IMG/VR virus record: IMGVR_UViG_2897375277_000005
DNA length: 35,947 nt
Reading direction: 5' to 3' (one strand)
Origin: a virus
Taxonomy: Duplodnaviria > Heunggongvirae > Uroviricota > Caudoviricetes
In this document: positions 1-35,947 of the stretch, in pieces
Position numbering within the stretch: the first letter of the stretch is position 1
Layout of the letters: each line of letters begins with the position of its first letter
Notes under the pieces: model-generated
Seen by the model: the letters and a program-made list of their open reading frames with translations, nothing else
Told to the model about the DNA's origin: nothing
Database searches by the model: none
Translations under genes and position numbers: made by a program

Positions 1-1023
1 TTATGTGGATGAAATGTGGATACCTCCTTTTAACGGATTAAGTGAAATTGCATCCTGGAGGAAATCAGGAGCGAGGTGCGCATAGGTCATAGTTTGCTGG
101 ATCGTGGCGTGCCCCATAATTCGCTGGAGCGTAAGTATATTTCCTCCATTAATCATAAAGTGAGCTGCAAAGGTATGGCGTAGAACATGTACAGCCTGCC
201 CTTTCGGTAGGTCAGGCTTAACACTGCGAAGCACCTTGCGATATTCCTCATAATTGACGTCAAACAAAAGGCCGGATTTCTTTGTTTTGATCTCACTAAC
301 AACTTCATCAGAGACAGGAATAATTCGAACTTTTCCGTTTTTAGTTTTGTTAAACGTCACGCGGTTATTGATGATGTGTTCCGCGCGCAGATTTTTCGCT
401 TCTCCCCATCTCGCACCAGTACTGAGACAAAGTAGCGTAATCCGCCGGGCATCACCGCTTACTGCATCCAGTAATTTGGCGATTTCTTCCGTGGTGAGAT
501 ACGTCATTTCGGGTGATTTTCGTTTCAAAGAGGGGAGGGCGCGGAGCGGATTTTCTCCGTGAAATTCCCCGGCATTTGCCAGGAGTGTAAACATTCCTCC
601 GAGATCCGACTCATCACGCCGAACAGTAGACTCTTTTACTCCCAAGGATAAACGGGAGCTTCGATAAGCGGCCATGAAACGAGCATTAATCTGGCTAACC
701 CTTGGATCATTCATTTCTTTGATGATTTTTTTCAACCTGGTTAGAACGCCGTTAGCATATGGCTTATTGCGTCCACCCAATTCCCACCATAACGGAAGCA
801 GATCTGAGAGATGACGTTGCTCTGTTGGCTTTTCAAGCCATTCCTTATCGTGCATGTGGCTGAGAACATAACGCTCAAAGGCCACTGCATCTGCCTTTTT
901 CTTAAAAATCCGCTGAATCCGACGTCCACTTCGGCCACGCGGTCTAACATCCACTTTATACCGTCCACCATCGAGCGCTTTAATTGCCATTGGCAAGCCC
1001 TCCGGTGAAACGAGGAAAGACAT
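1..1023 (-). CDS. int: tyrosine integrase (P2 Int family)
   Basis: 340-aa minus-strand ORF at the prophage end next to the repressor; C-terminal region with HxLRHT and tyrosine-recombinase-like motifs (HVLRHTFAAHF...TMTYAHL). Length matches P2 Int (about 337 aa). Confidence 0.88.
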   Translation of the reverse strand: MSFLVSPEGLPMAIKALDGGRYKVDVRPRGRSGRRIQRIFKKKADAVAFERYVLSHMHDKEWLEKPTEQRHLSDLLPLWWELGGRNKPYANGVLTRLKKIIKEMNDPRVSQINARFMAAYRSSRLSLGVKESTVRRDESDLGGMFTLLANAGEFHGENPLRALPSLKRKSPEMTYLTTEEIAKLLDAVSGDARRITLLCLSTGARWGEAKNLRAEHIINNRVTFNKTKNGKVRIIPVSDEVVSEIKTKKSGLLFDVNYEEYRKVLRSVKPDLPKGQAVHVLRHTFAAHFMINGGNILTLQRIMGHATIQQTMTYAHLAPDFLQDAISLNPLKGGIHISST

Positions 1024-1056
1024 TTCCAGTTTGTAAAACGTAAGAATAATAAAGGG

Positions 1057-1359
1057 TTAACCAATTTTCCTTTCGGATGGGGGTAAGTCCGTTGGCTCTT
1101 GCCCATAGTGTGCGAGAGCCGGAGCTATCTGCCCGGATTCAGGCGCAATTTTTCCAGTCATAAACCACAACGCATATTTCTCAAATCTGGGGTTGTTTAG
1201 TATTTGCTCAATTACTTCAGCATTAGGGATAGTTTTACCGCTTTCATATCTCCACAGAGCATCACGATTTAAACCAAGCATTTTTGCTGTATCCGGGAGG
1301 CTAGTAAGTCTCTCGCTTTCACGCATGATTTTTATGCGCTCTCCAATAGTCATACGCAT
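1057..1359 (-). CDS. C: immunity repressor C (P2 C-like HTH repressor)
   Basis: Translation MRMTIGERIKIMRESE...LWFMTGKIAPESGQIAPALAHYGQ closely matches remembered P2 C (LWFMTNQIAPESGQIAPALAHFGQ). Start set at the internal ATG (1357-1359) with GGAG 9 nt upstream; the track ORF begins at a TTG (1374). Confidence 0.85.
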   Translation of the reverse strand: MRMTIGERIKIMRESERLTSLPDTAKMLGLNRDALWRYESGKTIPNAEVIEQILNNPRFEKYALWFMTGKIAPESGQIAPALAHYGQEPTDLPPSERKIG

Positions 1360-1454
1360 GTTGCAATTCTCCAACGTCTGTATTAATGTTTATACAAATG
1401 AGTTTGATTTGGGGCATCCGTCGCAAGAAATACCCCAAACAGGGAGATTATCAC
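1360..1454. promoter_or_regulatory. divergent immunity switch region (Pc/Pe-type promoters and operators), positional
   Basis: 95-bp AT-rich gap between divergently transcribed C and cox. Assigned by position only; operator repeats not resolved. Confidence 0.45.
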
Positions 1455-1781
1455 ATGAATGAAGAACTATTGAGGGCATTGTTTAAGATCCCAGACCCCA
1501 TCACCGTCGATGAATTTGCCCGCCGCACGGGCAAGACCGAATCAGCCGTAAGAAAGTTGGTGGAACGTCGGCTCATCCCTCTGGCTACTGAGCGTGAAGT
1601 TTTAGGCGAGGAAGGAAGTTCACGCCGCCTCCTCATCTTATGGAACGAGTGGCTCGAAATGGTCTATGACGCAACGAAACAGCTTCCTCCTGAGCGTAAA
1701 GATTGGCGCAACCACTGGCTTAATAAAGCTAAGAAGCTGGCGGAAGATTTGGGATTAGGTTTTCTTAATTTTGCTGCATGA
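1455..1781 (+). CDS. cox: Cox-like early regulator/excisionase
   Basis: First gene of the rightward early operon, divergent from C. AGGGAG RBS 8 nt upstream of ATG 1455. Segment EFARRTGKTESAVRKLVERRLIP...W..W resembles P2 Cox (EFAKLIGKSTGAVRRMIDKGKLP). Confidence 0.65.
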   Translation: MNEELLRALFKIPDPITVDEFARRTGKTESAVRKLVERRLIPLATEREVLGEEGSSRRLLILWNEWLEMVYDATKQLPPERKDWRNHWLNKAKKLAEDLGLGFLNFAA

Positions 1782-1799
1782 GATGCAGGGAGTTTTGAT

Positions 1800-2141
1800 A
1801 TGAAACAGCAACGTAATTCACGCTTTCGTAATGGTGCTGAACGCCACGCTAACCGTTTCGCTACCAGCGCATCACGCAGCAACATCCGCTACAGCCTGAG
1901 TGATACACACGCAACGCCGGATGGCTACCCAGTAAAACAAATCGGCGAGCATGCCTGGCTGATTGAGAAAGCTGGAATCGTGGTCCGCAAATGTCCACGC
2001 AATCCGTTTACCGGAAACCGCATTTTTGCATTGAGCTGCGGCGACAATCAGTTCGGGCAGGATTTCACATTATACGAAGCACTACGCACGGTTGATCGTC
2101 TGCTTCGCGGGCAAAGTTTTATTAAACAGGCTGATTTATAA
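1800..2141 (+). CDS. hypothetical early protein
   Basis: 113-aa ORF with AGGGAG RBS, co-oriented in the early operon. Confidence 0.55.
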   Translation: MKQQRNSRFRNGAERHANRFATSASRSNIRYSLSDTHATPDGYPVKQIGEHAWLIEKAGIVVRKCPRNPFTGNRIFALSCGDNQFGQDFTLYEALRTVDRLLRGQSFIKQADL

Positions 2142-2151
2142 CAGGTGCTTT

Positions 2152-2430
2152 ATGACCAAAGAGCATGCACAAGGTGTATTTATCCGTTTTATTGATTTTC
2201 GCGGTGAACTGTTATTACGCGCATCAGCCATTGACGGAGTTGTTCCATCCGAAAAAAACGCAGCTACTTACGTTTATCTGAACGGTACGCGCTTGACTGT
2301 GGAGCTTCCGTACCAGACCGTGCGAGAAATCATTAGCGAAGCTGAAAAGGCACGTCAGGTTAATGGCGATGAACCATATATCGAAATTATTTGTATGGAT
2401 TCAGAAGCTGAAATTCAGAAAGCAGATTAA
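2152..2430 (+). CDS. hypothetical early protein
   Basis: Internal ATG (codon 21 of the track ORF) preceded by AGGTG; 92 aa. Confidence 0.5.
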   Translation: MTKEHAQGVFIRFIDFRGELLLRASAIDGVVPSEKNAATYVYLNGTRLTVELPYQTVREIISEAEKARQVNGDEPYIEIICMDSEAEIQKAD

Positions 2431-2441
2431 AGGGCGTTGCG

Positions 2442-2684
2442 ATGGGCAAAGAATATAAAACTCTCATTAACAAAGCACTTGAGCGTTTTTATTTTCGCTT
2501 AAGTGCATCAGGCGCTCATGCTGAACGTGCAGCCCGTGACTCATTGACCAGGGCAATCCGGAGTCTGTATGACGTGGCTTTTTACGCTGATGATCTGGAT
2601 GCACTTAACGAACTTTCCGAGCTAATCTGTGCCGCAGAATGCGGGGAACATATTGAACCGTATAAGCTGGGGAATATCGCATGA
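2442..2684 (+). CDS. hypothetical early protein
   Basis: 80-aa ORF with RBS; its stop overlaps the next start (ATGA). Confidence 0.5.
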   Translation: MGKEYKTLINKALERFYFRLSASGAHAERAARDSLTRAIRSLYDVAFYADDLDALNELSELICAAECGEHIEPYKLGNIA

Positions 2685-2794
2685 GTATATTTATTTCATG
2701 GCTTGCTCTGATTATTTCAGTGGCCTGCGCCATTGGGATTATGCGAATTATTCATTCAGTAAAAAAGATTGAACGTTTTTTCACTGGTGAATAA
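2681..2794 (+). CDS. small hydrophobic protein (37 aa, one predicted TM helix)
   Basis: ATGA-overlapped start at 2681; translation MSIFISWLALIISVACAIGIMRIIHSVKKIERFFTGE. Below the ORF-track size cut-off. Confidence 0.35.
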   Translation: MSIFISWLALIISVACAIGIMRIIHSVKKIERFFTGE

Positions 2795-2887
2795 CGATAC
2801 AAATAAAACATCAAATTAAATAAGAAAACGTGAAAACCATCCGTATTAACGGAGGTATTCGCACACGCAGATAACGGAGATACAAAA

Positions 2888-3298
2888 ATGCACGCAAAAG
2901 AAGAAGGTATCATCAGAGCACTGAAAGAAATTTCAAAGATGGAAAGCGAAGTAGCGAAAAAAGCCGTAGCAAATAATCATATAGACGTCGCGACCCACAC
3001 AATGATAGTCGCAAAAGTCACGGCAGAAGCCGCCAAAATCATCGAAGAACAGGGTGCGGAACTTACGCTTTTCAAAACTCAACCAGTCACCGAACTGGAT
3101 TTATCTAACACCGGACGCCTTATTTACACAATTGGCTCAGAGCTACAGCGATACACCATTATTGCCGGATTACAGGACAAATACCTGATCACTCCTCACC
3201 CCATAAGGGAATCAGCGCTTCTGACAAATCTCCGCCTGATAGAGCGCTCTCAAGTTGCATTCATTGATGACGCCCGACACACCGTATTTAACGCATAG
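2888..3298 (+). CDS. hypothetical early protein
   Basis: 136-aa ORF, ACGGAG RBS, co-oriented in the early operon. Confidence 0.55.
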   Translation: MHAKEEGIIRALKEISKMESEVAKKAVANNHIDVATHTMIVAKVTAEAAKIIEEQGAELTLFKTQPVTELDLSNTGRLIYTIGSELQRYTIIAGLQDKYLITPHPIRESALLTNLRLIERSQVAFIDDARHTVFNA

Positions 3299-3321
3299 GG
3301 TTACTGGACAAAGGGGGCGCA

Positions 3322-3525
3322 ATGGCAATTAAGCATTTCCCCGTCGTTCGCTTTACCTCCAGAGGGCGCGAATACGAGGTCGACGAACGACTGATTACCA
3401 CTATCGACAAACATCGTTCGGAAAAGGATGCACACCACATCTACCTCACTGACGGCACTTATTTCTGCGCCACCAACGTGGCGCGGGTGAATCTTATCCG
3501 ACAGGTACAGGAGCCACGCAGATGA
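3322..3525 (+). CDS. hypothetical early protein
   Basis: 67-aa ORF with AAGGGGG RBS. Confidence 0.5.
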   Translation: MAIKHFPVVRFTSRGREYEVDERLITTIDKHRSEKDAHHIYLTDGTYFCATNVARVNLIRQVQEPRR

Positions 3526-3788
3526 CCATTCTGGACTACATCGCTACCCATCCGGGTTGTAGCGGCGGAGAAATCGCAGCAGCACTGAATACTCCAACCA
3601 CAGCCATTAATGCTGAGTTACGCCAACTTTGGCGCGGCGGCTTAGTCATCAGAACAAACCGCAGCACAGGTGGTCGCGCTCGCAAAACTGGAGGCCAGGC
3701 TTCTTACCACGTAAACCCGATGCCGTTCGGGTGTAGCAATCCACTTACTCACATGTTTAACCAGCTACTGAAGGAAGCCAGAACATGA
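3522..3788 (+). CDS. hypothetical early protein, possible winged-helix DNA binder
   Basis: 88 aa, ATGA-coupled to the upstream ORF; N-terminal helix-rich segment (DYIATHPGCSGGEIAAAL...LRQLWRGGLV). Confidence 0.5.
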   Translation: MTILDYIATHPGCSGGEIAAALNTPTTAINAELRQLWRGGLVIRTNRSTGGRARKTGGQASYHVNPMPFGCSNPLTHMFNQLLKEART

Positions 3789-4084
3789 GCACCATCAACC
3801 ACCAGAAGCTACGCGAACTGGCATTTGCCCTGCAACGAATGGCAACACCTCAAAAATTACTGGCATTTCGCGCAATGCTCTCGCCGTCTGCGGTGCTGGC
3901 ATTGCTGGATGAGCTGGAGCACGCCAGAACCACGGCTCCTGCCATTCGCCTGACGCTCCATCATGAAATCGCTGATTTCTGCGCGACATTGGAGGCGCCA
4001 GGCGAACCGGAAACGCCGGAAGCAATACAGCAAGAGCTGTTGCAACGCATTGACAAGGTTTTTGATTTTTTTCTGAACCAGTAA
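3785..4084 (+). CDS. hypothetical early protein
   Basis: 99 aa, translationally coupled (ATGA) to the previous ORF. Confidence 0.5.
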   Translation: MSTINHQKLRELAFALQRMATPQKLLAFRAMLSPSAVLALLDELEHARTTAPAIRLTLHHEIADFCATLEAPGEPETPEAIQQELLQRIDKVFDFFLNQ

Positions 4085-4204
4085 GAAATCAGAGCATGCA
4101 CACACAAAAAAACCGCTTGCCATGCCGCAATCAGTCAGGTTACATTTCTGCTGCACCTCATAAAACGGGTGCCGGGATTCTCAACCTGCTGACAAACGAA
4201 GCGC

Positions 4205-4228
4205 ACAACCGCGCCAGCGGTTTTTTTG
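4205..4228 (+). terminator. intrinsic-terminator-like hairpin inside the early operon
   Basis: AACCGC (4207-4212), loop GCCA, GCGGTT (4217-4222), followed by a T7 run (4221-4227). Confidence 0.4.
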
Positions 4229-4409
4229 TGCGTACTGTATTGCCACGTCTTTTTCGCACACGAATTATGGTGGGGCGTACGGGGCCGACTTCGGTCGGGC
4301 CGGTTTCTTCGTTTGCCGGTGTTGAGAACCCCGTACGTCTCGCCACCCCGAGATTCTCAACTCTGGTTGGTGAGTATCCAAAAACTCACAAACGAAGAGG
4401 CCAAACACC

Positions 4410-4640
4410 ATGGCAAACCGCAAACAGCACCGCGCTATCGCGGAGCGTCGTCACATCCAGACTGAAATCAACCGCAGACTTTCCCGCGCATTCCGCGTCG
4501 CTAAAATCATGCACATCAATATGCTGCATGAGCGTAGCTGCGAACTTTCAAACCTCTATTCATCCGCTGTTTTCAGCTATCTGGCGGATGATCTGCGCGA
4601 GCTTCAGCAGCTCTTTCAGCAGCAAAACAAACTCCATTAA
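4410..4640 (+). CDS. hypothetical basic protein (76 aa)
   Basis: ORF with GAAGAGG RBS about 10 nt upstream; Arg/Lys-rich N-terminus. No family recognised. Confidence 0.4.
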   Translation: MANRKQHRAIAERRHIQTEINRRLSRAFRVAKIMHINMLHERSCELSNLYSSAVFSYLADDLRELQQLFQQQNKLH

Positions 4641-4712
4641 TTCCTGTTCCAGGCCTTTCCTGCACCTTGCGGCGGGAGGCCTTCGCACATCTGTAGTAAA
4701 GAGAATTGCAGC

Positions 4713-5102
4713 ATGATTGACGCTCATGACTTCACAAGATGGGTGCGCACACAGGACACCCGTCTGGCTCCCATTCTTCAGGGATTATTTGATCTCTACA
4801 TCCGTGGTCGTGACAACAGAGCACGCACCACAAAACCGGAGAATGCGGACACCCTTTATTTCACAGTAGACGACTGCTACCGCGTGGATTTCACACCACA
4901 CGGGCTGGCGTTGCACTGCCTGACACCACACGGCGAATCACTGCTGGCGTATTATGACTCCCCGGCCTCCGTATTTGCGGCAATGCTGGCGCATCGCACT
5001 GCTGGCGGGTGTGCCTCGCTGAGTGAATACACCGCTGAATTTAACCGCCTTTCCGCCATCTTCTCGCAGGAGTGGCAGCGCGTGACGGGATACCAGCCAT
5101 GA
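4713..5102 (+). CDS. hypothetical protein, translationally coupled to A
   Basis: 129-aa ORF; its stop overlaps the A start (ATGA at 5099-5102). Confidence 0.55.
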   Translation: MIDAHDFTRWVRTQDTRLAPILQGLFDLYIRGRDNRARTTKPENADTLYFTVDDCYRVDFTPHGLALHCLTPHGESLLAYYDSPASVFAAMLAHRTAGGCASLSEYTAEFNRLSAIFSQEWQRVTGYQP

Positions 5103-7939
5103 GTGAGTTTGCATGGAGCTGGAATGAACCACGGCCAGCCATTGATCCGGCCAGATTTACGGAGCGCAGGCAGGAAACTGAAACCGACCTGCAACGCGCC
5201 ATCCGTTACTACCTTGAGGCGGACAAAAGGGCACAGGAAGAACAGGAAGCGAAGGAAGAAGCCTTTTTCGCACAATCCGCCATGGGTAAAAAACTCATGG
5301 CATCCCTTGAGGAAGCCGGACAGCGTGAAAAGCTGGCACAGAGCATCATCAGTAAGCGCCGGGCAACAGAACAAGACCCGGTAGCCCGTGCCTTTGCCAC
5401 ACTAAAGGCACTACCTGTTTATCTGCGTGAACCACTGAGCCGCCACCTCTCTTTCCTGCGCAAAAAACAGGAAGCCGATCGCCAGAAAGGCAAAAAGAGC
5501 TGGCAGGCGGAACGCTATGCACGCGGAACCCTGCGCAAAATATTCGAACGTCTGGATCGCACTGACGGACGCTGGCTGACACCGGGTTATCGCTCCCTTG
5601 CCGGGCGCGAACGCCTGGACGATTTGCTTTACCTGCCGCAGCTCAACAAGCACCAGATACAGACGCTGGCCACCATGACCGCGGCGATGTTCAGCAGCAC
5701 CTTCGAAACACTCTGCGATGGCTTTGGTGCCAGAGATGGCGAGCTGACCATGGATGTAATGTTGAAGGCTTACCGGATGCTGGCCCGCATGGCGTTACAC
5801 CTGCACGCCATGCCTCCACATTATGACGCACTAACAACAGACAAAGACCGGAGGAACGAACCGGACACGGAGCTGCTGCCGGGCGCAATCCTTCGCCTGA
5901 CCTGTGCGGAATGGTGGAAACGCAAACTGTGGCTGTTACGTTGCGAGTGGCGGGAAGAACAACTCCGCGCCGCCTGTCTGGTTTCCAGAAAGACATCACC
6001 CTATCTGAGCCAGGACGCGTTAAGCGAGTTTCGCGCACAGCGCGAGAAAACACGCGATTTCCTGAAAAGTTTCATGCTGGAAAACGAAGACGGGTTCACG
6101 ATTGATCTCGAGACAGTGTATTACGCGGGAGTAAGTAACCCGGTTCACCGTAAGGCAGAAATGATGGCCACCATGAAGGGACTGGAACTTCTGGCCGAAG
6201 CCCGTGGCGACAGAGCGGTGTTTCTGACCGTCACCTGCCCGTCAAAATACCACGCAACAACGGAGAACGGTCATCCGAACCCCAAATGGAACGGGGCCAC
6301 CATGCGCGACTCCAGCGATTACCTGGTTAACACGTTTTTTGCGGCGGTCCGCAAAAAACTGAACCGCGACGGCCTGCGCTGGTATGGCATCCGCACGGTG
6401 GAGCCTCACCATGACGGCACTGTGCACTGGCATATGATGGTCTTTGCACATCCGGACGAGATTGAAACCATCGTGTCCCACGTCTGCGATATTGCCATTC
6501 AGGAGGACCGCCACGAGCTGGGCGATGACATAACTCCGCGTTTTAAGGCGGAGTATGTCGACGGCTCAAAAGGCACACCAACCAGCTACATCGCCACCTA
6601 CATCGGAAAGAACCTGGACAGCCGCGCCGTGGATGGCATCGACCCGAAAACGGGCAAGCCACGCGTTGACCACGAAACCGGAAAATCAATGGCCGAGAGC
6701 GTGGAGCGCGCCATCGGCTGGGCGCGCCTTCACCGGGTCCGCCAGTTCCAGTTCTTTGGCATTCCCTCCCGTCAGGTGTGGCGTGAACTCCGCCGCCTTG
6801 CCAGCCAGATGGCACGCAACCCGGAGGGCCCGCAACGGCTGAAGGATGACGCAATGGATGCGGTTCTTGCTGCCGCTGATGCCGGGTGTTTTGCCACCTA
6901 CATTGAAAAACAGGGTGGCGTACTTGTTCCGCGCAAGGACTACCTGATTCGCACAGCCTACGACCTCGCAGATGAGCTGAACGATTACGGCGAACAGAGT
7001 GTACAGATTTACGGGATCTGGTCGCCACTCATCGGGGAATCCTCCCGTGTGTGCACGCACCCGGATAACTGGAAGCTGGTAAGACGTAAACCGGAAGCGG
7101 AAGACAGCACCCACGAAAATGGTTTTGACCTTCAGGGCGGCTCTGCCGCCCCTTGGACTCGTGGCAATAACTGTCCCCGTGTACAGGAAACAGACAACAA
7201 CGGGACAGAACAGCCGGAAGAACGGCCAGCACCGTGGCCGCAGCTTCCTGACGGCGTTGACGTGAACGAATGGGTGCGCTCACTGAAACGGCACGAACGC
7301 CGGGCGCTGATGCGTTCGCTGCGTGACAAACAGGCAAAAAACAGCAGTGATGAAATGCAGAACTGGACACAGAGCCGCAAACAGCCACAGCCTTTGCCTG
7401 ATAACCACGAATTACTCGCTAAAGAATGGCGGGAGTCTGCTGAATCTCTCGGCCTGCATATCGGTGAACAGCAGATGCAGCACCTGTTACGGGGCGGCAG
7501 TCTGTACGTTGACGGCAGCATCATTGCACCGCAGGGATTTGAAATTGTACGCAAACCGGATACCCGACCGGACAGCCGGATCACGCAGCTCTGGCAGCGC
7601 CTGAGCCGTAACCACGGCGTAAGCAGCACGGAGATCCGCCATAACCCGGTCGCCAGCTATCTGGAACAGCTGGGGGCATCAGACCCCGAAGCCGCCGCAC
7701 GCCTGGCATCCACACTTCAGCAAGACCAGAACACCATGAAAACACCCGTTACCGTGCTTTCTGACATGCTGCGCGCCATCCGCGACGCAGAGCACGCACA
7801 GAGAATCAGTGAAACCACTGAACGCGCCCGCCGCAAAGCAGACCTGCTGCGGGGTGGCCTGACCATTGGAAACAAAAAACAGACAGAAACGGGATTCACA
7901 AATCCCGTAAATGAGCAAAAAACGCGCCGCGATATATGA
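5099..7939 (+). CDS. A: replication initiation endonuclease (P2 A family, rolling-circle initiator) with long C-terminal extension
   Basis: 946-aa ORF at the P2 A position at the end of the early operon. Relaxase-like core with HWH (VHWHMMVFAH) and tyrosine (TSYIATYIGKN) motifs. About 180 aa longer than P2 A (761 aa). Confidence 0.8.
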   Translation: MSEFAWSWNEPRPAIDPARFTERRQETETDLQRAIRYYLEADKRAQEEQEAKEEAFFAQSAMGKKLMASLEEAGQREKLAQSIISKRRATEQDPVARAFATLKALPVYLREPLSRHLSFLRKKQEADRQKGKKSWQAERYARGTLRKIFERLDRTDGRWLTPGYRSLAGRERLDDLLYLPQLNKHQIQTLATMTAAMFSSTFETLCDGFGARDGELTMDVMLKAYRMLARMALHLHAMPPHYDALTTDKDRRNEPDTELLPGAILRLTCAEWWKRKLWLLRCEWREEQLRAACLVSRKTSPYLSQDALSEFRAQREKTRDFLKSFMLENEDGFTIDLETVYYAGVSNPVHRKAEMMATMKGLELLAEARGDRAVFLTVTCPSKYHATTENGHPNPKWNGATMRDSSDYLVNTFFAAVRKKLNRDGLRWYGIRTVEPHHDGTVHWHMMVFAHPDEIETIVSHVCDIAIQEDRHELGDDITPRFKAEYVDGSKGTPTSYIATYIGKNLDSRAVDGIDPKTGKPRVDHETGKSMAESVERAIGWARLHRVRQFQFFGIPSRQVWRELRRLASQMARNPEGPQRLKDDAMDAVLAAADAGCFATYIEKQGGVLVPRKDYLIRTAYDLADELNDYGEQSVQIYGIWSPLIGESSRVCTHPDNWKLVRRKPEAEDSTHENGFDLQGGSAAPWTRGNNCPRVQETDNNGTEQPEERPAPWPQLPDGVDVNEWVRSLKRHERRALMRSLRDKQAKNSSDEMQNWTQSRKQPQPLPDNHELLAKEWRESAESLGLHIGEQQMQHLLRGGSLYVDGSIIAPQGFEIVRKPDTRPDSRITQLWQRLSRNHGVSSTEIRHNPVASYLEQLGASDPEAAARLASTLQQDQNTMKTPVTVLSDMLRAIRDAEHAQRISETTERARRKADLLRGGLTIGNKKQTETGFTNPVNEQKTRRDI

Positions 7940-7984
7940 AGCGCGCATAAAACAGGCAAAAACGGGATTTCAGAATCCCGTAAA
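7887..7984. repeat. two copies of a 20-bp palindrome (ACGGGATT-N4-AATCCCGT), centres 73 bp apart; candidate parC-like centromere/operator
   Basis: Copy 1 at 7889-7908, inside the last codons of A; copy 2 at 7962-7981, 35 bp upstream of parM. CAAAAAAC-type motifs recur between them. Confidence 0.5.
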
Positions 7985-8015
7985 CGATTAATTAATCAAC
8001 ATAAGGAAAAGCGAC

Positions 8016-8975
8016 ATGAAAATTTGTATCGATGACGGCTCCACCAACATCAAGCTGGCATGGACTGAGAACGGCGAACGCCGCAACGCCATCAGCCCGA
8101 ACAGCTTCAAGTCGGAATGGTCTGCGCCGTTCGGTGGCACGCAGCCCGCGAACTACATGCTTGATGGCGTGCGCTATGGTTTTGATCCGGTCAGCGATCG
8201 CTTTGTCCAGACGACCGACACGCAATACCAGTACAGCGATGTGAATGTCATTGCCATTCATCACGCGCTGGTCAAATCAGGCATCACACCACAGGAAGTG
8301 GATGTGGTTGTCACCCTGCCACTGAGCGAATATTTCGACACAAACGCACAGCCGGACATGGCCAACATCAACCGCAAAAAAGCAAACGTCATGCGCCCGG
8401 TGGCGTACCAGAACGGAAAAGCATTCACTATCCGTAACGTACGGGTTATGCCTGAATCCATTCCGGCTGGTTTTAAAGCACTGGCTGACATGAGTCCGTT
8501 TGAATCCCTGCTGATTGTGGATTTAGGCGGAACCACGCTGGATGTGGCAAAGGTTCAGGGACAACTGGCAGGTATCAGCCAGGTGTTTTGCGATCCACAC
8601 GTAGGCGTTTCCCTGATGGCCGATGCCGTACTGTCGGTGATGGCCACTAACGGTATGCGTACCAGTCACCATATCGCCAATACCATTATCGAACATCGCC
8701 ACGATGAAGCCTGGCTGCGCCAGCACATCCACAATGACGCGCATTACGACAGCCTGATGGCGGTTATTCGTGAAAAGGAAGAAACACTGAAACAACGAGT
8801 GATCCGCGCGCTGGCGGGTTTTTCGGGTTACGGGCGGGTGATGGTTGTCGGTGGCGGGGCGGAGATTGTGGCACCCGCTATCCGCGAAGCCTGCGGAGTT
8901 AATGCGACTTTCATCGCGGACGGGGTGCCACAGTTTGCTCTGGTTAATGGGCTGTACGCAATGGACAAGGAGTAA
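8016..8975 (+). CDS. parM: actin-like segregation ATPase ParM/StbA
   Basis: N-terminus MKICIDDGSTNIKLAW...ISPNSFKSEW...YQYSDVNVIAIHHAL...RKKANV matches remembered plasmid R1 ParM (MLVFIDDGSTNIKLQW...ISPNSFKREW...WQYSDVNVVAVHHAL...RKKAN). Also carries the actin-fold phosphate motifs (DLGGTTLD, VVGGGAE). Confidence 0.85.
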   Translation: MKICIDDGSTNIKLAWTENGERRNAISPNSFKSEWSAPFGGTQPANYMLDGVRYGFDPVSDRFVQTTDTQYQYSDVNVIAIHHALVKSGITPQEVDVVVTLPLSEYFDTNAQPDMANINRKKANVMRPVAYQNGKAFTIRNVRVMPESIPAGFKALADMSPFESLLIVDLGGTTLDVAKVQGQLAGISQVFCDPHVGVSLMADAVLSVMATNGMRTSHHIANTIIEHRHDEAWLRQHIHNDAHYDSLMAVIREKEETLKQRVIRALAGFSGYGRVMVVGGGAEIVAPAIREACGVNATFIADGVPQFALVNGLYAMDKE

Positions 8976-8979
8976 ACCA

Positions 8980-9291
8980 ATGACGACACCAACCAGACGG
9001 ATAAGTTTCTATCTGAAGCCCGCCGCCGTCAAGAACGAAGGCGAAGCATGCGCCTGGCTGGACAGCCTTACACCAGAAGCCCGCAAAAGCGGCCAACGTG
9101 TGGCTTTTCTGGCCGGGCTGGCACTTCTGAAAATGAATCCGGCAGAGGCTTACCGACTGGCTGCATGGGCTGACGATGAGGCGTTATCAGTGACACAAAC
9201 CAGGACAGAACGCCCCGCGTCACAGCCAGTACCAACCTCACAGATAACCAGTCGGATGGCCGGAAATATCAGGGCGTTATTTCCCGAATAA
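8980..9291 (+). CDS. parR: ParR/StbB-like centromere-binding adaptor
   Basis: 103 aa directly downstream of parM with AGGAG RBS. RISFYLKPAAV...LDSLTPEARKSGQRVAFLAGLAL resembles R1 ParR (RTIAFKLNPDV...LDSIPQGERSRLNRAALTAGLAL). Confidence 0.65.
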   Translation: MTTPTRRISFYLKPAAVKNEGEACAWLDSLTPEARKSGQRVAFLAGLALLKMNPAEAYRLAAWADDEALSVTQTRTERPASQPVPTSQITSRMAGNIRALFPE

Positions 9292-9354
9292 CACAACATC
9301 AGGGCGCATCCGCCCTGATGACTTTAATCCGGGAACATAAACAAGGGGGACACA

Positions 9355-9690
9355 ATGCAACACATTGACAGAGAAAAAGCGCAGCGACTGATTGAGCGGA
9401 TGGAAGCGCTGGCGAAAGAAGAAAATGTCAACATCCAAAAAATAGCTGAATGTGGCCAGATAGTTCTTCGTCGTGAAAAAGACCTCAAACAACTGATGTC
9501 TGGCGAAACCAGCAAAACATGGACTTCAGGCGAGGAGACGATTTATTGCAGCTTCTGCAATAAATCTCAGTACGAAGTCACAAAGGTGATTGCCGGACCG
9601 TCTGTTTGCATCTGCAATGAGTGCGTGGATTTGTGCAATGAAATTATCAAGGGAGAAGTGACAGACCATGAAGAAAAAACGCATGAATGA
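9355..9690 (+). CDS. small protein with C-terminal ClpX-type C4 zinc-binding domain
   Basis: Residues 64-105 ([39 protein letters not shown]) are near-identical to the ClpX N-terminal zinc-binding domain ([41 protein letters not shown]). N-terminal 60 aa is helical and charged. AGGGGG RBS. Confidence 0.7.
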
Positions 9691-9750
9691 CGAATTTGAC
9701 GGCTTTTAATTTTATCGGGGTGCACTGTCGCCCCGCACGAGGAAAACACG

Positions 9751-10275
9751 ATGAAAAAATACGAATACATGCTAATGAAAGAAGCACTGCGGGCTGGTCT
9801 GGCTCCCTGTCCTGTATCCGTAGAAGCTGTTGTTGGGAACACGATTTTCCGAACGCTGCGAAATCGCGTATCCGTGAAGATGATTCACCAACCACCCAAA
9901 TCTACCAGCATGATCTATCTGCCGCTGCCCGAGGCTATCAAACTTATGCGTTCGCTGAAATTTGCGATTTGGATGCAGACACAACTCAACAAAGCGGTGC
10001 AAAACACCTTCGTTAAGAAACTGATGCCGGAGCTTGCTGCCAGAAGTGCAAAATGTACCAGACCCGCACTTCAATTTGATCTGTCATTGATTCAACAAGC
10101 TACGGAGGCAGAACTGTACCGCCTGTCACCTCTCCATGATGCTCACACGGAAGCCTCAGAAATGTTCCGGCTCATGTTTCAATTTAATTTTGCCGTTCGA
10201 CGCACACGCATTCAGGTCAATCGCATGATGCAGGCGCAGGAAGAGCTGACGCAACACAAAGGAGGCAACCAGTGA
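9751..10275 (+). CDS. hypothetical protein (174 aa)
   Basis: ORF with GAGGAAA RBS; no recognisable motif. Confidence 0.5.
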   Translation: MKKYEYMLMKEALRAGLAPCPVSVEAVVGNTIFRTLRNRVSVKMIHQPPKSTSMIYLPLPEAIKLMRSLKFAIWMQTQLNKAVQNTFVKKLMPELAARSAKCTRPALQFDLSLIQQATEAELYRLSPLHDAHTEASEMFRLMFQFNFAVRRTRIQVNRMMQAQEELTQHKGGNQ

Positions 10276-10447
10276 GCAAAATTGACTATCAGGCATTACG
10301 CGAGGCGGCACAAAACTATCAATCGACGCTGGCGTGGTATGAGGTTGACGCGGGCTAGTTTTGCCGCAAGGATAATTCGTTTCAGCGGGTGATTTTTTGC
10401 GCTATCATTCCGGCAGTGGTTCACGATTATTGGCAGGAAAGGCAATT

Positions 10448-11041
10448 ATGAGCAGTAAAAAAAATAAAATAACATCTATGGCCGCAGCGCTGGCGGTGGC
10501 TCTCGCCCCTGTTCCTGCCAGTAGCATTGTGCATCATGACTTATCAATCTCCCGGCACAGTACGTCTACGCTATCCCTCCAGGACGTAAAGGATTCTGTG
10601 GCATACCTTCCTATTGATGAGGCCACCAGTTATATGCTTAACCTGGCTGATAGGATGAAGACACACAGGGCAAACCTTCGCATCGAATGGGAAGAAAAGC
10701 AGATCCCTATTATTCTGAAAAATCAGAAAAAAGAGACTCAGGAAGGGTTTGAAAGCCTTTTCCGTCATATTGCGGTATGTGCAAGTTTTGTCGAGGCTGC
10801 AAGGGTTGCGCTGAAAAGCGTACCTGAAAGTAACGCGGAACTGAGAAAAGAGATTGTCGCTTTTGCTCGTTCCGCTGCGACGCTCCGCTATACGATTGAA
10901 GATATTTTATCCTTCATTGAAAGCACGCATGTGCCGAAGAAAACTTCAGATGCTGATCTGGGTGTTACCGCCGATCAGGTTCGCGCACTTATCCGCAGTG
11001 AACATAAAAAGCTGGGCCTTAAAGATCCAACGTTCCATTAA
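10448..11041 (+). CDS. hypothetical protein with N-terminal hydrophobic/signal-like segment (197 aa), upstream partner of the YafO-like toxin
   Basis: AGGAAAGG RBS before ATG 10448. N-terminus MSSKKNKITSMAAALAVALAPVPASS; stop lies 10 bp before the next start. Confidence 0.55.
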   Translation: MSSKKNKITSMAAALAVALAPVPASSIVHHDLSISRHSTSTLSLQDVKDSVAYLPIDEATSYMLNLADRMKTHRANLRIEWEEKQIPIILKNQKKETQEGFESLFRHIAVCASFVEAARVALKSVPESNAELRKEIVAFARSAATLRYTIEDILSFIESTHVPKKTSDADLGVTADQVRALIRSEHKKLGLKDPTFH

Positions 11042-11050
11042 GGCAGGGCC

Positions 11051-11431
11051 ATGATTAAAGTCTCTGTCCACAATGACATAGAACTCCCCGCAGTTGCTCG
11101 TAAATATGCACATGCTTTGCAGTCATGGAAAAACGGCGGATCTTTACCCTCAGTCTTTGGCAACGAAGGGCAGTGGGAAGATAGCGGGCGTCTTCGTGAT
11201 TCTTTTGTTTTTAAGATTCACATTCGTTTACCTGATGAACAGCCGTGGCCTGCAAAGCTACCTGCCGCCTCGCGTAAATCAAACAGTTATCTTGTTTACT
11301 CCCGCCATTTCTTATATCCAGATAAGTATCAGCTAATCAGCATTATGACACCCAATGCGCATGAGTTAGCCCGTACATCCTACATGGCAGAAATTGAGCG
11401 CAGAGCAGAAGAGTTCCAGTCTTCTTTTTGA
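11051..11431 (+). CDS. YafO-family toxin (ribosome-dependent mRNA interferase family)
   Basis: 126 aa. HIRLPDEQPWP...SYLVYSRHFLYPDKYQLISIMTPNAHELARTSYMAEIERRAEEF aligns with remembered E. coli YafO (HIHLANENNPFP...AHLVYCQGAFDEQAWLLIAILKPEPHKLARDNNQMHKIGKMAEAF). Confidence 0.65.
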   Translation: MIKVSVHNDIELPAVARKYAHALQSWKNGGSLPSVFGNEGQWEDSGRLRDSFVFKIHIRLPDEQPWPAKLPAASRKSNSYLVYSRHFLYPDKYQLISIMTPNAHELARTSYMAEIERRAEEFQSSF

Positions 11432-11472
11432 GTTTTGCGACGACTATCTATCAATCCCTTACTAATCTGAAA

Positions 11473-11500
11473 AGCTGCCTTTTGAAGGCGGCTTTTCTTT
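11473..11500 (+). terminator. rho-independent terminator closing the cargo operon
   Basis: Stem AGCTGCC/GGCGGCT (one G-U pair), 7-nt loop, then TTTTCTTT. Confidence 0.5.
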
Positions 11501-11522
11501 CTTCCTGGCCTTCTTTCTCTGT

Positions 11523-11550
11523 TGCACAATAGTGCACAAATTTGCACAAT
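11523..11550. repeat. three helically phased TGCACAA direct repeats in the putative packaging (cos) region
   Basis: TGCACAA at 11523, 11533 and 11544 (10-11 bp spacing), followed by a T7 run. Confidence 0.5.
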
Positions 11551-11923
11551 TTTTTTGAACGACTTTTTACCCTTCCGGCCCGCATGGCGGCTGGATCCGT
11601 CAAGGATCCGTGCGCGCACAAAAAAACGCGCTTTTTCTGCGCGCAGGTGACGGGGGAACAGCCCGCGTTTCAGGGGGTAAATAGCATCCCCTGAACGATG
11701 TCGCAGCAACACAACAGAATGGCTGTATTTCTCACGCTGAGCGTGAAAAAGACGTGAGGGCTTTTGATTTGATGGGGTGGCAGATAAGGCCGTCAAAATC
11801 GCACTGAGGCGGCGAGAACATGCAGTCAGCGCGATGGGATTGCGTAAGAGCCTGACCGTCGATGATGGCAATAAGCTGGAAGACGTCGTGAAATTATCTG
11901 ATTGATACAGGAGCTGGAGAGTC

Positions 11924-11946
11924 GGGGCATAAATTTTTTATGCCCC
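11924..11946 (-). terminator. hairpin terminator downstream of portal gene Q (bidirectional candidate)
   Basis: GGGGCATAAA / TTTATGCCCC perfect 10-bp stem with T-rich loop, 28 bp beyond the Q stop. Confidence 0.45.
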
Positions 11947-11973
11947 GGCGAAGCAGCAGACAAGCGAAGCGCG

Positions 11974-13020
11974 TCAGGATGTGGGCTGGGTGTCCAGCAG
12001 TGCGTAAGGGTTAAAGCGGATCACCTCTTCGCCAAGCCAGTCATTGATGTGCTTCATAGCCTCCATGACGGGCATCAGCTCGTTAATTGCGTAAACCCGC
12101 GCGGCCTTCTCCACATCACCAAACGCACTTTTTTCGCCCGGCATTGCCCCCATCAGTTGCGGCGGAACGCGGTGCGCAGCCAGCACATCATCACGGGATG
12201 CCGCCTTAACATTCATGAACTCATCCTTTGCGGTGATCTGCTGGAACGGCAAAATTTGCACCCCCTCTTTGCCCCCGTTGGGCGCGTGGATGAGCACGTT
12301 TTTAAACGCACCACCACCACGCGCACCCTGTAACGTTTCTTTCAGGGAGTCCATGCTTTCGCGGTTTACCTGCGCTGCACCGATGTAGATGATGCACCCG
12401 GCGTGGGATCCGTTGTCGTAATACAGTTTTCTGAACATGTCCGCCGAATGAGACAGGCTGGCCGAGAGTAATGCGCCAAGATATTCCGGCATGCCGTAAA
12501 TTTCCTGGTTAATGTCCGGATTCATCAGGTGGCACACTTTGCCAGGGCGAAACTGAAACGCGTCCTTGCCATCCTGCACATACCACCATGATTCAAGATC
12601 GCTTCCGCGTCGCATGTATTTCGCCAGTGCGTGCCGTAATTTAAGTGGTTCGCCGAGCATATTGCTCCGAAGCTCAAGGAATGCGTTACCGAACACAAAC
12701 CAGTCCAGCGCCAGCGCCGAGAAATCCTGCCGGGAAAGCAGCGGGTGCGGGATGTAGCAACCGAGCAATACATTGCGCTTAAAGTAAAGCGCAGACTGAT
12801 GCCAGGACGTTTGCCGGGCGGCTCTTGCCAGACCGTACCAGTCCACCGGGGTTTCATACCACCGCCCGTTATCAGCACAGTACATATTGTCCAGCAGGTC
12901 ATGCCCGGTCAGGCGATAAGGACCATCAAATGTGAATGCACTGAGCGATGATTCTTTCCTGAGCGCATCAGCGAGATCAATGCGTGAACTCATGCGCACT
13001 TTTTTATTTTTTCTGCTCAT
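11974..13020 (-). CDS. Q: portal protein (P2 Q family)
   Basis: 348-aa minus-strand ORF, leftward with P and divergent from O-N-M-L as in P2; size matches the P2 portal. Confidence 0.85.
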   Translation of the reverse strand: MSRKNKKVRMSSRIDLADALRKESSLSAFTFDGPYRLTGHDLLDNMYCADNGRWYETPVDWYGLARAARQTSWHQSALYFKRNVLLGCYIPHPLLSRQDFSALALDWFVFGNAFLELRSNMLGEPLKLRHALAKYMRRGSDLESWWYVQDGKDAFQFRPGKVCHLMNPDINQEIYGMPEYLGALLSASLSHSADMFRKLYYDNGSHAGCIIYIGAAQVNRESMDSLKETLQGARGGGAFKNVLIHAPNGGKEGVQILPFQQITAKDEFMNVKAASRDDVLAAHRVPPQLMGAMPGEKSAFGDVEKAARVYAINELMPVMEAMKHINDWLGEEVIRFNPYALLDTQPTS

Positions 13021-14771
13021 CAGAACTCCATAACCGTGAAACGCTCGTTTTCTCCTTCGCCGCCAATTGGTTCGTTAATGACAGCAAGCATGGTTGCCCA
13101 CGCAAGGTCGCCGTGGCTGATCCCCCTCGCGCGGTCCGTTTCGTAAGTGATAAAGCCGCCCGGTGTTTTCACCTTACGCACGGCGTTAAAGGCCGCGACC
13201 AGCTCGCGTTCGGCGCGATCGTATTCCCACCGTCCGGCACGCATTATTTGCAGCATTTTCAGTACCAGCGACCGTTTGGATGACAGCGTGAAGGTGTACG
13301 GAATAGCAGCAGGGAAAAACCGCTTCACTATCTGATAAACAGCCTCCCCGTTCCCGCCCGTCACATCAATGCCGATGTGTTCCACGTTGTAGCGACACGT
13401 GAACTCTTCAATGACTCTGGCCTGTTCTTCAAACTCCAGCCCCTGAACGCGTCGCGTCTCCACCGTTCGAAAACGGCCACCAGGAACAGCCGGAGGAACC
13501 ACCACGGACACAGCGCCGCTGTCGCCGTTGCCACTGCTGCCGTTTGCGTCATACCCAATCCATACCGGACGATTCCCCATCGGGCGGGGAGCAAAAGGTT
13601 TCCAGTCTTTCCAGTCGTCGTATCCGTCAACACCGCAGCCAATCAGGATATTCAGGTTAAATGCCGATTCCCCTTCGCGGACAAACTCACACATATAGAG
13701 ATTGCGGAACTCGTCTTCGGTGTTTTCATCACGAATTTCGTCAATATCGGTGTGTTTCCAGCCGTGATTAACCACATCTTCCAGCGTGACAATTTGCCGC
13801 CACGTCCGGTCAGGGCAGATAAGCCCGTTATGCAGCGTTTTCCAGTCCACAGAAAAACGCTGGCGTTTATGCGTGGCCTTTTTCTCGTTCCAGCGGTCGC
13901 CGTTCCAGTAGGCGTATGCCTCGTGCGTTTCGGTGGATGGCGTGGAGAAGTAGGTGCGCCGCAGTCCGCTGAGGGTTGCCATAGCGCCAGCCACCTTGCG
14001 CAGTTCAGCAAAGCGGCTGACCCAGAAAAATTCATCAAAATAAAAATTGCCCGTGTAGGACTGTGCCGTCGCAGCAGAAGTACCAAGAAAATGCAGCTCT
14101 GCACCGTTGGAGAGGATGATTTTATCGCCCCCTTTCAGCTCCACATCAACTTCAGATGCAGCCTTCTGAATAATGCTTTTAAACTGGAACGCCTGACGAC
14201 GCGACGCAGACAAAAAAATCTGGTTACGCTGGTAAGGTTGTGCCACATCGTCACGCAGTGCCATCAGCAGTGCTTCCTGTGCAAAATACCAGGTCGCCCC
14301 AATCTGTCGGGATTTCAGGATCATCCTGTTACGTATCCCGGCTTCCCTGCAAAGGGTCAGAGAGTCAAACCAGCCCCGCTGATGCCACTCCAGCCTGCTG
14401 ATGATTTTTTCCCGCAGTGCGGCAATCTGTTCCGGCGTGAAATGATTTTTGAGTTTTTTCGCCCGGCTTTTCTTTCCTGTGGCCGTCGCATCCGGCTGGC
14501 CATCATGCAGTTTTTTAAGCTGCCGGGTCAGCAGGTCTATTTCCTTGAAGTCACCACCTGTTTTATTCTGTTTTTCAGTAAGCTGGATGAGGCGCGCATC
14601 GATGGACTGCGTGACACGCTGCACGGGTGGTGTTTCATCCCACTGGTCGCGTTTTTTCCACGCATAAATCGTGTTCGGGTTTATTCCCATCAGACGTGAT
14701 ATTTCTGCGGGCGGATAACCCTGCCAGTAAAGTTGCCGCGCACGCTGGCGCACAAAAGCGTCCTGAATCAT
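13020..14771 (-). CDS. P: terminase large (ATPase) subunit (P2 P family)
   Basis: 583-aa ORF coupled to Q, with an N-terminal HTH-like segment and a central ATPase region. Confidence 0.85.
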   Translation of the reverse strand: MIQDAFVRQRARQLYWQGYPPAEISRLMGINPNTIYAWKKRDQWDETPPVQRVTQSIDARLIQLTEKQNKTGGDFKEIDLLTRQLKKLHDGQPDATATGKKSRAKKLKNHFTPEQIAALREKIISRLEWHQRGWFDSLTLCREAGIRNRMILKSRQIGATWYFAQEALLMALRDDVAQPYQRNQIFLSASRRQAFQFKSIIQKAASEVDVELKGGDKIILSNGAELHFLGTSAATAQSYTGNFYFDEFFWVSRFAELRKVAGAMATLSGLRRTYFSTPSTETHEAYAYWNGDRWNEKKATHKRQRFSVDWKTLHNGLICPDRTWRQIVTLEDVVNHGWKHTDIDEIRDENTEDEFRNLYMCEFVREGESAFNLNILIGCGVDGYDDWKDWKPFAPRPMGNRPVWIGYDANGSSGNGDSGAVSVVVPPAVPGGRFRTVETRRVQGLEFEEQARVIEEFTCRYNVEHIGIDVTGGNGEAVYQIVKRFFPAAIPYTFTLSSKRSLVLKMLQIMRAGRWEYDRAERELVAAFNAVRKVKTPGGFITYETDRARGISHGDLAWATMLAVINEPIGGEGENERFTVMEF

Positions 14772-14925
14772 TGCTCCCCCTGAGTAATTACAGGAAGATT
14801 ACCCGCGCGCGAAACCGTTCTCCTTAACCCCCTGTTCTGGCCGTTTTCTTACAACAAAAGCCCTTTGTATCAGCCTGTTACGCTTTGCCATCATGACTGA
14901 AGAACCAGTCAGAGGGGCAAAAACT
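14772..14925. promoter_or_regulatory. divergent late promoter region (P-Q leftward, O-N-M-L rightward), positional
   Basis: Gap between divergent P and O. Contains TGT...ACA-type half-sites (TGTTCTGGCCGTTTTCTTACAACA) reminiscent of Ogr/Delta-dependent late promoters, but spacing does not match the remembered consensus. Confidence 0.35.
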
Positions 14926-15762
14926 ATGACTAATGAAAAAAAGACATCCCGCAAAAAGTTTCGCGTGGCTGTCTCCGGTGTGACGGCAGACGGGCGCGAA
15001 ATCAACGGCGACATGCTGAAAGCTGCCGCCACCAGTTATAACCCGTCCGTTTATGGTGCACGTGTGAATATTGAGCACATCCTGTCACCACTCCCCGGCA
15101 GCGAGTTTTCCGCTATGGGCGATGTTGTGGGGTTGAGCACCGAAGACATAACCGATGGCCCGCTGGCAGGCCGCACGGCACTGTATGCCGAAATTGAGCC
15201 GACCGCTCGCATGATGTCCCTGCTTAACGATGGTAAAAAAATTTACTCCAGTATTGAGCTGGAACCACAGTCAACCATCACGGGAGGCCCTTACCTGCGC
15301 GGGCTGGCAATGACCGACACCCCCGCCAGCCTGGGCACGGAACGTCTGGCCTTTGCGGCACAACAACGTATGCAACTGATGACATTCAACTGTCAGCAGG
15401 GAGACGTGGCGATGTTTACCGCCGCTATGGAGTCAGAACTTATCGAACTCACCGAACAACGTCAGGAAGAAGGCACCCAGTGGTTTAACCGCGTTATGGG
15501 GATTATTGGCCGTGGCCGCAAAGCGGATGACGCCAGTTTCTCCCGTATTCAGGAAGCGCTGGAAGGTGTCGCAACATCACAGGCCGACATTATCGACCGT
15601 TTTAATGCACTGGAAACCCGCCATCAGCAGGACAGCCAGAAAATCACTTCGCTGACCACAGAGCTGACAGCACTGAAGGAAAAACTGCGCACGCAGGACG
15701 GCGATCCGCAGAACCGGTTCACCGCAACGGGCGCAGCCTCCGACCAGCTGGCTGACTTCTGA
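14926..15762 (+). CDS. O: capsid scaffolding protein (P2 O family)
   Basis: From the internal ATG, MTNEKKTSRKKFRVAVSGVTADGREINGDML...VNIEHI resembles the P2 gpO N-terminus. Confidence 0.8.
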   Translation: MTNEKKTSRKKFRVAVSGVTADGREINGDMLKAAATSYNPSVYGARVNIEHILSPLPGSEFSAMGDVVGLSTEDITDGPLAGRTALYAEIEPTARMMSLLNDGKKIYSSIELEPQSTITGGPYLRGLAMTDTPASLGTERLAFAAQQRMQLMTFNCQQGDVAMFTAAMESELIELTEQRQEEGTQWFNRVMGIIGRGRKADDASFSRIQEALEGVATSQADIIDRFNALETRHQQDSQKITSLTTELTALKEKLRTQDGDPQNRFTATGAASDQLADF

Positions 15763-15785
15763 TAAGACAAAGGAGCAAATTTTTT

Positions 15786-16838
15786 ATGAATCTGGTGATG
15801 TCAGATAATGCCCGTAACAAGCTGGGCTGCTACATGACGCGACAGGCGTCGATTAACAATATCCCGGTTTCTGGACTGGTATCGCGATTTACCGTGGAAC
15901 CCGCGGTGCAGCAGCGTTTTGAAAACGCCTCAAAGGATAGCACCGAACTTACAAAAAAAATTAACGTGATCGGTGTGACCGACCAGAAAGGCGAAAAAGT
16001 CCTCATGGACACCACCGGGCCGATTGCGCGCACAAATACCAGTTATGACGGCACAGATCGCCGCAACCCGATTAACGCTGTCGACCTGAAGTCCCGTCAG
16101 TACCAGTGTGAGCAGGTGAACTACGACACGTTTATTTCGTATCCGCAGCTTGATGCCTGGGCGGCGCACAATGACTTCCAGACCCGCATCAGCGCACAGA
16201 TTGCCCGACAGGTGGCGCTTGACCGCATCATGATCGGCTTTAACGGCACGTCACACGCGGAAAAATCCAACTTCAGCACCAACAAGCTGCTTCAGGACGT
16301 TAACGTGGGGTGGCTGGAGCACATCAGAACCAATGCCAGCGCGCGCGTAATGAATGACGTGACGCTGACCTCCCGCAACATGGACAACACCGTGGCGCAC
16401 GCGGGTAAGTATGCGAATGCTGATGCACTGGTTCAGGACGCACGCTCATCCCTGCTGGATGAATGGCACAAGGAAGCTGACGACCTCGTGGTGATTATGG
16501 GGCGCAACCTGTTTAACTCGCTGCGTCTGCCCGTGCTGAACAGCATCAGCGGCCAGAATCCCAATGCGGAATTACTCGCCGGGCAGCTCATCCTGTCATC
16601 GCGCACCATTGGCGGGCTGGGTGTGTTCCTTGCGCCGTTCTTCCCGGATGCAACGATGCTGATCACCTCGTTCAACAACCTGTCGATTTACTGGCAGAAA
16701 GGTTCAATGCGTCGCCTGATGAAAGACGAGCCGGAATACAACCGCATCGCCACCTACCAGTCCATCAATGACGCTTATGTCGTTGAAGACTATGGCAAGT
16801 GCGCGATGGTCACTGGCCTGAAGTTCGCCGACAGCTAA
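15786..16838 (+). CDS. N: major capsid protein (P2 N family)
   Basis: 350 aa, AGGAG RBS. Motifs FTVEP, GFNGT, LQDV.VGWL, YFPDA.MLIT, NLSIY and YVVEDY align with remembered P2 gpN. Confidence 0.88.
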   Translation: MNLVMSDNARNKLGCYMTRQASINNIPVSGLVSRFTVEPAVQQRFENASKDSTELTKKINVIGVTDQKGEKVLMDTTGPIARTNTSYDGTDRRNPINAVDLKSRQYQCEQVNYDTFISYPQLDAWAAHNDFQTRISAQIARQVALDRIMIGFNGTSHAEKSNFSTNKLLQDVNVGWLEHIRTNASARVMNDVTLTSRNMDNTVAHAGKYANADALVQDARSSLLDEWHKEADDLVVIMGRNLFNSLRLPVLNSISGQNPNAELLAGQLILSSRTIGGLGVFLAPFFPDATMLITSFNNLSIYWQKGSMRRLMKDEPEYNRIATYQSINDAYVVEDYGKCAMVTGLKFADS

Positions 16839-16847
16839 TCAACTCAC

Positions 16848-16866
16848 GGCGGGCATCATGCCCGCC
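16848..16866 (+). other. GC-rich hairpin between capsid gene N and terminase gene M (attenuator or mRNA-stability candidate)
   Basis: GGCGGGCAT / ATGCCCGCC inverted repeat 10 bp after the N stop, with no T-run. Confidence 0.35.
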
Positions 16867-16883
16867 TGTAACGGAGAGAAACA

Positions 16884-17684
16884 ATGATTACTCCTGCACA
16901 GCAACACTGGCAGAACGTGATGGCACAGCGCGCAGGCCGGGCGAATGAAGGCGTGGACCACGCCGCGCGTACCGCGCATGAAGAGGTGCTGTATCGTCTG
17001 CGTCTGGCACAGGCCCGGCTTAAGGGCGTACAGGCCAGAAGCGCGAAAGCCGCCATCAAAAAAGAGTTGTTGCCGGATTTTTCCGGCTGGATTGAGGGAA
17101 CGCTGGAGGCTGACGGCGGGCAGCAGGATGAAGTGATTGCCACGCTGATGGTGTGGGCGATTGACTGCGGCGATCTTCCGCTGGCGTTGCGTATTGGTGC
17201 GTATGTGGTCCGTCATAACCTCATTATGCCGGATAACTTTGGCCGTACTGCTGCCACAGTGCTGACCGAAGAAATCTGCAACCCGGTACTGACGCAGGCC
17301 GGGACGGATGCCGACGCGGATTTGTCCGCCTTTATCGAACCACTGGATACCCTCCGGGAGATTGTCACCGACCAGGACATGCCGGACGAAGTGCGCGCCA
17401 AATTATGCAAGGCGTGCGCCTTTGCCCGCCGTGGCCTGAGCGATGCGGACAGCATGGCACTGTCACTGAAGCTGCTGCGCGAAGCAATGCACCTGAACCC
17501 GAACGCAGGTGTGAAACGCGAGATTGCAACCCTTTCCCGCGCCCTGAAAAAAGCCGATTCCGCAGCCGCACCAGAAGACGCCAGCGCACAGCAGGCGCAG
17601 GACGAAAGCAGCAAAAGTAAAAAGACAACGCGGAAGCCTGCAACACGAAAAACCACCGCGACGCAGAAGGCGAAGCGCGGTTAA
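16884..17684 (+). CDS. M: terminase small/endonuclease subunit (P2 M family)
   Basis: 266-aa ORF at the gpM position with a basic Lys/Thr-rich C-terminal tail. Confidence 0.8.
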   Translation: MITPAQQHWQNVMAQRAGRANEGVDHAARTAHEEVLYRLRLAQARLKGVQARSAKAAIKKELLPDFSGWIEGTLEADGGQQDEVIATLMVWAIDCGDLPLALRIGAYVVRHNLIMPDNFGRTAATVLTEEICNPVLTQAGTDADADLSAFIEPLDTLREIVTDQDMPDEVRAKLCKACAFARRGLSDADSMALSLKLLREAMHLNPNAGVKREIATLSRALKKADSAAAPEDASAQQAQDESSKSKKTTRKPATRKTTATQKAKRG

Positions 17685-17786
17685 CGACTGACCCCGTCAG
17701 CGGGCGGCGTGCTCGGTGTTCCGGTTTGACTCCGTGACCGTTTACACCGCGCACCCACCGCCCGATTTTTTTCAGGAGTGAACCCC

Positions 17787-18281
17787 ATGAGTATGGTTGC
17801 CAGAACTGAACCAGGACCCGCAGAGGACGACATCACCGATACCGATGATGGCGACACTCGCATTTCAGCAGGTGCATTCTGGCCGGATATTGTGCTGCGC
17901 GAGCTGCGTCTGGCGGTACGACTGCCGGGGCGCGTGACCACCTCCCGCCTGCTGCATACCGCCACCGGAGCTGTGGCACACGTTACCCGCGAGCTGGAAA
18001 CATGGCAGCAGGAACAGCAGGCGGCTGGCCATCAGACGCTGGCCGATGTTCCGGCACCCGTAATTAACGGAGAAAGCGTCAATCTCTGGCACTGGCGCAA
18101 TGCGGTTTACACCGCCACACGCGCCCTGATTCTGGAGCGTTACCGCGATGCGGACACAACGGACAAGGGCGACCGCCGGGCGGACGCACTGGATATACAG
18201 ACATCGGATTTGTGGCGCGATGTGAGCTGGGCCATCTCTGACATTCTGTGTCGCCCGCGAATCTTTGCGGAGTTGTGCTGA
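17787..18281 (+). CDS. L: head completion/stabilisation protein (P2 L family)
   Basis: ATG at 17787 with AGGAG RBS (track ORF starts at an upstream GTG); by position and size. Confidence 0.75.
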   Translation: MSMVARTEPGPAEDDITDTDDGDTRISAGAFWPDIVLRELRLAVRLPGRVTTSRLLHTATGAVAHVTRELETWQQEQQAAGHQTLADVPAPVINGESVNLWHWRNAVYTATRALILERYRDADTTDKGDRRADALDIQTSDLWRDVSWAISDILCRPRIFAELC

Positions 18282-18481
18282 TGAAAGTGAAGGCACTGGA
18301 AGGCGACACCGTGGATTCGCTCTGTTTCCGGTACTACGGCACGACGCAGGGCGTCACCGAAAAGGTGCTGGATGCCAACCCCGGACTCTGTCAGCAGGTA
18401 TTTCTGGACGCCGGGCAGGAAGTGGAGATGCCGGAGCCGGAGAAGAAGAAACGAGAAATGATTCAGTTGTGGGGGGAGTAG
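18281..18481 (+). CDS. X: tail protein X (LysM-like)
   Basis: MKVKALEGDTVDSLCFRYYGTTQGVTEKVLDANPGL matches remembered P2 gpX (MKTFALQGDTLDAICVRYYGRTEGVVETVLAANPGL); start overlaps the L stop. Confidence 0.8.
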   Translation: MKVKALEGDTVDSLCFRYYGTTQGVTEKVLDANPGLCQQVFLDAGQEVEMPEPEKKKREMIQLWGE

Positions 18482-18483
18482 CA

Positions 18484-18807
18484 GTGAGCACCATTCAAAC
18501 AGGGATCACAGAGCAGGTTATTGCGTGGCTCTTTGACCACCTGCCAACGGTGTATGCAGCAGGCGCGGCGGTCAGCATTTCCGCGCTGATGAGTCTTTAT
18601 GACGGACGAACACTGGTTCAGACCGTAACGGGATCGCTGGCGTGCGGCGTTCTTGCCATGGCCGTGGCCGGGTCGTTGCGCTTCTTCGGGTTTCCTGAAG
18701 ATGCCGTGACGTTTATCGGCGCATCAATCGGTTTTATGGGTGCAGAGAAAGCACGCGACAAGGTTATTGCGGCCTTTAATCGCAGGGTGAAGGAGAAGGA
18801 CGAATGA
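18484..18807 (+). CDS. holin-like membrane protein
   Basis: 107 aa from a GTG start, with about three hydrophobic segments, immediately upstream of the endolysin. The start codon is uncertain. Confidence 0.5.
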   Translation: MSTIQTGITEQVIAWLFDHLPTVYAAGAAVSISALMSLYDGRTLVQTVTGSLACGVLAMAVAGSLRFFGFPEDAVTFIGASIGFMGAEKARDKVIAAFNRRVKEKDE

Positions 18808-19196
18808 GCAACACATTTAAATTCAGCAGCCGGAGCGAAAAGAATTTGCAGGGCGTAAATCCTGATCTGGTGAAAGTGACACGACGGGCACTGGAAATCT
18901 CGGAAGTGGATTTTGGTATCACCGAAGGGTTGCGCAGCCGTTACCGCCAGAAGCAACTGGTGGCCACGGGTAAGAGCCAGACCATGAACAGCCGCCACCT
19001 TACGGGGCATGCCGTGGATGTTGTGGCTTATATCGGCAGCCAGGTGTCATGGGAATGGCCGCTGTACGAAAAAATCGCAGCAGCATTCAGACAGGCCAGC
19101 CGGGAACTGAATATTCCGGTGGAATGGGGCGGCGACTGGAAGACCCTGAAAGACGGACCGCATTTTCAGTTACCACACGGAGCCTATCCGGCATGA
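18804..19196 (+). CDS. endolysin, peptidase M15 (VanY/L-Ala-D-Glu peptidase-like) family
   Basis: 130 aa with SRHLTGHAVDV and a downstream His, the zinc-ligand pattern of M15 peptidoglycan peptidases. Sits in the lysis cassette. Confidence 0.7.
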   Translation: MSNTFKFSSRSEKNLQGVNPDLVKVTRRALEISEVDFGITEGLRSRYRQKQLVATGKSQTMNSRHLTGHAVDVVAYIGSQVSWEWPLYEKIAAAFRQASRELNIPVEWGGDWKTLKDGPHFQLPHGAYPA

Positions 19197-19600
19197 AGCT
19201 CTGGCCCACGCTGGGTGTCGCTTTCCTTCTGATTGCCGGATGGGGAACATCCATGCGTCTGTCATGGTCGCTTGGCCGGGAGAACGCCAGAAACGAAGCA
19301 CAGGCCAGCACCCTGAAAAGTACCGCCGACACCCTGAATATCATCAGCGCCGGGGTACAGGATATGCAGCAGGTGCTGGCGCAACTCCGCGTGGAAAATC
19401 AGCAACGCAATCAGGACGGAGAGGTAAGACGTGAACAGCTACGCAACGATATTGCAAAAGATGAATGCGCCCACGCTTTGCCTGACGCTCGTTTTACTGA
19501 CAGGCTGCGCAGGCACGCAGAACGCGCCACTGCCAGCGCCGTCAGTCCGGCTTATACCGCAGACGCTGACCATACCGGTAACGCCGCCCCCCTTCCCTGA
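19193..19600 (+). CDS. i-spanin (Rz/LysB-like)
   Basis: Starts at internal ATG 19193; N-terminal TM segment (MKLWPTLGVAFLLIAGW) then a coiled-coil-like periplasmic region. Confidence 0.55.
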   Translation: MKLWPTLGVAFLLIAGWGTSMRLSWSLGRENARNEAQASTLKSTADTLNIISAGVQDMQQVLAQLRVENQQRNQDGEVRREQLRNDIAKDECAHALPDARFTDRLRRHAERATASAVSPAYTADADHTGNAAPLP

Positions 19601-19751
19601 CACTCCCACATGGGGAAATCTCGGTATATGGGGCGACCGCCTTCTGGATGCACTGGAAACCTGTAACGCGGATAAACGGGCCATTGAATTACTGGAACAG
19701 CGCAGGCTGCAACGACTGAACAACGAGGATAACAATCATGCTGAAAACTGA
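19461..19751 (+). CDS. o-spanin lipoprotein (Rz1/LysC-like), overlapping the i-spanin 3' end out of frame
   Basis: MNAPTLCLTLVLLTGCAG has a lipobox (LLTGC); Pro-rich mature part; overlaps and extends beyond the Rz-like gene. Confidence 0.55.
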   Translation: MNAPTLCLTLVLLTGCAGTQNAPLPAPSVRLIPQTLTIPVTPPPFPDTPTWGNLGIWGDRLLDALETCNADKRAIELLEQRRLQRLNNEDNNHAEN

Positions 19752-20205
19752 TTCCCTGCGTGAAGCCATGACCCGTTCATGCCGATGGTGTCAGGCTAAC
19801 CCGGAAAAATTCACCATTTTCGTGGAGAGCGGCAACATTGAAACGACCGGAGAAACACCCTCGTTTGTTTACCGCTATCAGATGGTGATGTTTGTCATGG
19901 ATTACGCCGGAGAGCTGGACGACCTCACGCTGCCGCTGCTGGCGTGGTTATCCGAAAATCAGCCACAGTTGTTGCTCAATCCGGAGCGTAATCAGGACAT
20001 CAAATTTTCCGCCGTTATCAATGACGATGACAGCGCCGATCTCCTGTTTACGCTCCCCTTGCGGGAACGCGTTCGCATTACGCGCAACAGTCAGGGGACA
20101 CCGCAGGCAGAACACCTGCCGGAGCCAAAATCCCGTCTGCCATCTTCCGAAGGCGACTGGTCGCATGTATTCCAGGATGTGACGTGGGGTGAAAGCGATG
20201 GATAA
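19738..20205 (+). CDS. R: tail completion protein (P2 R family)
   Basis: 155 aa, same size and position as P2 gpR. Confidence 0.75.
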   Translation: MLKTDSLREAMTRSCRWCQANPEKFTIFVESGNIETTGETPSFVYRYQMVMFVMDYAGELDDLTLPLLAWLSENQPQLLLNPERNQDIKFSAVINDDDSADLLFTLPLRERVRITRNSQGTPQAEHLPEPKSRLPSSEGDWSHVFQDVTWGESDG

Positions 20206-20833
20206 GGCATTCACCCGCGTGGATGAAACCTTTGAGGCTATCCACGACAGCCTGAATCAGCAGGCCATCAATAACATCGCCAGAAAGCTGGCACAGGATT
20301 TACGTCGCGCCCAGCAGGCACGTATCCAGTCACAGAAAGCGCCGGACGGGACCGCATGGACACCACGCAGACGCCGCGTAACCCGGATACAGGAGCGCAT
20401 TCGCTTTATCTGGAATAACGAAGCACGCACGCTGAAAAACTGGCATCACGACACGGGGAAATACGGGCGAACCATTACCGGGTGGGATGAGGATAAAAAC
20501 AATATCCGCACGTTTTACCGGGATGACATCGACCGTTTTCTGGAAATACGCACCCGGCGCATCAACCAGGACAGCACAAAGCGCGTCCCCATGTTCGTAA
20601 AACTGCGCACCGCCCGCTACCTGAAAGCCCGTGCAGATGCTTCCGGTGTGACGGTGGGTTACAGCGGCGTGGCTGCACGTATTGCACGCGTTCATCAGTT
20701 CGGTGAGCGCGATCAGGTTGCGCCGGGCATTTTCACCGATTACCCGGTACGTGAGCTGCTGGGTATCAGCCAGACAGATGAACGCCTGATTTATAACACG
20801 GTGCTGGGCCGGATTGCGGAGGCTGTACGGTGA
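20189..20833 (+). CDS. S: tail completion/virion morphogenesis protein (P2 S family)
   Basis: Position after R and before V; the start could be 20189 or 20198. Confidence 0.7.
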   Translation: MKAMDKAFTRVDETFEAIHDSLNQQAINNIARKLAQDLRRAQQARIQSQKAPDGTAWTPRRRRVTRIQERIRFIWNNEARTLKNWHHDTGKYGRTITGWDEDKNNIRTFYRDDIDRFLEIRTRRINQDSTKRVPMFVKLRTARYLKARADASGVTVGYSGVAARIARVHQFGERDQVAPGIFTDYPVRELLGISQTDERLIYNTVLGRIAEAVR

Positions 20834-21411
20834 GCGCAGAACTCATGCGGCTGCTGAGCAACATCATCCGCACCGGGATCATCTCTGAAGTTGATGAGGA
20901 ATCCTGGTGCGTGCGCGTTCGCAGCGGCGAACTGGAAACAGGCTGGCTGCGCTGGAACACCACGCGCGCGGGTGCCTTCAATGTGTGGTTGCCGCCATCA
21001 CCAGGCGAACAGGTGGTAATTGCCTGCATTGGCGGCAACCCGGAAACCGCCATGATAATTGGCAGCCTGTGGAGTGATGCCAGTCCGGCCCCCGGCAAAA
21101 GCCTGAAAGAAATCGTGATCAGCGCGCCGGATGGCGCGGTGTTCCGCTACGACGCGGACGCAGGCGCACTGAGCGCCAGCGGCATGAAAACGGCCACTTT
21201 ACAGGCATCCGTCAGCGTGACACTGGACACGCCCGTCGTGGAATGCACAAACCTTCTGAGAACAGCGACGCTTGACGTCACAAAAGGAGGAAAGATGAGC
21301 GGCAATATCACGCACAGCGGCGGCGATTTCACCTCAAACGGCATCACAGTGCATACGCATAAGCACGGTGGCGTTAAAGGTGGCAGCGATTCGACAGGAG
21401 GCCCGCAGTGA
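20830..21411 (+). CDS. V: baseplate spike/assembly protein (P2 V family)
   Basis: 193 aa with Gly-rich C-terminus (HTHKHGGVKGGSDSTGGP); P2 order V-W-J-I. Confidence 0.8.
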   Translation: MSAELMRLLSNIIRTGIISEVDEESWCVRVRSGELETGWLRWNTTRAGAFNVWLPPSPGEQVVIACIGGNPETAMIIGSLWSDASPAPGKSLKEIVISAPDGAVFRYDADAGALSASGMKTATLQASVSVTLDTPVVECTNLLRTATLDVTKGGKMSGNITHSGGDFTSNGITVHTHKHGGVKGGSDSTGGPQ

Positions 21412-21758
21412 CAACCCGCTACACAGGAATGAACCCGGACGGAACGGGAAACCTGAACGATATGGAGCACCTGAAACAGTCAGTCAGGGACATCCTGACC
21501 ACCCCGCTGGCCAGCCGGGTTATGCGACGGGAATATGGCAGCCTTGTGCCTGATTTGATTGACGAACCCATGAATAACACCACGCGTCTGCAATGCATGA
21601 GTGCTGCCGTGATTGCGCTGACACGATGGGAACCCCGCATTGCCCTGGACGCCATCGACGTTGTCTGGAAGGCAGGAGGCCGCGCCGGGGTGACGCTGTC
21701 GGGCACTATCATGCAGACCATGCAGAATGTTGAATTAACCATCACGCTGAGAGAGTAA
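21408..21758 (+). CDS. W: baseplate protein (P2 W / gp25-like)
   Basis: 116 aa, coupled to V. Confidence 0.8.
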   Translation: MTTRYTGMNPDGTGNLNDMEHLKQSVRDILTTPLASRVMRREYGSLVPDLIDEPMNNTTRLQCMSAAVIALTRWEPRIALDAIDVVWKAGGRAGVTLSGTIMQTMQNVELTITLRE

Positions 21759-21761
21759 ATC

Positions 21762-22658
21762 ATGCCTGCTGTTGACCTTTCCCAGTTACCGGAACCCGCC
21801 ATCATCGCGGAGCCTGATTTTGAGGCAATTCTGGCTGACACAAAGGCCATGATGATTGCGTCCTATCCTGCCGAACAGCGTGAAGCCGTCTCCGCCGCGC
21901 TGGAGCTGGAATCGGAACCCCTGAACGTTATCGCTCAAACCATGTCTTTTCGTGAAATGCTGTTACGCCAGCGGGTTAACGAGGGCGCACGCGCCTGCAT
22001 GTTAAGCCACGGTTCAGGGACAAACCTGGACAACCTCGCGGGCAATATGAACACAAAGCGCCTGGTTATCACTCCGGCAACGGATACCACCGACGCGGTG
22101 ATGGAGAGCGACACCTCGCTGAGATTGCGGGCGCAACGAGCGTATGACGGCCTGAGTGTTGCTGGCCCGTCAGGTGCATACGAGTATTTTGCACGCAGCG
22201 CCAGCGGTCTGGTGCGTGATGCGCGGGCCATCAGCCCGTCTCCGGCCTGTGTGACGGTTTCCATCCTGTCCACTGAAGGCGACGGCACAGCAACGGAGGC
22301 GTTGCTTAATACCGTTCGCGCCGTTCTGAATGCAGAGGATACCCGCCCGGTAGCCGACCGCCTGACCGTACAGAGCGCCAGAATCGTGACATGGCGGCTG
22401 AATGCAAAACTGTACTTTTACCCCGGCCCGGAATCCGAACCTATTCTGGCCGCGGCTGAATCGTCGTTCAGGAAGTGGCTGGCTGAGCAGGGGCTTATCG
22501 GTCAGGACGTGGCGTTGTCCGCCATTGCTGCCGCACTGCATGTGCACGGTGTGCAACGCGTGGAGATAATCGAACCCACACAGAATATGGCCATCAGCGA
22601 CATACAGGCGGCGCGCTGTGAGTCATTCACCATCAGCGAAGGTGGGCGCAATGAGTAA
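21762..22658 (+). CDS. J: baseplate protein (P2 J family)
   Basis: 298 aa, position and size of P2 gpJ. Confidence 0.8.
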   Translation: MPAVDLSQLPEPAIIAEPDFEAILADTKAMMIASYPAEQREAVSAALELESEPLNVIAQTMSFREMLLRQRVNEGARACMLSHGSGTNLDNLAGNMNTKRLVITPATDTTDAVMESDTSLRLRAQRAYDGLSVAGPSGAYEYFARSASGLVRDARAISPSPACVTVSILSTEGDGTATEALLNTVRAVLNAEDTRPVADRLTVQSARIVTWRLNAKLYFYPGPESEPILAAAESSFRKWLAEQGLIGQDVALSAIAAALHVHGVQRVEIIEPTQNMAISDIQAARCESFTISEGGRNE

Positions 22659-23259
22659 TTCGTTGTTACCACCATCAGCCAGCAATTTCATGCGTTGTGC
22701 CGAAGCCATCGGAACACGCATTACAGACATTCCGGTAGACCTCAACACGCTGTGGTCGCCGGATACCTGCCCGGTGCATCTGCTGCCTTATCTCGCCTGG
22801 GCATTTTCCGTTGACCGCTGGGATCGCAACTGGCCGGAAGAGACAAAGCGACAGGTGATTCGTGATGCATGGCTGATACACCGACACAAAGGGACCATCA
22901 GCGCACTGCGAAGAGCCGTGGAGCCTCTCGGCTACCTGATTGAAGTAAAGGAGTGGTGGCAACTCAACGAGGAGCCGGGAACATTTCGCATTGTTATCGG
23001 AGTACTTGATCAGGGCATCACCGATGAAATGTATCAGGAACTTGAGCGCCTTATTGCGGATGCAAAACCAGTAAGTCGCCATCTGACGGGGCTGGCGATC
23101 AGCCTGAGTGTGAACGGAAAGATTTTCGTTGGTACGGGATGCTATCACGGCGATGCCCTGACGGTTTATCCCTACACCCCGGAGTCCATTATTGTCGAAG
23201 GGGATTATTTCCCTGCCCCGGCCATTCATTTAATTGATAATCTGAGAGTAAACGCATGA
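22651..23259 (+). CDS. I: baseplate protein (P2 I family)
   Basis: Internal ATG 22651 overlaps the J stop; 202 aa. Confidence 0.75.
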   Translation: MSNSLLPPSASNFMRCAEAIGTRITDIPVDLNTLWSPDTCPVHLLPYLAWAFSVDRWDRNWPEETKRQVIRDAWLIHRHKGTISALRRAVEPLGYLIEVKEWWQLNEEPGTFRIVIGVLDQGITDEMYQELERLIADAKPVSRHLTGLAISLSVNGKIFVGTGCYHGDALTVYPYTPESIIVEGDYFPAPAIHLIDNLRVNA

Positions 23260-24890
23260 CAGTGAAATACTACGCCATTCTGACTAATCAGGGCGCGGCA
23301 CGACTGGCTAACGCGACAATGCTCGGCAGTAAGCTGAATCTGACGCAAATGGCCGTTGGTGATGCAAATGGTGTGTTACCAACACCAGACCCTGCACAAA
23401 CAAAACTGATTAACCAGAAACGCATTGCACCGCTGAATCTTCTGAGTGTTGACCCTAACAATCAGAGCCAGATTATTGCGGAGCAAATCATCCCTGAAAA
23501 CGAGGGAGGATTCTGGATCCGTGAGATTGGTCTTTATGATGATGAAGGCGTACTCATTGCGGTGGCGAACTGCCCGGAAACGTACAAACCGCAGTTGCAG
23601 GAAGGCAGCGGTCGTACCCAGACTATCCGCATGATTCTGGTTGTCACGAATACCGAAGCCATCACGCTGAAAATCGACCCATCGGTGGTTCTGGCAACCC
23701 GCAAATATGTGGATGATAAAATCTCAGAGCACGAACAGTCACGACGTCACCCGGACGCCTCGCTGACCGCAAAAGGTTTTACTCAGTTAAGCAGTGCAAT
23801 TAACAGTGAATCAGAAACACTGGCCGCAACACCGAAAGCGGTTAAGGCTGCATATGACCTGGCTAACGGGAAATATACCGCCCAGAACGCCACCACTATA
23901 CAAAAAGGGATTGTTCAGCTCAGTAGCGCCACGAACAGCACGTCTGAAACGCTGGCAGCGACACCAAAAGCTGTTAAGGTGGTAATGGATGAAACGAACA
24001 AGAAAGCACCATTAAACAGCCCGGCACTGACCGGAACGCCAACAACACCAACAGCGCCACAGGGAACTAATAGTACCCAGATCGCAAGCACGGCTTTCGT
24101 TATGGCCGCGATTGCCGCACTTGTAGATTCGTCACCTGATGCACTGAACACGCTGAACGAACTGGCTGCGGCGCTGGGCAATGACCCGAATTTTGCGACC
24201 ACCATGACTAACGCGCTTGCGGGTAAGCAACCGAAGGATGCCACCCTGACGGCGCTGGCGGAGCTTGCTACATCAGCAGATAAACTCCCATATTTTACAG
24301 GGGCAGATCGTGCCGCGTTAACCGCGTTGACAAGTGTTGGACGTGCCATTCTTGGTAAAACCAGCACTCAGGGAGTTCTTGATTACCTTGGTTTGGGAGA
24401 AGGCTCTGCATTACCGGTTGGGGTGCCTGTTCCGTGGCCTTCAGCCACTCCGCCAACAGGCTGGCTGAAATGCAACGGTGCCGCTTTTTCTGCTGAAGAA
24501 TACCCGGAACTGGCAAAGGCTTATCCGACAAATAAATTGCCTGATTTACGTGGTGAGTTTATTCGTGGCTGGGATGACGGGCGTGGTATTGATGCTGTAC
24601 GTGCCTTGCTAAGTCTTCAGAATGGAGGAGTGGAATCACACACCCACCAAGGGCAGCTCTTCAGAGTTAGTGATTATCGTACAAAAGAAATACCAGCATC
24701 AGAAGTTATGGGAAGAGGATATATTGCAAGCCTGACGCCGGGTGCTGATAGCCCACTTGATTTTGATGATTATTCTGTATCTTCTAATCCAAATGGATAT
24801 TTTGTCGGGAATCAGAGAACAACAGCATATGGGATAAATGAAACCCGTCCACGGAATATTGCATTTAACTATATCGTGAGGGCTGCATAA
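23256..24890 (+). CDS. H: tail fibre protein (P2 H family), current C-terminal variant
   Basis: 544 aa; internal tail-fibre repeats (SETLAATPKAVK twice); the C-terminal third lies inside the invertible segment. Confidence 0.85.
   Translation: MTVKYYAILTNQGAARLANATMLGSKLNLTQMAVGDANGVLPTPDPAQTKLINQKRIAPLNLLSVDPNNQSQIIAEQIIPENEGGFWIREIGLYDDEGVLIAVANCPETYKPQLQEGSGRTQTIRMILVVTNTEAITLKIDPSVVLATRKYVDDKISEHEQSRRHPDASLTAKGFTQLSSAINSESETLAATPKAVKAAYDLANGKYTAQNATTIQKGIVQLSSATNSTSETLAATPKAVKVVMDETNKKAPLNSPALTGTPTTPTAPQGTNSTQIASTAFVMAAIAALVDSSPDALNTLNELAAALGNDPNFATTMTNALAGKQPKDATLTALAELATSADKLPYFTGADRAALTALTSVGRAILGKTSTQGVLDYLGLGEGSALPVGVPVPWPSATPPTGWLKCNGAAFSAEEYPELAKAYPTNKLPDLRGEFIRGWDDGRGIDAVRALLSLQNGGVESHTHQGQLFRVSDYRTKEIPASEVMGRGYIASLTPGADSPLDFDDYSVSSNPNGYFVGNQRTTAYGINETRPRNIAFNYIVRAA
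24376..24401. other. invertase crossover site (hix/gix/cix-like), left
   Basis: TTCTTGATTACC-TT-GGTTTGGGAGAA: 12-2-12 architecture resembling hixL (TTCTTGAAAACCAAGGTTTTTGATAA). Lies inside H codons 374-382. Confidence 0.65.
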
Positions 24891-25492
24891 TGGATAACGC
24901 TGTATTAAATAGCGAGTTTATTGCTACAAAGGCGGGGAATATTACCGTCTATAACTATGATGGCGAAACACGGGAATATATTTCCACATCAACTGAATAT
25001 CTTGCCGTTGGTGTCGGTATCCCTGCATATTCCTGTTTAGATGCCCCTGGCACATACAAAGCTGGTTATGCAATCTGCCGATCTGTAGATTTTAACTCAT
25101 GGGAATATGTGCCAGACCATCGCGGTGAAATCGTCTTTAGCACCGAAACAGGAGAATCAAAAGAAATCACAGCTCCGGGTGATTACCCTGATAATACAAC
25201 CACTATCGCCCCGTTAACGCCATACGATAAATGGGATGGTGAGAAATGGGTGACGGATACCGAAGCACAGCATAGCGCCGCAGTAGATGCAGCAGAAGCA
25301 CAGCGCCAGTCACTGATTGATACTGCAATGGCTTCAATCAGTCTGATTCAGCTGAAATTGCAGGCCGGACGTAAACTGACGCAGGCAGAAACAACCAGCC
25401 TTAACGCTGTACTGGATTACATTGACGCGGTGACGGCAACTGATACCAGCACCGCGCCAGATGTCATCTGGCCTGAACTGCCGGAGGCGTAG
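24890..25492 (+). CDS. G: tail fibre assembly chaperone (P2 G / Tfa family)
   Basis: 200 aa directly after H; conserved Tfa C-terminal motif (LDYIDAV...APDVIWPELP). Confidence 0.8.
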   Translation: MDNAVLNSEFIATKAGNITVYNYDGETREYISTSTEYLAVGVGIPAYSCLDAPGTYKAGYAICRSVDFNSWEYVPDHRGEIVFSTETGESKEITAPGDYPDNTTTIAPLTPYDKWDGEKWVTDTEAQHSAAVDAAEAQRQSLIDTAMASISLIQLKLQAGRKLTQAETTSLNAVLDYIDAVTATDTSTAPDVIWPELPEA

Positions 25493-25904
25493 GCCATTCA
25501 ATATCTGGCGCACTGGCGGTATCGACCAGCTCCAGTGCGTCCAGATAATCCAGCCACAAATTATATTGTGCCAGTTCCTCACCTTTCAGACGACCAATAG
25601 CTGCTTTACCAGGCCATTGCTTACCGTTCATGTAATCATTGGCTAAATCTATTCTTTTTTGCTTCTCGACATCAGCGGTGACAATTAATTCTTCTCGTGT
25701 AGGTGGAGGAATATCACCCCATGATGGCATGTTATTTAAAGTTATAAGTTGCTTACCTGTAGGGGGAGTGCCGGAAAACTCATAATAAATGCTGTCACTA
25801 ACGTTAATGGCATCATGCGGCCAACAATTATTATCAACATAATCAGCCTGCCACTCGATGGCATAAAAACGGGACTCAGATGGACTGAACACAAAACGAT
25901 TCAT
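25464..25904 (-). CDS. alternative tail fibre assembly chaperone (inverted orientation)
   Basis: 146-aa minus-strand ORF convergent with tfa, overlapping its 3' end; shares the Tfa C-terminal motif (LDYLDAL...APDIEWPTPP). Confidence 0.75.
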   Translation of the reverse strand: MNRFVFSPSESRFYAIEWQADYVDNNCWPHDAINVSDSIYYEFSGTPPTGKQLITLNNMPSWGDIPPPTREELIVTADVEKQKRIDLANDYMNGKQWPGKAAIGRLKGEELAQYNLWLDYLDALELVDTASAPDIEWPTPPAVQAR

Positions 25905-25905
25905 A

Positions 25906-26214
25906 TTAATATCCTATAGCTAAAAACATAGCGTCTGAGGTGTTTGTATTTACAGCAATATTCATCATGACCTGAGCGGTAAATCCTGTATTGCTTACCC
26001 ACTCGCATGAGTTAGTTATCTGAACCCATGTTAATTTGGTAGAAAAAACGCCCCAGCAATTAACAGGGAACGGGACAGGGAAAGTCACTGGCACAGAATT
26101 TACTACACCGACAGTAGTCAAATTTGCGAGCGTCCGGCGAAACACCTGAATCTTAAGACCATCAGGACCTGTAAATAACAAATTATCGGTGTACTGCCCG
26201 CTTGCTCTTAAACC
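25906..26214 (-). CDS. alternative tail fibre C-terminal cassette (promoterless; fused to H constant region after inversion)
   Basis: Minus-strand reading frame running from the right crossover site to a stop at 25906. Frame is preserved across the crossover core. Confidence 0.65.
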   Translation of the reverse strand, partial: GLRASGQYTDNLLFTGPDGLKIQVFRRTLANLTTVGVVNSVPVTFPVPFPVNCWGVFSTKLTWVQITNSCEWVSNTGFTAQVMMNIAVNTNTSDAMFLAIGY

Positions 26215-26228
26215 AACGTTTAAGAAAA
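26203..26228. other. invertase crossover site (hix/gix/cix-like), right, inverted relative to the left site
   Basis: TGCTCTTAAACC-AA-CGTTTAAGAAAA; core AA is the reverse complement of the left core TT, as required for inversion. Confidence 0.6.
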
Positions 26229-26283
26229 TGCAGAGATTACGGCTAACTGGCATCATCCCCGGTTTTTATTCAGGGGATCCATC

Positions 26284-26883
26284 ATGCTTATTGGCTATGT
26301 CCGCGTATCAACAAATGACCAGAATACAGAATTGCAGCGTAACGCGCTGGAGTGCGCAGGATGTGAACTGATTTTTGAAGATAAAATCAGCGGAACGAAA
26401 TCAGCCAGACCGGGATTGAAAAAACTGCTCAGAACGCTATCAGAAGGAGATACGCTGGTTGTCTGGAAGCTGGACAGACTGGGCAGAAGTATGAAACACC
26501 TGATCACGCTTATTGAGGAATTGCGGGAAAAAGGTGTTAATTTCCGTAGTCTGACGGACAGCATTGACACATCAACACCCATGGGGCGTTTCTTTTTTCA
26601 CGTCATGGGAGCTTTAGCCGAAATGGAACGTGAATTAATTGTAGAGCGTACACTGGCCGGGCTGGCAGCAGCACGCGCACAAGGACGCATTGGCGGACGT
26701 CGCCCGAAGTTGACAAAAGAACAACACGAGCAAATAGCGAGGCTGATTAAAAACGGTCATGACAGGAAACAACTGGCGATCATTTACGACATCGGCATAT
26801 CGACGATTTATCGTTATCACCCTGTAGGCGATATACAGGCTGAAGAAACAACCAGGCAGATTCAGGAAAATGAAAACCGCTAA
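26284..26883 (+). CDS. serine DNA invertase (Hin/Gin/Cin/Pin family)
   Basis: MLIGYVRVSTNDQNTELQ...GDTLVVWKLDRLGRSMKHL...catalytic Ser in VRVST and C-terminal HTH; 199 aa. Confidence 0.9.
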   Translation: MLIGYVRVSTNDQNTELQRNALECAGCELIFEDKISGTKSARPGLKKLLRTLSEGDTLVVWKLDRLGRSMKHLITLIEELREKGVNFRSLTDSIDTSTPMGRFFFHVMGALAEMERELIVERTLAGLAAARAQGRIGGRRPKLTKEQHEQIARLIKNGHDRKQLAIIYDIGISTIYRYHPVGDIQAEETTRQIQENENR

Positions 26884-26909
26884 TCTGACCATTAGCGGTT
26901 TTGCGTTAA

Positions 26910-27404
26910 TCAAAACAGCCCTTTAACGGAGCTGGCCGCGCTGTTAAGGGATGATGTGACCTTATCTTTGAAGCCGGACAGCATATCACTGAACGATGAG
27001 GATTGCAGGCGCTCCCGCAAATCCTCATCACAGCGTTCAAGAGTCAGTGAAAATTCTATCTTTTTCGCCTTACCGTAGCGATCAAACTCGGAGCGGGTCG
27101 TATTCGTTTCAGTCAGTACATACATGCCGTAAATCTGTCCGACGCCATCAATCAGAGGCCAGGGGCGTCCTGTATACGCCTGCGTGGTCAGCAGCGACAG
27201 CGACACTTCGCCACCTGTGATTTCAGGATAAAGCACACCAGAAAGCACGATGCGATCATCGCCTGCCCCGATATACTGCCAGCTTGCTGAACGGTTAACG
27301 CGTTCATTTTTCACATGCCGCCAGCTTTTATTTTGCTGTAACTGCTGATGCGGCAATGTGCGCAGCTCAAAAACAAACATGCCGTAGATCATCATCATGG
27401 CCAT
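26910..27404 (-). CDS. U: tail protein (P2 U family)
   Basis: 164 aa immediately downstream (minus strand) of the tape measure; ...LSGVLYPEITGG...LIDGVGQIYGMYVLTETN...RYGKAKKIEFSL resembles P2 gpU as remembered. Confidence 0.7.
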   Translation of the reverse strand: MAMMMIYGMFVFELRTLPHQQLQQNKSWRHVKNERVNRSASWQYIGAGDDRIVLSGVLYPEITGGEVSLSLLTTQAYTGRPWPLIDGVGQIYGMYVLTETNTTRSEFDRYGKAKKIEFSLTLERCDEDLRERLQSSSFSDMLSGFKDKVTSSLNSAASSVKGLF

Positions 27405-27410
27405 GACTCC

Positions 27411-30254
27411 TCAATCTTTATCGTAAAAACTGCCACGTCCGGCACGGTCGCGTCGTTCCAATTCTGCCCTGACCATTTCACCGACCAGTTTCGCCAGTTC
27501 GCGGGGATTCTGCGTAACAACGTTATGCAGATGAACATGAATTTCACCGCCAAATCCGGAGACAACAGGCTCCCGGTTACGGGAAGTTGCAGGAACTGAT
27601 GCCACTGGCGATCGTATGGCCTCCGCCACCGGGCGGGAGCTGGCCGCAACAACAGGGACCAGCGCCGGAGGCAGAGGAGTCGGGACCACGGGTGTGATGT
27701 TGATTGCGGAAGCAGGCTTACTGACCTGCGCAATCTTCCGCTCCTGCCACTCCCCACGAACAGCAAGTGCGCGGGGCAGGTTCTTAAAGACAATATCGCC
27801 GGGGCCAATGCGTTTTTTCGTCTCATCAACCAGCTTACCTGTGTTATCAGCAATTTTGCTGAGTCTGCGTAGCGTACCGGTATTGCTGTCTGTGAGCGGT
27901 TTGTTGTCTTTGGGTTTATCACCTCCGGTGCCATTGCCATTTTCCACAGGCTTCGGCGGATTGATTTTCGCCAGGTCCCCCTGAAGCAAGGCAACCTTGT
28001 CCTGAAGAATGGCCGCACGCTGTGCGTCTTCGATTTTCTTGCGCGCCCTTTCCGCTTCATCCGGAAGGACGCCAAGTTTTTCAAGTATCCACGCCAGCGT
28101 ATCCAGTAGCATTTTTGCAGGCGTCAGAACAAGTTGTAACGCACCGCCAAGAACGTTACCGAATATCTCGCCAGCACTGGTACATTTATCCAGCGTTTCC
28201 TTGCTGGACTCCATCGGTGACAGCAGCGATTTAAACCAGTTAAACACCTGGCTGATCCCGCTTCCGATTGCGTCAAAAACAGGACCAAACCGTTCAAAGG
28301 TTTCGCGCAACGGGGCCAGCCTTTCCATAATCCCGCTGAACACCCCGGCAAAAAATGCCCTGATGGGATCCCAGTATTTCCAGATAAGAACGGCAGCTCC
28401 GGCAAGCGCAGCCACGATAAGACCAACCGGACTGAACAGCGCCCCGATAGCACCTCCCAGCAAAGAAACGGAACCCGTCACCATTCCCCATAGTGCTGGC
28501 AGGAGCCTGACAGCATTCATTGATCCGGTCAGGAGGGAAAAACCAAGACGCAGTTTTGCCAGTGGGCCAGCAAGCACACCAAGAGCAAGCGACAACGAGC
28601 CTACGGTTGCAGTCACTGCCAGCAGCGCACCGCCTGCAATCAGTAGCTGGCGCGTCAGTACAGGATGGGCCTGCGCCAGTGCCGTCACCTTTGAGACCAC
28701 CCGCGTTAGCCACTGCGTGACAGAACGCAGCGGACCGTCAATCAGATCTGCAATGCGGATGCGCAACCCTTCCCATGCACTGCCGAGTGATTTCAGATCG
28801 CCGTCAAGGTTGTTGGCCATAACCTTTGCCGTGCGCTCAGCCTCACCGCGCGCGCCTTCAAGTTCTTTTCTCAGTTTAGGTAAGGAGCCGTCACCTGCCG
28901 CATCAACGAGGGCCATAAATGATGTGAAAGCCTCTTCTCCGGCAATGTCCTTAAAGAACGATACCCGGTCAACTTCCCCGTATTTGCGGGTGGCTTTATA
29001 AAGGTCGGCCAGCAAATCCTCCATCGGGCGCATTTTGCCGTTCGCATCAGAGACGGACACGCCCAGCTCTTTCAGAGCTTCTGCCGCCGCCTTTGGCGGT
29101 GATGCCAGACGAGCCAGGCTGGCACGCATTGCCGTCCCGGCATCACTTCCCCTGATACCCATATTCGCCAGTACGCCCGCCATCGCTGCGGCCTGCTCCA
29201 GCGATATTCCCAGCTTGCCCGCCACCGGACCTGCATATTTCATGGTTTCACCCAGTGCGCGAAGGTCAGTGTTGGTACGGGTAAACGCTGCGGTAAGTGT
29301 GTCACCGACCCGGTCCATCTGGTCAGCAGAAAGGCCGAACTGCGTCAGGATATTTGAGCCAATATCCGCCGTCTCGCCGAGATCCATACCGCCAGCCGTT
29401 GCCATGCTCAGCACGCCGGGAAGCGCAGCCTGAATGGCCTGCGGAGTAAAACCAGCCATTGCAAGAAATGCCTGCCCACTGGCGGCATCGCCTGCGGTGA
29501 ACTGCGTTTCAGAGCCAAGTTTTAACGCCTGCTCACGCAGCGCCTTAAACTGCGGGCTGTTTTTGTCGATTCGCGTCAGTGCCTGAACGCGGGACATCTC
29601 TTTCCCGAACCCGATCGCAGGCTGCAAAAAACGCCCGGCAGCATAGCCGCCCGCAGCTGCCGCACCAATTGCCAGCGCACCACCTGTTTTCAGTTTTCCC
29701 GCTGTTTCCTGTACGCGCGAATACCGCTCACGCGCCCGCGTTACACGCGCAAGCGCCTGCCGTTCGCGTTCAAGCTGGTTGTTGTACTGTTCGGTGCGTC
29801 TGATGGCCTGCTGGATGGTGTTATCGCTGCCTGTCAGGGAAATGCCGTGGCGTTTCAGCTCTCCGCCAAGCTCCCGCATTTTCTGAATTTCCCGTGTGCG
29901 CGATTCATTCAGGCGTTCAAGCCGGGTGCTTAACTGCTGCATCAGCTTTTGTTGTTTTTCGCTGAGCACTGTACCCGTGCGTTGTAACTGATTAAGGGCG
30001 TTAAGCTGGCGTCGTGCTTTCACGATACCCGCATCCGCTTTACTGACAGCGTCGCGGGCGCGCTCAAATGAACGCGCCTGACGCTCGAGATTTTTGATCG
30101 CCCCCTGCGTTCGCTGGATGGAGTCACCAAACTGCCCCATCAGGCGGCGTGCGTTTTCTGCAGGTCGGGTCAGCCTGTCAACGGCGCTGAAAGCGACCCG
30201 GATATCAAGAGTCTTCATTGTCTGCATTCCCGCTGCGAAGTGCCGCCCGCTCAC
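27411..30254 (-). CDS. T: tail tape measure protein (P2 T family)
   Basis: 947 aa with long coiled-coil N-terminal region and Gly/Ala-rich hydrophobic central segments; its start overlaps E'. Confidence 0.85.
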   Translation of the reverse strand: MSGRHFAAGMQTMKTLDIRVAFSAVDRLTRPAENARRLMGQFGDSIQRTQGAIKNLERQARSFERARDAVSKADAGIVKARRQLNALNQLQRTGTVLSEKQQKLMQQLSTRLERLNESRTREIQKMRELGGELKRHGISLTGSDNTIQQAIRRTEQYNNQLERERQALARVTRARERYSRVQETAGKLKTGGALAIGAAAAGGYAAGRFLQPAIGFGKEMSRVQALTRIDKNSPQFKALREQALKLGSETQFTAGDAASGQAFLAMAGFTPQAIQAALPGVLSMATAGGMDLGETADIGSNILTQFGLSADQMDRVGDTLTAAFTRTNTDLRALGETMKYAGPVAGKLGISLEQAAAMAGVLANMGIRGSDAGTAMRASLARLASPPKAAAEALKELGVSVSDANGKMRPMEDLLADLYKATRKYGEVDRVSFFKDIAGEEAFTSFMALVDAAGDGSLPKLRKELEGARGEAERTAKVMANNLDGDLKSLGSAWEGLRIRIADLIDGPLRSVTQWLTRVVSKVTALAQAHPVLTRQLLIAGGALLAVTATVGSLSLALGVLAGPLAKLRLGFSLLTGSMNAVRLLPALWGMVTGSVSLLGGAIGALFSPVGLIVAALAGAAVLIWKYWDPIRAFFAGVFSGIMERLAPLRETFERFGPVFDAIGSGISQVFNWFKSLLSPMESSKETLDKCTSAGEIFGNVLGGALQLVLTPAKMLLDTLAWILEKLGVLPDEAERARKKIEDAQRAAILQDKVALLQGDLAKINPPKPVENGNGTGGDKPKDNKPLTDSNTGTLRRLSKIADNTGKLVDETKKRIGPGDIVFKNLPRALAVRGEWQERKIAQVSKPASAINITPVVPTPLPPALVPVVAASSRPVAEAIRSPVASVPATSRNREPVVSGFGGEIHVHLHNVVTQNPRELAKLVGEMVRAELERRDRAGRGSFYDKD

Positions 30255-30441
30255 GCCAGCTAACCACTTCGCCGGGCGTCATCATGAAGATTTCGGCGGG
30301 CGACCAGTTAAAAATAACGGCAATATCTGCCACAAAGTCTTCTATGTGCTCAAAGCACACAACCGTGATCAGGCTTCCGTCGCCTGTTCGTTCTTCCCGC
30401 CAGAGTCCGCACCGCTCAAAAAATTTACGGCAACCACACAT
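30205..30441 (-). CDS. E' frameshift extension of the tail assembly chaperone (expressed as an E+E' fusion)
   Basis: ORF in the -1 frame relative to E, beginning at the slippery site and overlapping the T start. Confidence 0.65.
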   Translation of the reverse strand: MCGCRKFFERCGLWREERTGDGSLITVVCFEHIEDFVADIAVIFNWSPAEIFMMTPGEVVSWRERAALRSGNADNEDS

Positions 30442-30734
30442 AACTGAATAAAGTCACGGGATGCCATTTTTTTGATCGTCACTTCATCCAGTCGCGGTGA
30501 TGTCACGCGTGACAGCAGCGTAAACATGGATTCCGCTTTCAGATTCAGCACATCAGACAGCGACAAATCTCGCAGAGATCCAGCCTGCTCAATAGCCCCG
30601 GTGATCTCCACATACGTGATTTTTTCGCCGCCTCGCTCAATTGGTTGGGTAAGTTTTACGCCACGCTCACTGGTTTCTTTCACAGTGTCAGCAACTACCG
30701 TGTTTTCGGTATCGATGTTTTTCGTCTCTTTCAT
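30369..30734 (-). CDS. E: tail assembly chaperone (P2 E family)
   Basis: 121 aa between tube and tape measure; slippery heptamer near its 3' end. Confidence 0.75.
   Translation of the reverse strand: MKETKNIDTENTVVADTVKETSERGVKLTQPIERGGEKITYVEITGAIEQAGSLRDLSLSDVLNLKAESMFTLLSRVTSPRLDEVTIKKMASRDFIQLCVVAVNFLSGADSGGKNEQATEA
30417..30423 (-). promoter_or_regulatory. programmed -1 ribosomal frameshift slippery heptamer T TTT TTG
   Basis: On the minus-strand mRNA the E codons AAT TTT TTG give the heptamer T-TTT-TTG; the -1 frame continues as the E' ORF. Confidence 0.65.
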
Positions 30735-30788
30735 CAGGAAACTCCTTTCAGTCAGAGGCGGCGCACTGCGCCGCCTGCATATTACTTA

Positions 30789-31301
30789 TCAGCCAAGCCC
30801 AAGCGCGGAACGGATGCGATCAGGCACGATGTCCTTGCCGTCCTTCCGGTAGATGTGGTTCAGCAGGTCGATTTCCCACAGCGGACGATCGTTAACGCTC
30901 AGCTTGTAGTAGGTGTTTTTGACAGCGTAAGTGTGTGATGTGGCTTCGCCCTGTTTGGCTTCCCCCATATCAATTTCCGTCACACGCCCGCGCATCTCGA
31001 TTTCATACAGATCACTTTCTGCATCGGTGTAGTATTCACCCGCAAAACGCAGCAACGTGCCGTCAATCGTGCCGCCATATTTAAGGAACAGCTCACGAAC
31101 TGCGCCCCCCATGACAAAACTCGCATCAAGCGCAGAATCATCAAGACCGAGGTCGATACTCACCGCCCCCATCATGCCACCGCCACGATAGCTTTCAGTT
31201 TTGCGCGTCAGTTTAGGTGGAGTGACGGACGTCACCTTACCCACTTCGTTTTCACCATTCACAAACAGCGTAAAAAAGCGAAGATGTTTTGGTACAGCCA
31301 T
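30789..31301 (-). CDS. FII: tail tube protein (P2 FII family)
   Basis: 170 aa directly downstream of the sheath gene. Confidence 0.85.
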   Translation of the reverse strand: MAVPKHLRFFTLFVNGENEVGKVTSVTPPKLTRKTESYRGGGMMGAVSIDLGLDDSALDASFVMGGAVRELFLKYGGTIDGTLLRFAGEYYTDAESDLYEIEMRGRVTEIDMGEAKQGEATSHTYAVKNTYYKLSVNDRPLWEIDLLNHIYRKDGKDIVPDRIRSALGLG

Positions 31302-32485
31302 CAGACACCTCCCAACACCGCAAATGCGGGATCAAAGTATTCATCAGTAAACGTCTGGTAAAGCTCCATATCTTCCAGCGGAGGAACGGGCGTATATTTG
31401 TAGCGAATACGCACACGCCCCTGACGTAAATCCGTGGTGCTGTTATCCACCACGTCATACCAGCACGACGCGCCAATCAGTTTCCCGGCAGTAACCAGTG
31501 AATCCAGTTTTGCCCTGATGGCACTGATAACATCCTTCACGTTCGCAGGCGTCAGTGGACTGTCGATGGTTTCAAACTGCGCTTCCGCAATTGAATCAGC
31601 CAGCACCTGTGCGGTTCGGGTATACACCTCAAAGATGTAGGCGTTCGTTTCCGGTGTGCGGTTGCCCCAGAAGCGGAACCCGTTGCGACGAATAATGGTC
31701 GTGATTTCTTTGTTGTTGAGGCTGTTGGCATCGCTGTCTTCGGCCTGTAACGACCAGAACACATGCCGGGACATCCCCAGCACATTTTTAACCGGAACGT
31801 TGGACAGCGATTTGTGCCAGCCCTGCTCATGGTCAATGTACGCACGAAGGCCGCACGCATAGGCAGGTGCGGGGAACGTTTCGTTTTTGCCACTTTTCGG
31901 GTTGTAGGCGATGAAGTCCGGCCATAAGAGCATCACCTCACGTTCGTTGAATTTCTGGCGGTAGGTAATCGCCTCAGCCATCGTGTTACAGCCGTGACAT
32001 GAGGCATACACAAACGCGCGCAGCTTACCCGCAATCACGCACAGGGATTTTGTCACCGCCTCCGTGTCCAGCTCCGGCGCGGCCAGAATACGCGGACGGT
32101 ATCCGATGCTTTCATCCTGCTCTGCAACAAGCAGCGCATACATCCCCGTATAGCTGCCGTCATCATCAGAACCACCGATAACCAGTTGATCCTGCGTCTT
32201 TTCGTCCTCTTCTTTGTGTTCAGCCACGCGAACGACGATCACCTTTGTGCTCACCTGGTCTGCGATGGCCTTAAGCGCACGATAAAGCGTCCCCGTTGTT
32301 CCGCATTTTCCCAGCACGTCATTGACGCGGGTCAGCAGTGTGGGCTTGTTCAGCGGGAACAGCTTCGCGTCCGCATCATCCGCCGTTGCCACGATACCGA
32401 TAACGCTGGAATCAACATCGTTAATCGCTGTTACCAGGTCGGTATTTTCCGTAACACGGGCACCATGAAAACGAGTTTCACTCAT
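31301..32485 (-). CDS. FI: contractile tail sheath protein (P2 FI family)
   Basis: 394 aa; first gene of the minus-strand tail operon. Confidence 0.88.
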   Translation of the reverse strand: MSETRFHGARVTENTDLVTAINDVDSSVIGIVATADDADAKLFPLNKPTLLTRVNDVLGKCGTTGTLYRALKAIADQVSTKVIVVRVAEHKEEDEKTQDQLVIGGSDDDGSYTGMYALLVAEQDESIGYRPRILAAPELDTEAVTKSLCVIAGKLRAFVYASCHGCNTMAEAITYRQKFNEREVMLLWPDFIAYNPKSGKNETFPAPAYACGLRAYIDHEQGWHKSLSNVPVKNVLGMSRHVFWSLQAEDSDANSLNNKEITTIIRRNGFRFWGNRTPETNAYIFEVYTRTAQVLADSIAEAQFETIDSPLTPANVKDVISAIRAKLDSLVTAGKLIGASCWYDVVDNSTTDLRQGRVRIRYKYTPVPPLEDMELYQTFTDEYFDPAFAVLGGV

Positions 32486-32642
32486 AGCTTCAGCCCCTTG
32501 TATCCGTTAAATGATTCGGCAACAATCATCACCCACCACGCGCGTAATCTCACCCCTGCGCCGTTCTCCCGCCACGGCGACAACAAAAAGCAGTAACCCC
32601 CTCCGCACGCACATGCGACCATGCCACACAGGGAGGGAGCAG
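32486..32642. promoter_or_regulatory. divergent late promoter region (FI leftward, D rightward), positional
   Basis: 157-bp gap between divergent FI and D; strong RBS (GGGAGGGAG) before the D start. Confidence 0.35.
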
Positions 32643-33743
32643 ATGACCGACACCACCATGCAATTGCTCAGTCAGGGCACAGACCCCGTGAAAATGCCGG
32701 ATTTTGATATTCTCGCCGAGGGGGAAACACTGTCCGGCGTGGCAGAGCGCCTGATGAGCCTGTCACTGACCGACAACCGGGGATTTGAAGCAGACCAGCT
32801 CACCATCACGCTGGATGATGCTGATGGTCAGTTGCAGTTGCCGCCACGGGGCGCTCGCCTGACGGTTCTCATTGGCTGGAAAGGCGAACCGCTGACAGAA
32901 AAAGGCACTTACATTGTTGATGAAATTGCTCATGAAGGACCGCCCGACAGACTGACCATTTCAGCCAGAAGCGCAGATTTTCGGGATGAATTTAACGTCA
33001 AGCGCGAAGTGTCCTGGCATGATGTGACCGTTGAGCGAGTGGTATCCGCCATCGCTCATCGGTACGGTCTGAAACCGCAAATCAGCGAAATGCTGATGGA
33101 TATCGAAATCGACCACGCCGACCAGACCGAAGAAAGTGACATGTCCTTCCTTACGCGCATGGCGGAAATGCTGGGCGCAATCACCACGGTAAAAAGCGGT
33201 AATCTGTTATTCATTATGCCAGGTGGTGGCGTGAACGCGCAGGGAAAACCATTGCCATCGTTTGCCATCACACGCAGCAGCGGCGATCGCCATCAGTTTC
33301 GCATTGCTGACCGCGAGGCGTATACAGGTGTACGCGCCTACTGGCTTGATCTTAATTACGGGAAAAAGAAAAAAGTCAGCGTGAAACGCCGCAAACCGAA
33401 AAAGGAGAAAAGCAGCAGCCGTGAAGGTGATTATATGGAGGGCGCGGAAGGCAATGTGTTTGTGTTACGCAAGACTTATCAGAACGAGCAGGCAGCAAGA
33501 CGCGCAGCGGCGGCAAAGTGGCAGCAGCTACAACGCGGAGCCGCATCATTCTCCATCACGCTGGCGCGTGGACGCGCAGAACTCTATCCCGAAATGCATG
33601 GCACGGTAACAGGATTTAAAAGCGAGATTGATAATCAGGACTGGATTATTGCAAAAGCCGAGCACACCATTGATAACAGCGGCTTTACCACGCAGCTTGA
33701 GCTTGAGGCAAAAATCCCGGAATGGATAGCGGAAACAGAGTGA
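32643..33743 (+). CDS. D: tail protein D (P2 late gene D family)
   Basis: Internal ATG 32643 with GGGAGGGAG RBS; 366 aa, matching P2 gpD size class; followed by ogr. Confidence 0.8.
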   Translation: MTDTTMQLLSQGTDPVKMPDFDILAEGETLSGVAERLMSLSLTDNRGFEADQLTITLDDADGQLQLPPRGARLTVLIGWKGEPLTEKGTYIVDEIAHEGPPDRLTISARSADFRDEFNVKREVSWHDVTVERVVSAIAHRYGLKPQISEMLMDIEIDHADQTEESDMSFLTRMAEMLGAITTVKSGNLLFIMPGGGVNAQGKPLPSFAITRSSGDRHQFRIADREAYTGVRAYWLDLNYGKKKKVSVKRRKPKKEKSSSREGDYMEGAEGNVFVLRKTYQNEQAARRAAAAKWQQLQRGAASFSITLARGRAELYPEMHGTVTGFKSEIDNQDWIIAKAEHTIDNSGFTTQLELEAKIPEWIAETE

Positions 33744-33785
33744 AGAACTTAGAATAGCGGCAGCACCACGTTAAGGGAGGTCGCT

Positions 33786-34046
33786 ATGTTCCGTTGTCCG
33801 CTTTGTGGCGCATCTGCCCGTATCCGCACCAGTCGTCCGGAAAATGATTCAAACACCGTGCGGCAAAAGTATTACCAGTGTAACAACCTGGAATGCGGCG
33901 TATGCTTCTCAACACTGGAAGCCTTCCATAAATTCACATCGAAACACGCCTCCGGCGTTCACTCATCAGAAGGTATCCCGTGGCATGAGCTGCCAGCTTC
34001 ACACAGGGGAAACAATCAGATGAGTTTGCCTTTACCTCAGAATTAA
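33786..34046 (+). CDS. ogr: late-gene transcriptional activator, Ogr/Delta zinc-finger family
   Basis: MFRCPLCGASARIRTSR...YYQCNNLECGVCFSTLE matches remembered P2 Ogr (MFHCPLCQHAAHARTSR...YHQCQNVNCSATFITYE). Confidence 0.85.
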   Translation: MFRCPLCGASARIRTSRPENDSNTVRQKYYQCNNLECGVCFSTLEAFHKFTSKHASGVHSSEGIPWHELPASHRGNNQMSLPLPQN

Positions 34047-34236
34047 CAGGCAGAATTGCCGGAGTAACAAAAAAGCGATAGATTACGCGCGGGTGCCTTT
34101 CGGCTGATGGTCGGAGGGAATACCCGAAGGCCAGATGTGGAAAGGCCCCGGAAAACACTTTTGTTTAACCGAGGCCCTAACCGTCTACCCTAAGCAAGTG
34201 AAAGGTTAGCGCCTCTCCGGAAAAGGAGCAAGTGCT

Positions 34237-34377
34237 ATGTCGCAAAAATCGCTTACAGCCATCACGTTCTGCGTGACGGTAATCCTCATCATCTGGATAT
34301 TGCATGGTTCGCTGTGCGAAATACGGATGAGCTTCTGGGGCGCGGAGTTTGCGGCGTTCTTACAGTGTAAGCAGTAA
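34237..34377 (+). CDS. hok: Hok/Gef-family type I toxin (46 aa)
   Basis: Translation MSQKSLTAITFCVTVILIIWILHGSLCEIRMSFWGAEFAAFLQCKQ: N-terminal TM helix, then SLCEIR and EFAAF motifs as in Hok (SLCEIR...EVAAF). AAGGAG RBS 8 nt upstream. Below the ORF-track size cut-off. Confidence 0.65.
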   Translation: MSQKSLTAITFCVTVILIIWILHGSLCEIRMSFWGAEFAAFLQCKQ

Positions 34378-34386
34378 GGAAACCGC

Positions 34387-34408
34387 GACGGGGGAGCAAT
34401 CCCCCGTC
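34387..34408 (+). other. GC hairpin 10 nt downstream of the hok-like ORF (3' stability or terminator element)
   Basis: GACGGGGG-AGCAAT-CCCCCGTC. Confidence 0.35.
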
Positions 34409-34512
34409 AATCGGTTGCCTGGGTATGGTCGAAGTGGCACCCAAATTTAAATTGAGGCCCACCAGTAAGAGTGGTGGGCTTAACGCTTATTTAAATTTGA
34501 AAGGAACTCTTT

Positions 34513-34809
34513 ATGAGTGAAATGGTATTTTGTCGCGGATGCGGCAAGGAAATACATAAAGATGCCACATCCTGCCCCAATTGTGGAGCACCTCAAAGAA
34601 CAGCAAGTTCAAAAAGCAGAATGACAGCCGCACTACTGGCTTTCTTTTTAGGTGGTCTTGGTGCACACAAATTTTATTTAGGTAAAGTGGGGCAAGGATT
34701 CCTTTACCTTATTTTTTGCTGGACATTCATTCCGGCAATCGTGGCATTTATTGAGTTTTTTATCTATCTATGCACCTCTGATGAAGACTTTGCCCGCAAA
34801 TATGGCTAA
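34513..34809 (+). CDS. zinc-ribbon plus TM2-domain membrane protein
   Basis: N-terminal CxxC...CxxC (CRGCGKEIHKDATSCPNCG) followed by two hydrophobic helices typical of TM2-domain proteins (LAFFLGGLGAHKFYLGK...). Confidence 0.6.
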   Translation: MSEMVFCRGCGKEIHKDATSCPNCGAPQRTASSKSRMTAALLAFFLGGLGAHKFYLGKVGQGFLYLIFCWTFIPAIVAFIEFFIYLCTSDEDFARKYG

Positions 34810-34835
34810 TGCCTAGTGGGCGAATCAGAATGACA

Positions 34836-34869
34836 AACCCGCAGCGTAAAAACTGCGGGTTTTCTTTTT
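34836..34869 (+). terminator. rho-independent terminator
   Basis: AACCCGCAG-CGTAAAAA-CTGCGGGTT followed by TTTTCTTTTT. Confidence 0.65.
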
Positions 34870-34998
34870 GGTGTCCTCACAAATGAGGGCACCACCCATA
34901 AGCAATAGGCATAACAGATCGATGCAATAAATCCGATCGATAAAAACGATCGATTTGTTATCATATCGGCAGCAGTAACCACACAAGAGGTGCCGCAA

Positions 34999-35196
34999 AT
35001 GACGCAAAATGTACGATGCAAAAATTGCAACAAACTACTTGCCCGCGCCTCATTTCACTACATTGAAATAAAATGTCCGCGCTGCAAAACACTTAACCAG
35101 ATAACGAGAGCCATCGAGCACCCCACACACATGAGGAGTTATGACCGTGGGGATCGCAATCCAGCACCAACCAGCACATACACCGGAACACACTAA
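34999..35196 (+). CDS. com: Com-like zinc-finger protein (Mu Com family translational activator)
   Basis: VRCKNCNKLLARASFHYIEIKCPRCK matches Mu Com (IRCKNCNKLLFKADSFDHIEIRCPRCK); AAGAGG RBS; its 3' end overlaps the methyltransferase start. Confidence 0.65.
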   Translation: MTQNVRCKNCNKLLARASFHYIEIKCPRCKTLNQITRAIEHPTHMRSYDRGDRNPAPTSTYTGTH

Positions 35197-35947
35197 GGTT
35201 TATCAGACTGACAATGCCACGCTCTGTCGTGGGAATGCGCTGGAAATATTGCCGCTGATTGAGCCAGAAAGTATTGATGCCTTAATCACTGACCCGCCTT
35301 ACAGTTCGGGCGCGACACACAAGGCCGGACGCACCAACCAGGGCAGCCACGCAAAATATCTGAACGGCGAGAACCTTCATCGCTTTGATGGGTTTGCGGG
35401 TGAAAACATGGATGCCCGTTCGTGGGCTTACTGGACACAATTATGGATGGCACAGGCACACCGCGCAGTCAGGCCGGGCGGTTATGCCCTGGTATTTACT
35501 GACTGGCGACAACTACCAGCTTTAACCGATGCGTTTCAGGCCAGTGGCTTTACATGGCGCGGTATCATTGCGTGGAACAAGGGGAGGGGGTCACGAACAC
35601 CCCATACCGGGTATTTCCGGCATCAGTGCGAATACATTGTCTGGGGCAGCAAAGGCCATTTAGATAAATCGCCTTCGGGGCCGTTCGACGGCTGCATGAC
35701 GTTCCCGGTTATCCCGTCAAAGAAAATGCACCCGACCGGAAAACCAGAAGAACTAATGGCAGAGCTGGTCAGGACTGTGAATAGTGGCGGAACAGTCCTT
35801 GATCCTTTTATGGGGTCAGGGACAACGGGTGTGGCTGCACTGAAAGCAGGGCGAAAATTTATTGGTATAGAAACCAGTGATCATTATTTTGAGGTAGCAG
35901 CGCAGCGGCTTCGGGGGACTATTACCACAACCATTTCGGCTACATAA
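35141..35947 (+). CDS. DNA amino-methyltransferase (N6-adenine or N4-cytosine, beta-class motif order)
   Basis: DPPY motif (LITDPPYSS) followed C-terminally by the SAM-binding FxGxG motif (FMGSGTTGVAA); GAGGAG RBS. Specificity cannot be told from sequence alone. Confidence 0.8.
   Translation: MTVGIAIQHQPAHTPEHTKVYQTDNATLCRGNALEILPLIEPESIDALITDPPYSSGATHKAGRTNQGSHAKYLNGENLHRFDGFAGENMDARSWAYWTQLWMAQAHRAVRPGGYALVFTDWRQLPALTDAFQASGFTWRGIIAWNKGRGSRTPHTGYFRHQCEYIVWGSKGHLDKSPSGPFDGCMTFPVIPSKKMHPTGKPEELMAELVRTVNSGGTVLDPFMGSGTTGVAALKAGRKFIGIETSDHYFEVAAQRLRGTITTTISAT

Follow-up and report, generated by a model that had tools for sequence, protein, structure and literature searches.

RNA-based immunity is already known in phages P1 and P4, in which an IsrK-like leader is combined with a C4 antisense RNA. 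The mature C4-type RNA, about 77 nt long, is freed from a longer precursor by RNase P, which cuts it out in both P1 and P4, and by 3' trimming. The c4 antisense RNA of P1 and P7 reportedly controls icd-ant; in P4, the CI RNA is said to promote termination at t1, t4 and timm, and t1, which lies between seqA and the CI RNA, is reportedly an antisense-RNA-dependent terminator. P4 has a small ORF (kil) and about 245 nt between CI and epsilon, and its control is exerted by premature termination. Antisense pairing is also used by P22, in which sar represses the antirepressor (ant), but sar is a true cis-antisense transcript that is not homologous to C4 and is a functional analogue only. The IsrK-C4 system and the a1b1 motif have been described elsewhere (PMC2864571, PMC3632133, PMC4825925).

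The Gifsy-1 system (IsrK, orf45/STnc1160, AnrP) has a leader of the isrK family, as does the locus described here, and its other main features have predicted counterparts at this locus: a promoter belonging to the leader, a terminator that leaks, a processed and stable downstream RNA complementary to IsrK, and an antirepressor as cargo (PMC4825925). It differs in being lambdoid, in its cargo family and in its published model of activation in trans via a translated 45-codon ORF, a model that makes no appeal to C4 repression; in Gifsy-1 the C4 region contains a small ORF that is translated, and the homologous leader acts as an activator (PMC4825925). Moreover, isrK and C4 elements lie directly upstream of Rha-family or 'antirepressor' genes in Stx2, Stx1, PhiR49_2, SfV, cdtI and phiV10; the lambdoid/Stx modules have the same site layout as the present one and differ from it in cargo family and recognition sequences.

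Here, we analyze a 325-bp interval (4085-4409) of a 35,947-nt stretch of viral DNA, the IMG/VR record IMGVR_UViG_2897375277_000005 (hereafter, the window), lying on the + strand between ORF 3785-4084 and ORF 4410-4640 in the early region of a P2-like prophage of the P88 type. Our main conclusion, to which we assign a probability of about 0.85, is that 4100-4409 constitutes a self-contained module of antisense-RNA immunity, of the P1 immI / P4 seqA-CI-seqC type. Most likely, this module keeps a small antirepressor gene of the P2-like prophage off. It is not a new kind of system. Public records either leave it without annotation or present it wrongly as protein, and literature searches turned up no earlier account of C4 in P2-like phages. 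The interval contains two Rfam RNAs, an IsrK-like leader (4153-4227) and a C4 antisense RNA (4263-4350), and a search for tRNA and tmRNA gave none. A first-pass annotation made from the letters alone had taken the interval for a structured non-coding insert and had mentioned a small RNA among the possible explanations; all of the motifs that it listed (repeats, terminator-like hairpin, UUCG hairpin and inverted repeat) are present where it placed them, and the small-RNA option is the right one, since Rfam recognizes both RNAs and the repeats are C4 binding sites. The apparent insert thus becomes a defined regulatory device. The comparative set consisted of 81 related P88-type prophage loci; helices and invariance were assessed in 42 relatives, and reading frames in 79.

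The covariance-model search that had been proposed as a check places both RNAs above their cut-offs, and family membership is directly supported. The leader (+ strand) matches the IsrK family (Rfam RF01394) with 62.0 bits against a cut-off of 50 (E = 4e-11), and is the equivalent of P1 a1b1 and P4 seqA; isrK-homologous matches are also present in P88, in P4, where the seqA region scores 60.8 bits on this model, in Stx phages and in PhiR49_2. It begins with hairpin 1 (4153-4172) and hairpin 2 (4173-4188), the latter holding the target site a1 in its loop, followed by single-stranded b1 and by an intrinsic terminator (4207-4227, + strand) with a stem at 4207-4212/4217-4222 (AACCGC/GCGGTT) and a run of seven T at 4221-4227. 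The terminator stem (4207-4222) is invariant among relatives; a terminator follows b1 in every module examined, and in those of P1, P4 and Stx phages it occupies the corresponding place. The leader fits the c4-a1b1 layout (Weinberg 2010 supplement), with two hairpins around a1 and b1 directly 3'. By score, it is nevertheless isrK and not c4-a1b1, unlike that of P1: the c4-a1b1 model (RF03163, gathering 46.7) scores 51 in P1 and 44.1 in P4, whereas the window has no match at threshold and P88 none at E <= 0.01. Hfq binding and trans activation of the leader's own read-through mRNA, traits of the isrK type, are known only for Gifsy-1.

Upstream of the leader, a sigma-70-like promoter is predicted on the + strand at 4117-4146 (–35 TTGCCA at 4117-4122, 18-nt spacer, –10 TACATT at 4141-4146), matching the consensus at 9 of 12 positions, with a predicted transcription start at about 4153; its –10 box lies 7 nt before the start of the isrK model. 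This putative promoter is invariant across the 42 relatives, and P1 (P1c4), P4, Stx phages and PhiR49_2 each have a promoter in the equivalent place. The module promoter has no LexA box and no shared C-operator words, and, in a difference from P1, no C1-type operator was seen there; the only match in the LexA/C-operator search is a LexA-like word with two mismatches inside the upstream ORF. A second promoter-like site (4240-4268) was considered as a C4 promoter and set aside as probably fortuitous, its –35 varying among relatives and P1 having none there. The left edge of the conserved module is marked by the upstream arm of a long-range inverted repeat (ACACACAAAAAAACCGCTTGC, 4100-4120, + strand), which is 90% complementary over 21 nt to 4213-4233 and invariant in the 42 relatives; RNA 4098-4235 folded with this long-range helix has a free energy of –54.8 kcal/mol (z = –6.0). 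This additional repeat is a further difference from P1 and occurs only in P88-type modules, being absent from P1, P4 and Stx phages.

The C4/CI-type antisense RNA (4263-4350) matches Rfam RF01695 over its full length on the + strand, with 79.2 bits against a cut-off of 45 (E = 4e-14); the P4 CI RNA scores 74.9 bits on the same model. Its helices are the P1 stem (4268-4284/4329-4345), P2 (4285-4298) and P3 (4299-4320), and the minimum free energy fold (–48.6 kcal/mol, z = –4.7) is identical to the Rfam fold. The UUCG-tetraloop hairpin reported by the first-pass annotation at 4285-4298 is helix P2, and its inverted repeat at 4321-4361 is the C4 recognition patch a' paired with the target site a2. 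Covariation support for these structures, whose lack the annotation had listed among the refuting observations, was found: all three helices are 100% paired in the 42 relatives, with compensatory changes in the P1 stem and P2. Because the C4 helices contain G-U pairs, the + strand is the functional one. The likeness to phage P1 is close, with the same C4 fold, a near-identical 5' flank (GAATTATGGTGGGGCGT), homologous flanks (AAUUAU/GG ... GCCACC) visible in the sequence, and 67 nt between the end of b1 and the start of the C4 stem in both; by homology to P1, the mature C4 is predicted at about 4269-4347.

The architecture of the module is directly supported, following the experimentally annotated P1 immI (NC_005856) order of promoter, a1, b1, terminator-like hairpin, C4, a2, hairpin, b2/RBS and cargo; the P4 seqA-CI-seqC-epsilon region agrees with it in nearly every element as well. 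The duplicated 10-mers are the C4 target sites, all on the + strand: GATTCTCAAC occurs upstream of C4 as a1 (4176-4185) and downstream as a2 (4352-4361), and ACAAACGAAG as b1 (4192-4201) and b2 (4388-4397). C4 carries their complements in two recognition patches on the + strand, b' (CTTCGTTTG, 4307-4315) in the P3 loop and a' (GTTGAGAA, 4321-4328) in the strand joining P3 to the P1 stem. The a' patch is complementary to both a sites, pairing in a2 with TTCTCAAC (4354-4361), and b' is exactly complementary to b1 and b2. The b' element, CTTCGTTTG at 4307-4315 as the exact complement of both ACAAACGAAG copies, had been overlooked in the first reading. Site b2 overlaps the Shine-Dalgarno sequence GAAGAGG (4394-4400), located 10 nt before the ATG at 4410; the geometry is the same in P1, where b2 is annotated as a site for 'repression of icd ant translation'. 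Between a2 and b2 lies a small + strand hairpin (GTGAGT/ACTCAC, 4370-4389) that is 91% paired in relatives, and a hairpin at this position is also visible by eye in the P1, P4 and Stx sequences. The 10-mers alone are not significant when counted window-wide at up to one mismatch (16/100 and 4/100 shuffles). Their arrangement is significant: direct repeats enclosing their own reverse complement arose in only 36/5000 (k=8) and 7/5000 (k=9) of the dinucleotide shuffles made from 4085-4409, and two such sets, independent of each other, are present in the real sequence.

Complementarity and a three-way covariation of the sites are directly supported by the 81 P88-type loci, in which the RNA scaffold is nearly invariant and the six recognition patches change together: variable columns make up 34 of 61 inside the patches vs. 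38 of 246 outside (p = 5e-10). Paired with a'/b', the upstream sites show 147 cells changed on both sides, as compared to 37 in shuffles (0/500), and a covariation score of 0.413, as compared to at most 0.086 with the partners slid; for the downstream sites, the corresponding values are 140 vs. 37.5 cells and 0.357 vs. at most 0.112. Across relatives, the a1 core is 100% paired with a', each pair occurring in two to three pair types, and b1 with b' reaches up to five pair types per position, with no core pair broken. We consider this coordinated change of the patches as strong comparative evidence for pairing. In 73 of the 81 loci, exact Watson-Crick pairing with both target sets extends without a break over 9 nt or more (b) and 7 nt or more (a). 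In all, five a-types and 12 b-types form 15 (a',b') combinations, and specificity would be set by two short patches as in the heteroimmunity of P1 and P7. Predicted duplex energies average –22.9 kcal/mol for cognate pairs (–22.4 for cognate a1b1) vs. –10.0 for non-cognate ones, with only 3 of 210 non-cognate pairs within 4 kcal/mol of the cognate; on these calculated energies, the 15 specificities are apparently largely orthogonal.

The predicted cargo of C4 is the + strand ORF at 4410-4640, an epsilon-like derepression (antirepressor) gene of 76 aa. Its Pfam match (PF25738 'Derepression', 29.3 bits) exceeds the cut-off of 27 by a small margin, P4 epsilon itself scoring 170 bits. BLASTP against P4 epsilon gives 32% identity over 50 aa (E = 2e-8), the PGAP and RefSeq name of the product is 'derepression protein', and the ORF shows a third-codon-position excess (14/12/24). 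NCBIfam and PHROGs give no functional name for the 76-aa or the 129-aa ORFs. By tblastn, the 76-aa protein is found in P88-type phages only, and a scan of species-representative genomes with the epsilon alignment returned E. albertii only, plus one spurious match. Downstream, in the same orientation, are ORF 4713 and then the replication gene A (Phage_GPA). The repressor of the window (1057-1374, minus strand) is a homologue of P2 C (PDB 2XCJ, E = 5e-25) and keeps L63, W64, T67 and I70; mutations of T67 and I70 affect the binding of the P4 antirepressor. From these sequences, binding and inactivation of the window C repressor by the epsilon-like protein is suggestive only.

We infer that C4 most likely represses the translation of the antirepressor, and that a1/b1 together with the terminator serve as a decoy or autoregulator; the identity of the cargo and the 15 specificities point to such repression and to an immunity that depends on specificity. 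A constitutive promoter at about 4117-4146 would start transcription near 4153, and most transcripts would end at 4207-4227, giving an IsrK-like RNA of about 75 nt with a1 in a hairpin loop and b1 single-stranded. C4 would be carried by read-through transcripts, and probably by early-operon transcripts from upstream, and its tRNA-like stem would allow it to be cut out by RNase P as in P1 and P4. Free C4 would then pair with a2 and b2 on the mRNA through its two exposed patches, b' (P3 loop) and a' (3' joining strand), and the translation of the epsilon-like gene would be blocked because b2 overlaps the Shine-Dalgarno sequence. The untranslated mRNA may also terminate before ORF 4713 and gene A. 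If made, the epsilon-like protein would inactivate the P2-C-type repressor (1057-1374, minus strand), and C4 would therefore be a second layer of immunity holding the antirepressor off. The a1/b1 leader, predicted to bind C4 as strongly as a2/b2, could act as a decoy or anti-antisense and, with the terminator, as an autoregulatory target. Some features fit this mechanism less well. When transcript 4153-4430 is computed as an unprocessed whole, its minimum free energy fold has a1/b1 paired in cis with a'/b' and the C4 fold is disrupted, so neither the active species nor the sequence of steps is certain; a model of translational repression alone does not sit easily with an intrinsic terminator inside an operon that has to reach gene A; and the Gifsy-1 leader is an activator, so by analogy the direction and level of control could differ here.

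The terminator had led the first-pass annotation to suggest attenuation or anti-termination of gene A, a proposal that stands in part: the terminator exists, but belongs to the IsrK-like leader, and the immediate predicted target is the RBS of the epsilon-like gene at 4410 and not A. The nearest relative of that idea is a control of the P4 type, in which transcription termination, and not a translational block, would be the main output. C4 bound to nascent a1/b1 would enhance termination at 4207-4227, thus autoregulating C4, and C4 bound to a2/b2 would cause premature Rho-dependent termination, leaving the epsilon-like gene, ORF 4713 and A silent, whether in the resident or in a superinfecting phage. 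The resemblance of module and cargo to P4 argues for it, with isrK and C4 matches in both, a homologue of epsilon downstream of C4 on the same strand, and replication genes further downstream in both, A standing in the same orientation as alpha in P4; so does the terminator after b1. Since this terminator matches P4 t1 in position, a termination control also affecting ORF 4713 and A is, by analogy, plausible. However, b2/SD here directly precedes the epsilon-like gene, a difference from P4 and an arrangement shared with P1, whose primary event is translational repression, and a terminator-like site looked for between C4 and the ATG was not found. We give this termination control somewhat less than even odds; it can coexist with translational repression by C4, which we prefer.

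Less probable still, and on balance doubtful, is a positive control of the Gifsy-1 IsrK type, in which the short IsrK-like RNA would act in trans on a translationally inert read-through transcript, remodelling it and switching on its translation. The inertness of the long transcript would stem from cis pairing between a1/b1 and the C4 region, Hfq may be involved, and a small ORF from the conserved AUG at 4267-4269 may be used, leading to antirepressor synthesis and induction. The isrK match above the cut-off is in line with this, and so is the cis pairing of a1/b1 in the 4153-4430 fold, a predicted pairing of the leader with the downstream RNA that Gifsy-1 shares and that matches 'structure A' (PMC4825925); the AUG, inside AAUUAUGG, is conserved in P1, P88 and lambdoid modules, and overexpression of IsrK in Gifsy-1 activates the antirepressor and induces the prophage (PMC4825925). 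On the other hand, the published model does not take a processed C4 repressor into account (PMC4825925), whereas a2/b2 here are perfect C4 targets that co-vary with a'/b', which an activator-only model does not need, and about 12 of 79 relatives do not keep the frame from 4267 intact, having it shifted or truncated.

That the interval is protein-coding, through the 206-aa ORF 4096-4716 ('Ash') or the minus-strand ORF 4158-4346, with incidental RNA motifs, is highly improbable even though 77/79 relatives keep the + frame open throughout the RNA region, the stop of the 206-aa ORF overlaps the ATG of the next ORF (ATGA, 4713-4716) and annotated CDSs exist for the 206-aa ORF in PhiR44_2 and for ORF 4158-4346 in P88, since the weak Phage_ASH match (PF10554) reaches only 20.3 bits against a cut-off of 26 and its residues 16-87 correspond to nt 4141-4356, i.e., to the isrK + C4 region, the Ash family also matches the obsolete P4 'cI' ORF overlapping the CI RNA, substitutions are RNA-compensatory and not codon-like, about 12 relatives have the 206-aa frame shifted, with its end within epsilon, in the overlap it is the epsilon frame that shows a third-position excess and whose ratio of synonymous to nonsynonymous changes is the best, and the minus-strand ORF has no family match, the G-U pairs being A-C mismatches on that strand. 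Both ORFs were rejected as genes on family, frame and codon evidence, in agreement with the doubt that the first-pass annotation had cast on the 206-aa frame.

Repression of the antirepressor by C4 thus remains our preferred reading, and places the module in a setting that differs from those of its relatives: P1 is a plasmid prophage whose cargo is icd + ant1/ant2, whereas here an integrated P2-like prophage has a 76-aa epsilon-like protein; P4 is a satellite whose epsilon attacks the repressor of its helper, whereas here the carrier is a helper-type phage with a P2-C-like repressor of its own. A broader proposal, in our judgment less likely than not, is that in P88-type phages the IsrK-C4 module and the epsilon-like gene form an autonomous RNA-addressed switch of induction and immunity, the two patches of which diversify and are reassorted in combination, 5 a-types and 12 b-types yielding no fewer than 15 largely orthogonal addresses in one lineage, that these addresses decide which co-resident helpers, and possibly P4-type satellites, silence or induce each other, and that the module is an evolutionary source or sibling of the P4 immunity-epsilon region. 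If so, the helper phage would itself be armed with the weapon that its satellite turns on it.

The module matters for predicting prophage induction and helper-satellite interplay because it probably governs the silence of a P2-like prophage. The 15 two-site RNA addresses, natural and apparently orthogonal, all share an invariant scaffold and are a ready-made set, usable for testing the evolution of antisense specificity and heteroimmunity and as parts for synthetic RNA regulators. Public annotation can also be corrected: P88, PhiR44_2 and RefSeq E. coli genomes carry no annotation of the two RNAs, hypothetical proteins are called in the region instead, and the Pfam 'Ash' family appears to be its translation. 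The IMG/VR search gave no sign that the exact address of the window is shared with satellites or lambdoid phages; the exact b'+a' address was found in nine contigs, all P88-like with an epsilon-like ORF. With 1356 copies in all, the module itself is common, being present in 1184 of 5426 complete E. coli genomes.

The interval 4085-4409 (+ strand), between the ORFs 3785-4084 and 4410-4640, contains the motifs that had been listed for it in the first-pass annotation: GATTCTCAAC is present at both 4176-4185 and 4352-4361, ACAAACGAAG at both 4192-4201 and 4388-4397, a terminator-like hairpin at 4207-4222 is followed by the T7 run, a UUCG hairpin is found at 4285-4298, and the claimed inverted repeat consists of GTTGAGAA (4321-4328), complementary to TTCTCAAC. 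Overlooked there was CTTCGTTTG (4307-4315), the exact complement of both copies of ACAAACGAAG; each 10-mer belongs to a three-member set, in which the reverse complement stands between two direct copies. Such a triple was obtained in 36 of 5000 dinucleotide shuffles of the interval for k = 8 and in 7 of 5000 for k = 9, and the real sequence holds two independent sets, confirming that the arrangement is not due to chance.

When the whole window was scanned against Rfam at curated thresholds, exactly two matches were obtained, both on the + strand and within this interval: isrK (RF01394) at 4153-4227 (62.0 bits, cut-off 50) and the C4 antisense RNA (RF01695) at 4263-4350 (79.2 bits, cut-off 45). 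The small RNA guessed at in the first-pass annotation was a correct call, and no tRNA was found in the window. Folded alone (–48.6 kcal/mol, z = –4.7), the C4 segment adopts exactly the Rfam architecture, in which a closing stem of 17 bp holds P2, capped by the UUCG loop, and P3, whose loop has 12 nt. With sites named as in P1, a nomenclature verified in both the P1 record and the Weinberg supplement, the IsrK-like leader carries target site a1 (4176-4185) in the loop of its second hairpin and b1 (4192-4201) in a single-stranded stretch, and ends at the terminator (4207-4227). The recognition patches of C4 are b' (4307-4315), in the P3 loop, and a' (4321-4328), on the strand between P3 and the closing stem, and the downstream mRNA carries a2 (4352-4361) and b2 (4388-4397), the latter overlapping the Shine-Dalgarno sequence GAAGAGG, about 10 nt 5' of the ATG at 4410. 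A predicted sigma-70-like site (4117-4146; TTGCCA, 18 nt, TACATT) ends 7 nt 5' of the isrK match. In its –35 region, TTGCCATG (4117-4124) is perfectly complementary to CATGGCAA (4409-4416), across the start codon at 4410, an 8-mer match which within 330 nt is roughly the chance expectation.

The order of the elements is that of bacteriophage P1, whose GenBank record lists the promoters P2c4/P1c4, a1, b1, the 77-nt c4 RNA, a2, b2, icd and ant, and annotates b2 with "repression of icd ant translation". The two modules also have nearly equal spacing, with 67 nt between the end of b1 and the C4 stem in each, an almost identical 5' flank (GAATTATGGTGGGGCGT) and a terminator-like hairpin after b1. 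In P4, the C4 model finds the CI RNA region with 74.9 bits and isrK the seqA region with 60.8 bits, and the same strand continues downstream with epsilon and then the replication gene alpha. Stx-converting and other lambdoid phages have the isrK-plus-C4 pair, with the same site layout, 5' of Rha-family or "antirepressor" genes. The C4 family and the a1b1 motif were described in many prophages by Weinberg et al., 2010 (PMC2864571), the literature on the IsrK-C4 system includes Barquist et al. (PMC3632133), and the Gifsy-1 IsrK locus was dissected by Hershko-Shalev et al., 2016 (PMC4825925), who pointed to P4 seqA/CI. The module is a member of this well-described P1 immI/P4 immunity/IsrK-C4 class; given these parallels and the literature, the kind of system is already established, and the observation is real but its new content modest. 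What is new is that a helper-type P2-like phage has the module along with an epsilon-like antirepressor, a combination on which our literature search found no paper, the extent to which its addresses, the (a',b') combinations, have diversified, and a long-range helix specific to P88-type phages. Module and cargo occur in 1184 of 5426 complete E. coli genomes, in up to four copies per genome, and in those genomes only the "derepression protein" is annotated.

The function of the sites was approached by comparing 81 loci, P88 and 80 from IMG/VR that code for the 76-aa protein at 87-100% identity; among them the interval has 42 distinct versions. Its scaffold hardly varies, with the C4 helices 100% paired, and variation is concentrated in the six patches a1, b1, b', a', a2 and b2, where 34 of 61 columns are variable vs. 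38 of 246 outside (p = 5e-10). Between the upstream sites and a'/b', 147 double-change cells were counted vs. 37 in shuffles, and between the downstream sites and a'/b' 140 vs. 37.5, values reached in 0 of 500 shuffles in either case; the covariation scores are 0.413 and 0.357, and fall to at most 0.086 and 0.112, respectively, when the partners are slid. No core pair is broken, and as many as five pair types are used. Five a-types and 12 b-types, with reassortment, give 15 (a',b') combinations, and in 73 of the 81 loci the b and a patches are complementary to both target sets without a mismatch over at least 9 nt and at least 7 nt, respectively. Predicted duplex energies average –22.9 kcal/mol for cognate vs. 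–10.0 kcal/mol for non-cognate pairs, with only 3 of 210 non-cognate pairs predicted within 4 kcal/mol of the cognate, and a1/b1 are predicted to bind as well as a2/b2 (–22.4 kcal/mol). This pattern is the signature that an antisense regulator should show when selection diversifies its specificity, as in P1/P7 heteroimmunity, and offers direct comparative evidence for a function of all three site sets. The exact address of the window recurs in nine IMG/VR contigs, all P88-like. Four pairs of prophage contigs (L021/L042, L030/L039, L032/L071 and L072/L073) each come from one IMG genome; three share the a-type and differ in b-type, and the members of the fourth, each at the end of a contig, are identical and might represent one copy. 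Although four pairs are too few for a test, they are anecdotally consistent with co-resident prophages carrying different addresses.

The window is a P88-type (Xuanwuvirus, Peduoviridae) P2-like prophage, with an integrase (1-1023, – strand), a P2-C-type repressor (1057-1374, – strand; closely homologous to P2 C, PDB 2XCJ/2L49, E = 5e-25), a Cox-like protein (1386-1781) and the replication protein A (Phage_GPA, from about 5072). In homologous phages the product of the ORF 8016-8975 (+ strand), downstream of gene A, bears the name ParM-like or "plasmid partition" protein; an accessory gene of this sort is unusual in an integrated P2-like prophage. The cargo ORF 4410-4640 (+ strand, 76 aa), named "derepression protein" in RefSeq, matches the Pfam "Derepression protein family" (PF25738) with 29.3 bits (cut-off 27), a model on which P4 epsilon scores 170 bits, and its product is 32% identical to P4 epsilon over 50 residues (E = 2e-8). 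P4 epsilon inactivates the P2 C repressor. Mutations of P2 C at T67 and I70 affect binding of this antirepressor, and L63, W64, T67 and I70 are kept in the repressor of the window, which could plausibly be the target of the phage's own epsilon-like protein. In all modules the first cargo ORF after b2 starts with ATGGC(A/T)AC (at 1742, 1743 and 1755 in the compared loci L084, L085 and L086, in the ORF after seqC of P4, and at 4410 here), and the start MAT(T/I)P is shared by the P4 "kil" ORF and the Rha-family proteins of Stx phages and PhiR49_2; this suggests that the boundary at which the module recombines falls shortly after the start of the cargo gene, within its first codons.

The best-supported mechanism is a translational block of the epsilon-like gene. 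The module would be transcribed from its own promoter, most transcripts ending at the leader terminator, and C4 would be carried by read-through transcripts, or by those from the upstream early promoter, and then excised. Pairing of C4 with a2 and b2 would occlude the Shine-Dalgarno sequence, keeping the antirepressor off not only in the lysogen but also in any phage that enters with a matching address, and the a1/b1 leader would act as a decoy competing for C4. Binding of C4 to a1/b1 could also feed back on termination, for which we take the P4 t1 terminator to be a precedent. Of all this, the analysis itself establishes family membership, architecture, complementarity and covariation; use of the promoter, processing, the block of translation, the epsilon-C interaction and the part played by a1/b1 are inferred. 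Control by premature termination as in P4, reaching the ORF at 4713 and gene A, would be compatible with the translational block and is the closest to the attenuation proposed in the first-pass annotation; we consider it a tentative possibility. Activation by the short leader RNA, as in Gifsy-1, is likewise non-exclusive and draws support from the prediction that a1/b1 pair in cis with a'/b' in the unprocessed transcript; we judge it similarly tentative. The P88-type helix is formed by a 21-nt inverted repeat (A7CCGCTTGC/GCCAGCGGT7) with arms at 4100-4120 and 4213-4233, flanking the module promoter and the whole leader; its 3' arm comprises the 3' half of the terminator and the U-tract. The repeat is unchanged in 42 relatives, and P88 has it too; the modules of P1, P4, Stx phages and PhiR49_2 lack it. 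Both arms would be present only in transcripts begun at the upstream early promoter, so the behavior of the terminator might depend on the promoter of origin.

That the 206-aa ORF 4096-4716 (+ strand) is a real gene is very improbable: 77 of 79 relatives keep its frame open through the RNAs, but its sole family match, Phage_ASH (20.3 bits, below the cut-off of 26), falls exactly on the isrK and C4 nucleotides, in about 12 relatives the frame is shifted and ends within epsilon, and in the region of overlap it is the epsilon frame that carries a coding signature, with 14/12/24 variable sites at the three codon positions and the best synonymous-to-nonsynonymous ratio. In our view the ORF is a side effect of the conservation of the RNAs, in agreement with the first-pass annotation, where it had been taken for read-through. 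Also in favor of a gene, the stop codon of this frame (TGA, 4714-4716) overlaps the ATG of the ORF 4713-5102; this ATGA (4713-4716) is a typical arrangement for translational coupling, and the epsilon-like ORF ends 72 nt earlier. By analogy with Gifsy-1 orf45, translation with a regulatory role may start at the conserved AUG (4267-4269), and the ATGA may be a coincidence or may couple ribosomes from that AUG to the downstream gene.

The Pfam "Ash protein family" (PF10554) matches, with 59.7 bits, the obsolete P4 "cI" ORF (8168-8584 of the P4 locus, – strand), which overlaps the CI RNA, while the real P4 epsilon matches PF25738 and not PF10554; judged from these matches, the family appears to be the conserved RNA module read as protein. 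A survey of P4-like satellites took PF10554 as the "epsilon" marker (PMC8628076). No C4 or IsrK-like RNA is annotated in PhiR44_2, P88 or the E. coli genome matches H85-H96. In PhiR44_2 the read-through ORF (4313-4930, + strand) is annotated as a hypothetical protein and the epsilon-like gene is left out, and in P88 a minus-strand ORF over C4 (5033-5221) is annotated as a hypothetical protein.

Follow-up and report, generated by a model that had tools for sequence, protein, structure and literature searches.

The locus and its genomic setting

What is encoded between the replication gene A and the packaging region of this prophage: a single accessory system, or several units sharing one site? 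The question arises from an earlier note on the window (the whole analysed stretch of 35,947 nucleotides, IMG/VR record IMGVR_UViG_2897375277_000005), which read positions 7887-11500 as a seven-gene operon and its gene combination as a candidate for an undescribed accessory or defence module. The window is a P88-like (Xuanwuvirus, P2-family) E. coli prophage, and the interval is the cos-proximal gpA-gpQ cargo hotspot, equivalent to the tin/old locus of P2 and already known as variable. This hotspot, extending from gpA to gpQ and adjoining cos, was analysed by Rousset et al. 2022 (PMC9122126) and found to be enriched in defence systems.

Much of the initial description was borne out. Pfam searches and ORFs confirmed that the six listed genes are real, lie at or near the coordinates assigned to them, and are tightly packed on the + strand between gpA and Q (Table 1). 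The view of the site as a variable, tin/old-equivalent cargo locus also held, its content varying strongly among related prophages: the cargo following parR differs in P88, P88_4B11, 520873, phiSM and many E. coli genomes, and the same site carries Ea22-like, ClpX zinc-finger, XF1762, DUF3800 or DUF4760 genes or IS5 in related prophages. Likewise, no known defence system could be named, as PADLOC-DB v2.0.0 models matched none of the six proteins at E <= 0.1. The intrinsic terminator, which is the strongest terminator-like site on the + strand, is real, but its stem lies slightly upstream of the proposed 11473-11500. The number of seven genes did not stand: six had been listed, and the seventh would be either a 28-codon Ea22-like remnant or a small ORF past the terminator. 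Like tin and old of P2, these are accessory genes expressed from the prophage at the same genomic position; they show no homology to Tin or Old, however, and most of the interval is taken up by a maintenance cassette along with small morons instead of exclusion genes.

Table 1 Features of the gpA-gpQ interval and its flanks (positions within the window)
Feature	Position	Strand	Basis or remark
Replication gene A, left flank of hotspot	5072-7939	+	Phage_GPA 7.9e-129; phrog_91, origin nicking
parC-like region	7873-7987		Two 42-nt direct repeats, 7873-7914 and 7946-7987, 73 bp apart
parM, actin-like partition ATPase	8016-8975	+	StbA_N 6.9e-82; ParM C-terminal domain 9.9e-69
parR, StbB-type adaptor	8980-9291	+	Plasmid_stab_B 1.6e-24; phrog_2515 partition protein 3e-58
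GC-rich hairpin, boundary of backbone and variable cargo	9297-9320		dG -18.4, z -5.2
111-aa ClpX zinc-finger protein	9355-9690	+	zf-C4_ClpX 2.2e-16; phrog_6797
174-aa ORFan	9751-10275	+	No family match
Ea22-like gene, truncated N-terminal remnant	10272-10358	+	Cut by cassette insertion; similarity stops at ~10345
Autonomous two-gene cassette (Rousset system 123)	10346-11518	+	Breakpoints against relatives L003 and L002
Promoter-like element TTTTTTGCGCTATCAT, candidate -10 TATCAT	10387-10404	+	Conserved in 5/6 cassettes with unrelated farther upstream flanks
197-aa partner	10448-11041	+	No family match; hydrophobic N-terminus
126-aa YafO-family RelE/ParE-fold (BECR) toxin, putative mRNA endoribonuclease	11051-11431	+
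Intrinsic terminator, cassette end	11469-11497	+	13-bp stem and T-rich tail; dG -19.3, z -3.2
Portal gene Q, right flank of hotspot	11974-13020	-	ORF; portal annotation in relatives

The interval is a mosaic of independently inherited units

Comparison with relatives showed that the interval is a mosaic of independently inherited units and not a single operon, module or system. Four parts can be distinguished: i) the parC-like repeats with parM and parR, ii) a copy of the ClpX zinc-binding domain, iii) the 174-aa ORFan with the truncated Ea22-like gene, and iv) a 1.2-kb YafO cassette. When the 3.6 kb were used as a query, 1357 of 5426 complete E. coli genomes gave a match, mostly over the segment of the gpA end and parMR alone; the full length was present in only seven. 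P88, P88_4B11, 520873 and phiSM have A, parM and parR in common and diverge afterwards, and comparison with relatives placed breakpoints at 9291-9317, 9687, ~10345 and ~11519. The ClpX zinc-finger gene occurs without the YafO pair in P88 and L003, while the pair occurs without the ClpX zinc-finger gene in six of the seven E. coli genomes carrying it and, in other genera, without any of the other genes. Inheritance is independent for the ClpX zinc-finger gene, for the 174-aa gene and for the YafO pair. The comparison of the A-to-Q interval suggested in the earlier note did reveal presence/absence variation. The gene set is not co-inherited as a block, and its combination is no module: parMR belongs to the backbone of the P88-like genus, and the other units travel on their own.

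The GC-rich hairpin lies directly 3' of parR, and matches to other Xuanwuvirus phages stop there (9291-9317). Because of this strong hairpin at the conservation boundary, and because the 197-aa/YafO pair has a conserved promoter-like element of its own, the genes do not form one operon; testing the "seven-gene operon" would amount to testing four unrelated things. Nor is the arrangement undescribed, as Rousset et al. (PMC9122126) already list its exact order (StbA + Plasmid_stab_B + zf-C4_ClpX + hyp + hyp + YafO_toxin + hyp) as well as the YafO pair.

The partition cassette and the morons

Together with the parC-like repeats as candidate centromere, parM and parR make up a type II (R1-like) partition cassette. 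It belongs to the backbone of the P88-like genus, and about 25% of E. coli genomes carry it. ParM matched R1 ParM (1mwk) over its full length (E 2.3e-92), which identifies it as an actin-like ATPase, and it is ~52% identical to ParM of conjugative plasmids. The small adaptor gene parR is placed directly downstream, starting 4 nt past the parM stop; a sequence search for a solved homologue of ParR gave none. Each 42-nt repeat, the first of which falls within the 3' end of gene A, contains a 20-bp palindrome ACGGGATT-N4-AATCCCGT found by repeat search. The repeats, of which there are only two copies upstream of parM, are a putative ParR binding site and centromere; relatives are too similar to one another for covariation. 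The cassette resembles ParMRC of R1 in the full-length ParM match, the small ParR-type gene directly downstream and the repeats directly upstream. It differs in being carried by an integrating P2-family phage, in its ParR of StbB (PF10784) type, and in its candidate centromere of two 42-nt palindrome-bearing repeats, whereas parC of R1 consists of ten 11-bp iterons.

Presumably, the cassette segregates extrachromosomal phage genomes. One complete P88-like genome was deposited as a circular 34.5-kb "plasmid", and two of the 1794 places matching the 3.6-kb query are on plasmids. The same role was suggested by Rousset et al. (PMC9122126), who found a putative partition system in about a quarter of P2-like phages and whose hotspot catalogue lists parMR as system 1 (Plasmid_stab_B with StbA). 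A side question worth asking is what makes a quarter of the P2-like prophages in E. coli retain an R1-type ParMRC.

The ClpX zinc-binding-domain protein, the 174-aa ORFan and the truncated Ea22-like gene are exchangeable morons. The first of these is composed of a ~50-aa helical N-terminus and a copy of the N-terminal C4 zinc-binding domain of ClpX (zf-C4_ClpX 59.9 bits; 54% identity to E. coli ClpX residues 2-62). It has no AAA+ module, since the ClpX equivalog model scored 47.5 bits against a cut-off of 370 and the alignment ends at ClpX residue 62. The gene is present in P88, and an Ea22-like gene takes its place in other prophages; the use of a free ClpX zinc-binding domain to a phage is another side question. 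The 174-aa ORFan matched none of Pfam, PHROG, NCBIfam and PADLOC and was represented by only 8 clusters among 5.8 billion proteins; wherever the organism was named, it was E. coli or Shigella. As for the Ea22-like remnant, its RefSeq equivalent is annotated as an incomplete ead/Ea22-like CDS, and the gene is intact (174 aa) in L003.

The YafO cassette

The fourth unit was inserted into the Ea22-like gene and was found whole in seven of 5426 E. coli genomes. It is a self-contained transcription unit, in which the conserved TTTTTTGCGCTATCAT element may act as the promoter; a consensus promoter scan did not call this element. The product of its second gene matched YafO_toxin (PF13957) with 2.3e-27 and 95.5 bits (gathering cut-off 25) over profile positions 2-100 of 101 and has the RelE-like (BECR) fold. 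With H57, R75 and H104 conserved with K-12 YafO, the protein is a putative mRNA endoribonuclease that may be toxic. An orthologous (equivalog) relationship to K-12 YafO was rejected (NCBIfam PRK09885 59.4 bits, cut-off 153). The cassette is nevertheless similar to K-12 YafN-YafO in that both toxins belong to PF13957, are 34% identical and have the invariant His/Arg in common, and in the order of antitoxin and then toxin with a short spacer, the antitoxin position being held here by the 197-aa partner. In contrast, YafN has 97 aa and is unrelated to this partner with its signal-like N-terminus, and the cassette lies outside a LexA-controlled dinB operon (dinB-yafN-yafO-yafP).

Eleven independent contexts contain an intact copy of the 197-aa/YafO pair. 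It occupies cargo sites in P2-like, HP1-like and lambdoid prophages across Enterobacterales, often adjoining other TA pairs (for example hicAB or phd/fic), and also occurs at a non-phage chromosomal site, rne-sbcB. In Xenorhabdus, it is located between the Q antiterminator and the holin, i.e. at a late-expressed moron site. In other genera, the pair accompanies P2-like prophages showing no parMR, and it was not found among 72,556 plasmid records. The partner precedes the toxin in all 11 contexts, with a gap of 9-11 nt or an overlap of 1-8 nt, so that the pair has the generic type II TA organisation: bicistronic, with the partner immediately upstream, a short spacer or overlap, and co-inheritance. 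Identities of partner and toxin co-vary (r = 0.95), the partner diverging about twice as fast, and purifying selection acts on both genes (pN 0.06-0.33, with pS saturated at 0.7-1.0).

The pair is system 123 (YafO_toxin) of Rousset et al. (PMC9122126), with 24 occurrences; proteins 1 and 2 of this system are sequence-identical to the products of 10448-11041 and 11051-11431. It does not appear in the tested-system table of that study (in the supplement, a search found YafO in file 6, Table S5 only), and a literature search found no published experiments on it. The catalogue lists the pair only, giving no mechanism and no distribution outside E. coli; what the present analysis adds is its movement between genera, the co-divergence, the fold and the extent of the partner family.

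The partner protein

In the AF2 model (pLDDT 70.6), the partner has a Sec-type signal-like N-terminus (residues 1-24), a low-confidence linker (25-51), a three-helix bundle (56-159) and a conserved C-terminal helix (175-189). No fold or sequence relatives were found in PDB or Pfam, and its family is tiny and unannotated (23 clusters, or 33 representatives). All features of a cleavable Sec signal peptide are present in 20 of the 23 family representatives, and the tripartite signal recurs across the family: a K/R n-region, an uncharged core of 14-23 aa and (L/M)AP(V/I)PA, with A at -1 and V/I at -3. Phobius also predicts a signal peptide for protein 1 of system 123, i.e. the partner (Table S5B, PMC9122126). 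Such a signal peptide would place the partner in the periplasm, away from the cytoplasmic RNase. The hydrophobic segment is, at the same time, the most conserved block of the partner, a pattern that signal peptides do not usually show and that rather resembles an interaction surface. Once the signal is cleaved, no transmembrane segment able to signal across the membrane is evident in the protein.

The possibility that the partner is a cognate YafN (Phd/YefM/RelB-type) was rejected, as it has no similarity to YafN (E 49). An antitoxin Pfam family was found in none of 21 partner family members, and Pfam, NCBIfam and the helical-bundle model, which has no PDB match, revealed no DNA-binding domain for autoregulation. 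Two observations speak against a TA reading: the partner lacks what type II antitoxins usually have (it is not YafN-like, is 197 aa long and carries no DNA-binding domain), and its Sec signal features argue against the idea that it binds the toxin in the cytoplasm and neutralises it there.

What the YafO pair might do

The explanation we consider probable is a mosaic hotspot in which a backbone partition cassette is accompanied by exchangeable morons and by the YafO pair, the latter being a TA-type module for defence and/or addiction. It starts from the observed anatomy, mosaic inheritance, fold, pairing and selection, and from there we infer neutralisation by the partner, a trigger and a defence phenotype as follows. 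The YafO-family RNase and the translationally coupled, family-specific helical partner encoded immediately upstream would form the module, with the partner holding the RNase in an inactive state. If phage infection or prophage loss removed or perturbed the partner, this would free the RNase, which would cleave mRNA and arrest the cell, and the outcome would be abortive-infection defence and/or prophage addiction. The missing PADLOC match, the failure of the consensus scan to call the promoter-like element and the dependence of the parC assignment on two repeats count against this explanation.

A rather less probable alternative is that the partner is truly exported or membrane-tethered and is no classical antitoxin. 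The pair could then be envelope-linked, its periplasmic or membrane component reporting envelope or Sec perturbation to the RNase, or the two proteins could be separate co-expressed phage functions, for example a superinfection-exclusion envelope factor and an RNase serving the phage. The family-wide tripartite signal, the Phobius prediction, the low-confidence linker between signal and helical bundle, and the Xenorhabdus pair at its late-expressed site agree with export. However, the obligate pairing with translational coupling seen in 11 contexts and the co-divergence suggest that the two proteins are functionally linked in a direct way. Moreover, an inhibitor is required for a RelE-fold RNase whose catalytic-type residues are conserved, and there is no space for a further gene in the cassette. 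The strong conservation of the hydrophobic segment and the lack of an evident transmembrane segment for cross-membrane signalling also weigh against it.

Selection of the pair as a TA module for maintenance, not phage defence, appears unlikely. On plasmids, partition and TA loci are commonly neighbours; here the pair adjoins a partition cassette and, by post-segregational killing, could together with ParMRC stabilise the extrachromosomal phage genome, or the prophage against loss. The P88-like genome deposited as a circular plasmid and the occurrence at rne-sbcB fit this idea. Yet because the pair is rare among prophages carrying parMR (seven genomes, against 1357 matching the interval), it is not part of the maintenance backbone; its absence from the plasmid records, its association with P2-like prophages showing no parMR in other genera and the enrichment of the hotspot in defence systems further oppose this role.

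That all six or seven genes are one operon encoding a single undescribed accessory or defence system is very improbable: co-directional, tightly packed genes ending at a 13-bp-stem terminator in a hotspot known for defence systems would suit it, but parMR, the ClpX zinc-finger gene and the YafO pair each occur without the others, and the hairpin, the truncated gene remnant and the separate promoter-like element divide the interval.

Implications

The hotspot itself offers little news, since the site, the partition cassette and the exact gene order are already in a published catalogue. Among the units, the YafO cassette alone has the characteristic traits of a mobile module for defence or addiction. 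It is of interest because the canonical YafN has been swapped for a tiny unannotated family with a conserved signal peptide, and because it hops between cargo sites of three prophage types across Enterobacterales.

Toxin-antitoxin-chaperone (TAC) systems act in abortive infection. In those with a RelE-superfamily (HigB-type) toxin, a hydrophobic extension of the antitoxin is tied to SecB/Sec-type chaperones (PMC11980606). The YafO pair may be functionally analogous in combining a RelE-fold RNase with a partner bearing a hydrophobic segment; unlike in TAC systems, the cassette has no chaperone gene and the segment is N-terminal and resembles a genuine signal peptide, and no homology between the partner and TAC antitoxins was detected. 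We can only speculate, and consider it a long shot, that a YafO-family RNase is controlled by a genuine Sec substrate, which would tie the control of the toxin to the state of the envelope or to the export pathway. The precursor in the cytoplasm might, for example, be the antitoxin and its conserved signal-like segment a built-in chaperone-dependence, degron or export element, much like the chaperone-addiction region of TAC antitoxins but working with the host Sec machinery. A phage that disturbed Sec, chaperones or membrane potential would in this way alter the pool of precursor and set the RNase free. If true, such Sec coupling would represent a previously undescribed wiring of a RelE-superfamily toxin to an infection signal.

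Organization of the interval between gpA and Q

The window represents a complete P2-family prophage, and megablast placed it with P88-like phage of the genus Xuanwuvirus (Peduoviridae). Six co-directional ORFs lie between gpA and the portal gene Q at essentially the coordinates proposed in the earlier note, and the intrinsic terminator at the end of the interval is real. Family assignments among these ORFs were all well over threshold. The note spoke of seven genes while listing six; the extra element is either the remnant of an Ea22-like gene or a small ORF past the terminator. Its location argument, i.e. the hotspot position between gpA and Q, was upheld, and its failure to name a defence system was borne out by PADLOC, whose models matched none of the six proteins. 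The interval is not a single module: it consists of a partition cassette, exchangeable morons and one autonomous two-gene cassette. The observation behind the note is real and its interpretation right in part. No match to the P2 cos sequence was found.

Features of the prophage and of its gpA-Q interval
Feature	Position	Strand	Remarks
Integrase	1-1023	minus	
Cox-like gene			
Ash-like ORF	4096-4716		
isrK	4153-4227	+	Rfam gathering-level match, 62 bits
C4 antisense RNA	4263-4350	+	Rfam gathering-level match, 79 bits
gpA (gene A)	5072-7939		left flank of hotspot
Direct repeats, 42 nt	7873-7914, 7946-7987		73 bp apart, directly upstream of parM
parM	8016-8975		co-directional with the other five ORFs
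parR	8980-9291		Plasmid_stab_B/StbB-type
Hairpin after parR	9297-9320		dG -18.4, z -5.2
111-aa protein	9355-9690	+	ClpX C4 zinc finger
174-aa ORFan	9751-10275		
Ea22-like gene remnant	10272-10358		28 codons
Conserved upstream element	10387-10404		TTTTTTGCGCTATCAT
Partner	10448-11041		197 aa
Toxin	11051-11431		126 aa, YafO family
Terminator	11469-11497		13-bp stem, T-rich tail, dG ~-19 kcal/mol
Portal (Q) and terminase	from 11974	minus	
Serine resolvase/invertase	26284-26883		Resolvase 6.1e-52, HTH_7
Zinc ribbon/TM2 protein	34513-34809	+	near prophage right end

Several features outside the interval were also observed. The isrK and C4 matches fall within or overlap the Ash-like ORF just 5' of gene A, and the region 4153-4350 represents, in a P2-family phage, an antisense control element of the P1/P7 type. 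Gene A itself is an intact ORF of 955 codons with a long C-terminal extension past the Phage_GPA domain (residues 194-518); it was compared with three loci (L001 1228-4054, L003 2228-5054 and L010 1733-4553). Two close RefSeq prophages have the gene with a frameshift annotation, and in phage 520873 it is divided among three CDS. The resolvase/invertase gene adjoins opposite-strand ORFs (25464-26256, minus), which come after ORFs at 23256-25492; from position alone, a tail-fibre identity and an invertible host-range segment at 23256-26883 can be conjectured. The small protein near the right end combines an N-terminal zinc ribbon with a TM2 membrane domain, and its gene possibly marks another cargo position.

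Conserved backbone, partition cassette and exchangeable genes

The 3' end of gpA, parM and parR shared 94-98% identity with P88, P88_4B11, 520873, 503458, phiSM and others, and similarity to Xuanwuvirus relatives ended at 9291-9317. Comparison of the interval across relatives, as suggested in the earlier note, revealed different genes after parR: P88 has the ClpX zinc-finger gene with unrelated small ORFs, P88_4B11 encodes a hypothetical protein of 196 aa, 520873 has an ORF of 89 aa, phiSM carries a membrane protein gene on the reverse strand, and E. coli genomes contain Ea22-like, XF1762, DUF3800 and DUF4760 genes and IS5. Thus, parMR belongs to the genus backbone, and variable cargo starts past the hairpin. 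Matches to the 3.6-kb interval were detected in 1357 of 5426 complete E. coli genomes, mostly to just the gpA-end/parMR segment; at least 80% of the interval was present in only seven.

The same hotspot was analysed in more than 20,000 E. coli genomes by Rousset et al. 2022 (PMC9122126), who found a putative partition system, which might allow the phages to be maintained as plasmids, in about one quarter of P2-like phages (system 1, 4592 of 18,150 loci). The exact gene arrangement of our interval is listed in their Table S5A.

ParM aligned end to end with ParM of R1 (E 2.3e-92) and shared about 52% identity with its counterparts on thousands of conjugative enterobacterial plasmids. Each of the two 42-nt repeats, the first of which lies inside the end of gene A, holds the palindrome ACGGGATT-N4-AATCCCGT; the pair is a plausible candidate for parC and operator, a role that we infer. 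One complete P88-like genome (L030, NZ_CP148288.1, 1-34461), with int, cox, gpA, parM, parR, terminase, capsid and tail genes, was submitted as a circular 'plasmid' (34.5 kb) from an E. coli strain, and plasmids accounted for two of the 1794 places that matched in RefSeq E. coli genomes. These placements are consistent with, and no proof of, an episomal state supported by ParMRC.

The 111-aa protein is composed of a helical N-terminus of about 50 residues and a copy of the ClpX N-terminal zinc-binding domain (54% identity with residues 2-62 of E. coli ClpX, all four cysteines kept), with no AAA+ (ATPase) module. Such a stand-alone domain might serve to decoy ClpX adaptors or substrates. P88 carries its gene, other prophages have an Ea22-like gene in its place, and the closest genome (CP191552) has it as a pseudogene; it was not found among systems 6-22 of Table S5B (PMC9122126). 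The 174-aa protein gave no match in a family search, and its homologues formed only eight clusters, assigned to E. coli and Shigella wherever the source gives the organism. In relatives (L003), its gene shows translational coupling with an intact Ea22-like gene of 174 aa, of which only the first 24-28 codons are left in the window.

The YafO cassette

Relative to L003 and P88, the insertion extends from ~10345 to ~11519 and encloses exactly two genes, the upstream element and the terminator. This element was kept in five of six cassettes with unrelated flanks. The cassette was detected in seven of 5426 E. coli genomes, at the same site every time; it was absent from the 50,697 phage records and the 72,556 plasmids searched. 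Both proteins are identical to those of system 123 ('YafO_toxin', 24 occurrences, 'signal peptide: protein 1') in Table S5B of Rousset et al. (PMC9122126). A search of the supplement of that study located YafO in file 6 (Table S5) alone, and hence not in the tested-system table. Literature searches on YafO and phage defence, the two RefSeq accessions and P88 partition returned no functional work, and nothing on the pair besides Rousset et al. 2022; the yafO-like gene of Salmonella prophage mTmII is mentioned in the literature as a possible TA only.

The toxin is a bona fide member of PF13957 (95.5 bits). At 34% identity to K-12 YafO and an NCBIfam score of 59 bits vs a cut-off of 153, it is not the K-12 orthologue. 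H57, R75 and H104 were invariant in 39 sequences, K-12 YafO included.

The partner belongs to a small family (23 clusters among 5.8 billion proteins); profile searching across 1.84 billion representatives yielded just 33 relatives, none giving an annotated link. None of Pfam, NCBIfam, PHROG and PDB contained a relative of the partner, and it does not resemble YafN. All 21 family members were scanned against Pfam with no family turning up consistently, and Foldseek of the partner model against PDB, as well as PDB sequence search, returned generic helical-bundle noise only. In the model, confidence is low for residues 1-51, residues 56-159 form a three-helix bundle, and residues 175-189 a conserved C-terminal helix.

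In eleven independent genomic contexts, the partner gene was always followed by the YafO-like gene, with a gap of 9-11 nt or an overlap of 1-8 nt. The pair occupied i) the att-proximal end beyond int in P2-like prophages of Buttiauxella, Serratia proteamaculans and Klebsiella, ii) the A-Q hotspot after hicAB in Erwinia pyrifoliae, iii) sites after tail genes in HP1-like prophages (S. marcescens L007; L021/L022), iv) a prophage edge beside phd/fic in Salmonella, v) the interval between the Q antiterminator and holin genes in a lambdoid Xenorhabdus prophage, and vi) the chromosomal rne-sbcB interval. In Klebsiella (L012, ~4240-4330), the cassette directly adjoins what appears by eye to be a tRNA gene 3' end (sequence ending ...GGTTCAAGTCCCGCTCCGGGTACCA), which would put the pair at the extreme prophage edge, between att and int. 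Pairwise identities of partner and toxin were correlated (r = 0.95), the partner diverging about twice as fast, and both genes were under purifying selection (pN 0.06-0.33 vs saturated pS).

A disrupted partner beside an intact toxin would have argued against an antitoxin role. An apparent case in Salmonella (L025/L026) was rejected, the ORF being intact and the 68-aa call a gene-calling artefact.

Proposed function of the cassette

We favour a mechanism of the toxin-antitoxin type: the partner would restrain a RelE-fold putative mRNA endonuclease, and loss or perturbation of the partner would lead to growth arrest. As for the selected role, prophage addiction is the alternative; abortive-infection defence appears more likely because of the hotspot and the mobility of the cassette between prophage cargo sites.

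Export of the partner would be suggested by its N-terminus: all features of a Sec signal peptide were present in 20 of 23 representatives, i.e. a K/R n-region (+1 to +5), an uncharged core of 14-23 residues and the motif (L/M)AP(V/I)PA with A at -1 and V/I at -3, and a Phobius signal peptide is given in the published table (Table S5B, PMC9122126). This N-terminus is the best-conserved block of the entire partner, an uncommon property in signal peptides that would suit a role in interaction or recognition. A periplasmic partner is unable to neutralise an RNase located in the cytoplasm, and there is no space in the cassette for a further inhibitor. We consider an exported partner rather unlikely, and Sec-coupled control of the toxin more improbable still.

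The most divergent relative, P0102 (L019 4001-4600, L020 241-840), is without the signal-like N-terminus and is the sole exception to the pairing; it lies directly after gpA in another P2-like phage, beside hicA-hicB, with no YafO gene or remnant. A relative of this kind could have indicated that the partner domain acts in the cytoplasm; given its divergence, missing YafO and hicAB neighbourhood, P0102 is uninformative either way.

Taken as a whole, the content of the interval is mostly ordinary and already catalogued, while one small unit, the YafO cassette, deserves a simple test.

Follow-up and report, generated by a model that had tools for sequence, protein, structure and literature searches.

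Background

Type II (ParMRC) partition systems are made up of an actin-fold ATPase, ParM, an adaptor with an N-terminal ribbon-helix-helix DNA-binding domain encoded downstream, ParR, and a centromere, parC, in which a promoter autorepressed by ParR is embedded. In R1, a low-copy theta plasmid, parC is formed by two sets of five direct 11-bp iterons placed around a strong promoter. A type II-like system, srpMRC, whose function has been shown experimentally, resides on SXT/R391, an element normally found in the chromosome; its transient circular form is replicated by an HUH nickase, and its centromere srpC is small, a few direct and inverted repeats, four in all (Carraro et al. 2015, PMC4489591). 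The integrated prophage CGP3 of Corynebacterium encodes an actin-like ATPase and a DNA-binding adaptor (AlpAC/alpS), the adaptor site being located upstream of the operon; expression of the AlpAC genes is induced at an early stage, and phage DNA replicates efficiently only if both proteins are present (Donovan et al. 2015, PMC4446434). Partition genes are also borne by the phage-plasmids D6 (StbA-type), P1 (ParAB) and N15 (SopAB). About one quarter of E. coli P2-like phages carry a "putative plasmid partitioning system" (Rousset et al. 2022, PMC9122126).

The DNA analyzed here, referred to as the window, is a viral stretch of 35,947 nucleotides (IMGVR_UViG_2897375277_000005). Over the 1.7-kb par region compared (7700-9400) it is 98.4% identical to phage P88, in the annotation of which the par genes are already named. 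The initial annotation had placed a ParM/ParR pair in an integrase-bearing P2-like prophage, and all its elements were found at the coordinates given: the integrase lies at 1-1023 on the minus strand, and a C-type repressor and Cox are also present. Its view that such a pair is unexpected is overstated, given the P88 annotation, the occurrence of the pair in about 1300 of 5426 complete E. coli genomes, the report of Rousset et al. 2022 (PMC9122126), and the experimental precedents of srpMRC and AlpAC in integrative elements. The residence of a par pair in a common E. coli P2-like prophage is already on record and is not new. Added here are the purifying selection acting on the pair, its gpA-matched genome counts and synteny, its chromosomal residence, the lack of a recognizable promoter and the two-dyad repeat region; the dyads, the promoter absence, the tie to a single gpA type and the cross-genus synteny are not mentioned in the P88/Xuanwuvirus annotation or in Rousset et al. 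2022.

Table 1. Location of the par genes and associated features in the window
Feature	Position	Strand	Remarks
gpA-type rolling-circle replication endonuclease, start codon uncertain	5072-7939	+	Pfam Phage_GPA, 7.9e-129
Distal repeat unit with dyad 1 (7889-7908, ACGGGATTCACAAATCCCGT), candidate ParR binding site	7873-7914		A-rich tract precedes the dyad
Proximal repeat unit with dyad 2 (7962-7981, ACGGGATTTCAGAATCCCGT), candidate ParR binding site/operator	7946-7987		Intergenic
parM, actin-fold ATPase, 319 aa	8016-8975	+	Pfam, phmmer, selection
parR, ParR/StbB-family adaptor, 103 aa	8980-9291	+	Pfam PF10784, profile search
Hairpin, 10-bp stem, 4-nt loop	9297-9320		End of the par operon

The parM and parR genes

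The parM product matches the Pfam domains StbA_N (6.9e-82) and ParM C-terminal (9.9e-69), and marginally ALP_N (7.8e-06). R1 ParM (PDB 1mwk) was matched by phmmer (E 2.3e-92) over residues 2-316 of 319, and the similarity, at first noticed over the N-terminal 120 residues, thus holds over the full length. The motifs DDGST, PES (E147), DLGGTTLD and GGGA, which correspond to the established nucleotide-binding motifs of ParM (phosphate-1, phosphate-2, adenosine), are invariant throughout the ParMs of the phage clade. Domains, PDB match and motifs all identify the product as the actin-fold ATPase of a type II system.

The parR gene starts 4 nt past the parM stop codon and is preceded by an AAGGAG ribosome-binding site. 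Its reading as a ParR gene stands: the product matches Plasmid_stab_B (PF10784; 1.6e-24), and a profile made of phage ParRs only finds pB171 ParR (2JD3) as top PDB match (E 0.0018, residues 9-74), the E-value being 4.6e-14 when plasmid sequences are added to the profile. The AlphaFold monomer was poor (pLDDT 54) and was left out, the adaptor assignment being made at the sequence level. In the phage ParRs, an invariant N-terminal RRISFYLKP segment is followed by helices, a predicted ribbon-helix-helix DNA-binding domain, then by a linker of hypervariable sequence and a conserved tail at the C terminus, N-I-x-x-[LFM]-F-P; this motif shows no variation among 19 phage ParRs and can be aligned to NAMKLIN of R1.

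Both genes are under strong purifying selection. Of 83 parM copies, 82 have an intact ORF, and pN/pS is 0.06; parR is intact in 79 of the 80 copies with coverage. Within parR, pN/pS is 0.13 in the N-terminal (DNA-binding) domain, 0.46 in the linker and 0.03 in the tail. ParR alleles are highly diverse (52-95% identity), the dyads meanwhile being nearly unchanged.

Repeats upstream of parM

Two exact 20-bp dyads (ACGGGATT-N4-AATCCCGT), 73 bp apart start to start, are found upstream of parM, precisely as initially described. Shuffled sequences contain 0.01 matches to the dyad on average, and two were reached in none of 100 shuffles; the remaining occurrences of the half-site CGGGATT across the window are at chance level. 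Both dyads are enclosed in a longer 42-nt direct repeat, the two units of which are 81% identical. Dyad 1 falls within the last codons of gpA, as had been noted, the stop codon of the gene (7937-7939) lying past it; dyad 2 is located 35-54 nt upstream of the parM ATG.

The distal unit was found in 80 of 80 close relatives, the left arm of dyad 1 being imperfect (ACGGGAcT) in 34 of them. The proximal unit has the exact form seen in the window, flanks as well as dyad, in 42 of 80. Variation in dyad 2 is 0.03-0.05 in the arms vs. 0.19 in the loop, with hardly any change in the GGGAT core; among close relatives, dyad arms are not better conserved than flanks. A spacing of 72-73 bp is maintained in the 80 relatives. 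In Plesiomonas, a pair of CGGGA-containing repeats, 72 bp apart, occupies matching positions and forms poor hairpins; Serratia and Enterobacter carry GGGAAC-containing inverted repeats, and in both an A-tract-plus-GGGA motif recurs with no hairpin alongside. Pairing is not consistently preserved, on either strand, in dyad 1 and dyad 2 variants. The plus-strand RNA folds strongly (z = -4.0).

The candidate parC is made of non-random repeats, but these are two only, and are dyads, whereas R1-type and two other plasmid loci carry arrays of direct iterons with 10-11-bp units. The upstream region is thus unlike that of R1, and also differs from R1 parC for the promoter.

Promoter, terminators and 3' hairpin

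No promoter-like site was detected upstream of parM in a consensus scan. The best PWM score is 2.94, vs. a median of 5.07 in random windows of the phage and 9.6-11.8 in three plasmid parC regions (11.76 in the R1-type parC). By consensus and PWM prediction, the locus thus appears to lack the embedded, ParR-autorepressed operon promoter of type II systems. A fair promoter-like site (score 8.88), overlapping the proximal repeat, is present in the Hafnia relative.

No plus-strand terminator was found in the gpA-parM interval. Read on the minus strand, both dyads and the hairpin following parR resemble terminators by score, and each has a T-rich tail; no minus-strand gene was found from the dyads to the parR-distal hairpin. 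The 10-bp hairpin, also reported at the outset, does not accompany the locus everywhere: of 75 close relatives, 40 have it. Variable cargo starts there, and many E. coli matches stop at about 9291-9320. It is probably a transcription stop or a module boundary.

Linkage to gpA and chromosomal residence

The gene preceding parM is annotated in P88 as a replication endonuclease, and is the probable co-transcription partner of parMR. Among 5426 complete E. coli genomes, 1279-1303 carry parM and 1320 the P88-type gpA. In each of the seven phage-clade loci examined outside Escherichia, parMR lies beside gpA, the pair adjoining gpA in prophages of five further genera; the gpA-parM-parR-(cargo)-portal order recurs in Hafnia, Plesiomonas, Serratia and Enterobacter prophages, with ParM identities of 53-63%. 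No gpA was found within 4 kb upstream of ParMs with a best tblastn segment at most 53% identical. In E. albertii, the gpA-parM block is paired with a portal only 30% identical. Genes immediately downstream of the par pair turn over, the pair itself being kept across genera.

In the same E. coli genomes parM resides at 1441 chromosomal and two plasmid places, and a lysogen maintained as an autonomous extrachromosomal replicon is not what these numbers describe. Nor is the integration module replaced by plasmid-type replication, integrase, C-type repressor, Cox and gpA being all present; integrase and the C/Cox switch are retained by all relatives examined. One PLSDB record (NZ_CP148288.1), a circular "plasmid" of 34,461 bp, corresponds to an entire P88-like phage.

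Function of the par locus

Three readings had been offered in the initial annotation: an episomal, phage-plasmid state, a role in positioning replicating phage DNA, or a co-opted function. A stable episomal state is at odds with the residence of parM, and the positioning or segregation of replicating or excised phage DNA fits best. We favor, with confidence about evenly balanced, the view that the locus is a working ParMRC-type part of the P88-type P2-like replication module, expressed with the early operon, which moves extrachromosomal phage circles. The two genes would be expressed chiefly through read-through transcription of the early lytic operon, which ends with gpA. Their products would hence be made after infection or upon induction, at a time when rolling-circle replication proceeds on an extrachromosomal phage genome, whereas the repressed lysogen would not make them. 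At the junction of gpA and parM, the two dyads may serve as binding sites for ParR dimers; they would lie on the same helix face (73 bp being about seven turns), and a small partition complex would be assembled on every phage circle. ParM filament ends would be captured by the conserved tail at the ParR C terminus, and polymerization of ParM would push or position the circles. The benefit could be efficient replication and packaging, delivery of circles to both daughters while the cell still divides, or both, in parallel with AlpAC and srpMRC; long-term plasmid maintenance is not implied.

Several observations weigh against this view. R1 parC has ten iterons against only two sites here, a number perhaps too small for a full partition complex. 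Many relatives carry an imperfect dyad 1, conservation of the arms does not exceed that of the flanks among close relatives, and the dyads double as minus-strand terminator-like hairpins. The absence of a promoter comes from consensus and PWM scans only, and the Hafnia site scores well above that of the window. Diverse ParR alleles next to near-constant dyads do not obviously suggest tight centromere-adaptor co-evolution, and segregation may bring no benefit because a lytic cell does not divide.

The idea that the par system keeps the prophage as an extrachromosomal phage-plasmid, put forward as a one-sentence guess by Rousset et al. 2022 (PMC9122126), is in line with the proteins being bona fide plasmid-partition homologues and with the 34,461-bp circular record; yet spontaneous induction in culture explains this lone record equally well, and the predominantly chromosomal places of parM, the integrase and C/Cox switch of every relative examined, and the lack of a promoter-like site for parMR in the repressed state make it improbable. 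In addition, the replication function identified in the region is the rolling-circle initiator gpA. Equally improbable is that the pair is cargo serving the host, or competition with plasmids or rival phages using ParMRC, rather than the phage's own DNA. The pair is indeed located where the known P2 defense/cargo hotspot, extending from gpA to Q, borders on gpA, is counted among the hotspot systems by Rousset et al. 2022 (PMC9122126), is listed as a "fitness" gene in the PhiSM paper, and shows high ParR allele diversity. However, its genome count approximates that of one gpA type, it is retained across genera while downstream genes turn over, no promoter-like site for expression in the lysogen is seen, and the phage itself maintains the repeat pair in cis; PADLOC found no defense family among ParM, ParR and the four downstream ORFs.

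Somewhat less improbable, though still unlikely, is that ParM and ParR contact the HUH endonuclease gpA to stimulate nicking or initiation, or to localize the replisome, segregation being secondary. The adjacency to gpA in all the loci examined outside Escherichia, the near-equal numbers of parM and gpA genomes in E. coli, the gpA-parM block traveling as one unit among different structural modules, and the position of dyad 1 in the gpA 3' end would all suit such a role. The HUH relaxase TraI is bound and stimulated by R1 ParM/ParR (PMC4949242), and SXT srpMRC adjoins oriT, the element replicating via TraI (PMC4489591). The argument is by analogy, however, gpA and TraI are very distant relatives, and a need for co-expression would explain the synteny equally. 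A similarly small chance is given to the dyads being something other than a centromere, either RNA hairpins or minus-strand terminators shielding gpA from antisense transcription, or a mere ParR operator, the true site being elsewhere or absent. The terminator-like scores of dyads and 3' hairpin, the strong plus-strand folding, the unexceptional conservation of the arms and the low number of sites point in this direction. Conversely, there is no minus-strand gene in the interval in need of termination, the A-tract-plus-GGGA motif occurs in Serratia and Enterobacter with no adjacent hairpin, the spacing persists in Plesiomonas despite poor hairpins, pairing is inconsistently preserved among variants, and the four repeats of srpC are enough for SrpR binding and function (PMC4489591).

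Comparison with known partition systems

The order repeats, parM, parR is shared by the phage locus and the ParMRC systems of R1 (ParM, 1MWM/4A62) and pB171 (ParR, 2JD3). Phage ParM aligns to its R1 counterpart over the full length with identical nucleotide-binding motifs, and phage ParR belongs to the same Pfam family as the R1 and pB171 proteins and has the conserved C-terminal tail in common with them; identities to the R1-type proteins are 46.5% for ParM and about 25-29% for ParR. In the DNA, two 20-bp dyads replace the direct iterons set around a strong promoter, and an integrating, rolling-circle phage the theta plasmid.

SXT/R391 offers a parallel in having a type II-like partition locus on a normally chromosomal element. 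SrpM and SrpR are distant from ParM and ParR, SrpR having no ParR homology, whereas the phage proteins are clear family members; on the other hand, srpMRC function was established experimentally, and the phage system is known here from its sequence. CGP3 AlpAC resembles the phage locus in the upstream position of the adaptor site, which is that of the candidate sites in the phage, but belongs to another actin-like family, that matched marginally by phage ParM, and differs in gene order, phage type and host phylum.

Among phages, the P88/Xuanwuvirus annotation describes the same locus as the window, as annotation only, and the StbA + Plasmid_stab_B pairs of Rousset et al. 2022 (PMC9122126) include WP_000686485 and WP_000211282, the JJ1886 proteins. 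Outside the P88 group, the ParM of the window matched a single phage record, that of D6 (47.8% identity). D6, P1 and N15 are maintained as plasmids, whereas the P88-type phage integrates, nearly all the copies found being in the chromosome.

Identity of the par genes and of the phage

The prophage is P2-like and of the P88 type (Xuanwuvirus, Peduoviridae), the region 7700-9400 being 98.4% identical to phage P88. Genes for an integrase, a C-type repressor and Cox are all present. The initial annotation had placed a ParM/ParR pair of the plasmid R1 type in an integrase-carrying P2-like prophage. In the RefSeq entry of P88, a "plasmid segregation protein ParM" and a "partition protein" are annotated directly after the "replication endonuclease". 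The ParM/ParR pair is included among the gpA-Q hotspot systems of Rousset et al. 2022, and the StbA and Plasmid_stab_B accessions in their tables are those found in strain JJ1886 (PMC9122126). The locus is therefore not novel as a find; both the core observation and its first interpretation are already published, as a bare remark. No paper was found in the literature testing why an integrating rolling-circle phage needs an actin-like partition pair.

The parM product (319 aa) matches both Pfam ParM domains (6.9e-82 and 9.9e-69), aligns through residues 2-316 with R1 ParM in the PDB (E 2.3e-92), and is 46.5% identical to an R1-type IncFII ParM. The similarity, initially claimed for at least the N-terminal 120 residues, therefore extends over the full length. 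The parR ORF (103 aa) begins 4 nt past the parM stop, has an AAGGAG ribosome-binding site in front, and matches Pfam Plasmid_stab_B at 1.6e-24. A search of the PDB with the single ParR sequence returned nothing meaningful, and the structural assignment was taken from profile-versus-PDB searches in place of an AlphaFold2 model. The top match of a profile made from phage-type ParRs only is pB171 ParR (2JD3; E 0.0018), the value reaching 4.6e-14 upon addition of plasmid ParRs. The AlphaFold2 model, derived from a 19-sequence alignment, was set aside, mean pLDDT being 54 and the N-terminal strand being built as a helix; low quality is expected, because ParR is an obligate dimer. The assignment of the two genes to the ParM and ParR families is right.

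Selection on parM and parR

Selection was monitored in 80 close IMG/VR relatives and three other copies. The parM ORF is intact in 82 of the 83 copies, the parR ORF in 79 of the 80 covering it. Pooled pN/pS is 0.06 for parM; in parR, codons 1-64 give 0.13, the linker gives 0.46 and the C-terminal tail 0.03. The par genes are kept by selection. Among 19 ParR alleles, 43-94% identical to the ParR of the window, an N-terminal RRISFYLKP segment and a C-terminal N-I-x-x-[LFM]-F-P tail are invariant, and the linker is hypervariable. In alignment, this tail falls on the C-terminal end of R1 ParR, which structural work on R1 has established as the ParM-binding peptide. The pattern is that of a functional adaptor, made up of a putative DNA-binding head, a flexible linker and a predicted motor-binding tail.

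In roughly half the E. coli copies, those of O157:H7 and of ST131 JJ1886 among them, the match to the window ends near 9034 (parR codon ~18), and a ParR allele 52-57% identical to that of the window follows; ParM and the dyads, the candidate ParR sites at the gpA-parM junction, are still ~97% identical to the window in these copies. This makes ParR a mosaic protein, with much greater diversity than ParM. An incompatibility signature, different ParR or dyad alleles in co-resident P88-like prophages, was sought in the only two such pairs available: one pair has the same ParR, the other different alleles, a sample too small to point either way.

Association of the par pair with gpA

P88-type gpA, the rolling-circle replication endonuclease gene, was found in 1320 E. 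coli genomes (at least 80% coverage), a number close to that of genomes with parM (1279-1303). Similarity among relatives breaks past parR, or within parR at ~9034, and the genes beyond turn over. The same gene order, gpA-parM-parR-(variable genes)-portal, is seen in Hafnia, Plesiomonas, Serratia and Enterobacter, in P2-like prophages whose ParMs are 62%, 63%, 58% and 53% identical to that of the window, respectively. In a scan of species-representative genomes, no gpA was found within 4 kb upstream where the best ParM tblastn segment is at most 53% identical, the Enterobacter prophage (ParM 53%, gpA adjoining) coming from a separate look-up outside that scan. In Escherichia albertii NBRC 107761, gpA and ParM are 94% and 99% identical to those of the window, the portal only 30%; it seems that recombination joins the replication/par block to various P2-like structural modules. 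The par pair is part of the replication module, not of the variable cargo.

In a neighbour-joining tree, the phage ParMs form two deep groups (Escherichia/Plesiomonas/Hafnia and Serratia/Enterobacter), neither of which falls within a plasmid subclade; this analysis is too rough for a claim of monophyly. A match in an Apirhabdus 'plasmid' (62% over a fragment) was discarded as a phage relative, being a frameshifted R1-like plasmid parMR beside umuDC. A Dickeya chromosome carries a ParM/ParR pair (ParM 49%) within an integrated conjugative element that encodes an integrase, TraG_N and TraU; here, too, a type II partition system resides on an element that integrates.

Repeats and transcription signals

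The two palindromes reported upstream of parM are both found as exact ACGGGATT-N4-AATCCCGT dyads, 73 bp apart; dyad 1 falls, as described, within the last codons of gpA, the stop of which is at 7937-7939. Two dyad matches were reached in none of 100 shuffles, and the half-site occurs elsewhere in the window at chance level. Each dyad forms the core of one copy of a 42-nt direct repeat, in which there is also an A-rich tract. All of the 80 close relatives hold both dyads, at a spacing of 72-73 bp; the left arm of dyad 1 is imperfect (ACGGGAcT) in 34 of them, and dyad 2 has the exact form of the window in 42. Variability in dyad 2 is 0.19 in the loop and 0.03-0.05 in the arms, the GGGAT core being almost invariant. 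In close relatives there is no clear conservation contrast between arms and flanks, only the loop being more variable than the arms.

Plesiomonas has, at matching positions, a repeat pair containing GCGGGACAAC, 72 bp apart. In Serratia and Enterobacter a long inverted repeat is found, with GGGAAC as its core and the same A-tract ahead of it. Judged by sequence across these genera and Escherichia, a (C/T)GGGA-containing repeated element upstream of parM is conserved as a trait, its architecture shifting between lineages. Such changes from lineage to lineage are common among partition sites. In structure, the phage region is unlike R1 parC, the plasmid centromere region: the R1-type locus has a strong promoter flanked by two clusters of 11-bp direct iterons, an organization similar to that of two other plasmid loci. 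The hairpin noted after parR was confirmed (10-bp stem). No Rfam family was found at this hairpin or at the dyads.

In a simple PWM promoter scan, the three plasmid parC regions score 9.6-11.8. The best score in the 181 bp upstream of phage parM is 2.94, lower than the median of random 181-bp windows of this phage (5.07), and a consensus scan of the gpA-parM interval detected neither a promoter-like site nor a plus-strand terminator. From this, parMR is predicted to be transcribed along with gpA, mainly from the early operon; its expression would occur at infection or induction, not in the repressed lysogen. In the Hafnia relative a fair promoter-like site (PWM 8.88) overlies the proximal repeat, and thus a weak ParR-controlled promoter may reside at dyad 2.

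Alternative readings

The dyads could be read as minus-strand terminators. This reading is weakened, because no minus-strand genes are there to terminate, and because the A-tract and GGGA motif recur without a hairpin in other genera. A role of the dyads as a centromere is plausible.

The initial annotation had also considered an episomal state, the prophage being a stable phage-plasmid. parM is present in 1303 of 5426 complete E. coli genomes, about a quarter, and carriers include the O157:H7 and ST131 lineages. Of 1443 parM places, 1441 are chromosomal and two plasmid. Seven PLSDB records match, and one of them speaks for a phage-plasmid: NZ_CP148288.1, a 34,461 bp circle corresponding to a whole P88-like phage, with integrase, Cox, gpA, parMR and structural genes. 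Yet an induced or excised phage would give just such a record on assembly; the single case is either an excised replicating phage caught in the assembly or a rare episomal state. Given the chromosomal residence and the lone circular record, a stable phage-plasmid life style is therefore unsupported. The record, filed as plasmid, is from E. coli strain Z1323PEC0009, isolated from a cat. Among 50,697 phage records, ParM relatives reside in P88-like phages and in phage-plasmid D6 (47.8% identity) only. An enterobacterial ParM, 97% identical to that of the window, was found with P88-type gpA and portal on a contig labelled Vagococcus, and enterobacterial ParMs also on contigs labelled Streptomyces, Clostridiales, Lachnospiraceae and Micromonospora; all most likely reflect assembly contamination.

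Other features of the prophage

The isrK and C4 RNAs lie back to back within the early operon, overlapping an Ash-like ORF (4096-4716), and resemble an antisense immunity element of the P1/P7 style, here in a P2-like phage. The cargo set after parR differs between relatives; PADLOC gave no match for ParM, ParR or the four cargo ORFs of the window (9355-11431). Oppositely oriented tail-fibre/assembly ORFs adjoin the serine invertase gene, an arrangement which suggests an invertible host-range switch.

Coordinates of the par locus and of other features in the prophage
Feature	Coordinates	Strand	Remarks
isrK Hfq-binding RNA	4153-4227	+	Rfam, 62 bits
C4 antisense RNA	4263-4350	+	Rfam, 79 bits
gpA	5072-7939	+	replication endonuclease
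Dyad 1	7889-7908		candidate ParR site
Dyad 2	7962-7981		candidate ParR site
parM	8016-8975	+	actin-fold ATPase
parR	8980-9291	+	ParR/StbB-family adaptor
Hairpin	9297-9320		
Protein of ClpX-type zinc finger alone	9355-9690	+	cargo between parR and portal gene
ORF without family	9751-10275	+	cargo between parR and portal gene
ORF without family	10448-11041	+	cargo between parR and portal gene
YafO-family toxin	11051-11431	+	cargo between parR and portal gene
Gin/Cin-type serine DNA invertase	26284-26883	+	Resolvase, 6.1e-52
TM2-domain protein with zinc ribbon	34513-34809	+	right end
N6/N4 DNA methylase	35141-35947	+	right end

Proposed role and comparison with known systems

The best-supported reading is that ParR binds the dyads and ParM moves the phage circles. 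On each extrachromosomal circle, ParR dimers would bind the two dyads, which lie on the same face of the helix; the conserved ParR tail would engage ParM, and, during replication of the circles by gpA, ParM filaments would move them or space them out. R1 ParM and ParR bind and stimulate the TraI relaxase (PMC4949242), which suggests a direct cooperation of the phage proteins with gpA. That ParM and ParR are dedicated partners of this HUH initiator, stimulating or spatially organizing gpA-driven circle replication, seems improbable; if true, the system would be a replication-organizing rather than an inheritance device, and actin-like partition systems and HUH nickases would be coupled generally, across plasmids, ICEs and phages.

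Since the system is already annotated and the outcome is likely to extend known biology, practical value is modest. What role an actin-like partition system plays in an integrating rolling-circle phage that a quarter of E. coli genomes carry is a legitimate question. The answer would tell whether two dyads make up a minimal centromere, and whether ParMRC machines also organize viral replication or stabilize transient circles, a second role shown so far in one Gram-positive prophage and one ICE family (PMC4446434, PMC4489591). These experimentally studied systems are the closest functional parallels to the phage parMR. In prophage CGP3, the early-induced AlpAC system is required for efficient phage replication, and the binding site of the AlpAC adaptor is upstream of the operon (PMC4446434); srpMRC of the SXT/R391 elements stabilizes a transient circular form replicated via a HUH relaxase, with a centromere of only four repeats (PMC4489591).

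What the first reader, a model, noticed from the sequence alone, without database searches (positions are those of the whole stretch)
9355..9690. Stand-alone ClpX-type zinc-binding domain fused to a short helical N-terminus
The last 45 residues are nearly identical to the ClpX N-terminal C4 zinc-binding domain, which in ClpX dimerises and recognises adaptors and substrates such as SspB, lambda O and MuA. A free copy without the AAA+ module could act as a decoy or dominant-negative that titrates ClpX adaptors or substrates, or redirects ClpXP proteolysis. This is an inferred role; the domain identity is directly visible.
Basis: partly seen in the sequence, partly recalled or inferred. Interest (0 to 1): 0.65.

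Follow-up and report, generated by a model that had tools for sequence, protein, structure and literature searches.

The report
Phage-borne free ClpX zinc-finger protein
A P2-like prophage of E. coli carries a small, intact and selectively maintained gene whose product is a two-helix N-terminal hairpin tethered to a copy of the zinc-binding docking domain of the host unfoldase ClpX; the domain call is solid and already in public annotation, but whether it really jams or redirects ClpXP proteolysis is an untested, plausible idea.

Summary
The ORF (9355-9690, +, 111 aa) is real. Residues 63-102 are a bona fide ClpX-type C4 zinc-binding domain (ZBD): Pfam E=2e-16, 29/40 identical to E. coli ClpX, and the model superposes on ZBD crystal structures at 0.6-0.7 A. 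In front lie a family-specific helical hairpin and a disordered linker. The window is a P88/P2-like prophage. The gene sits in the gpA-to-portal accessory hotspot, as a ~400-bp cassette directly after a ParM/ParR module. About 9% of ParMR-bearing E. coli prophages carry it. Diverged relatives occupy the same hotspot in Salmonella P2-like prophages without ParMR, and early-type operons of D6/P1-like phage-plasmids. Both folded domains are under purifying selection (dN/dS ~0.33). RefSeq already names it 'ClpX C4-type zinc finger protein', PHROGs holds it as an unknown-function family, and Rousset et al. 2022 list this locus in a supplementary table. I found no functional study. The decoy idea has in vitro precedent, because isolated ZBD blocks adaptor-mediated degradation in trans. 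However, similar identity is seen in unrelated stand-alone ZBD proteins, and one ligand-pocket residue (ClpX L12) is not kept. Verdict: observation confirmed, function plausible but unproven, moderate interest.

The parts
9289..9354 (+). Leader of the ZBD cassette: 10-bp-stem hairpin at 9297-9320 and a GGGGG Shine-Dalgarno-like run at 9345-9349
   Evidence: The hairpin folds at dG -19.6 kcal/mol, z = -3.4 against shuffles. On the + strand it lacks a proper T-tract, and the scan flags it as terminator-like only on the - strand. It is part of the ~400-bp stretch missing in L004.
9355..9690 (+). CDS of the stand-alone ClpX-type zinc-finger protein (111 aa plus stop)
   Evidence: ORF list; Pfam, PHROG and NCBIfam hits. 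40 of 41 complete IMG/VR copies are intact. dN/dS is 0.42 overall.
9355..9501 (+). N-terminal helical hairpin domain (aa 1-49), specific to this family
   Evidence: AF2 helices 6-22 and 27-49, pLDDT 88-94. The same architecture appears in the 41%-identical Salmonella member. There is a conserved a/d-type hydrophobic seam plus near-invariant E17, E23 and L38. No Pfam or PDB homolog was found. dN/dS is 0.33.
9502..9540 (+). Flexible linker (aa 50-62)
   Evidence: pLDDT ~50, below 50 at residues 56-59. Length varies between subfamilies. dN/dS is 0.75.
9541..9660 (+). ClpX-type C4 zinc-binding domain (aa 63-102); Cys ligands C65, C68, C87, C90
   Evidence: Pfam PF06689 E=2.2e-16. PDB 1OVX/2DS5 E~1e-17. 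Foldseek rmsd 0.6-0.7 A, 68-74% identity to 2DS5-8. 29/40 identical to E. coli ClpX residues 12-51. dN/dS is 0.34.
9661..9687 (+). Variable acidic C-terminal tail (aa 103-111)
   Evidence: Three different tail versions track the different downstream regions in related loci, so the recombination junction lies at the 3' end of the gene.
7873..7987 (.). Context: two 42-nt direct repeats, each with the palindrome ACGGGATT-N4-AATCCCGT, just upstream of parM (candidate parC/operator)
8016..9291 (+). Context: ParM (8016-8975) and ParR (8980-9291) partition module immediately upstream
   Evidence: Pfam StbA_N/ParM_N and Plasmid_stab_B. Present in 1303 of 5426 E. coli genomes. It is system #1 of the P2 hotspot in Rousset 2022 Table S5B.
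5072..7939 (+). Context: P2-type replication endonuclease gpA, the left border of the hotspot
   Evidence: RefSeq annotation of the near-identical locus L001; tblastn across loci.
9751..11497 (+). Context: variable cargo downstream. Hypothetical 174 aa (9751-10275), 197-aa signal/TM-like protein (10448-11041), YafO-family toxin (11051-11431) and the only strong + strand terminator (11469-11497)
11974..13020 (-). Context: portal protein gpQ, the right border of the hotspot

Best explanation
The gene encodes an accessory protein of temperate enterobacterial phages. It is co-directional with the replication genes and is probably expressed with them. The protein presents an autonomous ClpX-type ZBD, most likely a ZBD dimer, on a helical-hairpin stalk. 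Its most likely activity is to compete with the ZBDs of host ClpX for the short peptide motifs of ZBD-dependent adaptors and substrates. Examples are the SspB tail, RssB, lambda-O-type N-terminal signals, MuA, and N-domain degrons of antitoxins such as MqsA. This would selectively dampen adaptor- or N-domain-dependent ClpXP proteolysis while leaving pore-recognised substrates such as ssrA tags untouched. What is shown: the ORF, the domain, the fold prediction, the architecture, purifying selection, and the mobile-cassette behaviour and phage context. What is inferred: dimerisation, ligand binding, timing of expression and the biological pay-off. Possible pay-offs are stabilising a phage or host protein, blunting toxin-antitoxin-based abortive infection, or raising sigma-S.
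For: The ZBD identity and fold are secure. 14 of 15 hydrophobic positions of the ClpX ZBD, which form the dimer core and partner patch, are kept, including F16 and I46 (Houry numbering) = F67 and I97. L13 becomes I63, and H23 becomes Tyr or His (aromatic), polymorphic between alleles. Isolated ClpX ZBD is a folded, dimeric, autonomous binder. It inhibits RssB-dependent sigma-S degradation in trans (PMC7226468) and binds XB peptides at 35-82 nM (PMC12373786). Both folded domains are under purifying selection while the linker is relaxed (dN/dS 0.33, 0.34 and 0.75). 40 of 41 complete IMG/VR copies are intact. The family recurs in three phage settings, always on the strand of early or replication genes. 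These are P2-like after gpA-ParMR, Salmonella P2-like after gpA without ParMR, and D6/PhiR41_1 phage-plasmids among ea22/eaA-type genes. No sigma-70-like promoter was found and there is only one + strand terminator (11469-11497) between gpA and the end of the hotspot. Other phages independently carry tiny free ZBDs: Pseudomonas phage PP9W2 with 65 aa, Caulobacter phage Cr30 and phrog_12435.
Against: There is no direct evidence of any interaction. The identity to E. coli ClpX (72-78%) is no higher than that of unrelated actinobacterial stand-alone ZBD proteins (70-75%). The coding DNA shows no detectable similarity to host clpX, so nothing indicates tuning to the host protein. ClpX L12 is Thr62 here and varies across the family as T/P/A/N/E/L, and the ClpX L12S mutant loses MqsA-degron binding. 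Position 85 (ClpX Y35, next to a zinc ligand) is polymorphic Tyr/Cys. The conserved N-terminal hairpin has no role in a pure decoy model. In vitro inhibition needed a roughly 10-30-fold excess of ZBD over ClpXP (5-20 uM against 0.6 uM), so high expression would be required. Only ~9% of ParMR-bearing P2-like prophages keep the cassette, so any benefit is conditional.
Confidence: 0.35

Rival explanations
1. The role is independent of ClpX. The ZBD is used only as a compact dimeric treble-clef interaction module, and the protein binds some other host or phage target, in the way B. subtilis CsfB uses a ClpX-NTD-like zinc dimer to inhibit sigma factors. The conserved N-terminal hairpin would be the specificity element.
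For: zf-C4_ClpX is highly promiscuous. A family profile finds 16,297 cluster representatives at E<=1e-3. These include many tandem ZBD-ZBD proteins and fusions to HTH-like, DUF4388 and other domains. CsfB is a structurally similar zinc dimer with a function unrelated to ClpX (PMC5890618). The hairpin is as strongly constrained as the ZBD and has invariant acidic residues E17 and E23. Ligand-pocket residue L12 is not kept.
Against: The only biochemical activities ever shown for this domain are dimerisation and binding of ClpX adaptors and substrates. The partner patch F16/I46 and nearly all hydrophobic positions are retained. No alternative target is suggested by the gene neighbourhood, which differs between phage types.
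Confidence: 0.3
2. It is a phage-made adaptor or anti-adaptor that docks on ClpX. The ZBD heterodimerises with, or packs beside, the ZBDs of the ClpX hexamer, or binds an adaptor. The N-terminal hairpin carries a cargo, so a chosen protein is delivered to, or shielded from, ClpXP.
For: The two-module architecture with a flexible tether resembles tethering adaptors. The hydrophobic dimer-core positions are kept. A constrained second domain fits a cargo-binding role better than the pure decoy model does. Own knowledge: phage SPO1 Gp53 acts as an adaptor-like modulator of ClpCP.
Against: The ZBD homodimer is described as constitutive, and in ClpX the partner ZBD is tethered in cis, which makes subunit exchange unfavourable. 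No XB-like motif was found in the protein or in any phage ORF of at least 50 aa. No cargo candidate is conserved next to the gene.
Confidence: 0.12
3. It is a lysogen-expressed superinfection-exclusion or defence gene of the P2 gpA-gpQ hotspot. For example, it could block incoming phages that need the ClpX ZBD, such as Mu (transpososome remodelling) or lambda (O turnover).
For: The gene lies in the P2 locus that holds old/tin and many anti-phage systems (PMC9122126). Cargo around it includes a YafO-toxin pair listed as candidate system #123. Own knowledge: Mu lytic growth requires ClpX.
Against: None of the six hotspot proteins gives a PADLOC hit. The gene is not listed as a system in the held part of Table S5B. 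No promoter-like site was found in front of it. The D6-type relatives sit in early-gene-like operons rather than in defence islands. The same hotspot also carries non-defence cargo such as ParMR.
Confidence: 0.12
4. It is an accessory component of the adjacent ParM/ParR partition module.
For: In all 42 IMG/VR P2-type loci the gene directly follows parR. The gap is 63 nt in the window, with no clear + strand terminator between them.
Against: ParMR occurs without it in about 91% of cases: 1449 ParMR places against 112-128 places for the cassette, and 489 'StbA' against 43 'ClpX' entries in the held part of the table. L004 lacks exactly this cassette and is otherwise collinear. Family members in Salmonella P2-like prophages and D6-type phage-plasmids have no ParMR beside them.
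Confidence: 0.04
5. It is a decaying, functionless remnant.
For: One RefSeq copy has an internal stop (L001) and many truncated fragments exist in databases. The cassette is absent from most related prophages.
Against: 40 of 41 complete IMG/VR copies are intact, with 25 DNA alleles and dN/dS of about 0.33 in both folded domains against 0.75 in the linker. The architecture is conserved down to 41% identity.
Confidence: 0.03

Closest known systems
[quoted passage not shown]
   Same: The same Pfam domain and the same C-x2-C-x18-C-x2-C ligand spacing. 29/40 (72%) identity. Predicted fold within 0.6-0.7 A. 14 of 15 hydrophobic positions are kept, including the partner patch F16/I46.
   Different: It is not followed by an AAA+ module. 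The domain is C-terminal, not N-terminal, and is preceded by an unrelated helical hairpin. ClpX L12, G19, H23, R26, D38, D46, R49 and E50 (Met1 numbering) are substituted, and Tyr35 is Cys in this allele. There is no DNA-level similarity to host clpX.
Recombinant isolated ClpX ZBD used as an in-trans competitor in vitro (Micevski et al. 2020, PMC7226468; Izert-Nowakowska et al. 2025, PMC12373786)
   Same: A free ZBD without the unfoldase. It is the direct biochemical precedent for the proposed decoy mechanism.
   Different: That is a laboratory construct of the host sequence, and micromolar excess was needed. The phage protein is natural, diverged and carries an extra domain. Its binding has not been tested.
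Anti-adaptors IraP/IraD/IraM and prophage-encoded AppY (sigma-S stabilisation through the RssB pathway)
   Same: These are small, often horizontally acquired proteins that selectively block one adaptor-dependent ClpXP pathway (PMC10057817; PMC7226468).
   Different: Unrelated folds. They bind RssB or act on transcription and do not mimic a ClpX domain. No sequence similarity to them was found here.
Phage-encoded modulators of host AAA+ proteases: T4 PinA and T7 Gp4.5 (Lon), lambda CIII (FtsH), SPO1 Gp53 (ClpCP). Cited from my own knowledge and not checked here.
   Same: The concept is the same: a small early phage protein that reprogrammes host regulated proteolysis.
   Different: None targets ClpX and none works by copying a domain of the protease.
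B. subtilis anti-sigma factor CsfB/Gin (PDB 5N7Y)
   Same: A small stand-alone dimeric treble-clef zinc protein, structurally closest to the ClpX N-domain (PMC5890618).
   Different: Only ~20% identity to ClpX, with different surface and interface patterns, and it acts on sigma factors. The phage protein is a true sequence member of zf-C4_ClpX.
Other stand-alone or fused zf-C4_ClpX proteins: tandem ZBD-ZBD proteins of ~105 aa, actinobacterial ZBD plus HTH-like proteins of 125-136 aa, and 57-65-aa phage ZBDs such as the one in Pseudomonas phage PP9W2 (phrog_12435)
   Same: A free ClpX-type ZBD outside ClpX. All are uncharacterised.
   Different: They have different partner domains or none. The helical-hairpin N-domain is confined to the Escherichia/Salmonella phage family phrog_6797.

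Membership tests
zf-C4_ClpX domain (Pfam PF06689) | Profile score above the curated gathering threshold | tested here: met
   59.9 bits against a cut-off of 27, E=2.2e-16, aa 64-99 on profile positions 2-38 of 39.
zf-C4_ClpX domain (Pfam PF06689) | Four zinc-ligand cysteines with ClpX spacing (C15/C18/C37/C40 in ClpX) | tested here: met
   C65, C68, C87 and C90 are invariant across the family. The ligand assignment in ClpX comes from PMC8808172.
zf-C4_ClpX domain (Pfam PF06689) | Treble-clef fold that superposes on solved ZBD structures | tested here: met
   For the AF2 model, Foldseek probability is 1.00 and rmsd 0.6-0.7 A over 38-41 columns against 2DS5/6/7/8. This is a prediction, not a solved structure.
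zf-C4_ClpX domain (Pfam PF06689) | Zinc binding and constitutive dimerisation | not testable with these tools
   Only indirect evidence: 14 of 15 hydrophobic core or interface positions are kept. No multimer prediction or coordinates were available.
ClpX unfoldase (TIGR00382 / PRK05342) | AAA+ ATPase module with a ClpP-docking loop; whole-protein score above the equivalog cut-off | tested here: not met
   The protein is 111 aa. It scores 47.5 bits against a cut-off of 370.75, and only model positions 6-53 match.
PHROG phrog_6797 (phage family of unknown function) | Full-length profile match | tested here: met
   E=5.4e-57, aa 1-105 on profile positions 5-106 of 107.
ClpXP decoy or anti-adaptor (functional class) | Binds a ClpX adaptor or substrate motif and inhibits its ClpXP-dependent degradation | not testable with these tools
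   Pocket residues are partly kept: F67, I97 and I63 are kept, Y/H73 is aromatic, and T62 is not kept. There are no binding data.
Known anti-phage defence systems (PADLOC-DB v2) | Match to a defence-protein model | tested here: not met
   No hit for this protein or its five neighbours at E<=0.01.
ParMRC plasmid-partition system | Obligatory co-occurrence with ParM/ParR | tested here: not met
   ParMR mostly occurs without it, and family members occur without ParMR.
P2 gpA-gpQ accessory hotspot cargo | Located between the replication endonuclease gpA and the portal gpQ of a P2-like prophage, with presence/absence polymorphism | tested here: met
   Synteny holds in the RefSeq locus L001 and 42 IMG/VR loci. 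There is a precise ~400-bp indel relative to L004. The locus content is listed in Rousset 2022 Table S5A.

The most novel reading that the evidence does not exclude
This would be the first natural viral mimic of a ClpX domain. Temperate phages of E. coli and Salmonella would express a free, dimeric ClpX docking domain that soaks up adaptor tails and N-domain degrons. That would switch off only the adaptor- or N-domain-dependent branch of ClpXP proteolysis. Possible uses are to stabilise labile antitoxins and so disarm toxin-antitoxin abortive infection, to stabilise a phage replication or regulatory protein, or, in lysogens, to raise sigma-S or exclude ClpX-dependent phages such as Mu. The many tandem ZBD-ZBD proteins seen in metagenomes would then be cellular versions of the same trick.
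Probability: 0.3. Interest if true: 0.7.

Novelty: new variant of a known kind. Interest (0 to 1): 0.45.

Why it matters
ClpXP controls sigma-S, the SOS response, antitoxin turnover, and lambda and Mu replication through its N-terminal docking domain. A phage-encoded free copy of that domain would be a new way for viruses to reprogramme host proteolysis, by domain mimicry rather than by an unrelated inhibitor. It would also give a natural, branch-selective ClpXP inhibitor for E. coli work. The family is present in roughly 4% of complete E. coli genomes and is common in Salmonella, lives in the best-studied phage-host system, and can be tested with off-the-shelf assays. If it turns out to be unrelated to ClpX, it still defines a new helical-hairpin-plus-ZBD architecture and shows that the ZBD is a general interaction module.

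Tried and rejected
(1) Remote homology of the N-terminal hairpin. A word-indexed profile search returned only family fragments. Pfam at E<=10 and a PDB profile search gave only noise. Foldseek against PDB and BFVD matched only the ZBD part.

(2) The exhaustive HMMER job was meant to be restricted to the N-domain. The profile kept the ZBD columns (127 positions), so it worked as a full-length profile. It still showed the family's subfamilies and the breadth of non-ClpX ZBDs.

(3) The search for related loci with family alignments failed three times because no stretch was conserved enough. The single-protein scan of viral contigs worked. The genome-contig scan was not run.

(4) Recent capture from host clpX is rejected. 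blastn in distant mode with the ZBD-coding 126 nt hit no clpX gene in 5426 E. coli genomes.

(5) 'High identity means host mimicry' is rejected, because actinobacterial stand-alone ZBDs are equally similar to E. coli ClpX.

(6) A defence-system assignment is rejected: no PADLOC hit.

(7) A functional link to ParMR is rejected on distribution.

(8) A search for SspB-XB-like motifs ([LIVM]R[LIVM][LIVM][KR] near C-termini, or A/PxLRVVK) in all window ORFs of at least 50 aa found nothing.

(9) Literature. No paper in the held library describes this family; the searches for 'ClpX C4-type zinc finger' and 'zf-C4_ClpX' each returned one unrelated paper. Thibault et al. 2006 (PNAS) is not held. I did not try to fetch Park et al. 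2007 (JMB) and know it only from reference lists. As a result, the full SspB-tail and dimer-interface residue lists could not be checked.

(10) The overlapping ORF 9687-10016 (+) is treated as spurious. RefSeq calls 9751-10275 instead, and that ORF is the conserved one.
Full report
**1. What is in the sequence**

An ATG-initiated ORF of 111 codons lies at 9355-9690 on the + strand. A GGGGG run sits five bases upstream of the start.

- Pfam places a ClpX C4-type zinc finger (PF06689) at residues 64-99, with E=2.2e-16 and 59.9 bits against a gathering threshold of 27.
- phmmer against all PDB chains returns only ClpX entries. The E. coli ZBD structures 1OVX and 2DS5 come first, at E~1e-17.
- NCBIfam ClpX equivalog models match only their first ~50 positions, far below cut-off (47.5 against 370.75 bits), so there is no AAA+ module.
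- The four zinc ligands are C65, C68, C87 and C90, with the ClpX spacing.
- Over ClpX residues 12-51 the window protein is 29/40 identical. The commoner Tyr85 allele reaches 31/40 and a Salmonella relative 35/40.

The domain is residues 63-102, and residues 103-111 are a variable tail. 'Nearly identical' should read about 72%.

**2. Architecture**

An AlphaFold2 model built on 19 sequences has mean pLDDT 81.

- Two helices, 6-22 and 27-49, have pLDDT around 90.
- A disordered linker spans 50-62.
- The ZBD superposes on 2DS5, 2DS6, 2DS7 and 2DS8 at 0.6-0.7 A over 38-41 columns.
- A 41%-identical Salmonella relative (P0018) gives the same layout with a longer linker.

The hairpin has a conserved a/d-type hydrophobic seam and near-invariant E17, E23 and L38. 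This suits a four-helix-bundle dimer or a partner-binding surface, but that reading is inference. The hairpin has no detectable relative outside this family by a word-indexed profile search, Pfam, a PDB profile search or Foldseek.

**3. Genomic setting**

The window is a P2-like (P88-type) prophage. It holds an integrase, a cox-like gene, the replication endonuclease gpA (5072-7939), the portal and terminase (11974-14771, - strand), P2-type capsid, tail and lysis genes, and a Hin-like invertase.

The gene lies in the accessory hotspot between gpA and gpQ. In phage P2 itself this locus holds old and tin (PMC9122126). The order here is:

1. gpA
2. two 42-nt palindrome-bearing repeats
3. ParM
4. 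ParR
5. the ZBD gene
6. a 174-aa hypothetical protein
7. a 197-aa signal/TM-like protein
8. a YafO-family toxin
9. a terminator at 11469-11497
10. the portal gene, on the opposite strand

These assignments rest. No sigma-70-like promoter was found anywhere between 7800 and 12000 (0 found, 4.2 expected). The only strong + strand terminator follows yafO. This fits read-through from the early or par transcripts, but it does not prove it.

**4. The gene is a discrete, mobile, maintained cassette**

- In 42 IMG/VR loci the gene always follows gpA-ParM-ParR, while the DNA downstream of it varies. The three versions of its C-terminal tail track that variation.
- A collinear P2-like prophage inside an IncHI2 plasmid (L004) lacks exactly the stretch from the parR stop codon to the ZBD stop codon. 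Both junctions read GAAT(A/G)A.
- ParMR occurs in 1303 of 5426 complete E. coli genomes. The P2-type cassette occurs in about 112-128 chromosomal places, which is roughly 9% of ParMR-bearing prophages.
- The held part of Rousset et al.'s table gives a similar ratio, 43 'ClpX' entries against 489 'StbA' entries.
- A diverged D6-type version (47-51% protein identity) sits on about 105 plasmid records of roughly 90-111 kb. In phages D6 and PhiR41_1 it lies among ea22/eaA-type early genes.
- In Salmonella P2-like prophages a 41-43% identical member sits after gpA without ParMR. Another member follows a MarR-like gene in a run of small genes.
- Source names place all labelled members in Escherichia or Salmonella.
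- Among 25 DNA alleles, dN/dS is 0.33 for the hairpin, 0.75 for the linker and 0.34 for the ZBD. 40 of 41 complete IMG/VR copies are intact, and one RefSeq copy carries an internal stop.

The gene is thus a functional, independently mobile accessory gene. It is not part of the partition system and it is not a remnant.

**5. How it most likely works**

The only activities ever demonstrated for this domain are dimerisation and the binding of short motifs from ClpX adaptors and substrates.

- Isolated ZBD is an autonomous folded dimer. It inhibits RssB-dependent sigma-S degradation when added in trans (PMC7226468).
- Isolated ZBD binds SspB-tail peptides with a Kd of 35-82 nM (PMC12373786).
- The hydrophobic patch around F16 and I46 serves lambda O, trigger factor, SspB and RssB (PMC7804408).
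- L12, L13 and H23 (Met1 numbering) are needed for the MqsA antitoxin degron, and this site overlaps the SspB-tail site (PMC8808172).

In the phage protein, F67 and I97 (= F16 and I46) and I63 (= L13) are kept. Residue 73 (= H23) is Tyr or His. Residue 62 (= L12) is Thr and varies across the family.

My best reading, at confidence 0.35, is a competitive decoy for ZBD ligands. It would selectively dampen adaptor- or N-domain-dependent ClpXP proteolysis and would be made together with the phage's replication genes.

Points against this reading:
- No interaction data exist.
- The L12 position is not kept.
- The well-conserved hairpin has no role in the model.
- The in vitro precedent needed a large molar excess of ZBD.
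- Similarity to E. coli ClpX is no greater than that of unrelated actinobacterial stand-alone ZBDs.
- There is no DNA similarity to host clpX.

**6. Rivals**

- A ClpX-independent role (confidence 0.30). The domain would serve as a generic zinc dimer. Support comes from the domain's promiscuity: 16,297 cluster representatives at E<=1e-3, with many tandem ZBD-ZBD proteins and assorted fusions. CsfB is a ClpX-NTD-like anti-sigma factor and sets a precedent (PMC5890618).
- A docking adaptor or anti-adaptor (0.12). This fits the two-module tethered design, but ZBD dimers are constitutive and no cargo or XB-like motif was found.
- A lysogen-expressed exclusion gene (0.12). This fits the hotspot, but there is no PADLOC hit, no promoter-like site, and the D6-type context argues otherwise.
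- A ParMR accessory (0.04) and a remnant (0.03). Both are disfavoured by the distribution and by selection.

**7. Relation to what is known**

- The domain call is not new. RefSeq/PGAP already labels the gene 'ClpX C4-type zinc finger protein'. The older label 'carboxylate--amine ligase' is a misannotation.
- PHROGs holds the family as phrog_6797, function unknown.
- Rousset et al. [quoted passage not shown] I could not find the protein in the held part of their Table S5B list of systems.
- I found no paper that studies this or any other stand-alone ZBD protein.
- Membership of zf-C4_ClpX is met. Membership of ClpX proper, of PADLOC defence families and of the ParMRC system is tested and not met.
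- If it works as proposed, it would resemble the Ira anti-adaptors and phage protease modulators such as PinA, Gp4.5, CIII and Gp53, but would act through domain mimicry. I therefore rate it a new variant of a known kind.

**8. Verdict**

Interest is moderate (0.45). The family is widespread and uncharacterised, sits in the best-studied phage-host system and carries a cheap, sharp, testable hypothesis. However, the domain identity is already public and no function is shown.

Noticed in passing
window 7873-7914 and 7946-7987: Two 42-nt direct repeats (81% identical, 73 nt apart), each containing the palindrome ACGGGATT-N4-AATCCCGT. They straddle the gpA stop codon (7939) and lie just upstream of parM (8016). 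They are a candidate parC centromere or ParR operator.
   Followed up: partly
window 9289-9690 versus L004 7290-7300: The ZBD cassette is a precise ~400-bp presence/absence polymorphism. The stop-codon regions of parR and of the ZBD gene both read GAAT(A/G)A, so the indel looks microhomology-mediated.
   Followed up: yes
window 9607-9609 (codon 85): A Tyr/Cys polymorphism sits at the position equivalent to ClpX Tyr35, two residues before a zinc ligand. Cys occurs in the window and in 7 of the IMG/VR loci, Tyr in the rest. D6-type members have Phe, P0010 has Trp and P0100 has Cys. The effect on zinc site or dimer is unknown.
   Followed up: partly
window 10448-11431: A 197-aa protein with a signal/TM-like N-terminus lies directly upstream of a YafO-family toxin (Pfam E=2e-27). 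This pair is candidate system #123 (24 occurrences) in Rousset 2022 Table S5B. The upstream protein has no family hit and is much larger than a typical antitoxin.
   Followed up: partly
window 8016-9291: A ParM/ParR partition module sits inside an integrated P2-like prophage. The same module is present in 24% of complete E. coli genomes, almost always chromosomal (1449 of 1451 places). Rousset et al. suggest it may allow plasmid-like maintenance.
   Followed up: partly
proteins P0102, P0110, P0122, P0145, P0152, P0171, P0181, P0196 and others: Many proteins of ~105 aa in the protein library (predicted from public genomes and metagenomes) consist of two ClpX-type ZBDs in tandem and nothing else. 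They could fold into an intramolecular mimic of the ZBD dimer. Proteins with 3-5 ZBD copies also exist. None appears to be characterised.
   Followed up: no
proteins P0020, P0022, P0039, P0045, P0051, P0057: This family of 124-145-aa proteins has an N-terminal ClpX-type ZBD and a conserved C-terminal ...GVSWxRIGExLGxS(K/R)QAAWERFSGE(D/E) segment that looks like a helix-turn-helix.
   Followed up: no
L047-L049 (Salmonella P2-like prophages), 6001-6387: A 41-43% identical family member with a longer linker occupies the same gpA-portal hotspot but without ParMR. It lies next to small hypothetical genes and an Ogr/Delta-like gene on the opposite strand.
   Followed up: partly
window 9687-10016 (+): A 109-codon ORF starts at an ATG that overlaps the ZBD stop codon (ATGA) and lies out of frame with the annotated 174-aa gene (9751-10275). 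It is probably spurious, because RefSeq and cross-locus conservation support the 174-aa gene.
   Followed up: partly
window 34513-34809 and 35141-35947: Beyond the tail genes at the right end lie a 98-aa protein with a zinc ribbon plus a TM2 domain and a DNA methylase (N6_N4_Mtase) that runs off the window. They may be cargo of the second P2 hotspot or flanking host DNA.
   Followed up: no
window 26284-26883: A Hin/Gin-type serine invertase (Resolvase plus HTH_7) lies between oppositely oriented tail-fibre and assembly genes. This suggests an invertible host-range segment.
   Followed up: no

Follow-up and report, generated by a model that had tools for sequence, protein, structure and literature searches.

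The locus described here lies in a window of 35,947 nucleotides, which is the whole stretch of DNA that was analyzed (IMG/VR record IMGVR_UViG_2897375277_000005), and all features reported are on its plus strand. Two open reading frames (ORFs) were found where the first-pass annotation of this DNA had placed them. The upstream partner gene, a presumptive antitoxin or regulator, occupies 10448-11041 (197 aa, ATG start, RefSeq WP_000095653.1) and the YafO-family toxin gene occupies 11051-11431 (126 aa, RefSeq WP_000598767.1). A Shine-Dalgarno sequence for the partner gene, AGGAAAGG, could be read from the sequence at 10435-10442, with the ATG 5 nt further on, and the gap between the two genes is 9 nt (TAA GGCAGGGCC ATG). 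A candidate cassette promoter lies at 10380-10408 and consists of a weak -35 element (TTTCAG, 10380-10385), a 17-nt spacer and a -10 element (TATCAT, 10403-10408); it is overlapped by a conserved block, GGTGATTTTTTGCGCTATCAT, at 10388-10408. A strong intrinsic terminator at 11469-11507 (13-bp stem, 3-nt loop and T-run) closes the two-gene operon. [quoted passage not shown]

To the left, the module is bordered by a truncated ead/Ea22-like fragment (10273-10344), which serves only as context and is annotated by RefSeq as a partial pseudogene in an identical prophage. For a 44-nt stretch of this left junction taken alone, matches occur in about 310 further E. coli genomes. To the right, positions 11520-11900 form a conserved cos-proximal block common to P88-like phages. 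The toxin gene had been described as the last gene before the terminator and cos. The terminator is indeed present, but cos itself was not located, and a P2 cos query gave no match at 3 or fewer mismatches. Two additions to the module were considered and rejected. The genes are in frame in the window (TAA plus three codons), which would permit a fusion by stop-codon read-through, but this frame relation is not conserved. The other candidate was a zf-C4_ClpX gene, two genes upstream, as a possible third component, but a prophage that is identical in all other respects lacks it, and none of the gene tables inspected for the other loci lists it.

The cassette is an autonomous, self-contained two-gene unit of 1.1 kb with its own candidate promoter, carried as cargo by a P2-like E. 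coli prophage. DNA homology between genomic contexts is confined to the promoter block and the two genes; for example, homology to the Mixta and Serratia copies begins at about position 10338. The promoter block is kept 5' of the partner gene in Escherichia, Mixta, Serratia, Klebsiella, Buttiauxella and Erwinia, with unrelated flanking DNA. A strict scan for the sigma-70 consensus found no promoter, so promoter activity is putative and the call rests on conservation across contexts. The terminator hairpins differ among contexts, which places the terminator outside the conserved unit. The cassette has a GC content of 46%, compared with 53% for the window and 54-57% for the neighbouring core genes. 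In the window it lies between replication gene A (with parMR) and the portal gene, a site at which phage P88 has no cassette. Other copies were found in the P2-like gpA-portal hotspot (E. coli and Erwinia), at att/tRNA-integrase ends (Klebsiella and Buttiauxella), at the Q-holin moron site of a lambdoid prophage (Xenorhabdus) and at one chromosomal site.

To call the toxin the last gene before cos undersells its position, which is cos-proximal but is also the gpA-gpQ region, a hotspot of anti-phage systems in P2-like phages (Rousset et al. 2022, Cell Host Microbe, PMC9122126). The exact pair is listed there as P2-hotspot system 123, "YafO_toxin," with 24 occurrences (Table S5B, PMC9122126), and the representative sequences of system 123 are identical to both window proteins. 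The cassette therefore behaves as hotspot cargo, being variable at the gpA-portal site, absent in P88 and present in the hotspot catalogue. The entry is given without comment, function or experiment, the name "YafO" appears in the catalogue file alone, and system 123 is absent from the set that was cloned and tested (PMC9122126). About a third of the cloned hotspot systems were active (Rousset et al. 2022, PMC9122126). Neither the partner nor the toxin matched a described defence model in PADLOC-DB v2 at E <= 1, and a literature search returned no experimental link of YafO homologues to phage defence. An anti-phage role of the cassette is plausible. The pair itself is already catalogued, as system 123, and the partner represents an unstudied family and possibly a new antitoxin class.

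The identification of the 126-aa protein as a YafO homologue was confirmed. It scores 95.5 bits against Pfam YafO_toxin PF13957 (cut-off 25), over profile positions 2-100 of 101, and its residues 25-126 share 34% identity with E. coli K-12 YafO (E 1e-13). Against the NCBIfam equivalog for K-12 YafO, NF007377, it scores 59.4 bits, under the cut-off of 153, which indicates a family member or distinct subfamily and not an orthologue of K-12 YafO. The predicted fold is RelE/HigB-like, within the RelE/ParE superfamily, and the best structural matches of the model are HigB toxins. Residues H57, R75 and H104 are invariant in the family and kept across YafO clades, and P101 is also common to K-12 YafO. 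Across about ten genera the toxin is 52-97% identical, with 25 invariant positions. Judged by its sequence relatives, the 126-aa protein would cleave mRNA in a ribosome-dependent manner and arrest growth. We know of no experimental mapping of the YafO catalytic residues, and for this reason the conservation of H57, R75 and H104 is not proof of activity. Searches of PDB sequences, including a profile search, found no YafO toxin structure and no complex, and YafO is among the least understood RelE-type toxins.

The pairing of the two genes was strict. They were adjacent in all 53 further loci fetched via either protein, from about ten genera, with gaps of -4 to +11 nt. YafO was directly downstream at each of the 11 loci fetched via the partner, and the partner was upstream at each of the 13 fetched via the toxin. 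The same pair occurs in the identical E. coli prophage copy, and the same arrangement was found in 28 of 28 IMG/VR viral loci of the subfamily. These viral-contig scans were run per YafO clade, as an alignment covering YafO broadly proved too divergent to scan with. In addition, the identities of partner and toxin co-vary (Spearman 0.88 over 55 comparisons, which are non-independent), and the partner is the faster-evolving of the two (24-25% identity where the toxin retains 54-61%). At one locus, in Erwinia tracheiphila, there is an apparent frameshift in the n-region of the partner with an intact toxin gene, and an in-frame ORF of 190 codons is kept from the next Met. The upstream protein is taken to be a dedicated partner that is inherited together with the toxin and whose uncharacterised family is unrelated to YafN.

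A conventional small antitoxin was also looked for. No ORF of at least 35 aa in an alternative frame was conserved in position or sequence among nine divergent cassettes. The Rfam scan found no family in or beside the cassette, its sub-threshold gyrA-RNA match lying outside, and there were no tandem repeats or repeat arrays of the type III antitoxin kind in or beside it. A dedicated partner unlike YafN, together with no conserved small antitoxin ORF or RNA, makes a new class of antitoxin or sensor, as proposed by the first-pass annotation, the best-supported reading, in which neutralisation by the partner is presumed.

The 197-aa protein had been reported to lack YafN-like sequence, and sequence comparison likewise showed no similarity to YafN. 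The accompanying description of YafN as RelB/DinJ-like was in error, since Pfam places K-12 YafN in the Phd/YefM type. The partner had no significant match in Pfam, NCBIfam, PHROGs, PADLOC or PDB sequences and represents a small orphan family of 23 clusters, with 33 representatives among 1.84 billion proteins. The AF2 model contains helices at residues 56-84, 95-124 and 130-159 (pLDDT 80-93) plus a helix at 175-189. The predicted architecture runs from a signal-like N-terminus through a low-confidence linker and a three-helix bundle to a C-terminal helix, and the bundle region carries residues invariant within the close partner family. Foldseek searches of the PDB and BFVD with this model returned generic helical-bundle matches, all with E > 0.1, and profile searches of PDB sequences with the partner and toxin families returned nothing. 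No DNA-binding domain was detected in the partner (a FaeA-like Pfam match was sub-threshold, at 16.6 vs 20.7 bits). Thus, classical autoregulation is unsupported, and the partner matches no recognised family of antitoxins that bind DNA.

The partner begins with the hydrophobic, signal-like segment that had been noted earlier, as seen both from its charge and hydrophobic pattern and from the Phobius signal-peptide call for protein 1 of system 123 (Rousset et al. 2022, Table S5B, PMC9122126). This Sec-type segment spans residues 1-24, MSSKKNKITSMAAALAVALAPVPA (10448-10519), and includes a near-invariant LAPVPA. The N-terminus can be divided into MSSKKNK, ITSMAAALAVALAP and VPA followed by SS, and it has the three parts of a Sec signal: a positive n-region (+3), a hydrophobic h-region (an uncharged stretch of 17 residues) and small residues at -3 and -1, with the predicted cleavage site between PVPA and SS. 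The Pro at -2 of this site is unusual. Family-wide, most members have an n-region charge between +1 and +5, the length of the h-region is in most cases 14-22 residues, and the residue after PVPA is S, D, N, Q or K. The pattern is present in nearly all full-length members and at all 28 IMG/VR loci of the subfamily; one family member, P0102, is without any signal. The charge distribution (positive n-region, neutral or acidic flank) predicts an N-in/C-out orientation. The partner may be exported. If its conserved Sec signal is genuine and the topology is N-in, it should reach the periplasm, away from the cytoplasmic toxin, and such a destination is hard to square with a simple sequestering antitoxin.

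The other well-conserved part of the partner is its C-terminal module (residues 137-197, 10856-11038), which consists of the second half of helix 3, a linker and a motif helix with the sequence LIRSEHKKLGLxxPxF (family form LIxSEHKxLGLxxPxF). In the most divergent members the C-terminus is the best-conserved region (43-52% identity), followed by the signal region (38-46%), and other segments are 7-26% identical. The last ~23 residues end 0-4 residues ahead of the stop codon, beside the toxin start, and the motif holds an invariant Gly and a near-invariant Pro close to the stop. The module was aligned by hhalign with a signal-less 190-aa Flyfo-type family (probability 93%, E 3.2e-7, 59 columns), and the CUS-3 partner carries the same motif. 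Because signal-less partners keep the module, the core function of the partner should work in the cytoplasm, and from its conservation the module is a candidate toxin-binding element.

The pairing had been presented as an oddity of this locus, which it is not. Five prophage or phage-plasmid YafO clades were sampled, and in each of them the gene upstream of YafO codes for a long helical protein of 173-217 aa with no Pfam domain. Signal-like N-termini were found in three of the five clades, namely the window type, the type of Escherichia phage PhiR40_1 (a 179-aa partner named "YafM" and a 144-aa toxin) and that of the Klebsiella phage-plasmid GArcari (175 aa and 138 aa). The partners of CUS-3 (199 aa, with a 139-aa toxin) and of the Flyfo siphovirus Tbat2_3 (190 aa, with a 138-aa toxin) have no signal peptide. 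All four share the layout of the window, with the partner gene adjoining or overlapping the YafO-family gene, but their toxins are only 30-35% identical to the window toxin and their partners cannot be aligned with the window partner outside the C-terminus. Thus, in enterobacterial prophages the usual companion of YafO is a helical family of ~200 residues, many of its members with a secretion signal, and not a YafN-like protein.

We give about an even chance to the interpretation that the pair is a TA or abortive-infection module in which the partner is a new class of antitoxin. The two genes would form a horizontally mobile module that a P88/P2-like prophage carries as cargo in its cos-proximal gpA-portal hotspot. 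The toxin would be a YafO-family, RelE-fold, ribosome-dependent mRNA endonuclease and the 197-aa protein its dedicated neutralising partner, with the conserved C-terminal helix motif the part most likely to touch the toxin. On this view the helix at 175-189 and the PxF tail would pack against the RelE-like surface that bears H57, R75 and H104. The pair would be transcribed from its own promoter, with translation of the toxin coupled to the partner gene. In a lysogen the toxin-partner complex would be inert. Should the partner run short or a phage factor intervene (for example, through host shut-off by a superinfecting phage, or through loss of the element), free YafO would cut translating mRNAs and the cell would arrest, resulting in abortive infection or addiction. 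Both toxicity and neutralisation by binding are presumed in this model. The Sec-type signal would cause unbound partner to be exported from the cytoplasm or held at the membrane, which would provide the lability that other antitoxins obtain by proteolysis. If the partner neutralises YafO, it would define a new antitoxin class and raise the question of how an export-bound protein controls a cytoplasmic RNase. A narrower form of the model, which we consider unlikely, is an export-coupled antitoxin, in which the Sec pathway sets the cytoplasmic level of the partner and hence YafO activity, either via post-translational export of free partner or via SecM-like monitoring of the nascent chain. If this were true, the module would act as a sentinel that responds with a shutdown of translation when phage attack disturbs the envelope or secretion. 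Its lability or sensing would depend on protein export and not on proteolysis, a first for TA logic, and the scheme would extend to several prophage YafO clades, given the signal-bearing partners in three of the five sampled.

Four other explanations were weighed. First, the partner may be an envelope-side sensor or exclusion protein, exported or anchored by an uncleaved signal, with YafO as the cytoplasmic effector. The partner would then, for example, sense or block phage entry, and YafO would not be controlled by stoichiometric sequestration but perhaps by precursor that piles up when infection disturbs Sec export or the proton-motive force and acts as an activator or inhibitor. The recurrence of signal-like N-termini in three of five clades, the Phobius call and the N-in/C-out prediction are all consistent with this, and few parts of the protein are as well conserved as the signal-like N-terminus, whereas a generic signal peptide is not usually so conserved. 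However, a cleaved or N-in anchored partner would leave at most 7 residues in the cytoplasm and thus no evident route to a cytoplasmic RNase, and the CUS-3 and Flyfo partners and P0102 are signal-less, yet the C-terminal module is shared. This explanation is considered unlikely.

Secondly, the pair could consist of a domesticated or attenuated RelE-fold protein and a helical partner that serve another prophage function, for instance in lysogeny or in the physiology of the host, and that do not arrest growth. A score under the YafO equivalog cut-off, the lack of a defence-model match and conserved residues that do not prove activity would fit such a pair, as would the E. tracheiphila locus (L025), where the toxin is intact beside an apparently frameshifted partner, although that partner still has its 190-codon ORF. 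We regard domestication as quite improbable, since the toxin is 52-97% identical over about ten genera and shares residues with the toxic K-12 YafO, and since a strictly adjacent partner is what addiction-type selection predicts.

Third, the partner could be an export-monitoring leader of the SecM/VemP/MifM kind, in which stalling relieved by Sec pulling force sets toxin translation. The best-conserved segments in divergent members are precisely the signal region and the last ~23 residues beside the toxin start, with the invariant Gly and near-invariant Pro near the stop, and the order of signal peptide, C-terminal motif and downstream gene recalls the SecM-secA architecture. Several findings make this very unlikely. 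The confidently predicted three-helix bundle with invariant residues sets the protein apart from a simple leader, stalling at the final codons would leave the ribosome covering, and not exposing, the Shine-Dalgarno sequence and start of the toxin, and signal-less clades retain the C-terminal motif. In addition, a hairpin over the toxin ribosome-binding site forms in the window but with z = -0.55, and it is not conserved (the consensus has 4 pairs, at -1.5 kcal/mol).

Lastly, a hidden conventional small antitoxin, protein or RNA, beside an unrelated 197-aa cargo protein is extremely improbable, for nothing positive speaks for it beyond the ease with which short ORFs and small RNAs are missed, whereas the nine cassettes share no ORF of at least 35 aa, there is no Rfam match or repeat array, homology between contexts spans just the promoter block and both genes, and the 197-aa protein is paired with the toxin at every locus.

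The interpretation as a TA module with a new antitoxin can be compared with several known systems. In SecM-secA, VemP-secDF2 and MifM-yidC2, a protein with a signal or anchor and a conserved C-terminal motif is encoded directly upstream of the regulated gene. The partner resembles these in its N-terminal signal and in a conserved C-terminal motif directly 5' of the toxin gene, but it differs in being folded (as predicted), in having no conserved regulatory mRNA structure and in having signal-less relatives that keep the motif. E. coli K-12 yafN-yafO is a type II TA system of the dinB operon, and its YafO is a ribosome-dependent mRNA interferase that is reported to cut at a set distance 3' of start codons. 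The window pair has in common with it a PF13957 toxin (34% identity over about 100 residues, with H57, R75, P101 and H104) and a tightly coupled upstream gene. However, YafN is a 97-aa protein of the Phd/YefM type, whereas the window partner is helical, has 197 aa and begins with a signal peptide, and the K-12 pair lies in the SOS dinB operon whereas the window locus is prophage cargo. The old and tin genes of P2 occupy the same cos-adjacent gpA-Q slot and share the proposed exclusion of competing phages, but the window proteins and mechanism are unrelated to theirs and match no PADLOC model. [quoted passage not shown] TAC also has a RelE-superfamily toxin, HigB toxins being the best structural matches of the window toxin, and the resemblance is conceptual only. 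In TAC the link to export is provided by a third gene, for a SecB-like chaperone that binds the antitoxin (PMC4257090), whereas at the locus described here, which has no chaperone gene, the partner itself bears the N-terminal signal peptide.

The gene for the YafO-family toxin (126 aa, 11051-11431) and the gene for the 197-aa upstream protein (10448-11041), the "partner," were adjacent in all loci fetched, which bears out the first-pass annotation in its observation of a YafO toxin behind an atypical upstream gene. Loci fetched via the partner carried the toxin directly downstream in 11 of 11 cases, and those fetched via the toxin carried a partner homologue directly upstream in 13 of 13. A scan of IMG/VR found the pair in 28 of 28 further viral contigs. 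The identical E. coli prophage copy has the same pair, and the pairing is kept in partners with only 24-27% identity to the window protein. The intergenic gap ranges from -4 to +11 nt across loci; in the window, the partner ORF stops 9 nt short of the toxin start. Partner and toxin pairwise identities co-vary (Spearman 0.88 for 55 non-independent comparisons), and the partner evolves faster. At 11039-11053 the two window genes share one reading frame, with TAA and three codons (GGC AGG GCC) between them. This shared frame is probably coincidental, because it is not conserved in other cassettes.

The partner had no match in Pfam, NCBIfam, PHROGs, PADLOC or PDB sequences, and none to YafN, in keeping with the earlier description. 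Comparing its predicted fold with PDB and BFVD turned up nothing informative. The family is tiny: clustering at 90% identity gives 23 clusters, and a profile search of 1.84 billion proteins retrieved only 33 representatives; members are mostly ~200 aa, with some shorter fragments, and all clusters with an organism name are from Enterobacterales. The hydrophobic start noted in the first pass, residues 1-24, is a classic Sec-type signal. Its n-region is positively charged, most members having +1 to +5, and its h-region is hydrophobic, free of charges and mostly 14-22 residues long; a near-invariant LAPVPA comes next, with a small or polar residue behind it. Residues 25-51 are Ser/Thr-rich and of low confidence in the predicted structure, residues 56-159 are predicted to form a three-helix bundle (pLDDT 80-93), and the last helix (175-189), past a short linker, carries the motif LIRSEHKKLGLxxPxF. 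In the most divergent partners, identity is 38-46% in the signal region, 43-52% at the C-terminus and 7-26% in the remainder. In Erwinia tracheiphila ICMP 5845 (locus L025, 4001-4597), judged against the near-identical IMG/VR copy L045 (MLKKMKKATISQMAAAL...), the partner gene seems frameshifted right behind the positive n-region; an in-frame ORF remains from MAAALALAIAPVPA and the toxin gene is intact. Either the assembly is wrong here or the variant is natural and has no functional signal n-region.

Assignment of the toxin to the YafO family was upheld, with 95.5 bits to Pfam YafO_toxin (cut-off 25) and 34% identity to K-12 YafO. Because it scores under the NCBI equivalog cut-off for YafO, the toxin is placed in a separate subfamily, which comprises 54 clusters. 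An intrinsic terminator with a 13-bp stem lies 3' of the gene (11469-11497), as had been proposed. A conventional small antitoxin ORF was sought, and no alternative-frame ORF was conserved across nine divergent cassettes. In addition, no Rfam family or repeat array that might act as an RNA antitoxin was found in or beside the cassette. A conventional antitoxin hidden in or beside the cassette is close to excluded.

The two genes form an autonomous and mobile cassette. DNA similarity between unrelated contexts starts at the block GGTGATTTTTTGCGCTATCAT (10388-10408), a candidate promoter with a good -10 (TATCAT) and a weak -35, and stops just past the toxin stop codon; terminators vary by context. 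The GC content is 46% in the cassette, 53% in the window and 54-57% in adjacent core genes. In phage P88 another small gene occupies the site. An Erwinia P2-like prophage carries the cassette in the same gpA-portal slot, beside hicAB. In this E. pyrifoliae locus (L004), the hicA/hicB pair (3656-4287) is directly upstream, so that the hotspot holds two stacked RNase-type toxin-antitoxin modules. Elsewhere the cassette lies between a tRNA att site and the integrase (Klebsiella, Buttiauxella), between the Q antiterminator and holin genes (Xenorhabdus lambdoid prophage), behind tail-fibre genes (Serratia) and at one chromosomal site. Partners in Mixta mediterraneensis, Izhakiella australiensis and Serratia marcescens (L020-L022) are 92-98% identical to that of E. 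coli, and downstream of their cassettes lies the same cos-proximal DNA of P88 type, which suggests that the phage lineage or its cargo spread recently across Enterobacterales genera.

A truncated ead/Ea22-like gene fragment (10273-10344, plus strand) abuts the left edge of the cassette and looks like a recombination scar of cargo acquisition; a 44-nt part of it alone matches ~310 other E. coli genomes, mostly in lambdoid prophages. On the other side lie three tandem TGCACAA-containing 10-mers (11523-11550, plus strand; TRF period 10, 2.8 copies), which at the same time make an imperfect palindrome. Mixta, Serratia and Erwinia P2-like phages keep this array just downstream of the cargo, and it is possibly a protein-binding site near cos.

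A complete P2-like prophage, of P88/Xuanwuvirus type, makes up the window (35.9 kb), with the integrase at its left end, replication gene A at 5072-7939 and portal and terminase genes from 11974 on the minus strand. An identical copy of the region adjoins pheA/tyrA in E. coli DSM 103246, where RefSeq names the partner (WP_000095653.1) "hypothetical protein" and the toxin (WP_000598767.1) "type II toxin-antitoxin system YafO family toxin." The cassette is present in only 7 of 5,426 complete E. coli genomes. This integrating prophage also carries a plasmid-type parM/parR partition pair (8016-9291, plus strand; StbA_N 273 bits, "Plasmid_stab_B"), although an integrated phage has no obvious need of an actin-type segregation module; the pair is the commonest gpA-Q hotspot entry (system 1, 4,592 occurrences; Rousset et al. 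2022, PMC9122126). A 111-aa protein (9355-9690, plus strand) joins an N-terminal half without a known family to a ClpX-type C4 zinc finger (Pfam zf-C4_ClpX 59.9 bits; phrog_6797) and has no ATPase domain. Its gene is present in P88 and the window and missing from the otherwise identical DSM 103246 prophage; a ClpX N-domain standing alone in this way could compete for the adaptors or substrates of ClpX. A 174-aa ORF (9751-10275, plus strand), with no match in Pfam, NCBIfam, PHROGs or PADLOC, travels with the cassette in this lineage and replaces a 112-aa gene of P88.

The most economical reading, to which we give about even credence, is a type II-like toxin-antitoxin or abortive-infection module in which the partner, as a new antitoxin class, would neutralise YafO via its C-terminal module. 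The earlier interpretation is supported in part. One minor point in the first pass needs amending, since YafN is a Phd/YefM-type antitoxin and not RelB/DinJ-like. The conserved signal peptide is hard to place: charge rules predict that most of the partner is exported, whereas signal-less relatives show that its core function is cytoplasmic. Possibly, export of the free partner provides the lability that proteolysis provides elsewhere, or the partner is dual-localised. That the partner is instead an envelope-side sensor is unlikely. An export-monitoring leader like SecM would suit both conserved ends of the partner but is very improbable, as the middle is predicted to be folded, the ribosome footprint would lie over the toxin start and no conserved mRNA structure was found.

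Rousset et al. (2022, PMC9122126) described the gpA-gpQ cos-proximal region of P2-like phages as a hotspot for anti-phage systems. In Table S5B of that study the very same pair appears as system 123, "YafO_toxin" (24 occurrences), with "signal peptide: protein 1" recorded and no note attached; system 123 was not among the systems cloned. Both representative sequences are identical to the window proteins. A search of the available literature found no paper characterising the partner or tying YafO homologues to phage defence. The pair is catalogued already but uncharacterised. Phage CUS-3, a bat-gut siphovirus (Flyfo), Escherichia phage PhiR40_1 and a Klebsiella phage-plasmid encode distant YafO homologues (30-35% identity), and in each the YafO gene lies behind one for a 175-200-aa protein without a Pfam domain. 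The PhiR40_1-type and Klebsiella partners have a hydrophobic signal-like N-terminus like that of the window partner, present in all PhiR40-type IMG/VR loci whose upstream DNA was long enough to tell, whereas the CUS-3 and Flyfo partners do not. In a profile-profile comparison the window family aligned through its last 59 residues with the Flyfo-type family (93% probability, E 3.2e-7), and the CUS-3 partner has the same terminal motif; what YafO partners have in common is thus their C-terminal module, and the signal peptide is a recurrent yet dispensable addition. Beyond the catalogue entry, the analysis adds the strict co-inheritance, the cassette boundaries with their candidate promoter, the predicted RelE-like toxin fold, the C-terminal module that partners share and the finding that long, often signal-bearing partners are general among the YafO toxins of prophages.

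Follow-up and report, generated by a model that had tools for sequence, protein, structure and literature searches.

Does the tail-fibre gene H of this prophage encode one fibre tip or two? The question arises from the window, by which we mean the whole stretch of 35,947 nucleotides analysed here (IMGVR_UViG_2897375277_000005), and in which a previous reading made without database searches (the sequence-only reading) had proposed an invertible tail-fibre switch with two host-range states. Invertase-driven switching of tail-fibre tips has been textbook knowledge since Mu, P1 and e14, and the Cin invertase of the P1 C segment and Min of p15B are same-family serine enzymes that switch tail-fibre C-termini. 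Flipping of tail-fibre modules has also already been demonstrated in E. coli P2-like prophages (PMC4272514). The switch considered here is of this known kind, an ordinary Gin/Pin/Hin-type system and not a new one, and its discovery value is small. The cassette has the anatomy, the reading frame and the family assignment of such a switch, and the same segment occurs in both orientations in nature. Very probably, it is a Gin/Pin-type invertible tail-fibre switch in a P2-like prophage that gives two alternative fibre tips.

Results

Judged by its sequence, the window is a P88/P2-like (Peduoviridae) prophage. It carries P2-type structural genes (Pfam Baseplate_J, Tail_P2_I, P2 GpU, sheath and GPD), positions 1-23000 share 95% identity over 79-82% with phages PhiR44_2 and P88, and the window is colinear with 425 E. 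coli records. The source is most probably Escherichia albertii, and probably CP024282.1.

The invertible segment (24390-26214; 1,825 bp) contains two convergent modules, each consisting of a fibre tip and its own chaperone. Outside it lies the constant part of H, residues 1-378 (23256-24389, plus strand; Pfam Phage_tail_fib and Phage_fiber_2). This shaft currently continues into the variable arm Hv (24390-24890, plus strand; Pfam Collar), the expressed, StfE-type C-terminus of H, which is followed by tfa (24890-25492, plus strand; Pfam Caudo_TAP), encoding the TfaE-type chaperone for Hv, so the sequenced orientation encodes an H-Hv of 544 aa and a Tfa of 200 aa. The second module is on the minus strand and consists of tfa' (25464-25904; Pfam Caudo_TAP), which encodes an alternative chaperone of 146 aa and is at present antisense to the H operon, and Hv' (25906-26214; Pfam Gp53-like_C domain), an alternative H C-terminus of 102 aa plus stop. 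By Pfam, the tips Hv and Hv' have unrelated folds; NCBIfam had no specific family for the fibre arms or the chaperones. Tfa is identical to K-12 TfaE at 181 of 200 residues, and the exact tfa' protein is present on 455 contigs. All five ORFs of the cassette are intact.

The sequence-only reading had placed both core dinucleotides at codon positions 2-3, in Leu378 of H and in the matching minus-strand codon, predicting an in-frame join of H residues 1-378 to the alternative C-terminus at 25906-26214 and a tfa' (25464-25904) brought into sense. The ORF coordinates and an in-silico flip agree with it throughout. Codon 378 of H is CTT at 24387-24389, so the TT core forms its positions 2-3; in the minus-strand ORF at 25906-26256, codon 14 (GTT) spans 26217-26215, and the AA core therefore likewise forms positions 2-3. 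When 24390-26214 is reversed in silico, H residues 1-378 run on without interruption into 102 further aa, making a 480-aa H', and tfa' is in sense and begins 1 nt past the H' stop codon. The flipped orientation thus encodes a 480-aa H-Hv' with a Gp53-like tip, together with the 146-aa Tfa'.

The segment is flanked by two 26-bp sites of the Gin/Pin type in inverted orientation, each with imperfect 12-bp half-sites around matching 2-bp cores. The left site is at 24376-24401 with core TT at 24388-24389 (TTCTTGATTACC-TT-GGTTTGGGAGAA) and the right site at 26203-26228 with core AA at 26215-26216 (TGCTCTTAAACC-AA-CGTTTAAGAAAA); inspection of the sequence and a matrix scan both confirm this pair of hix/gix-like sites where it had been claimed. 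The weight matrix draws exclusively on sites from elsewhere (Mu gix and e14 pix), and across the window it gives these two the highest scores, 25.9 and 22.9 bits; its independence is partial in that the e14 half-sites are homologous to those of the window and the Mu half-sites are independent. The top score over 30 shuffles was 18.7 bits. In a matrix scan of the whole window no third crossover site exceeded this maximum, the third-best match (at 32767, inside gene D) scoring 16.0 bits and lying within the null range. The pattern WWACCWWSGTTT has exactly two matches in 35.9 kb, both of them the sites, against 0.08 expected; as it was derived from the sites themselves, this count mainly shows the absence of a third copy. 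A shufflon-like or other multi-site system was considered and rejected: Rci shufflons have three or more sites and a tyrosine recombinase, whereas here only two sites stand above the shuffles and the recombinase is a serine enzyme. The extra sites of p15B Min give more than two states, whereas the window has two sites only.

Compared as inverted repeats, the left and right sites match at 16 of 26 positions, and the pair escaped a generic repeat finder (seed 9), a miss caused by this low mutual identity and not by absence of the sites. Most relatives have a perfect 16-bp repeat instead, and flipping may therefore be slower in this prophage than in its relatives. The left site is identical to the left junction of O157:H7 FRIK944, the inner half of the right site is shared with the e14 copy of dog isolates between which the segment is inverted, and the outer half of the right site is identical in O157:H7 and in the E. 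coli P2-like prophages L018 and L020.

The Hin/Gin-family invertase that the sequence-only reading had placed just outside the segment is encoded at 26284-26883 (plus strand). It is a 199-aa serine DNA invertase of the Gin/Pin/Hin family (Pfam Resolvase, E = 6e-52, plus HTH_7) that matches the Gin structures 4m6f and 3uj3 over its full length (E = 1e-91), has the catalytic Ser9 in VRVSTNDQ and has an HTH domain matching the solved Hin DNA-binding domain. Its identity is 99% to the O157:H7 enzyme, 97% to that of EPEC E2348/69, 82-84% to PinE and 73-74% to Gin, and the exact protein is found on 291 contigs. A simple scan found no sigma-70-like promoter for the gene. Inside it, two Fis-like 15-mers (26317-26331 and 26365-26379) make up a candidate recombinational enhancer (26317-26379), predicted from a loose match of 13/15 to a degenerate consensus. 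Centre to centre, 48 bp separate the two, and the distance to the right core is 101-108 bp. Homologous 15-mers with equal 48-bp spacing occur in Mu gin, and the two are conserved in e14 pin. The Hin enhancer is Fis-dependent, spans 65 bp and lies inside the invertase gene approximately 100 bp from one site (PMC3798978), and by analogy the size of the candidate and its distance of roughly 100 bp from the site fit such an element.

The strongest evidence for the switch comes from relatives in which the segment is reversed. On the invertase side, a 14-codon leader (MMPVSRNLCIFLNV; 26217-26256, minus strand) reads into the segment, and an exact look-up of the other flipped-state ORF, this leader plus Hv, led to L018 and L020. 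Both carry the same 1,825-bp segment in the opposite orientation, 99.2-99.3% identical and without indels. In both prophages the junction on the H side reads ...ACC TT GGTTTAAGAGCA and the one on the invertase side TTCTCCCAAACC AA CGTTTAAGAAAATGCAGAG, exactly as predicted, and the C-terminal arm of H has 100% identity to Hv' of the window. This flipped segment with both predicted junctions supports the proposal of an invertible switch. P0031 is likewise 100% identical to Hv', fused at LGL|RASG, the point at which natural arm fusions occur, and Hv occupies the silent position in L015-L020.

Two closely related pairs isolate the inversion itself. In a near-isogenic e14 pair from dog isolates, which has the inner half-sites of the window, an exact reverse complement with TTGGTTT/AAACCAA at its bounds is the sole difference in 4.3 kb. 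The O157:H7 P2-like prophages FRIK944 and BB24-1, also near-isogenic, likewise differ only in that the segment is an exact reverse complement with these same bounds; here identity to the window is complete at the left site, the leader and the right outer half-site, and over the first 205 nt of the invertase gene. These comparative breakpoints confine the exchange point to the 7-nt TTGGTTT, TT core included; within it, what is known of the family would put the exchange at the 2-bp core itself.

This exact prophage is represented by one sequence in one orientation. The predicted 480-aa H' was absent from a collection of 15 billion proteins (exact look-up), and the flipped left junction specific to the H shaft had no full-length match in E. 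coli complete genomes and was absent from viral contigs, species-representative genomes and metagenomes. The search for a flipped H is a weak one, because native H was found on only 5 contigs and pipelines split flipped fibres into pseudogenes. A shorter 20-mer matched viral contigs L009 and L010, which were rejected as unrelated AT-rich sequences sharing a chance 20-mer. Neither the viral contigs nor the representative genomes contained the native right junction, which occurred in only 11 E. coli genomes, at an identity of at most 96%; the pairing of this H with this arm is therefore rare, and the direct population test failed for that reason. Contig breaks inside tfa' in two E. albertii draft assemblies (L024, L025) were considered as a sign of mixed orientation, but they are not at the crossover sites and are more likely repeat-induced.

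Alternative explanations

Orientation differences of this kind could in principle reflect homologous recombination or cassette replacement between prophages instead of site-specific inversion, and the H junction is indeed a general exchange point: residues 1 to ~380 of H are 100% identical in many database proteins that bear at least 10 different, unrelated C-termini, unrelated phages such as HK97 share arms beginning exactly at the site (Hv/tfa have ~95% nucleotide identity to HK97 stf/tfa from there), and L021 and L022 combine the same H with a different silent arm. However, isogenic pairs that differ solely by an exact reverse complement make this highly improbable, as do breakpoints within a 7-bp repeat, which is too short and so disfavours RecA-dependent exchange. 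An intact dedicated invertase also adjoins the segment, and experiments on homologous loci have demonstrated flipping within clonal cultures (PMC4272514). Granted inversion in the lineage, the cassette might still be a frozen relic, descended from a working switch that no longer flips in this prophage, whether through divergence of the right inner half-site, low expression of the invertase or a lack of host factors. The site pair overlooked by the repeat finder, the lack of a clear invertase promoter in the scan and the absence of a flipped copy of the exact H/arm combination from the genomes, viral contigs, metagenomes and protein collection searched all point that way. We nevertheless consider such a loss distinctly improbable: the cassette has kept every ORF intact, its invertase recurs unchanged on many contigs and shares 99% identity with that of a prophage known in both states, and FRIK944 matches its leader and enhancer region at 100%. 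Recombination at the suspect half-site itself is seen in the e14 dog-isolate pair and must also have taken place in the lineage of L018 and L020.

A different doubt concerns what the inversion is for. The leader, a counterpart of the K-12 stfE leader, forms a free-standing ORF with whichever arm is silent, and the switch might also, or mainly, toggle a free C-terminal fibre domain made from this ORF (26256 leftwards), which would block receptors and exclude other phages. In e14, the counterpart of this ORF produces StfE2 once PinQ/PinE have inverted the segment, and StfE2 prevents T2 adsorption (PMC12529663); the window carries the equivalent ORF, and the leader plus Hv is widely conserved, with the exact 180-aa protein on 14 contigs. 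We hold this role to be unlikely, given that the scan showed no promoter-like site on the minus strand upstream of the leader, that an open leader of 14 codons is not improbable by chance and that the window arms differ from K-12 StfP. With the structural genes of the prophage complete, the classical role as a fibre switch is also explanation enough. A double duty, in which inversion would swap both the virion tip and a receptor-binding domain fused to the leader ORF that masks receptors in the lysogen, is suggested by analogy with e14 and is quite unlikely. Were it true, with the leader product made in the lysogen, it would be an inversion-controlled defence like e14 StfE2 (PMC12529663) and would place such a defence in an intact E. 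albertii P2-like prophage.

Discussion

For the Gin/Pin-type fibre switch that we favour, we infer the cleavage chemistry and the Fis dependence at this locus, and this prophage itself is presumed to flip. Invertase dimers would bind both 26-bp sites, host Fis would occupy an enhancer near the 5' end of that enzyme's gene, and the invertase would cut both sites at the central TT/AA dinucleotide, with the 2-nt stagger and the requirement for supercoiling expected of the family; one subunit pair would then rotate by 180 degrees before religation, leaving the 1,825-bp segment reversed. In the current orientation the late operon would produce H-Hv, with its Collar/StfE-type tip, and the 200-aa Tfa; after inversion it would produce H-Hv', with the Gp53-like tip, and the 146-aa Tfa'. 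As the two orientations have different tips, a lysogen population would release particles with two receptor-binding tips, and by analogy with Mu and P1, and from the unrelated folds of the two tips, these would be expected to differ in host range.

Among the closest known systems is the e14 P segment with PinE, which has the same TT/AA core, inner motif TTGGTTT and leader ORF on the invertase side as the window. In K-12, pixL is CTCTCGAAAACC-TT-GGTTTGGGAGAA and pixR is TTCTCCCAAACC-AA-CGTTTATGAAAA, and e14 copies in some strains are ~95% identical to the window cassette from 24384 onward. However, e14 is defective and its fibre gene truncated, whereas the window is a complete prophage with a full P2-type H; the C-terminal tail of its invertase is different and longer (199 aa compared with 184 aa), and the second K-12 arm, StfP/TfaP, is a different allele from Hv'/tfa'. 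Flipping of the e14 segment has been demonstrated experimentally (PMC4272514, PMC12529663). The modules of the P2-like prophages in EPEC E2348/69 and O157:H7 occupy the same position after H. The O157:H7 prophage has a perfect repeat of at least 15 bp (TTGGTTTGGGAGAAG) and a different alternative arm, whereas the window sites have diverged, and one EPEC module has three sites and four states, compared with the two sites here. In EPEC cultures, sequencing and PCR have confirmed that different orientations of the tail-fibre modules coexist (PMC4272514).

The Mu G segment with Gin has the same layout, with Sc outside, Sv-U and Sv'-U' inside and opposed, and gin just outside, and its gix half-sites fit the same matrix. 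Its core is TC/GA instead of TT/AA, its length ~3 kb instead of 1,825 bp, its arms are unrelated in sequence to those of the window and its backbone is transposable, not P2-like. The Salmonella H segment has a recombinase of the same family, Hin, with 26-bp sites and a 2-bp core (PMC3798978), but the DNA inverted by Hin carries a promoter and the hin gene itself, and the switch controls flagellin expression, whereas the invertase of the window lies outside the segment and swaps fibre coding exons.

In practical terms, the switch explains why annotation pipelines split the fibre gene into pseudogenes in flipped genomes (BB24-1), and lysates of this prophage should be expected to be a mixture of two fibre types. 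The joining of one constant shaft to many tips at a single 26-bp site is useful for the engineering of phage host range.

Beyond the invertase gene, a recent flip of the minus-strand FI-U tail block (26910-32485) by the same enzyme was also considered and is unsupported: its arrangement is colinear in the 425 E. coli records, and the matrix scores at its edges lie within the null range. All that the edges share is a marginal 9-mer inverted match. A perfect 12-bp hairpin (26873-26902), likely a bidirectional terminator, lies between the stops of the invertase and U genes.

Results

The tail-fibre gene H (23256-24890, plus strand, 544 aa) is followed by the chaperone gene tfa (24890-25492, plus strand, 200 aa), and facing them on the minus strand are the alternative chaperone gene tfa' (25464-25904, 146 aa) and an ORF with a Gp53-like C-terminal domain (25906-26256, 116 aa). 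A 1,825-bp segment of this cassette (24390-26214) lies between two 26-bp crossover sites in inverted orientation, and both sites read exactly as the sequence-only reading had given them: TTCTTGATTACC-TT-GGTTTGGGAGAA on the left (24376-24401) and TGCTCTTAAACC-AA-CGTTTAAGAAAA on the right (26203-26228). A generic repeat finder missed the pair because, as inverted repeats, they are identical at just 16 of 26 positions. The inner pattern WWACCWWSGTTT is found at these two places only, against 0.08 expected; being derived from the two sites themselves, this count mainly rules out a third copy. With a weight matrix built exclusively from Mu gix and e14 pix half-sites and scored over the whole window, the two sites rank first and second (25.9 and 22.9 bits; the highest score among 30 shuffles was 18.7), and the same scan gave no credible candidate for a third crossover site. 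The site pair is far above chance. In H codon 378 (CTT), positions 2-3 are the TT core; the AA core likewise occupies positions 2-3 of codon 14 (GTT) on the minus strand. When 24390-26214 is reversed in silico, an open 480-aa H' (the predicted flipped-state H) results, with tfa' beginning 1 nt past its stop, so that the earlier claims of a frame kept across the sites and of an alternative C-terminus and chaperone brought into sense both hold. As a side observation, tfa and tfa' are convergent with 3' ends overlapping by 29 bp (25464-25492), and a 33-nt imperfect inverted repeat (25442-25474 / 25491-25523) codes for similar chaperone C-terminal peptides, …TSTAPDVIWPELP / …TASAPDIEWPTPP.

Both the native state and the flipped state, with predicted junctions TTCTTGATTACC-TT-GGTTTAAGAGCA and TTCTCCCAAACC-AA-CGTTTAAGAAAA, were used as search targets. 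For the window's own combination of H and arms, neither junction scans nor a look-up of the H' protein gave the flipped state. The second product created by the flip, in which a 14-codon leader (minus strand, 26217-26256, reading into the segment from the invertase side) is joined to the currently expressed arm Hv, does occur: 14 E. coli contigs encode the exact 180-aa protein. Two of these loci (L018 and L020) are P2-like prophages with an H start like that of the window, and after ...YLGL-RASGQYTDNLL... their H carries an arm 100% identical to the window's alternative arm, Hv'. Both carry the complete 1,825-bp segment at equal length (99.2% and 99.3% identity), but turned around with respect to H and the invertase, and in each the two junctions exactly match the in-silico prediction. 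The two orientations anticipated from the sequence thus both exist, and comparison with these relatives indicates that the cassette itself has inverted at these sites in nature. The E. coli dog isolates Z1323PEC0013 and Z1323PEC0011 carry the defective prophage e14, in which the segment has about 95% identity to that of the window; over 4.3 kb the two isolates do not differ apart from one exact reverse complement, with breakpoints confined to the heptamer TTGGTTT/AAACCAA, TT/AA core included, and with inner half-sites that are those of the window. The window and the P2-like prophage of O157:H7 FRIK944 share an identical left junction, and the segment of O157:H7 BB24-1 is the exact 1.9-kb reverse complement of the FRIK944 one, with bounds CC-TT and AA-CG.

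The Hin/Gin-family invertase that had been placed just outside the segment is indeed there (26284-26883, plus strand, 199 aa, Resolvase and HTH_7 domains); it can be aligned over its whole length to solved Gin structures (E = 1e-91), and the catalytic Ser9 is in place. Identity is 99% to the invertase of the O157:H7 P2-like prophage, 97% to a predicted invertase of EPEC E2348/69, 82% to PinE of K-12 and 73-74% to Gin, and the exact protein occurs on 291 contigs of E. coli and Salmonella. The DNA of the window and that of FRIK944 are 100% identical over a stretch that runs from the right outer half-site and takes in the first 205 nt of the invertase gene. Inside the gene are two Fis-like 15-mers (26317-26331 and 26365-26379, centres 48 bp apart), 101-108 bp away from the crossover core. 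Both are conserved in e14 pin, and Mu gin has 15-mers with the same spacing at homologous positions. The geometry of 26317-26379 fits the published Hin enhancer, which spans 65 bp with a Fis site at either end, about 100 bp from hixL (PMC3798978), and we infer that Fis would bind here. A terminator-like hairpin with a T-run (26245-26272) separates the right crossover site from the start codon of the invertase, and e14 and Mu have kept its motif TGGCATNAT...TTTTA; the hairpin might reduce transcription running on from the fibre operon into the invertase gene.

Homologous recombination cannot explain the orientation differences, given that the exact reverse complements have bounds of just 7 bp. 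It is also unlikely that the cassette is a frozen relic that no longer flips: its ORFs are intact, a relative that looks active has the identical invertase, leader and candidate enhancer, and recombination at the same half-sites is seen in other genomes. A different role, in which the product of the leader ORF acts in the lysogen, has a precedent in StfE2, which blocks T2 adsorption (PMC12529663), but a promoter for the leader ORF was not found, and we consider such a role improbable for the window.

The left junction is also a point of module exchange. Database proteins 100% identical to H over residues 1 to about 380 have at least ten unrelated C-termini, all diverging directly after ...VLDYLGLG, and the expressed arm, beginning exactly at 24384-24388, is common to unrelated phages such as HK97. 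The G+C content of the arms (0.39-0.43) is below that of the constant part (0.50-0.55). These data agree with a long-established view, reportedly put forward by Sandmeier et al. 1992 and Haggard-Ljungquist et al. 1992, in which crossover sites also bound horizontally exchanged fibre modules. In two E. albertii contigs (L021 and L022, 5709-6534), H is identical to the window's and the silent module is different (a 145-aa tfa' and a 128-aa Gp53-like ORF), with a right inner half-site of the perfect-repeat type; arms are exchanged between prophages that are otherwise identical. The two-module cassette of the window is also found at L015 (6001-8291), where it includes an exact copy of the leader + Hv ORF; its surroundings there are a non-P2, myovirus-like baseplate region (Phage_Wedge1, Sheath_initiator), and no resolvase gene is called alongside. 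The L015 cassette may be an orphan served in trans. Two E. albertii draft contigs (L024 and L025) both stop inside tfa', at about window 25800-25870, within the segment and away from the crossover sites; these contig ends are probably due to a repeat common to other prophages and not to mixed orientations.

The window is a complete P2-like prophage, running from the integrase at the left end through replication, portal/terminase/capsid, lysis, baseplate V, W, J and I, tail fibre and tail genes to D/ogr. Its first 23 kb match phages PhiR44_2 and P88 with 95% identity across about 80%. Escherichia albertii is the sole recorded source of the exact H protein, with records that include the complete genome CP024282.1, and among the loci compared the native right junction occurs only in the locus of that genome (L023). 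The tail block U-T-E-FII-FI (26910-32485, minus strand), with the invertase gene at one edge, is inverted relative to phage P2 and the invertase-bearing Peduovirus KC618326, in which FI-FII-E-T-U-D are colinear after G or the invertase; D and ogr of the window (32511-33743) remain on the plus strand, divergent from FI. This layout is typical of the lineage, with 425 E. coli records colinear with the window. A 9-mer inverted match at the block edges, TTTAACGGA / TCCGTTAAA (26922-26930 and 32503-32511), is barely above chance (two against 0.18 expected, a count reached in 4% of shuffles), and crossover-site matrix scores at these edges are inside the null range; the 9-mers may go back to an ancient inversion at quasi-sites, or mean nothing. 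By analogy with an annotated relative (L005), the right end (34513-35947) would encode Hok/Gef, a TM2-domain protein, a Com-family regulator and a DNA methyltransferase, and this com + modification-gene pair resembles com-mom beside gin in Mu.

Discussion

For the window cassette, the classical mechanism of the invertase family is best supported. Invertase dimers would bind both sites and assemble with the Fis-bound enhancer, and cleavage at the central dinucleotide, followed by subunit rotation and religation, would reverse the segment. The non-palindromic core (TT versus AA on the top strand) would give the sites polarity, and their inverted arrangement would lead to inversion, not deletion. 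With each inversion, H would receive a different C-terminus of roughly 100-170 residues, followed in the late operon by the chaperone that goes with it. Given that the two tips are from different families (Collar/StfE-like versus Gp53-like_C), two adsorption specificities are a reasonable expectation for the two orientations.

The nearest known system is P segment/PinE of e14, which has the same core, TTGGTTT motif, TfaE-type chaperone and leader ORF, and for which inversion has been shown experimentally (PMC4272514; PMC12529663). Mu G/Gin has the same architecture, but its core is TC/GA and its arms are unrelated. In P2-like prophages of EPEC E2348/69, Goldberg et al. 2014 described coexisting orientations, and one module there has three sites and four states (PMC4272514). 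All features of Gin/Pin/Hin-family membership that are open to test were found for the window cassette; the enhancer is a candidate at the level of sequence. The system is therefore already known. Hence, the observation is confirmed and its earlier interpretation supported, but the mechanism is well understood and little is new; the one apparently undocumented feature is the combination, in E. albertii, of this H shaft and these two arms.

Orientation also affects annotation. In the flipped BB24-1 locus (L007, 1857-3362), RefSeq/PGAP gives the fibre gene as two pseudogene fragments and a short 'gp53-like' ORF, whereas in its unflipped relative (L006) a single 544-aa fibre gene is annotated. 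The inversion state therefore makes spurious pseudogenes and hides fused proteins from protein databases.

Follow-up and report, generated by a model that had tools for sequence, protein, structure and literature searches.

The window analyzed here, a 35,947-nt stretch of viral DNA (IMG/VR record IMGVR_UViG_2897375277_000005), very probably carries a self-contained hok/sok-type type I toxin-antitoxin cassette (34056-34443) as cargo of a P88-like prophage. The locus is an ordinary, already annotated member of a known toxin-antitoxin family of this type, and the absence of mok is its one apparent unusual point. The elements defined for R1 (tac, fbi, ucb and dcb; PMC9841398) all appear recognizable in it.

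The Hok peptide

A sequence-only reading of this region had described a 46-aa ORF with an SLCEIR signature behind a strong ribosome-binding site, and both features were confirmed. ORF calling and profile matches place the hok CDS at 34237-34377 on the plus strand (46 aa plus stop), and its product, MSQKSLTAITFCVTVILIIWILHGSLCEIRMSFWGAEFAAFLQCKQ, contains SLCEIR. The Shine-Dalgarno sequence, AAGGAG, can be read directly at 34223-34228 (+), 8 nt 5' of the ATG. The spacing to ogr was also as described, with 190 nt separating the stop at 34046 of the ogr homologue (33786-34046, Pfam Ogr_Delta) from the hok ATG, and the GC hairpin noted past the hok stop lies at 34387-34408, beginning 9 nt after the stop codon. 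The Hok/Gef assignment itself was upheld by profile HMMs and by a conserved, covarying hok mRNA architecture.

Pfam HOK_GEF (PF01848) matched residues 7-44 with 29.1 bits, passing its gathering score of 22 (E 7.7e-7), and phrog_251 (PHROG 251, "MokW-like host killing") matched the 46-aa peptide over its full length (E 8.7e-23). These E-values exclude a chance-ORF origin of the match. The NCBIfam scores were below the curated cut-offs, at 32.3 bits against 89 for the HokA equivalog NF007290, by which a HokA identity was ruled out, and 23.3 bits against 73 for the Hok subfamily NF007279. Because of these scores, and of an identity to HokC of only ~27%, the peptide is best described as a Hok/Gef member of a distinct 46-aa subfamily.

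Residues found in more than 80% of Hok peptides are M1, C, T, L-C-E and E (preprint 10.1101/2025.08.07.668861), and all of them occur here, as M1, C12, T14, L26, C27, E28 and E37, spaced like logo positions 16, 18, 30-32 and 41 of that preprint. Residues 8-22 form a hydrophobic stretch, consistent with a single hydrophobic helix. The peptide is a 100% match to RefSeq WP_000078918.1 ("Hok/Gef family protein") and is annotated in phages P88, Chuche, 500465-2 and P884B11. WP_000078918.1 is thus the identical protein and PHROG 251 the same peptide family, but existing annotations cover the peptide only; the RNA elements, Sok and the lack of mok go unmentioned in those of phages, RefSeq and PHROG. 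"MokW-like host killing" and similar database labels are names only.

The hok ORF is under purifying selection. Against 15 homologues dN/dS was 0.04-0.25, with a median of 0.21 over 116 pairs and values of 0.12-0.25 in copies diverged to dS ~1, figures to be read with the caveat that RNA-structure constraints lower dS in places. Although frameshifted or truncated copies occur in some genomes, most protein clusters by far have an intact 46-aa Hok. Purifying selection and the dominance of intact ORFs argue that the peptide is expressed and selected.

The hok mRNA and its predicted antisense RNA

We placed the predicted hok promoter at 34056-34084 (+), with a -35 box TTGCCG (34056-61), a 17-nt spacer, a -10 box TAGATT (34079-84) and a start near G34091. 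A simple promoter scan of 33950-34900 called zero sigma-70 sites, both the hok and the Sok promoter falling below its threshold, and for this reason the two were placed by homology and conservation only. The hok -10 box reads TAGATT, TAGAAT, TAAATT or TAGAGT in the homologues, its distance to GGGTGCC is fixed in all of them, and similarity to the P88 and Stx-phage copies starts exactly at the -35 box.

By folding and alignment, the body of the full-length hok mRNA runs from the 5' end of tac to the 3' element fbi (34091-34443, +, ~353 nt). Rfam RF01794 matched 34091-34250 (+) across the whole model (positions 1-157) with an E-value of 2.2e-10 and 51.9 bits, below the gathering score of 59, and the cassette leader would be a significant but divergent relative of that family. 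The consensus of RF01794 ("sok antitoxin") starts with GGGUGCUUGA (tac) and ends at the hok AUG, and is therefore the sense hok leader; the name is misleading as to strand. Rfam matches to MicC and BSnc120 (34752-34884) were discarded, being far below their gathering scores and reflecting only the terminator hairpin.

In the minimum free energy fold of 34091-34445 (-154 kcal/mol, z -5.45) the first 15 nt pair with 34427-43, forming 15 bp. Comparative analysis was carried out on a 17-sequence alignment (A3) using RNAalifold and an independent pair count. The RNAalifold consensus comprised 78 pairs. By the independent count 97.9% of cells at the consensus pairs were paired, compared with 35-42% when the partners were slid by 1-3 columns, and 16 pairs were changed on both sides (66 cells), a number reached by 0/500 shuffles.

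The tac element (34091-34105, +) consists of a GGGUGCC core, invariant in the 17 sequences, plus an extension. Its partner fbi (34427-34443, +) reads GGUCGAAG, U, GGCACCC, and the homology of all copies ends there. The 7-bp core helix (GGGUGCC/GGCACCC) shows no variation except one G-U, and between the two extensions 4/4 pairs (tac columns 10-13) are compensatory. Closure of the full-length mRNA by tac and fbi, a defining feature of R1, is accordingly reproduced in the computed structures.

A ucb-like box, GAAAGGCCCC (34140-34149, +), was identified in the fold of the 3'-truncated RNA; its predicted partner is GAGGCC as long as the RNA is closed, and tac once the 3' end has been truncated. The dcb/anti-SD region, GGUUAGCGCCUCUCC (34204-34217, +), defined by folds and covariation, would likewise have two partners, the hok SD/start region in the closed form (helix 7) and GAGGCCCUAACC (34171-82) in the open form. 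CUCC of this region (34214-17) pairs with the GGAG of the hok Shine-Dalgarno sequence in the full-length fold, whereas GGAG is predicted to be mostly unpaired after truncation. The truncated RNA (34091-34410) is predicted to refold by pairing tac with GAAAGGCCCC (34140-49), and GAGGCCCUAACC (34171-82) with GGUUAGCGCCUC of the dcb/anti-SD region (34204-15).

These alternative helices were 93.5% paired jointly, with compensatory changes. In the tac/ucb helix pairing reached 93.5%, and 2 pairs differ on both sides; the open-form helix between the GAGG region and dcb was 93.6% paired. Columns 10 and 11 of tac covary with both fbi and ucb, and columns 56 (ucb side), 87 (GAGG) and 127 (dcb side) covary three ways in two Salmonella copies. 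Such shared-column covariation would be the signature expected of mutually exclusive structures, and the covariation of the tac/ucb and GAGG/dcb helices is consistent with a switch that depends on 3' processing. The alternative ucb and dcb pairings that also define R1 were found here as computational predictions.

A hairpin of the mRNA at 34144-34176 (+), whose complement is the Sok terminator stem, was identified by covariation (helices 5 and 6), including compensatory exchanges of GC to AU and CG to UA. This Sok-target hairpin contains GAGG (34171-74), which comparison with the hokB and hokC leaders showed to correspond to the Shine-Dalgarno sequence of mok in those loci and in R1. Further along, a downstream box, GCGGAGUUUGCGGCG (34342-34356, +; coding for AEFAA), pairs with the start-codon region at 34238-34252. 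In the 17 sequences this helix (helix 8) has 13 pairs, 0 of them broken, of which 8 are invariant and 5 changed on one side; no compensatory changes were seen there, and its support is conservation only. Truncation is not predicted to free the start-codon region, which keeps its pairing with 34342-56.

Past the stop codon lies a GC-rich stem-loop (34381-34416, +) with a 9-bp inner stem (34387-95/34400-08) and an outer AACCG/CGGUU, in which 5/9 pairs (helix 15) show compensatory changes. It corresponds to the protective last stem-loop of the truncated R1 hok mRNA (PMC9841398), would halt 3' trimming, and probably marks where the processed, active hok mRNA ends. An extra long-range helix in the minimum free energy fold, between the Sok-tail target (34187-97) and 34415-24, was 89.5% paired with 2 compensatory pairs, and was set aside because this comparative support was only moderate.

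The sequence-only reading had expected a Hok-type locus to include an antisense Sok RNA and an overlapping mok frame; a Sok-like unit is indeed predicted, at the position homologous to sokB and sokC, but the mok frame is absent. The predicted Sok-like RNA (34135-34195, minus strand, ~57-61 nt) was placed by position and by similarity to K-12 sokB and sokC, which are annotated at 57 and 59 nt on the strand opposite hok, with starts 48-49 nt upstream of its ATG. It would consist of a 5' tail GCUUAGGGUAGACGGUUA, a hairpin GGCCUCGG...CCGGGGCC and a UUUCC tail; in the predicted fold (-22 to -23 kcal/mol, z -2.5 to -2.9) a terminator hairpin follows the 5' tail. Across the 17-sequence alignment this hairpin is maintained, with covarying pairs. 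The design so predicted is also that of R1 and the K-12 loci, where a cis-antisense RNA of ~57-60 nt has a 5' tail ahead of a GGCCUCGG...CCGGGGCC terminator hairpin.

The predicted Sok promoter (34203-34231, -) has a -35 box TTGCTC (34231-26), 17 nt, a -10 box TAACCT (34208-03), 7 nt and a start at G34195. Its layout is that of sokB, in which TTGCCG, 17 nt, TAAGAT, 7 nt and G are followed by the same hairpin. As a consensus match it is weak (3/6 + 3/6). The -10 box is unchanged in 16/17 homologues (TATCCT in one), but its bases are also under RNA-structure constraint and the two effects are inseparable; the -35 box reads TTGCTC, TTGACT, TTGCCT or TTTACT. The leader between dcb and the hok Shine-Dalgarno sequence is ~8 nt shorter here than in the K-12 loci, and as a result the Sok -35 box lies between the Shine-Dalgarno sequence and the ATG rather than just upstream of the former.

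The absence of mok

A search of the window for a mok ORF in three frames, allowing ATG, GTG and TTG starts, found none. All three frames are closed 5' of hok, by TAA 34191-93, TGA 34199-201 and TAG 34207-09, these stops falling at -30 in frame 0, at -38 in frame 1 and at -46 in frame 2, and there is no usable start codon. The mok frames of R1 and hokB begin 58 nt 5' of hok, in the -1 frame and 7-8 nt past GAGG, and mokC is an in-frame extension of hokC; the same scan recovered mokB and mokC as positive controls. The GAGG at 34171-74 is retained in the present locus, but no start codon follows it.

Applied to 18 distinct homologues, the scan found the frames closed upstream of hok in most. A long mok-like ORF occurred in the Escherichia albertii copy (L010) alone, where an ATG at -103 relative to the hok ATG (position 1501) opens 79 codons in the R1-type frame. 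This ORF may preserve the ancestral arrangement, or the frame may be open by chance. Because the frames are closed in most homologues and only E. albertii has the long ORF, mok appears not to be a conserved part of the 46-aa Hok subfamily. Two upstream ORFs, 34107-34193 and 34135-34209, were considered as substitutes for mok and rejected, as their start, frame and end point are not conserved. Our search for literature on mok-less hok loci found no relevant report, and the preprint cataloguing Hok peptides (10.1101/2025.08.07.668861) analyzed neither mok nor Sok.

It is possible, if short of probable, that the 46-aa Hok subfamily is a mok-independent variant of hok/sok in which the counterpart of the R1 mok Shine-Dalgarno sequence now serves as an anti-anti-SD element, and Sok and the tac/fbi/ucb/dcb switch act directly on the hok ribosome-binding site without leader-peptide coupling. 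The steps we propose are modeled on the R1 paradigm (PMC9841398, PMC4147584), for whose RNA elements mutagenesis offers a precedent (PMC9841398), and on work with hokW-sokW (PMC8621323). In the closed form, pairing of the 5' tac with the 3' fbi would lock the hok Shine-Dalgarno sequence and AUG in pairs, and the full-length mRNA would be stable and inert, as in R1. Slow 3' trimming to the hairpin at 34387-34408 would remove fbi, upon which tac could re-pair with ucb (34140-49), and the released GAGGCC... segment could pair with the anti-SD region (34204-15), leaving the hok Shine-Dalgarno sequence directly exposed. A short-lived Sok of ~60 nt, transcribed leftwards from ~34195, would bind the exposed leader (34135-34195), reverse the switch and trigger RNase III decay. 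Once the supply of Sok ended, Hok would be made and the inner membrane depolarized. That supply may end on prophage loss or when another phage shuts off host transcription, and possibly on prophage induction, as reported for hokW-sokW. Because there is no mok leader frame, unlike in R1, hokB and hokC, control would act on the hok ribosome-binding site itself.

In the AapA/IsoA systems of Helicobacter pylori (PMC5416894), the toxin Shine-Dalgarno sequence is sequestered in the full-length mRNA and activated by 3' processing, an antisense RNA plus RNase III silence the toxin mRNA, and there is no leader ORF. The mechanism proposed here would be analogous, but the toxin family and RNA sequences are unrelated.

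Translation of mok is required for Hok synthesis in R1 (PMC9841398, PMC4147584), and because mok is absent here Hok might be translated poorly or not at all. The locus could then be a translationally silent relic that lost mok, whose hok mRNA is untranslatable and which persists by hitch-hiking on phages. The closure of all three frames upstream of a gene whose R1 relative has a mandatory mok (PMC9841398) fits such a history, as do the confinement of the 79-codon mok-like ORF to the E. albertii copy, which suggests loss in the others, and the frameshifted hok copies of some genomes. We nevertheless consider it unlikely, since mok-less copies that have diverged to dS ~1 still evolve under purifying selection (dN/dS 0.12-0.25), the entire switch architecture has been kept by compensatory changes, the cassette has spread to unrelated phage backbones and been duplicated in tandem, and the 46-aa ORF stays intact in the large majority of protein clusters.

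Alternatively, a short leader ORF might replace mok, its translation from ATG 34135 melting the anti-SD hairpin and coupling to hok, and Sok, whose duplex abuts that ATG, blocking this step. Such an ORF does exist; it has AAGG before its ATG and runs for 24 codons to TAG 34207-09, 27 nt before the hok ATG and within the dcb/anti-SD region, and the ribosome footprint of ATG 34135 lies partly within the predicted Sok duplex (34135/9-34195). We judge this replacement to be quite unlikely, because no Salmonella, Klebsiella or Citrobacter homologue has this ATG, and in the copies that do have it the ORF stops at -81, -60, -46, -30 or +134 relative to the hok ATG, with neither frame nor end point conserved.

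The cassette and its prophage

The conserved unit is a ~390-bp cassette extending from the hok -35 box at 34056 to the end of fbi at 34443. Its edges are sharp; homology starts at TTGCCG (34056) and stops at GGCACCC (34437-43), and the flanks are unrelated. The interval first proposed for the locus, 34047-34408, was too short on the right, where the unit reaches fbi.

The same reading had left open whether the ORF was prophage cargo or the first host gene, and the former proved correct. In Escherichia coli KOr024, which has a 100% identical copy, the prophage lies between pheL/pheA on the integrase side and raiA, and hok is followed by a TM2-domain gene, a com-like gene, a DNA methyltransferase gene and then host raiA. 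The free phage Chuche has the order ogr, hok, com, methyltransferase, integrase. Because the TM2, com-like and methyltransferase genes precede raiA, and the Chuche order agrees, the hok cassette is cargo of a P88-like (P2-like) prophage, carried between ogr and the right attachment site. That the ORF instead arose by chance, or is the host gene next to attR, is hardly conceivable, since its sole support is a position near the right end of a P2-like prophage, whereas the three further phage-type genes before raiA, the same cassette inside the complete phages P88, Chuche, 500465-2 and P884B11 and inside Stx phages, and HMM E-values that exclude chance all oppose it, and the KOr024 and Chuche gene orders refute it.

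At the other end of the window, positions 1 to ~220 correspond to the host pheL/pheA leader region (cf. locus L021, 3122-3414), as for an integrase-first prophage between pheL and raiA. The TM2 gene (34513-34809, +) encodes a 98-aa protein with a zinc ribbon plus a TM2 domain (Pfam TM2, E 5.5e-19; phrog_10292). It belongs to a ~385-bp segment (34444-34832) inserted directly after the hok fbi, which P88 and Chuche do not have, and this insertion separates fbi from the terminator used in those two phages, here at 34835-34862. The true 3' end of the hok mRNA is uncertain because of it. A GC-rich hairpin predicted by folding at 34455-34481 (+), 11 nt past fbi within the inserted segment (-18.8 kcal/mol, z -3.75) and likewise absent from P88 and Chuche, has a weak U tract and is a possible terminator in this lineage. 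Beyond lie a Com-like zinc-ribbon ORF (34990-35196, +; PF10122) and a PF01555 DNA methyltransferase ORF (35141-35947, +), which overlap by 56 nt, the latter running to the last base of the window. In Chuche this pair is found ahead of the integrase gene, and it looks like a prophage-borne cargo module for modification under com control.

The cassette is widespread. Five E. coli chromosomes carry a 100% identical copy, and matches spanning at least 80% of the query occurred in 1,693/5,426 complete E. coli genomes (~1/3). Copies of 93-97% identity occur in the P2-like phages (Peduoviridae, Xuanwuvirus) 500465-2, Chuche, P884B11, P88 and PhiR44_2 and in a Citrobacter phage, and further copies in Salmonella, E. 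albertii, Citrobacter and Klebsiella oxytoca. Salmonella P2-like prophages have ogr followed by up to three tandem hok cassettes at a spacing of 498 bp; two Salmonella enterica contigs (L015 and L016, 6-1641) hold three after ogr, with ATGs at 505, 1003 and 1501, and these have diverged from each other. Two tandem hok copies in another context were seen in L017 and L018. An alignment query for related loci gave 7 loci, three of them in implausible hosts. These three, labelled Planococcaceae (L007), Vagococcus (L008) and Xanthomonas pisi (L011), have near-identical E. coli-type hok cassettes and are most likely contaminating enterobacterial or phage contigs; L007, which contains Ns, was left out.

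Many Stx phages have a ~81% DNA-identical cassette downstream of lom. We observed it just 3' of lom in L003 and L004 (2501-2875 in each), and the carriers include Stx1 and Stx2 phages. The locus hokW-sokW of the Stx2 prophage Sp5 is likewise a prophage-borne hok/sok locus in E. coli (PMC8621323), but HokW is a different peptide of 51 aa (MKQQKAM...). The Stx-phage homologue of the present cassette, 81% identical in DNA and located beside lom, is a second hok locus, distinct from the characterized hokW.

With R1 hok/sok (parB), hokB/mokB/sokB and hokC/mokC/sokC the present locus shares a Hok/Gef peptide, the pairing of a 5' GGGUGC... tac with a 3' fbi, the alternative pairings of ucb, GAGG and dcb, and a stem-loop just past the stop codon. 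Those three loci have a mok reading frame, whereas this one does not.

Toxicity and membrane depolarization would be expected of this Hok as a member of its family and given what tested relatives do (PMC8621323; preprint 10.1101/2025.08.07.668861). One such relative, hokW-sokW, has been reported to help with lysis on prophage induction (PMC8621323), and the role of the present cassette could be the same, or prophage addiction or abortive infection. That hok is enriched in prophages and also occurs in islets has been published (preprint 10.1101/2025.08.07.668861), and a prophage carrying a hok/sok-type addiction or abortive-infection cassette is consistent with that enrichment. The sharp edges, from promoter to fbi, and the recurrence in unrelated phage backbones make this cassette a clean example of a mobile toxin-antitoxin module. 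As a by-product, the analysis provides a base-resolved map of RNA elements for a very common, experimentally unstudied Hok subfamily. Its sole non-routine aspect, which we did not find discussed in the literature, appears to be a conserved R1-type RNA switch without mok. The subfamily seems to keep the entire switch; if this is confirmed, mok-mediated coupling would be dispensable, and these loci would offer a simple natural system for asking what mok adds.
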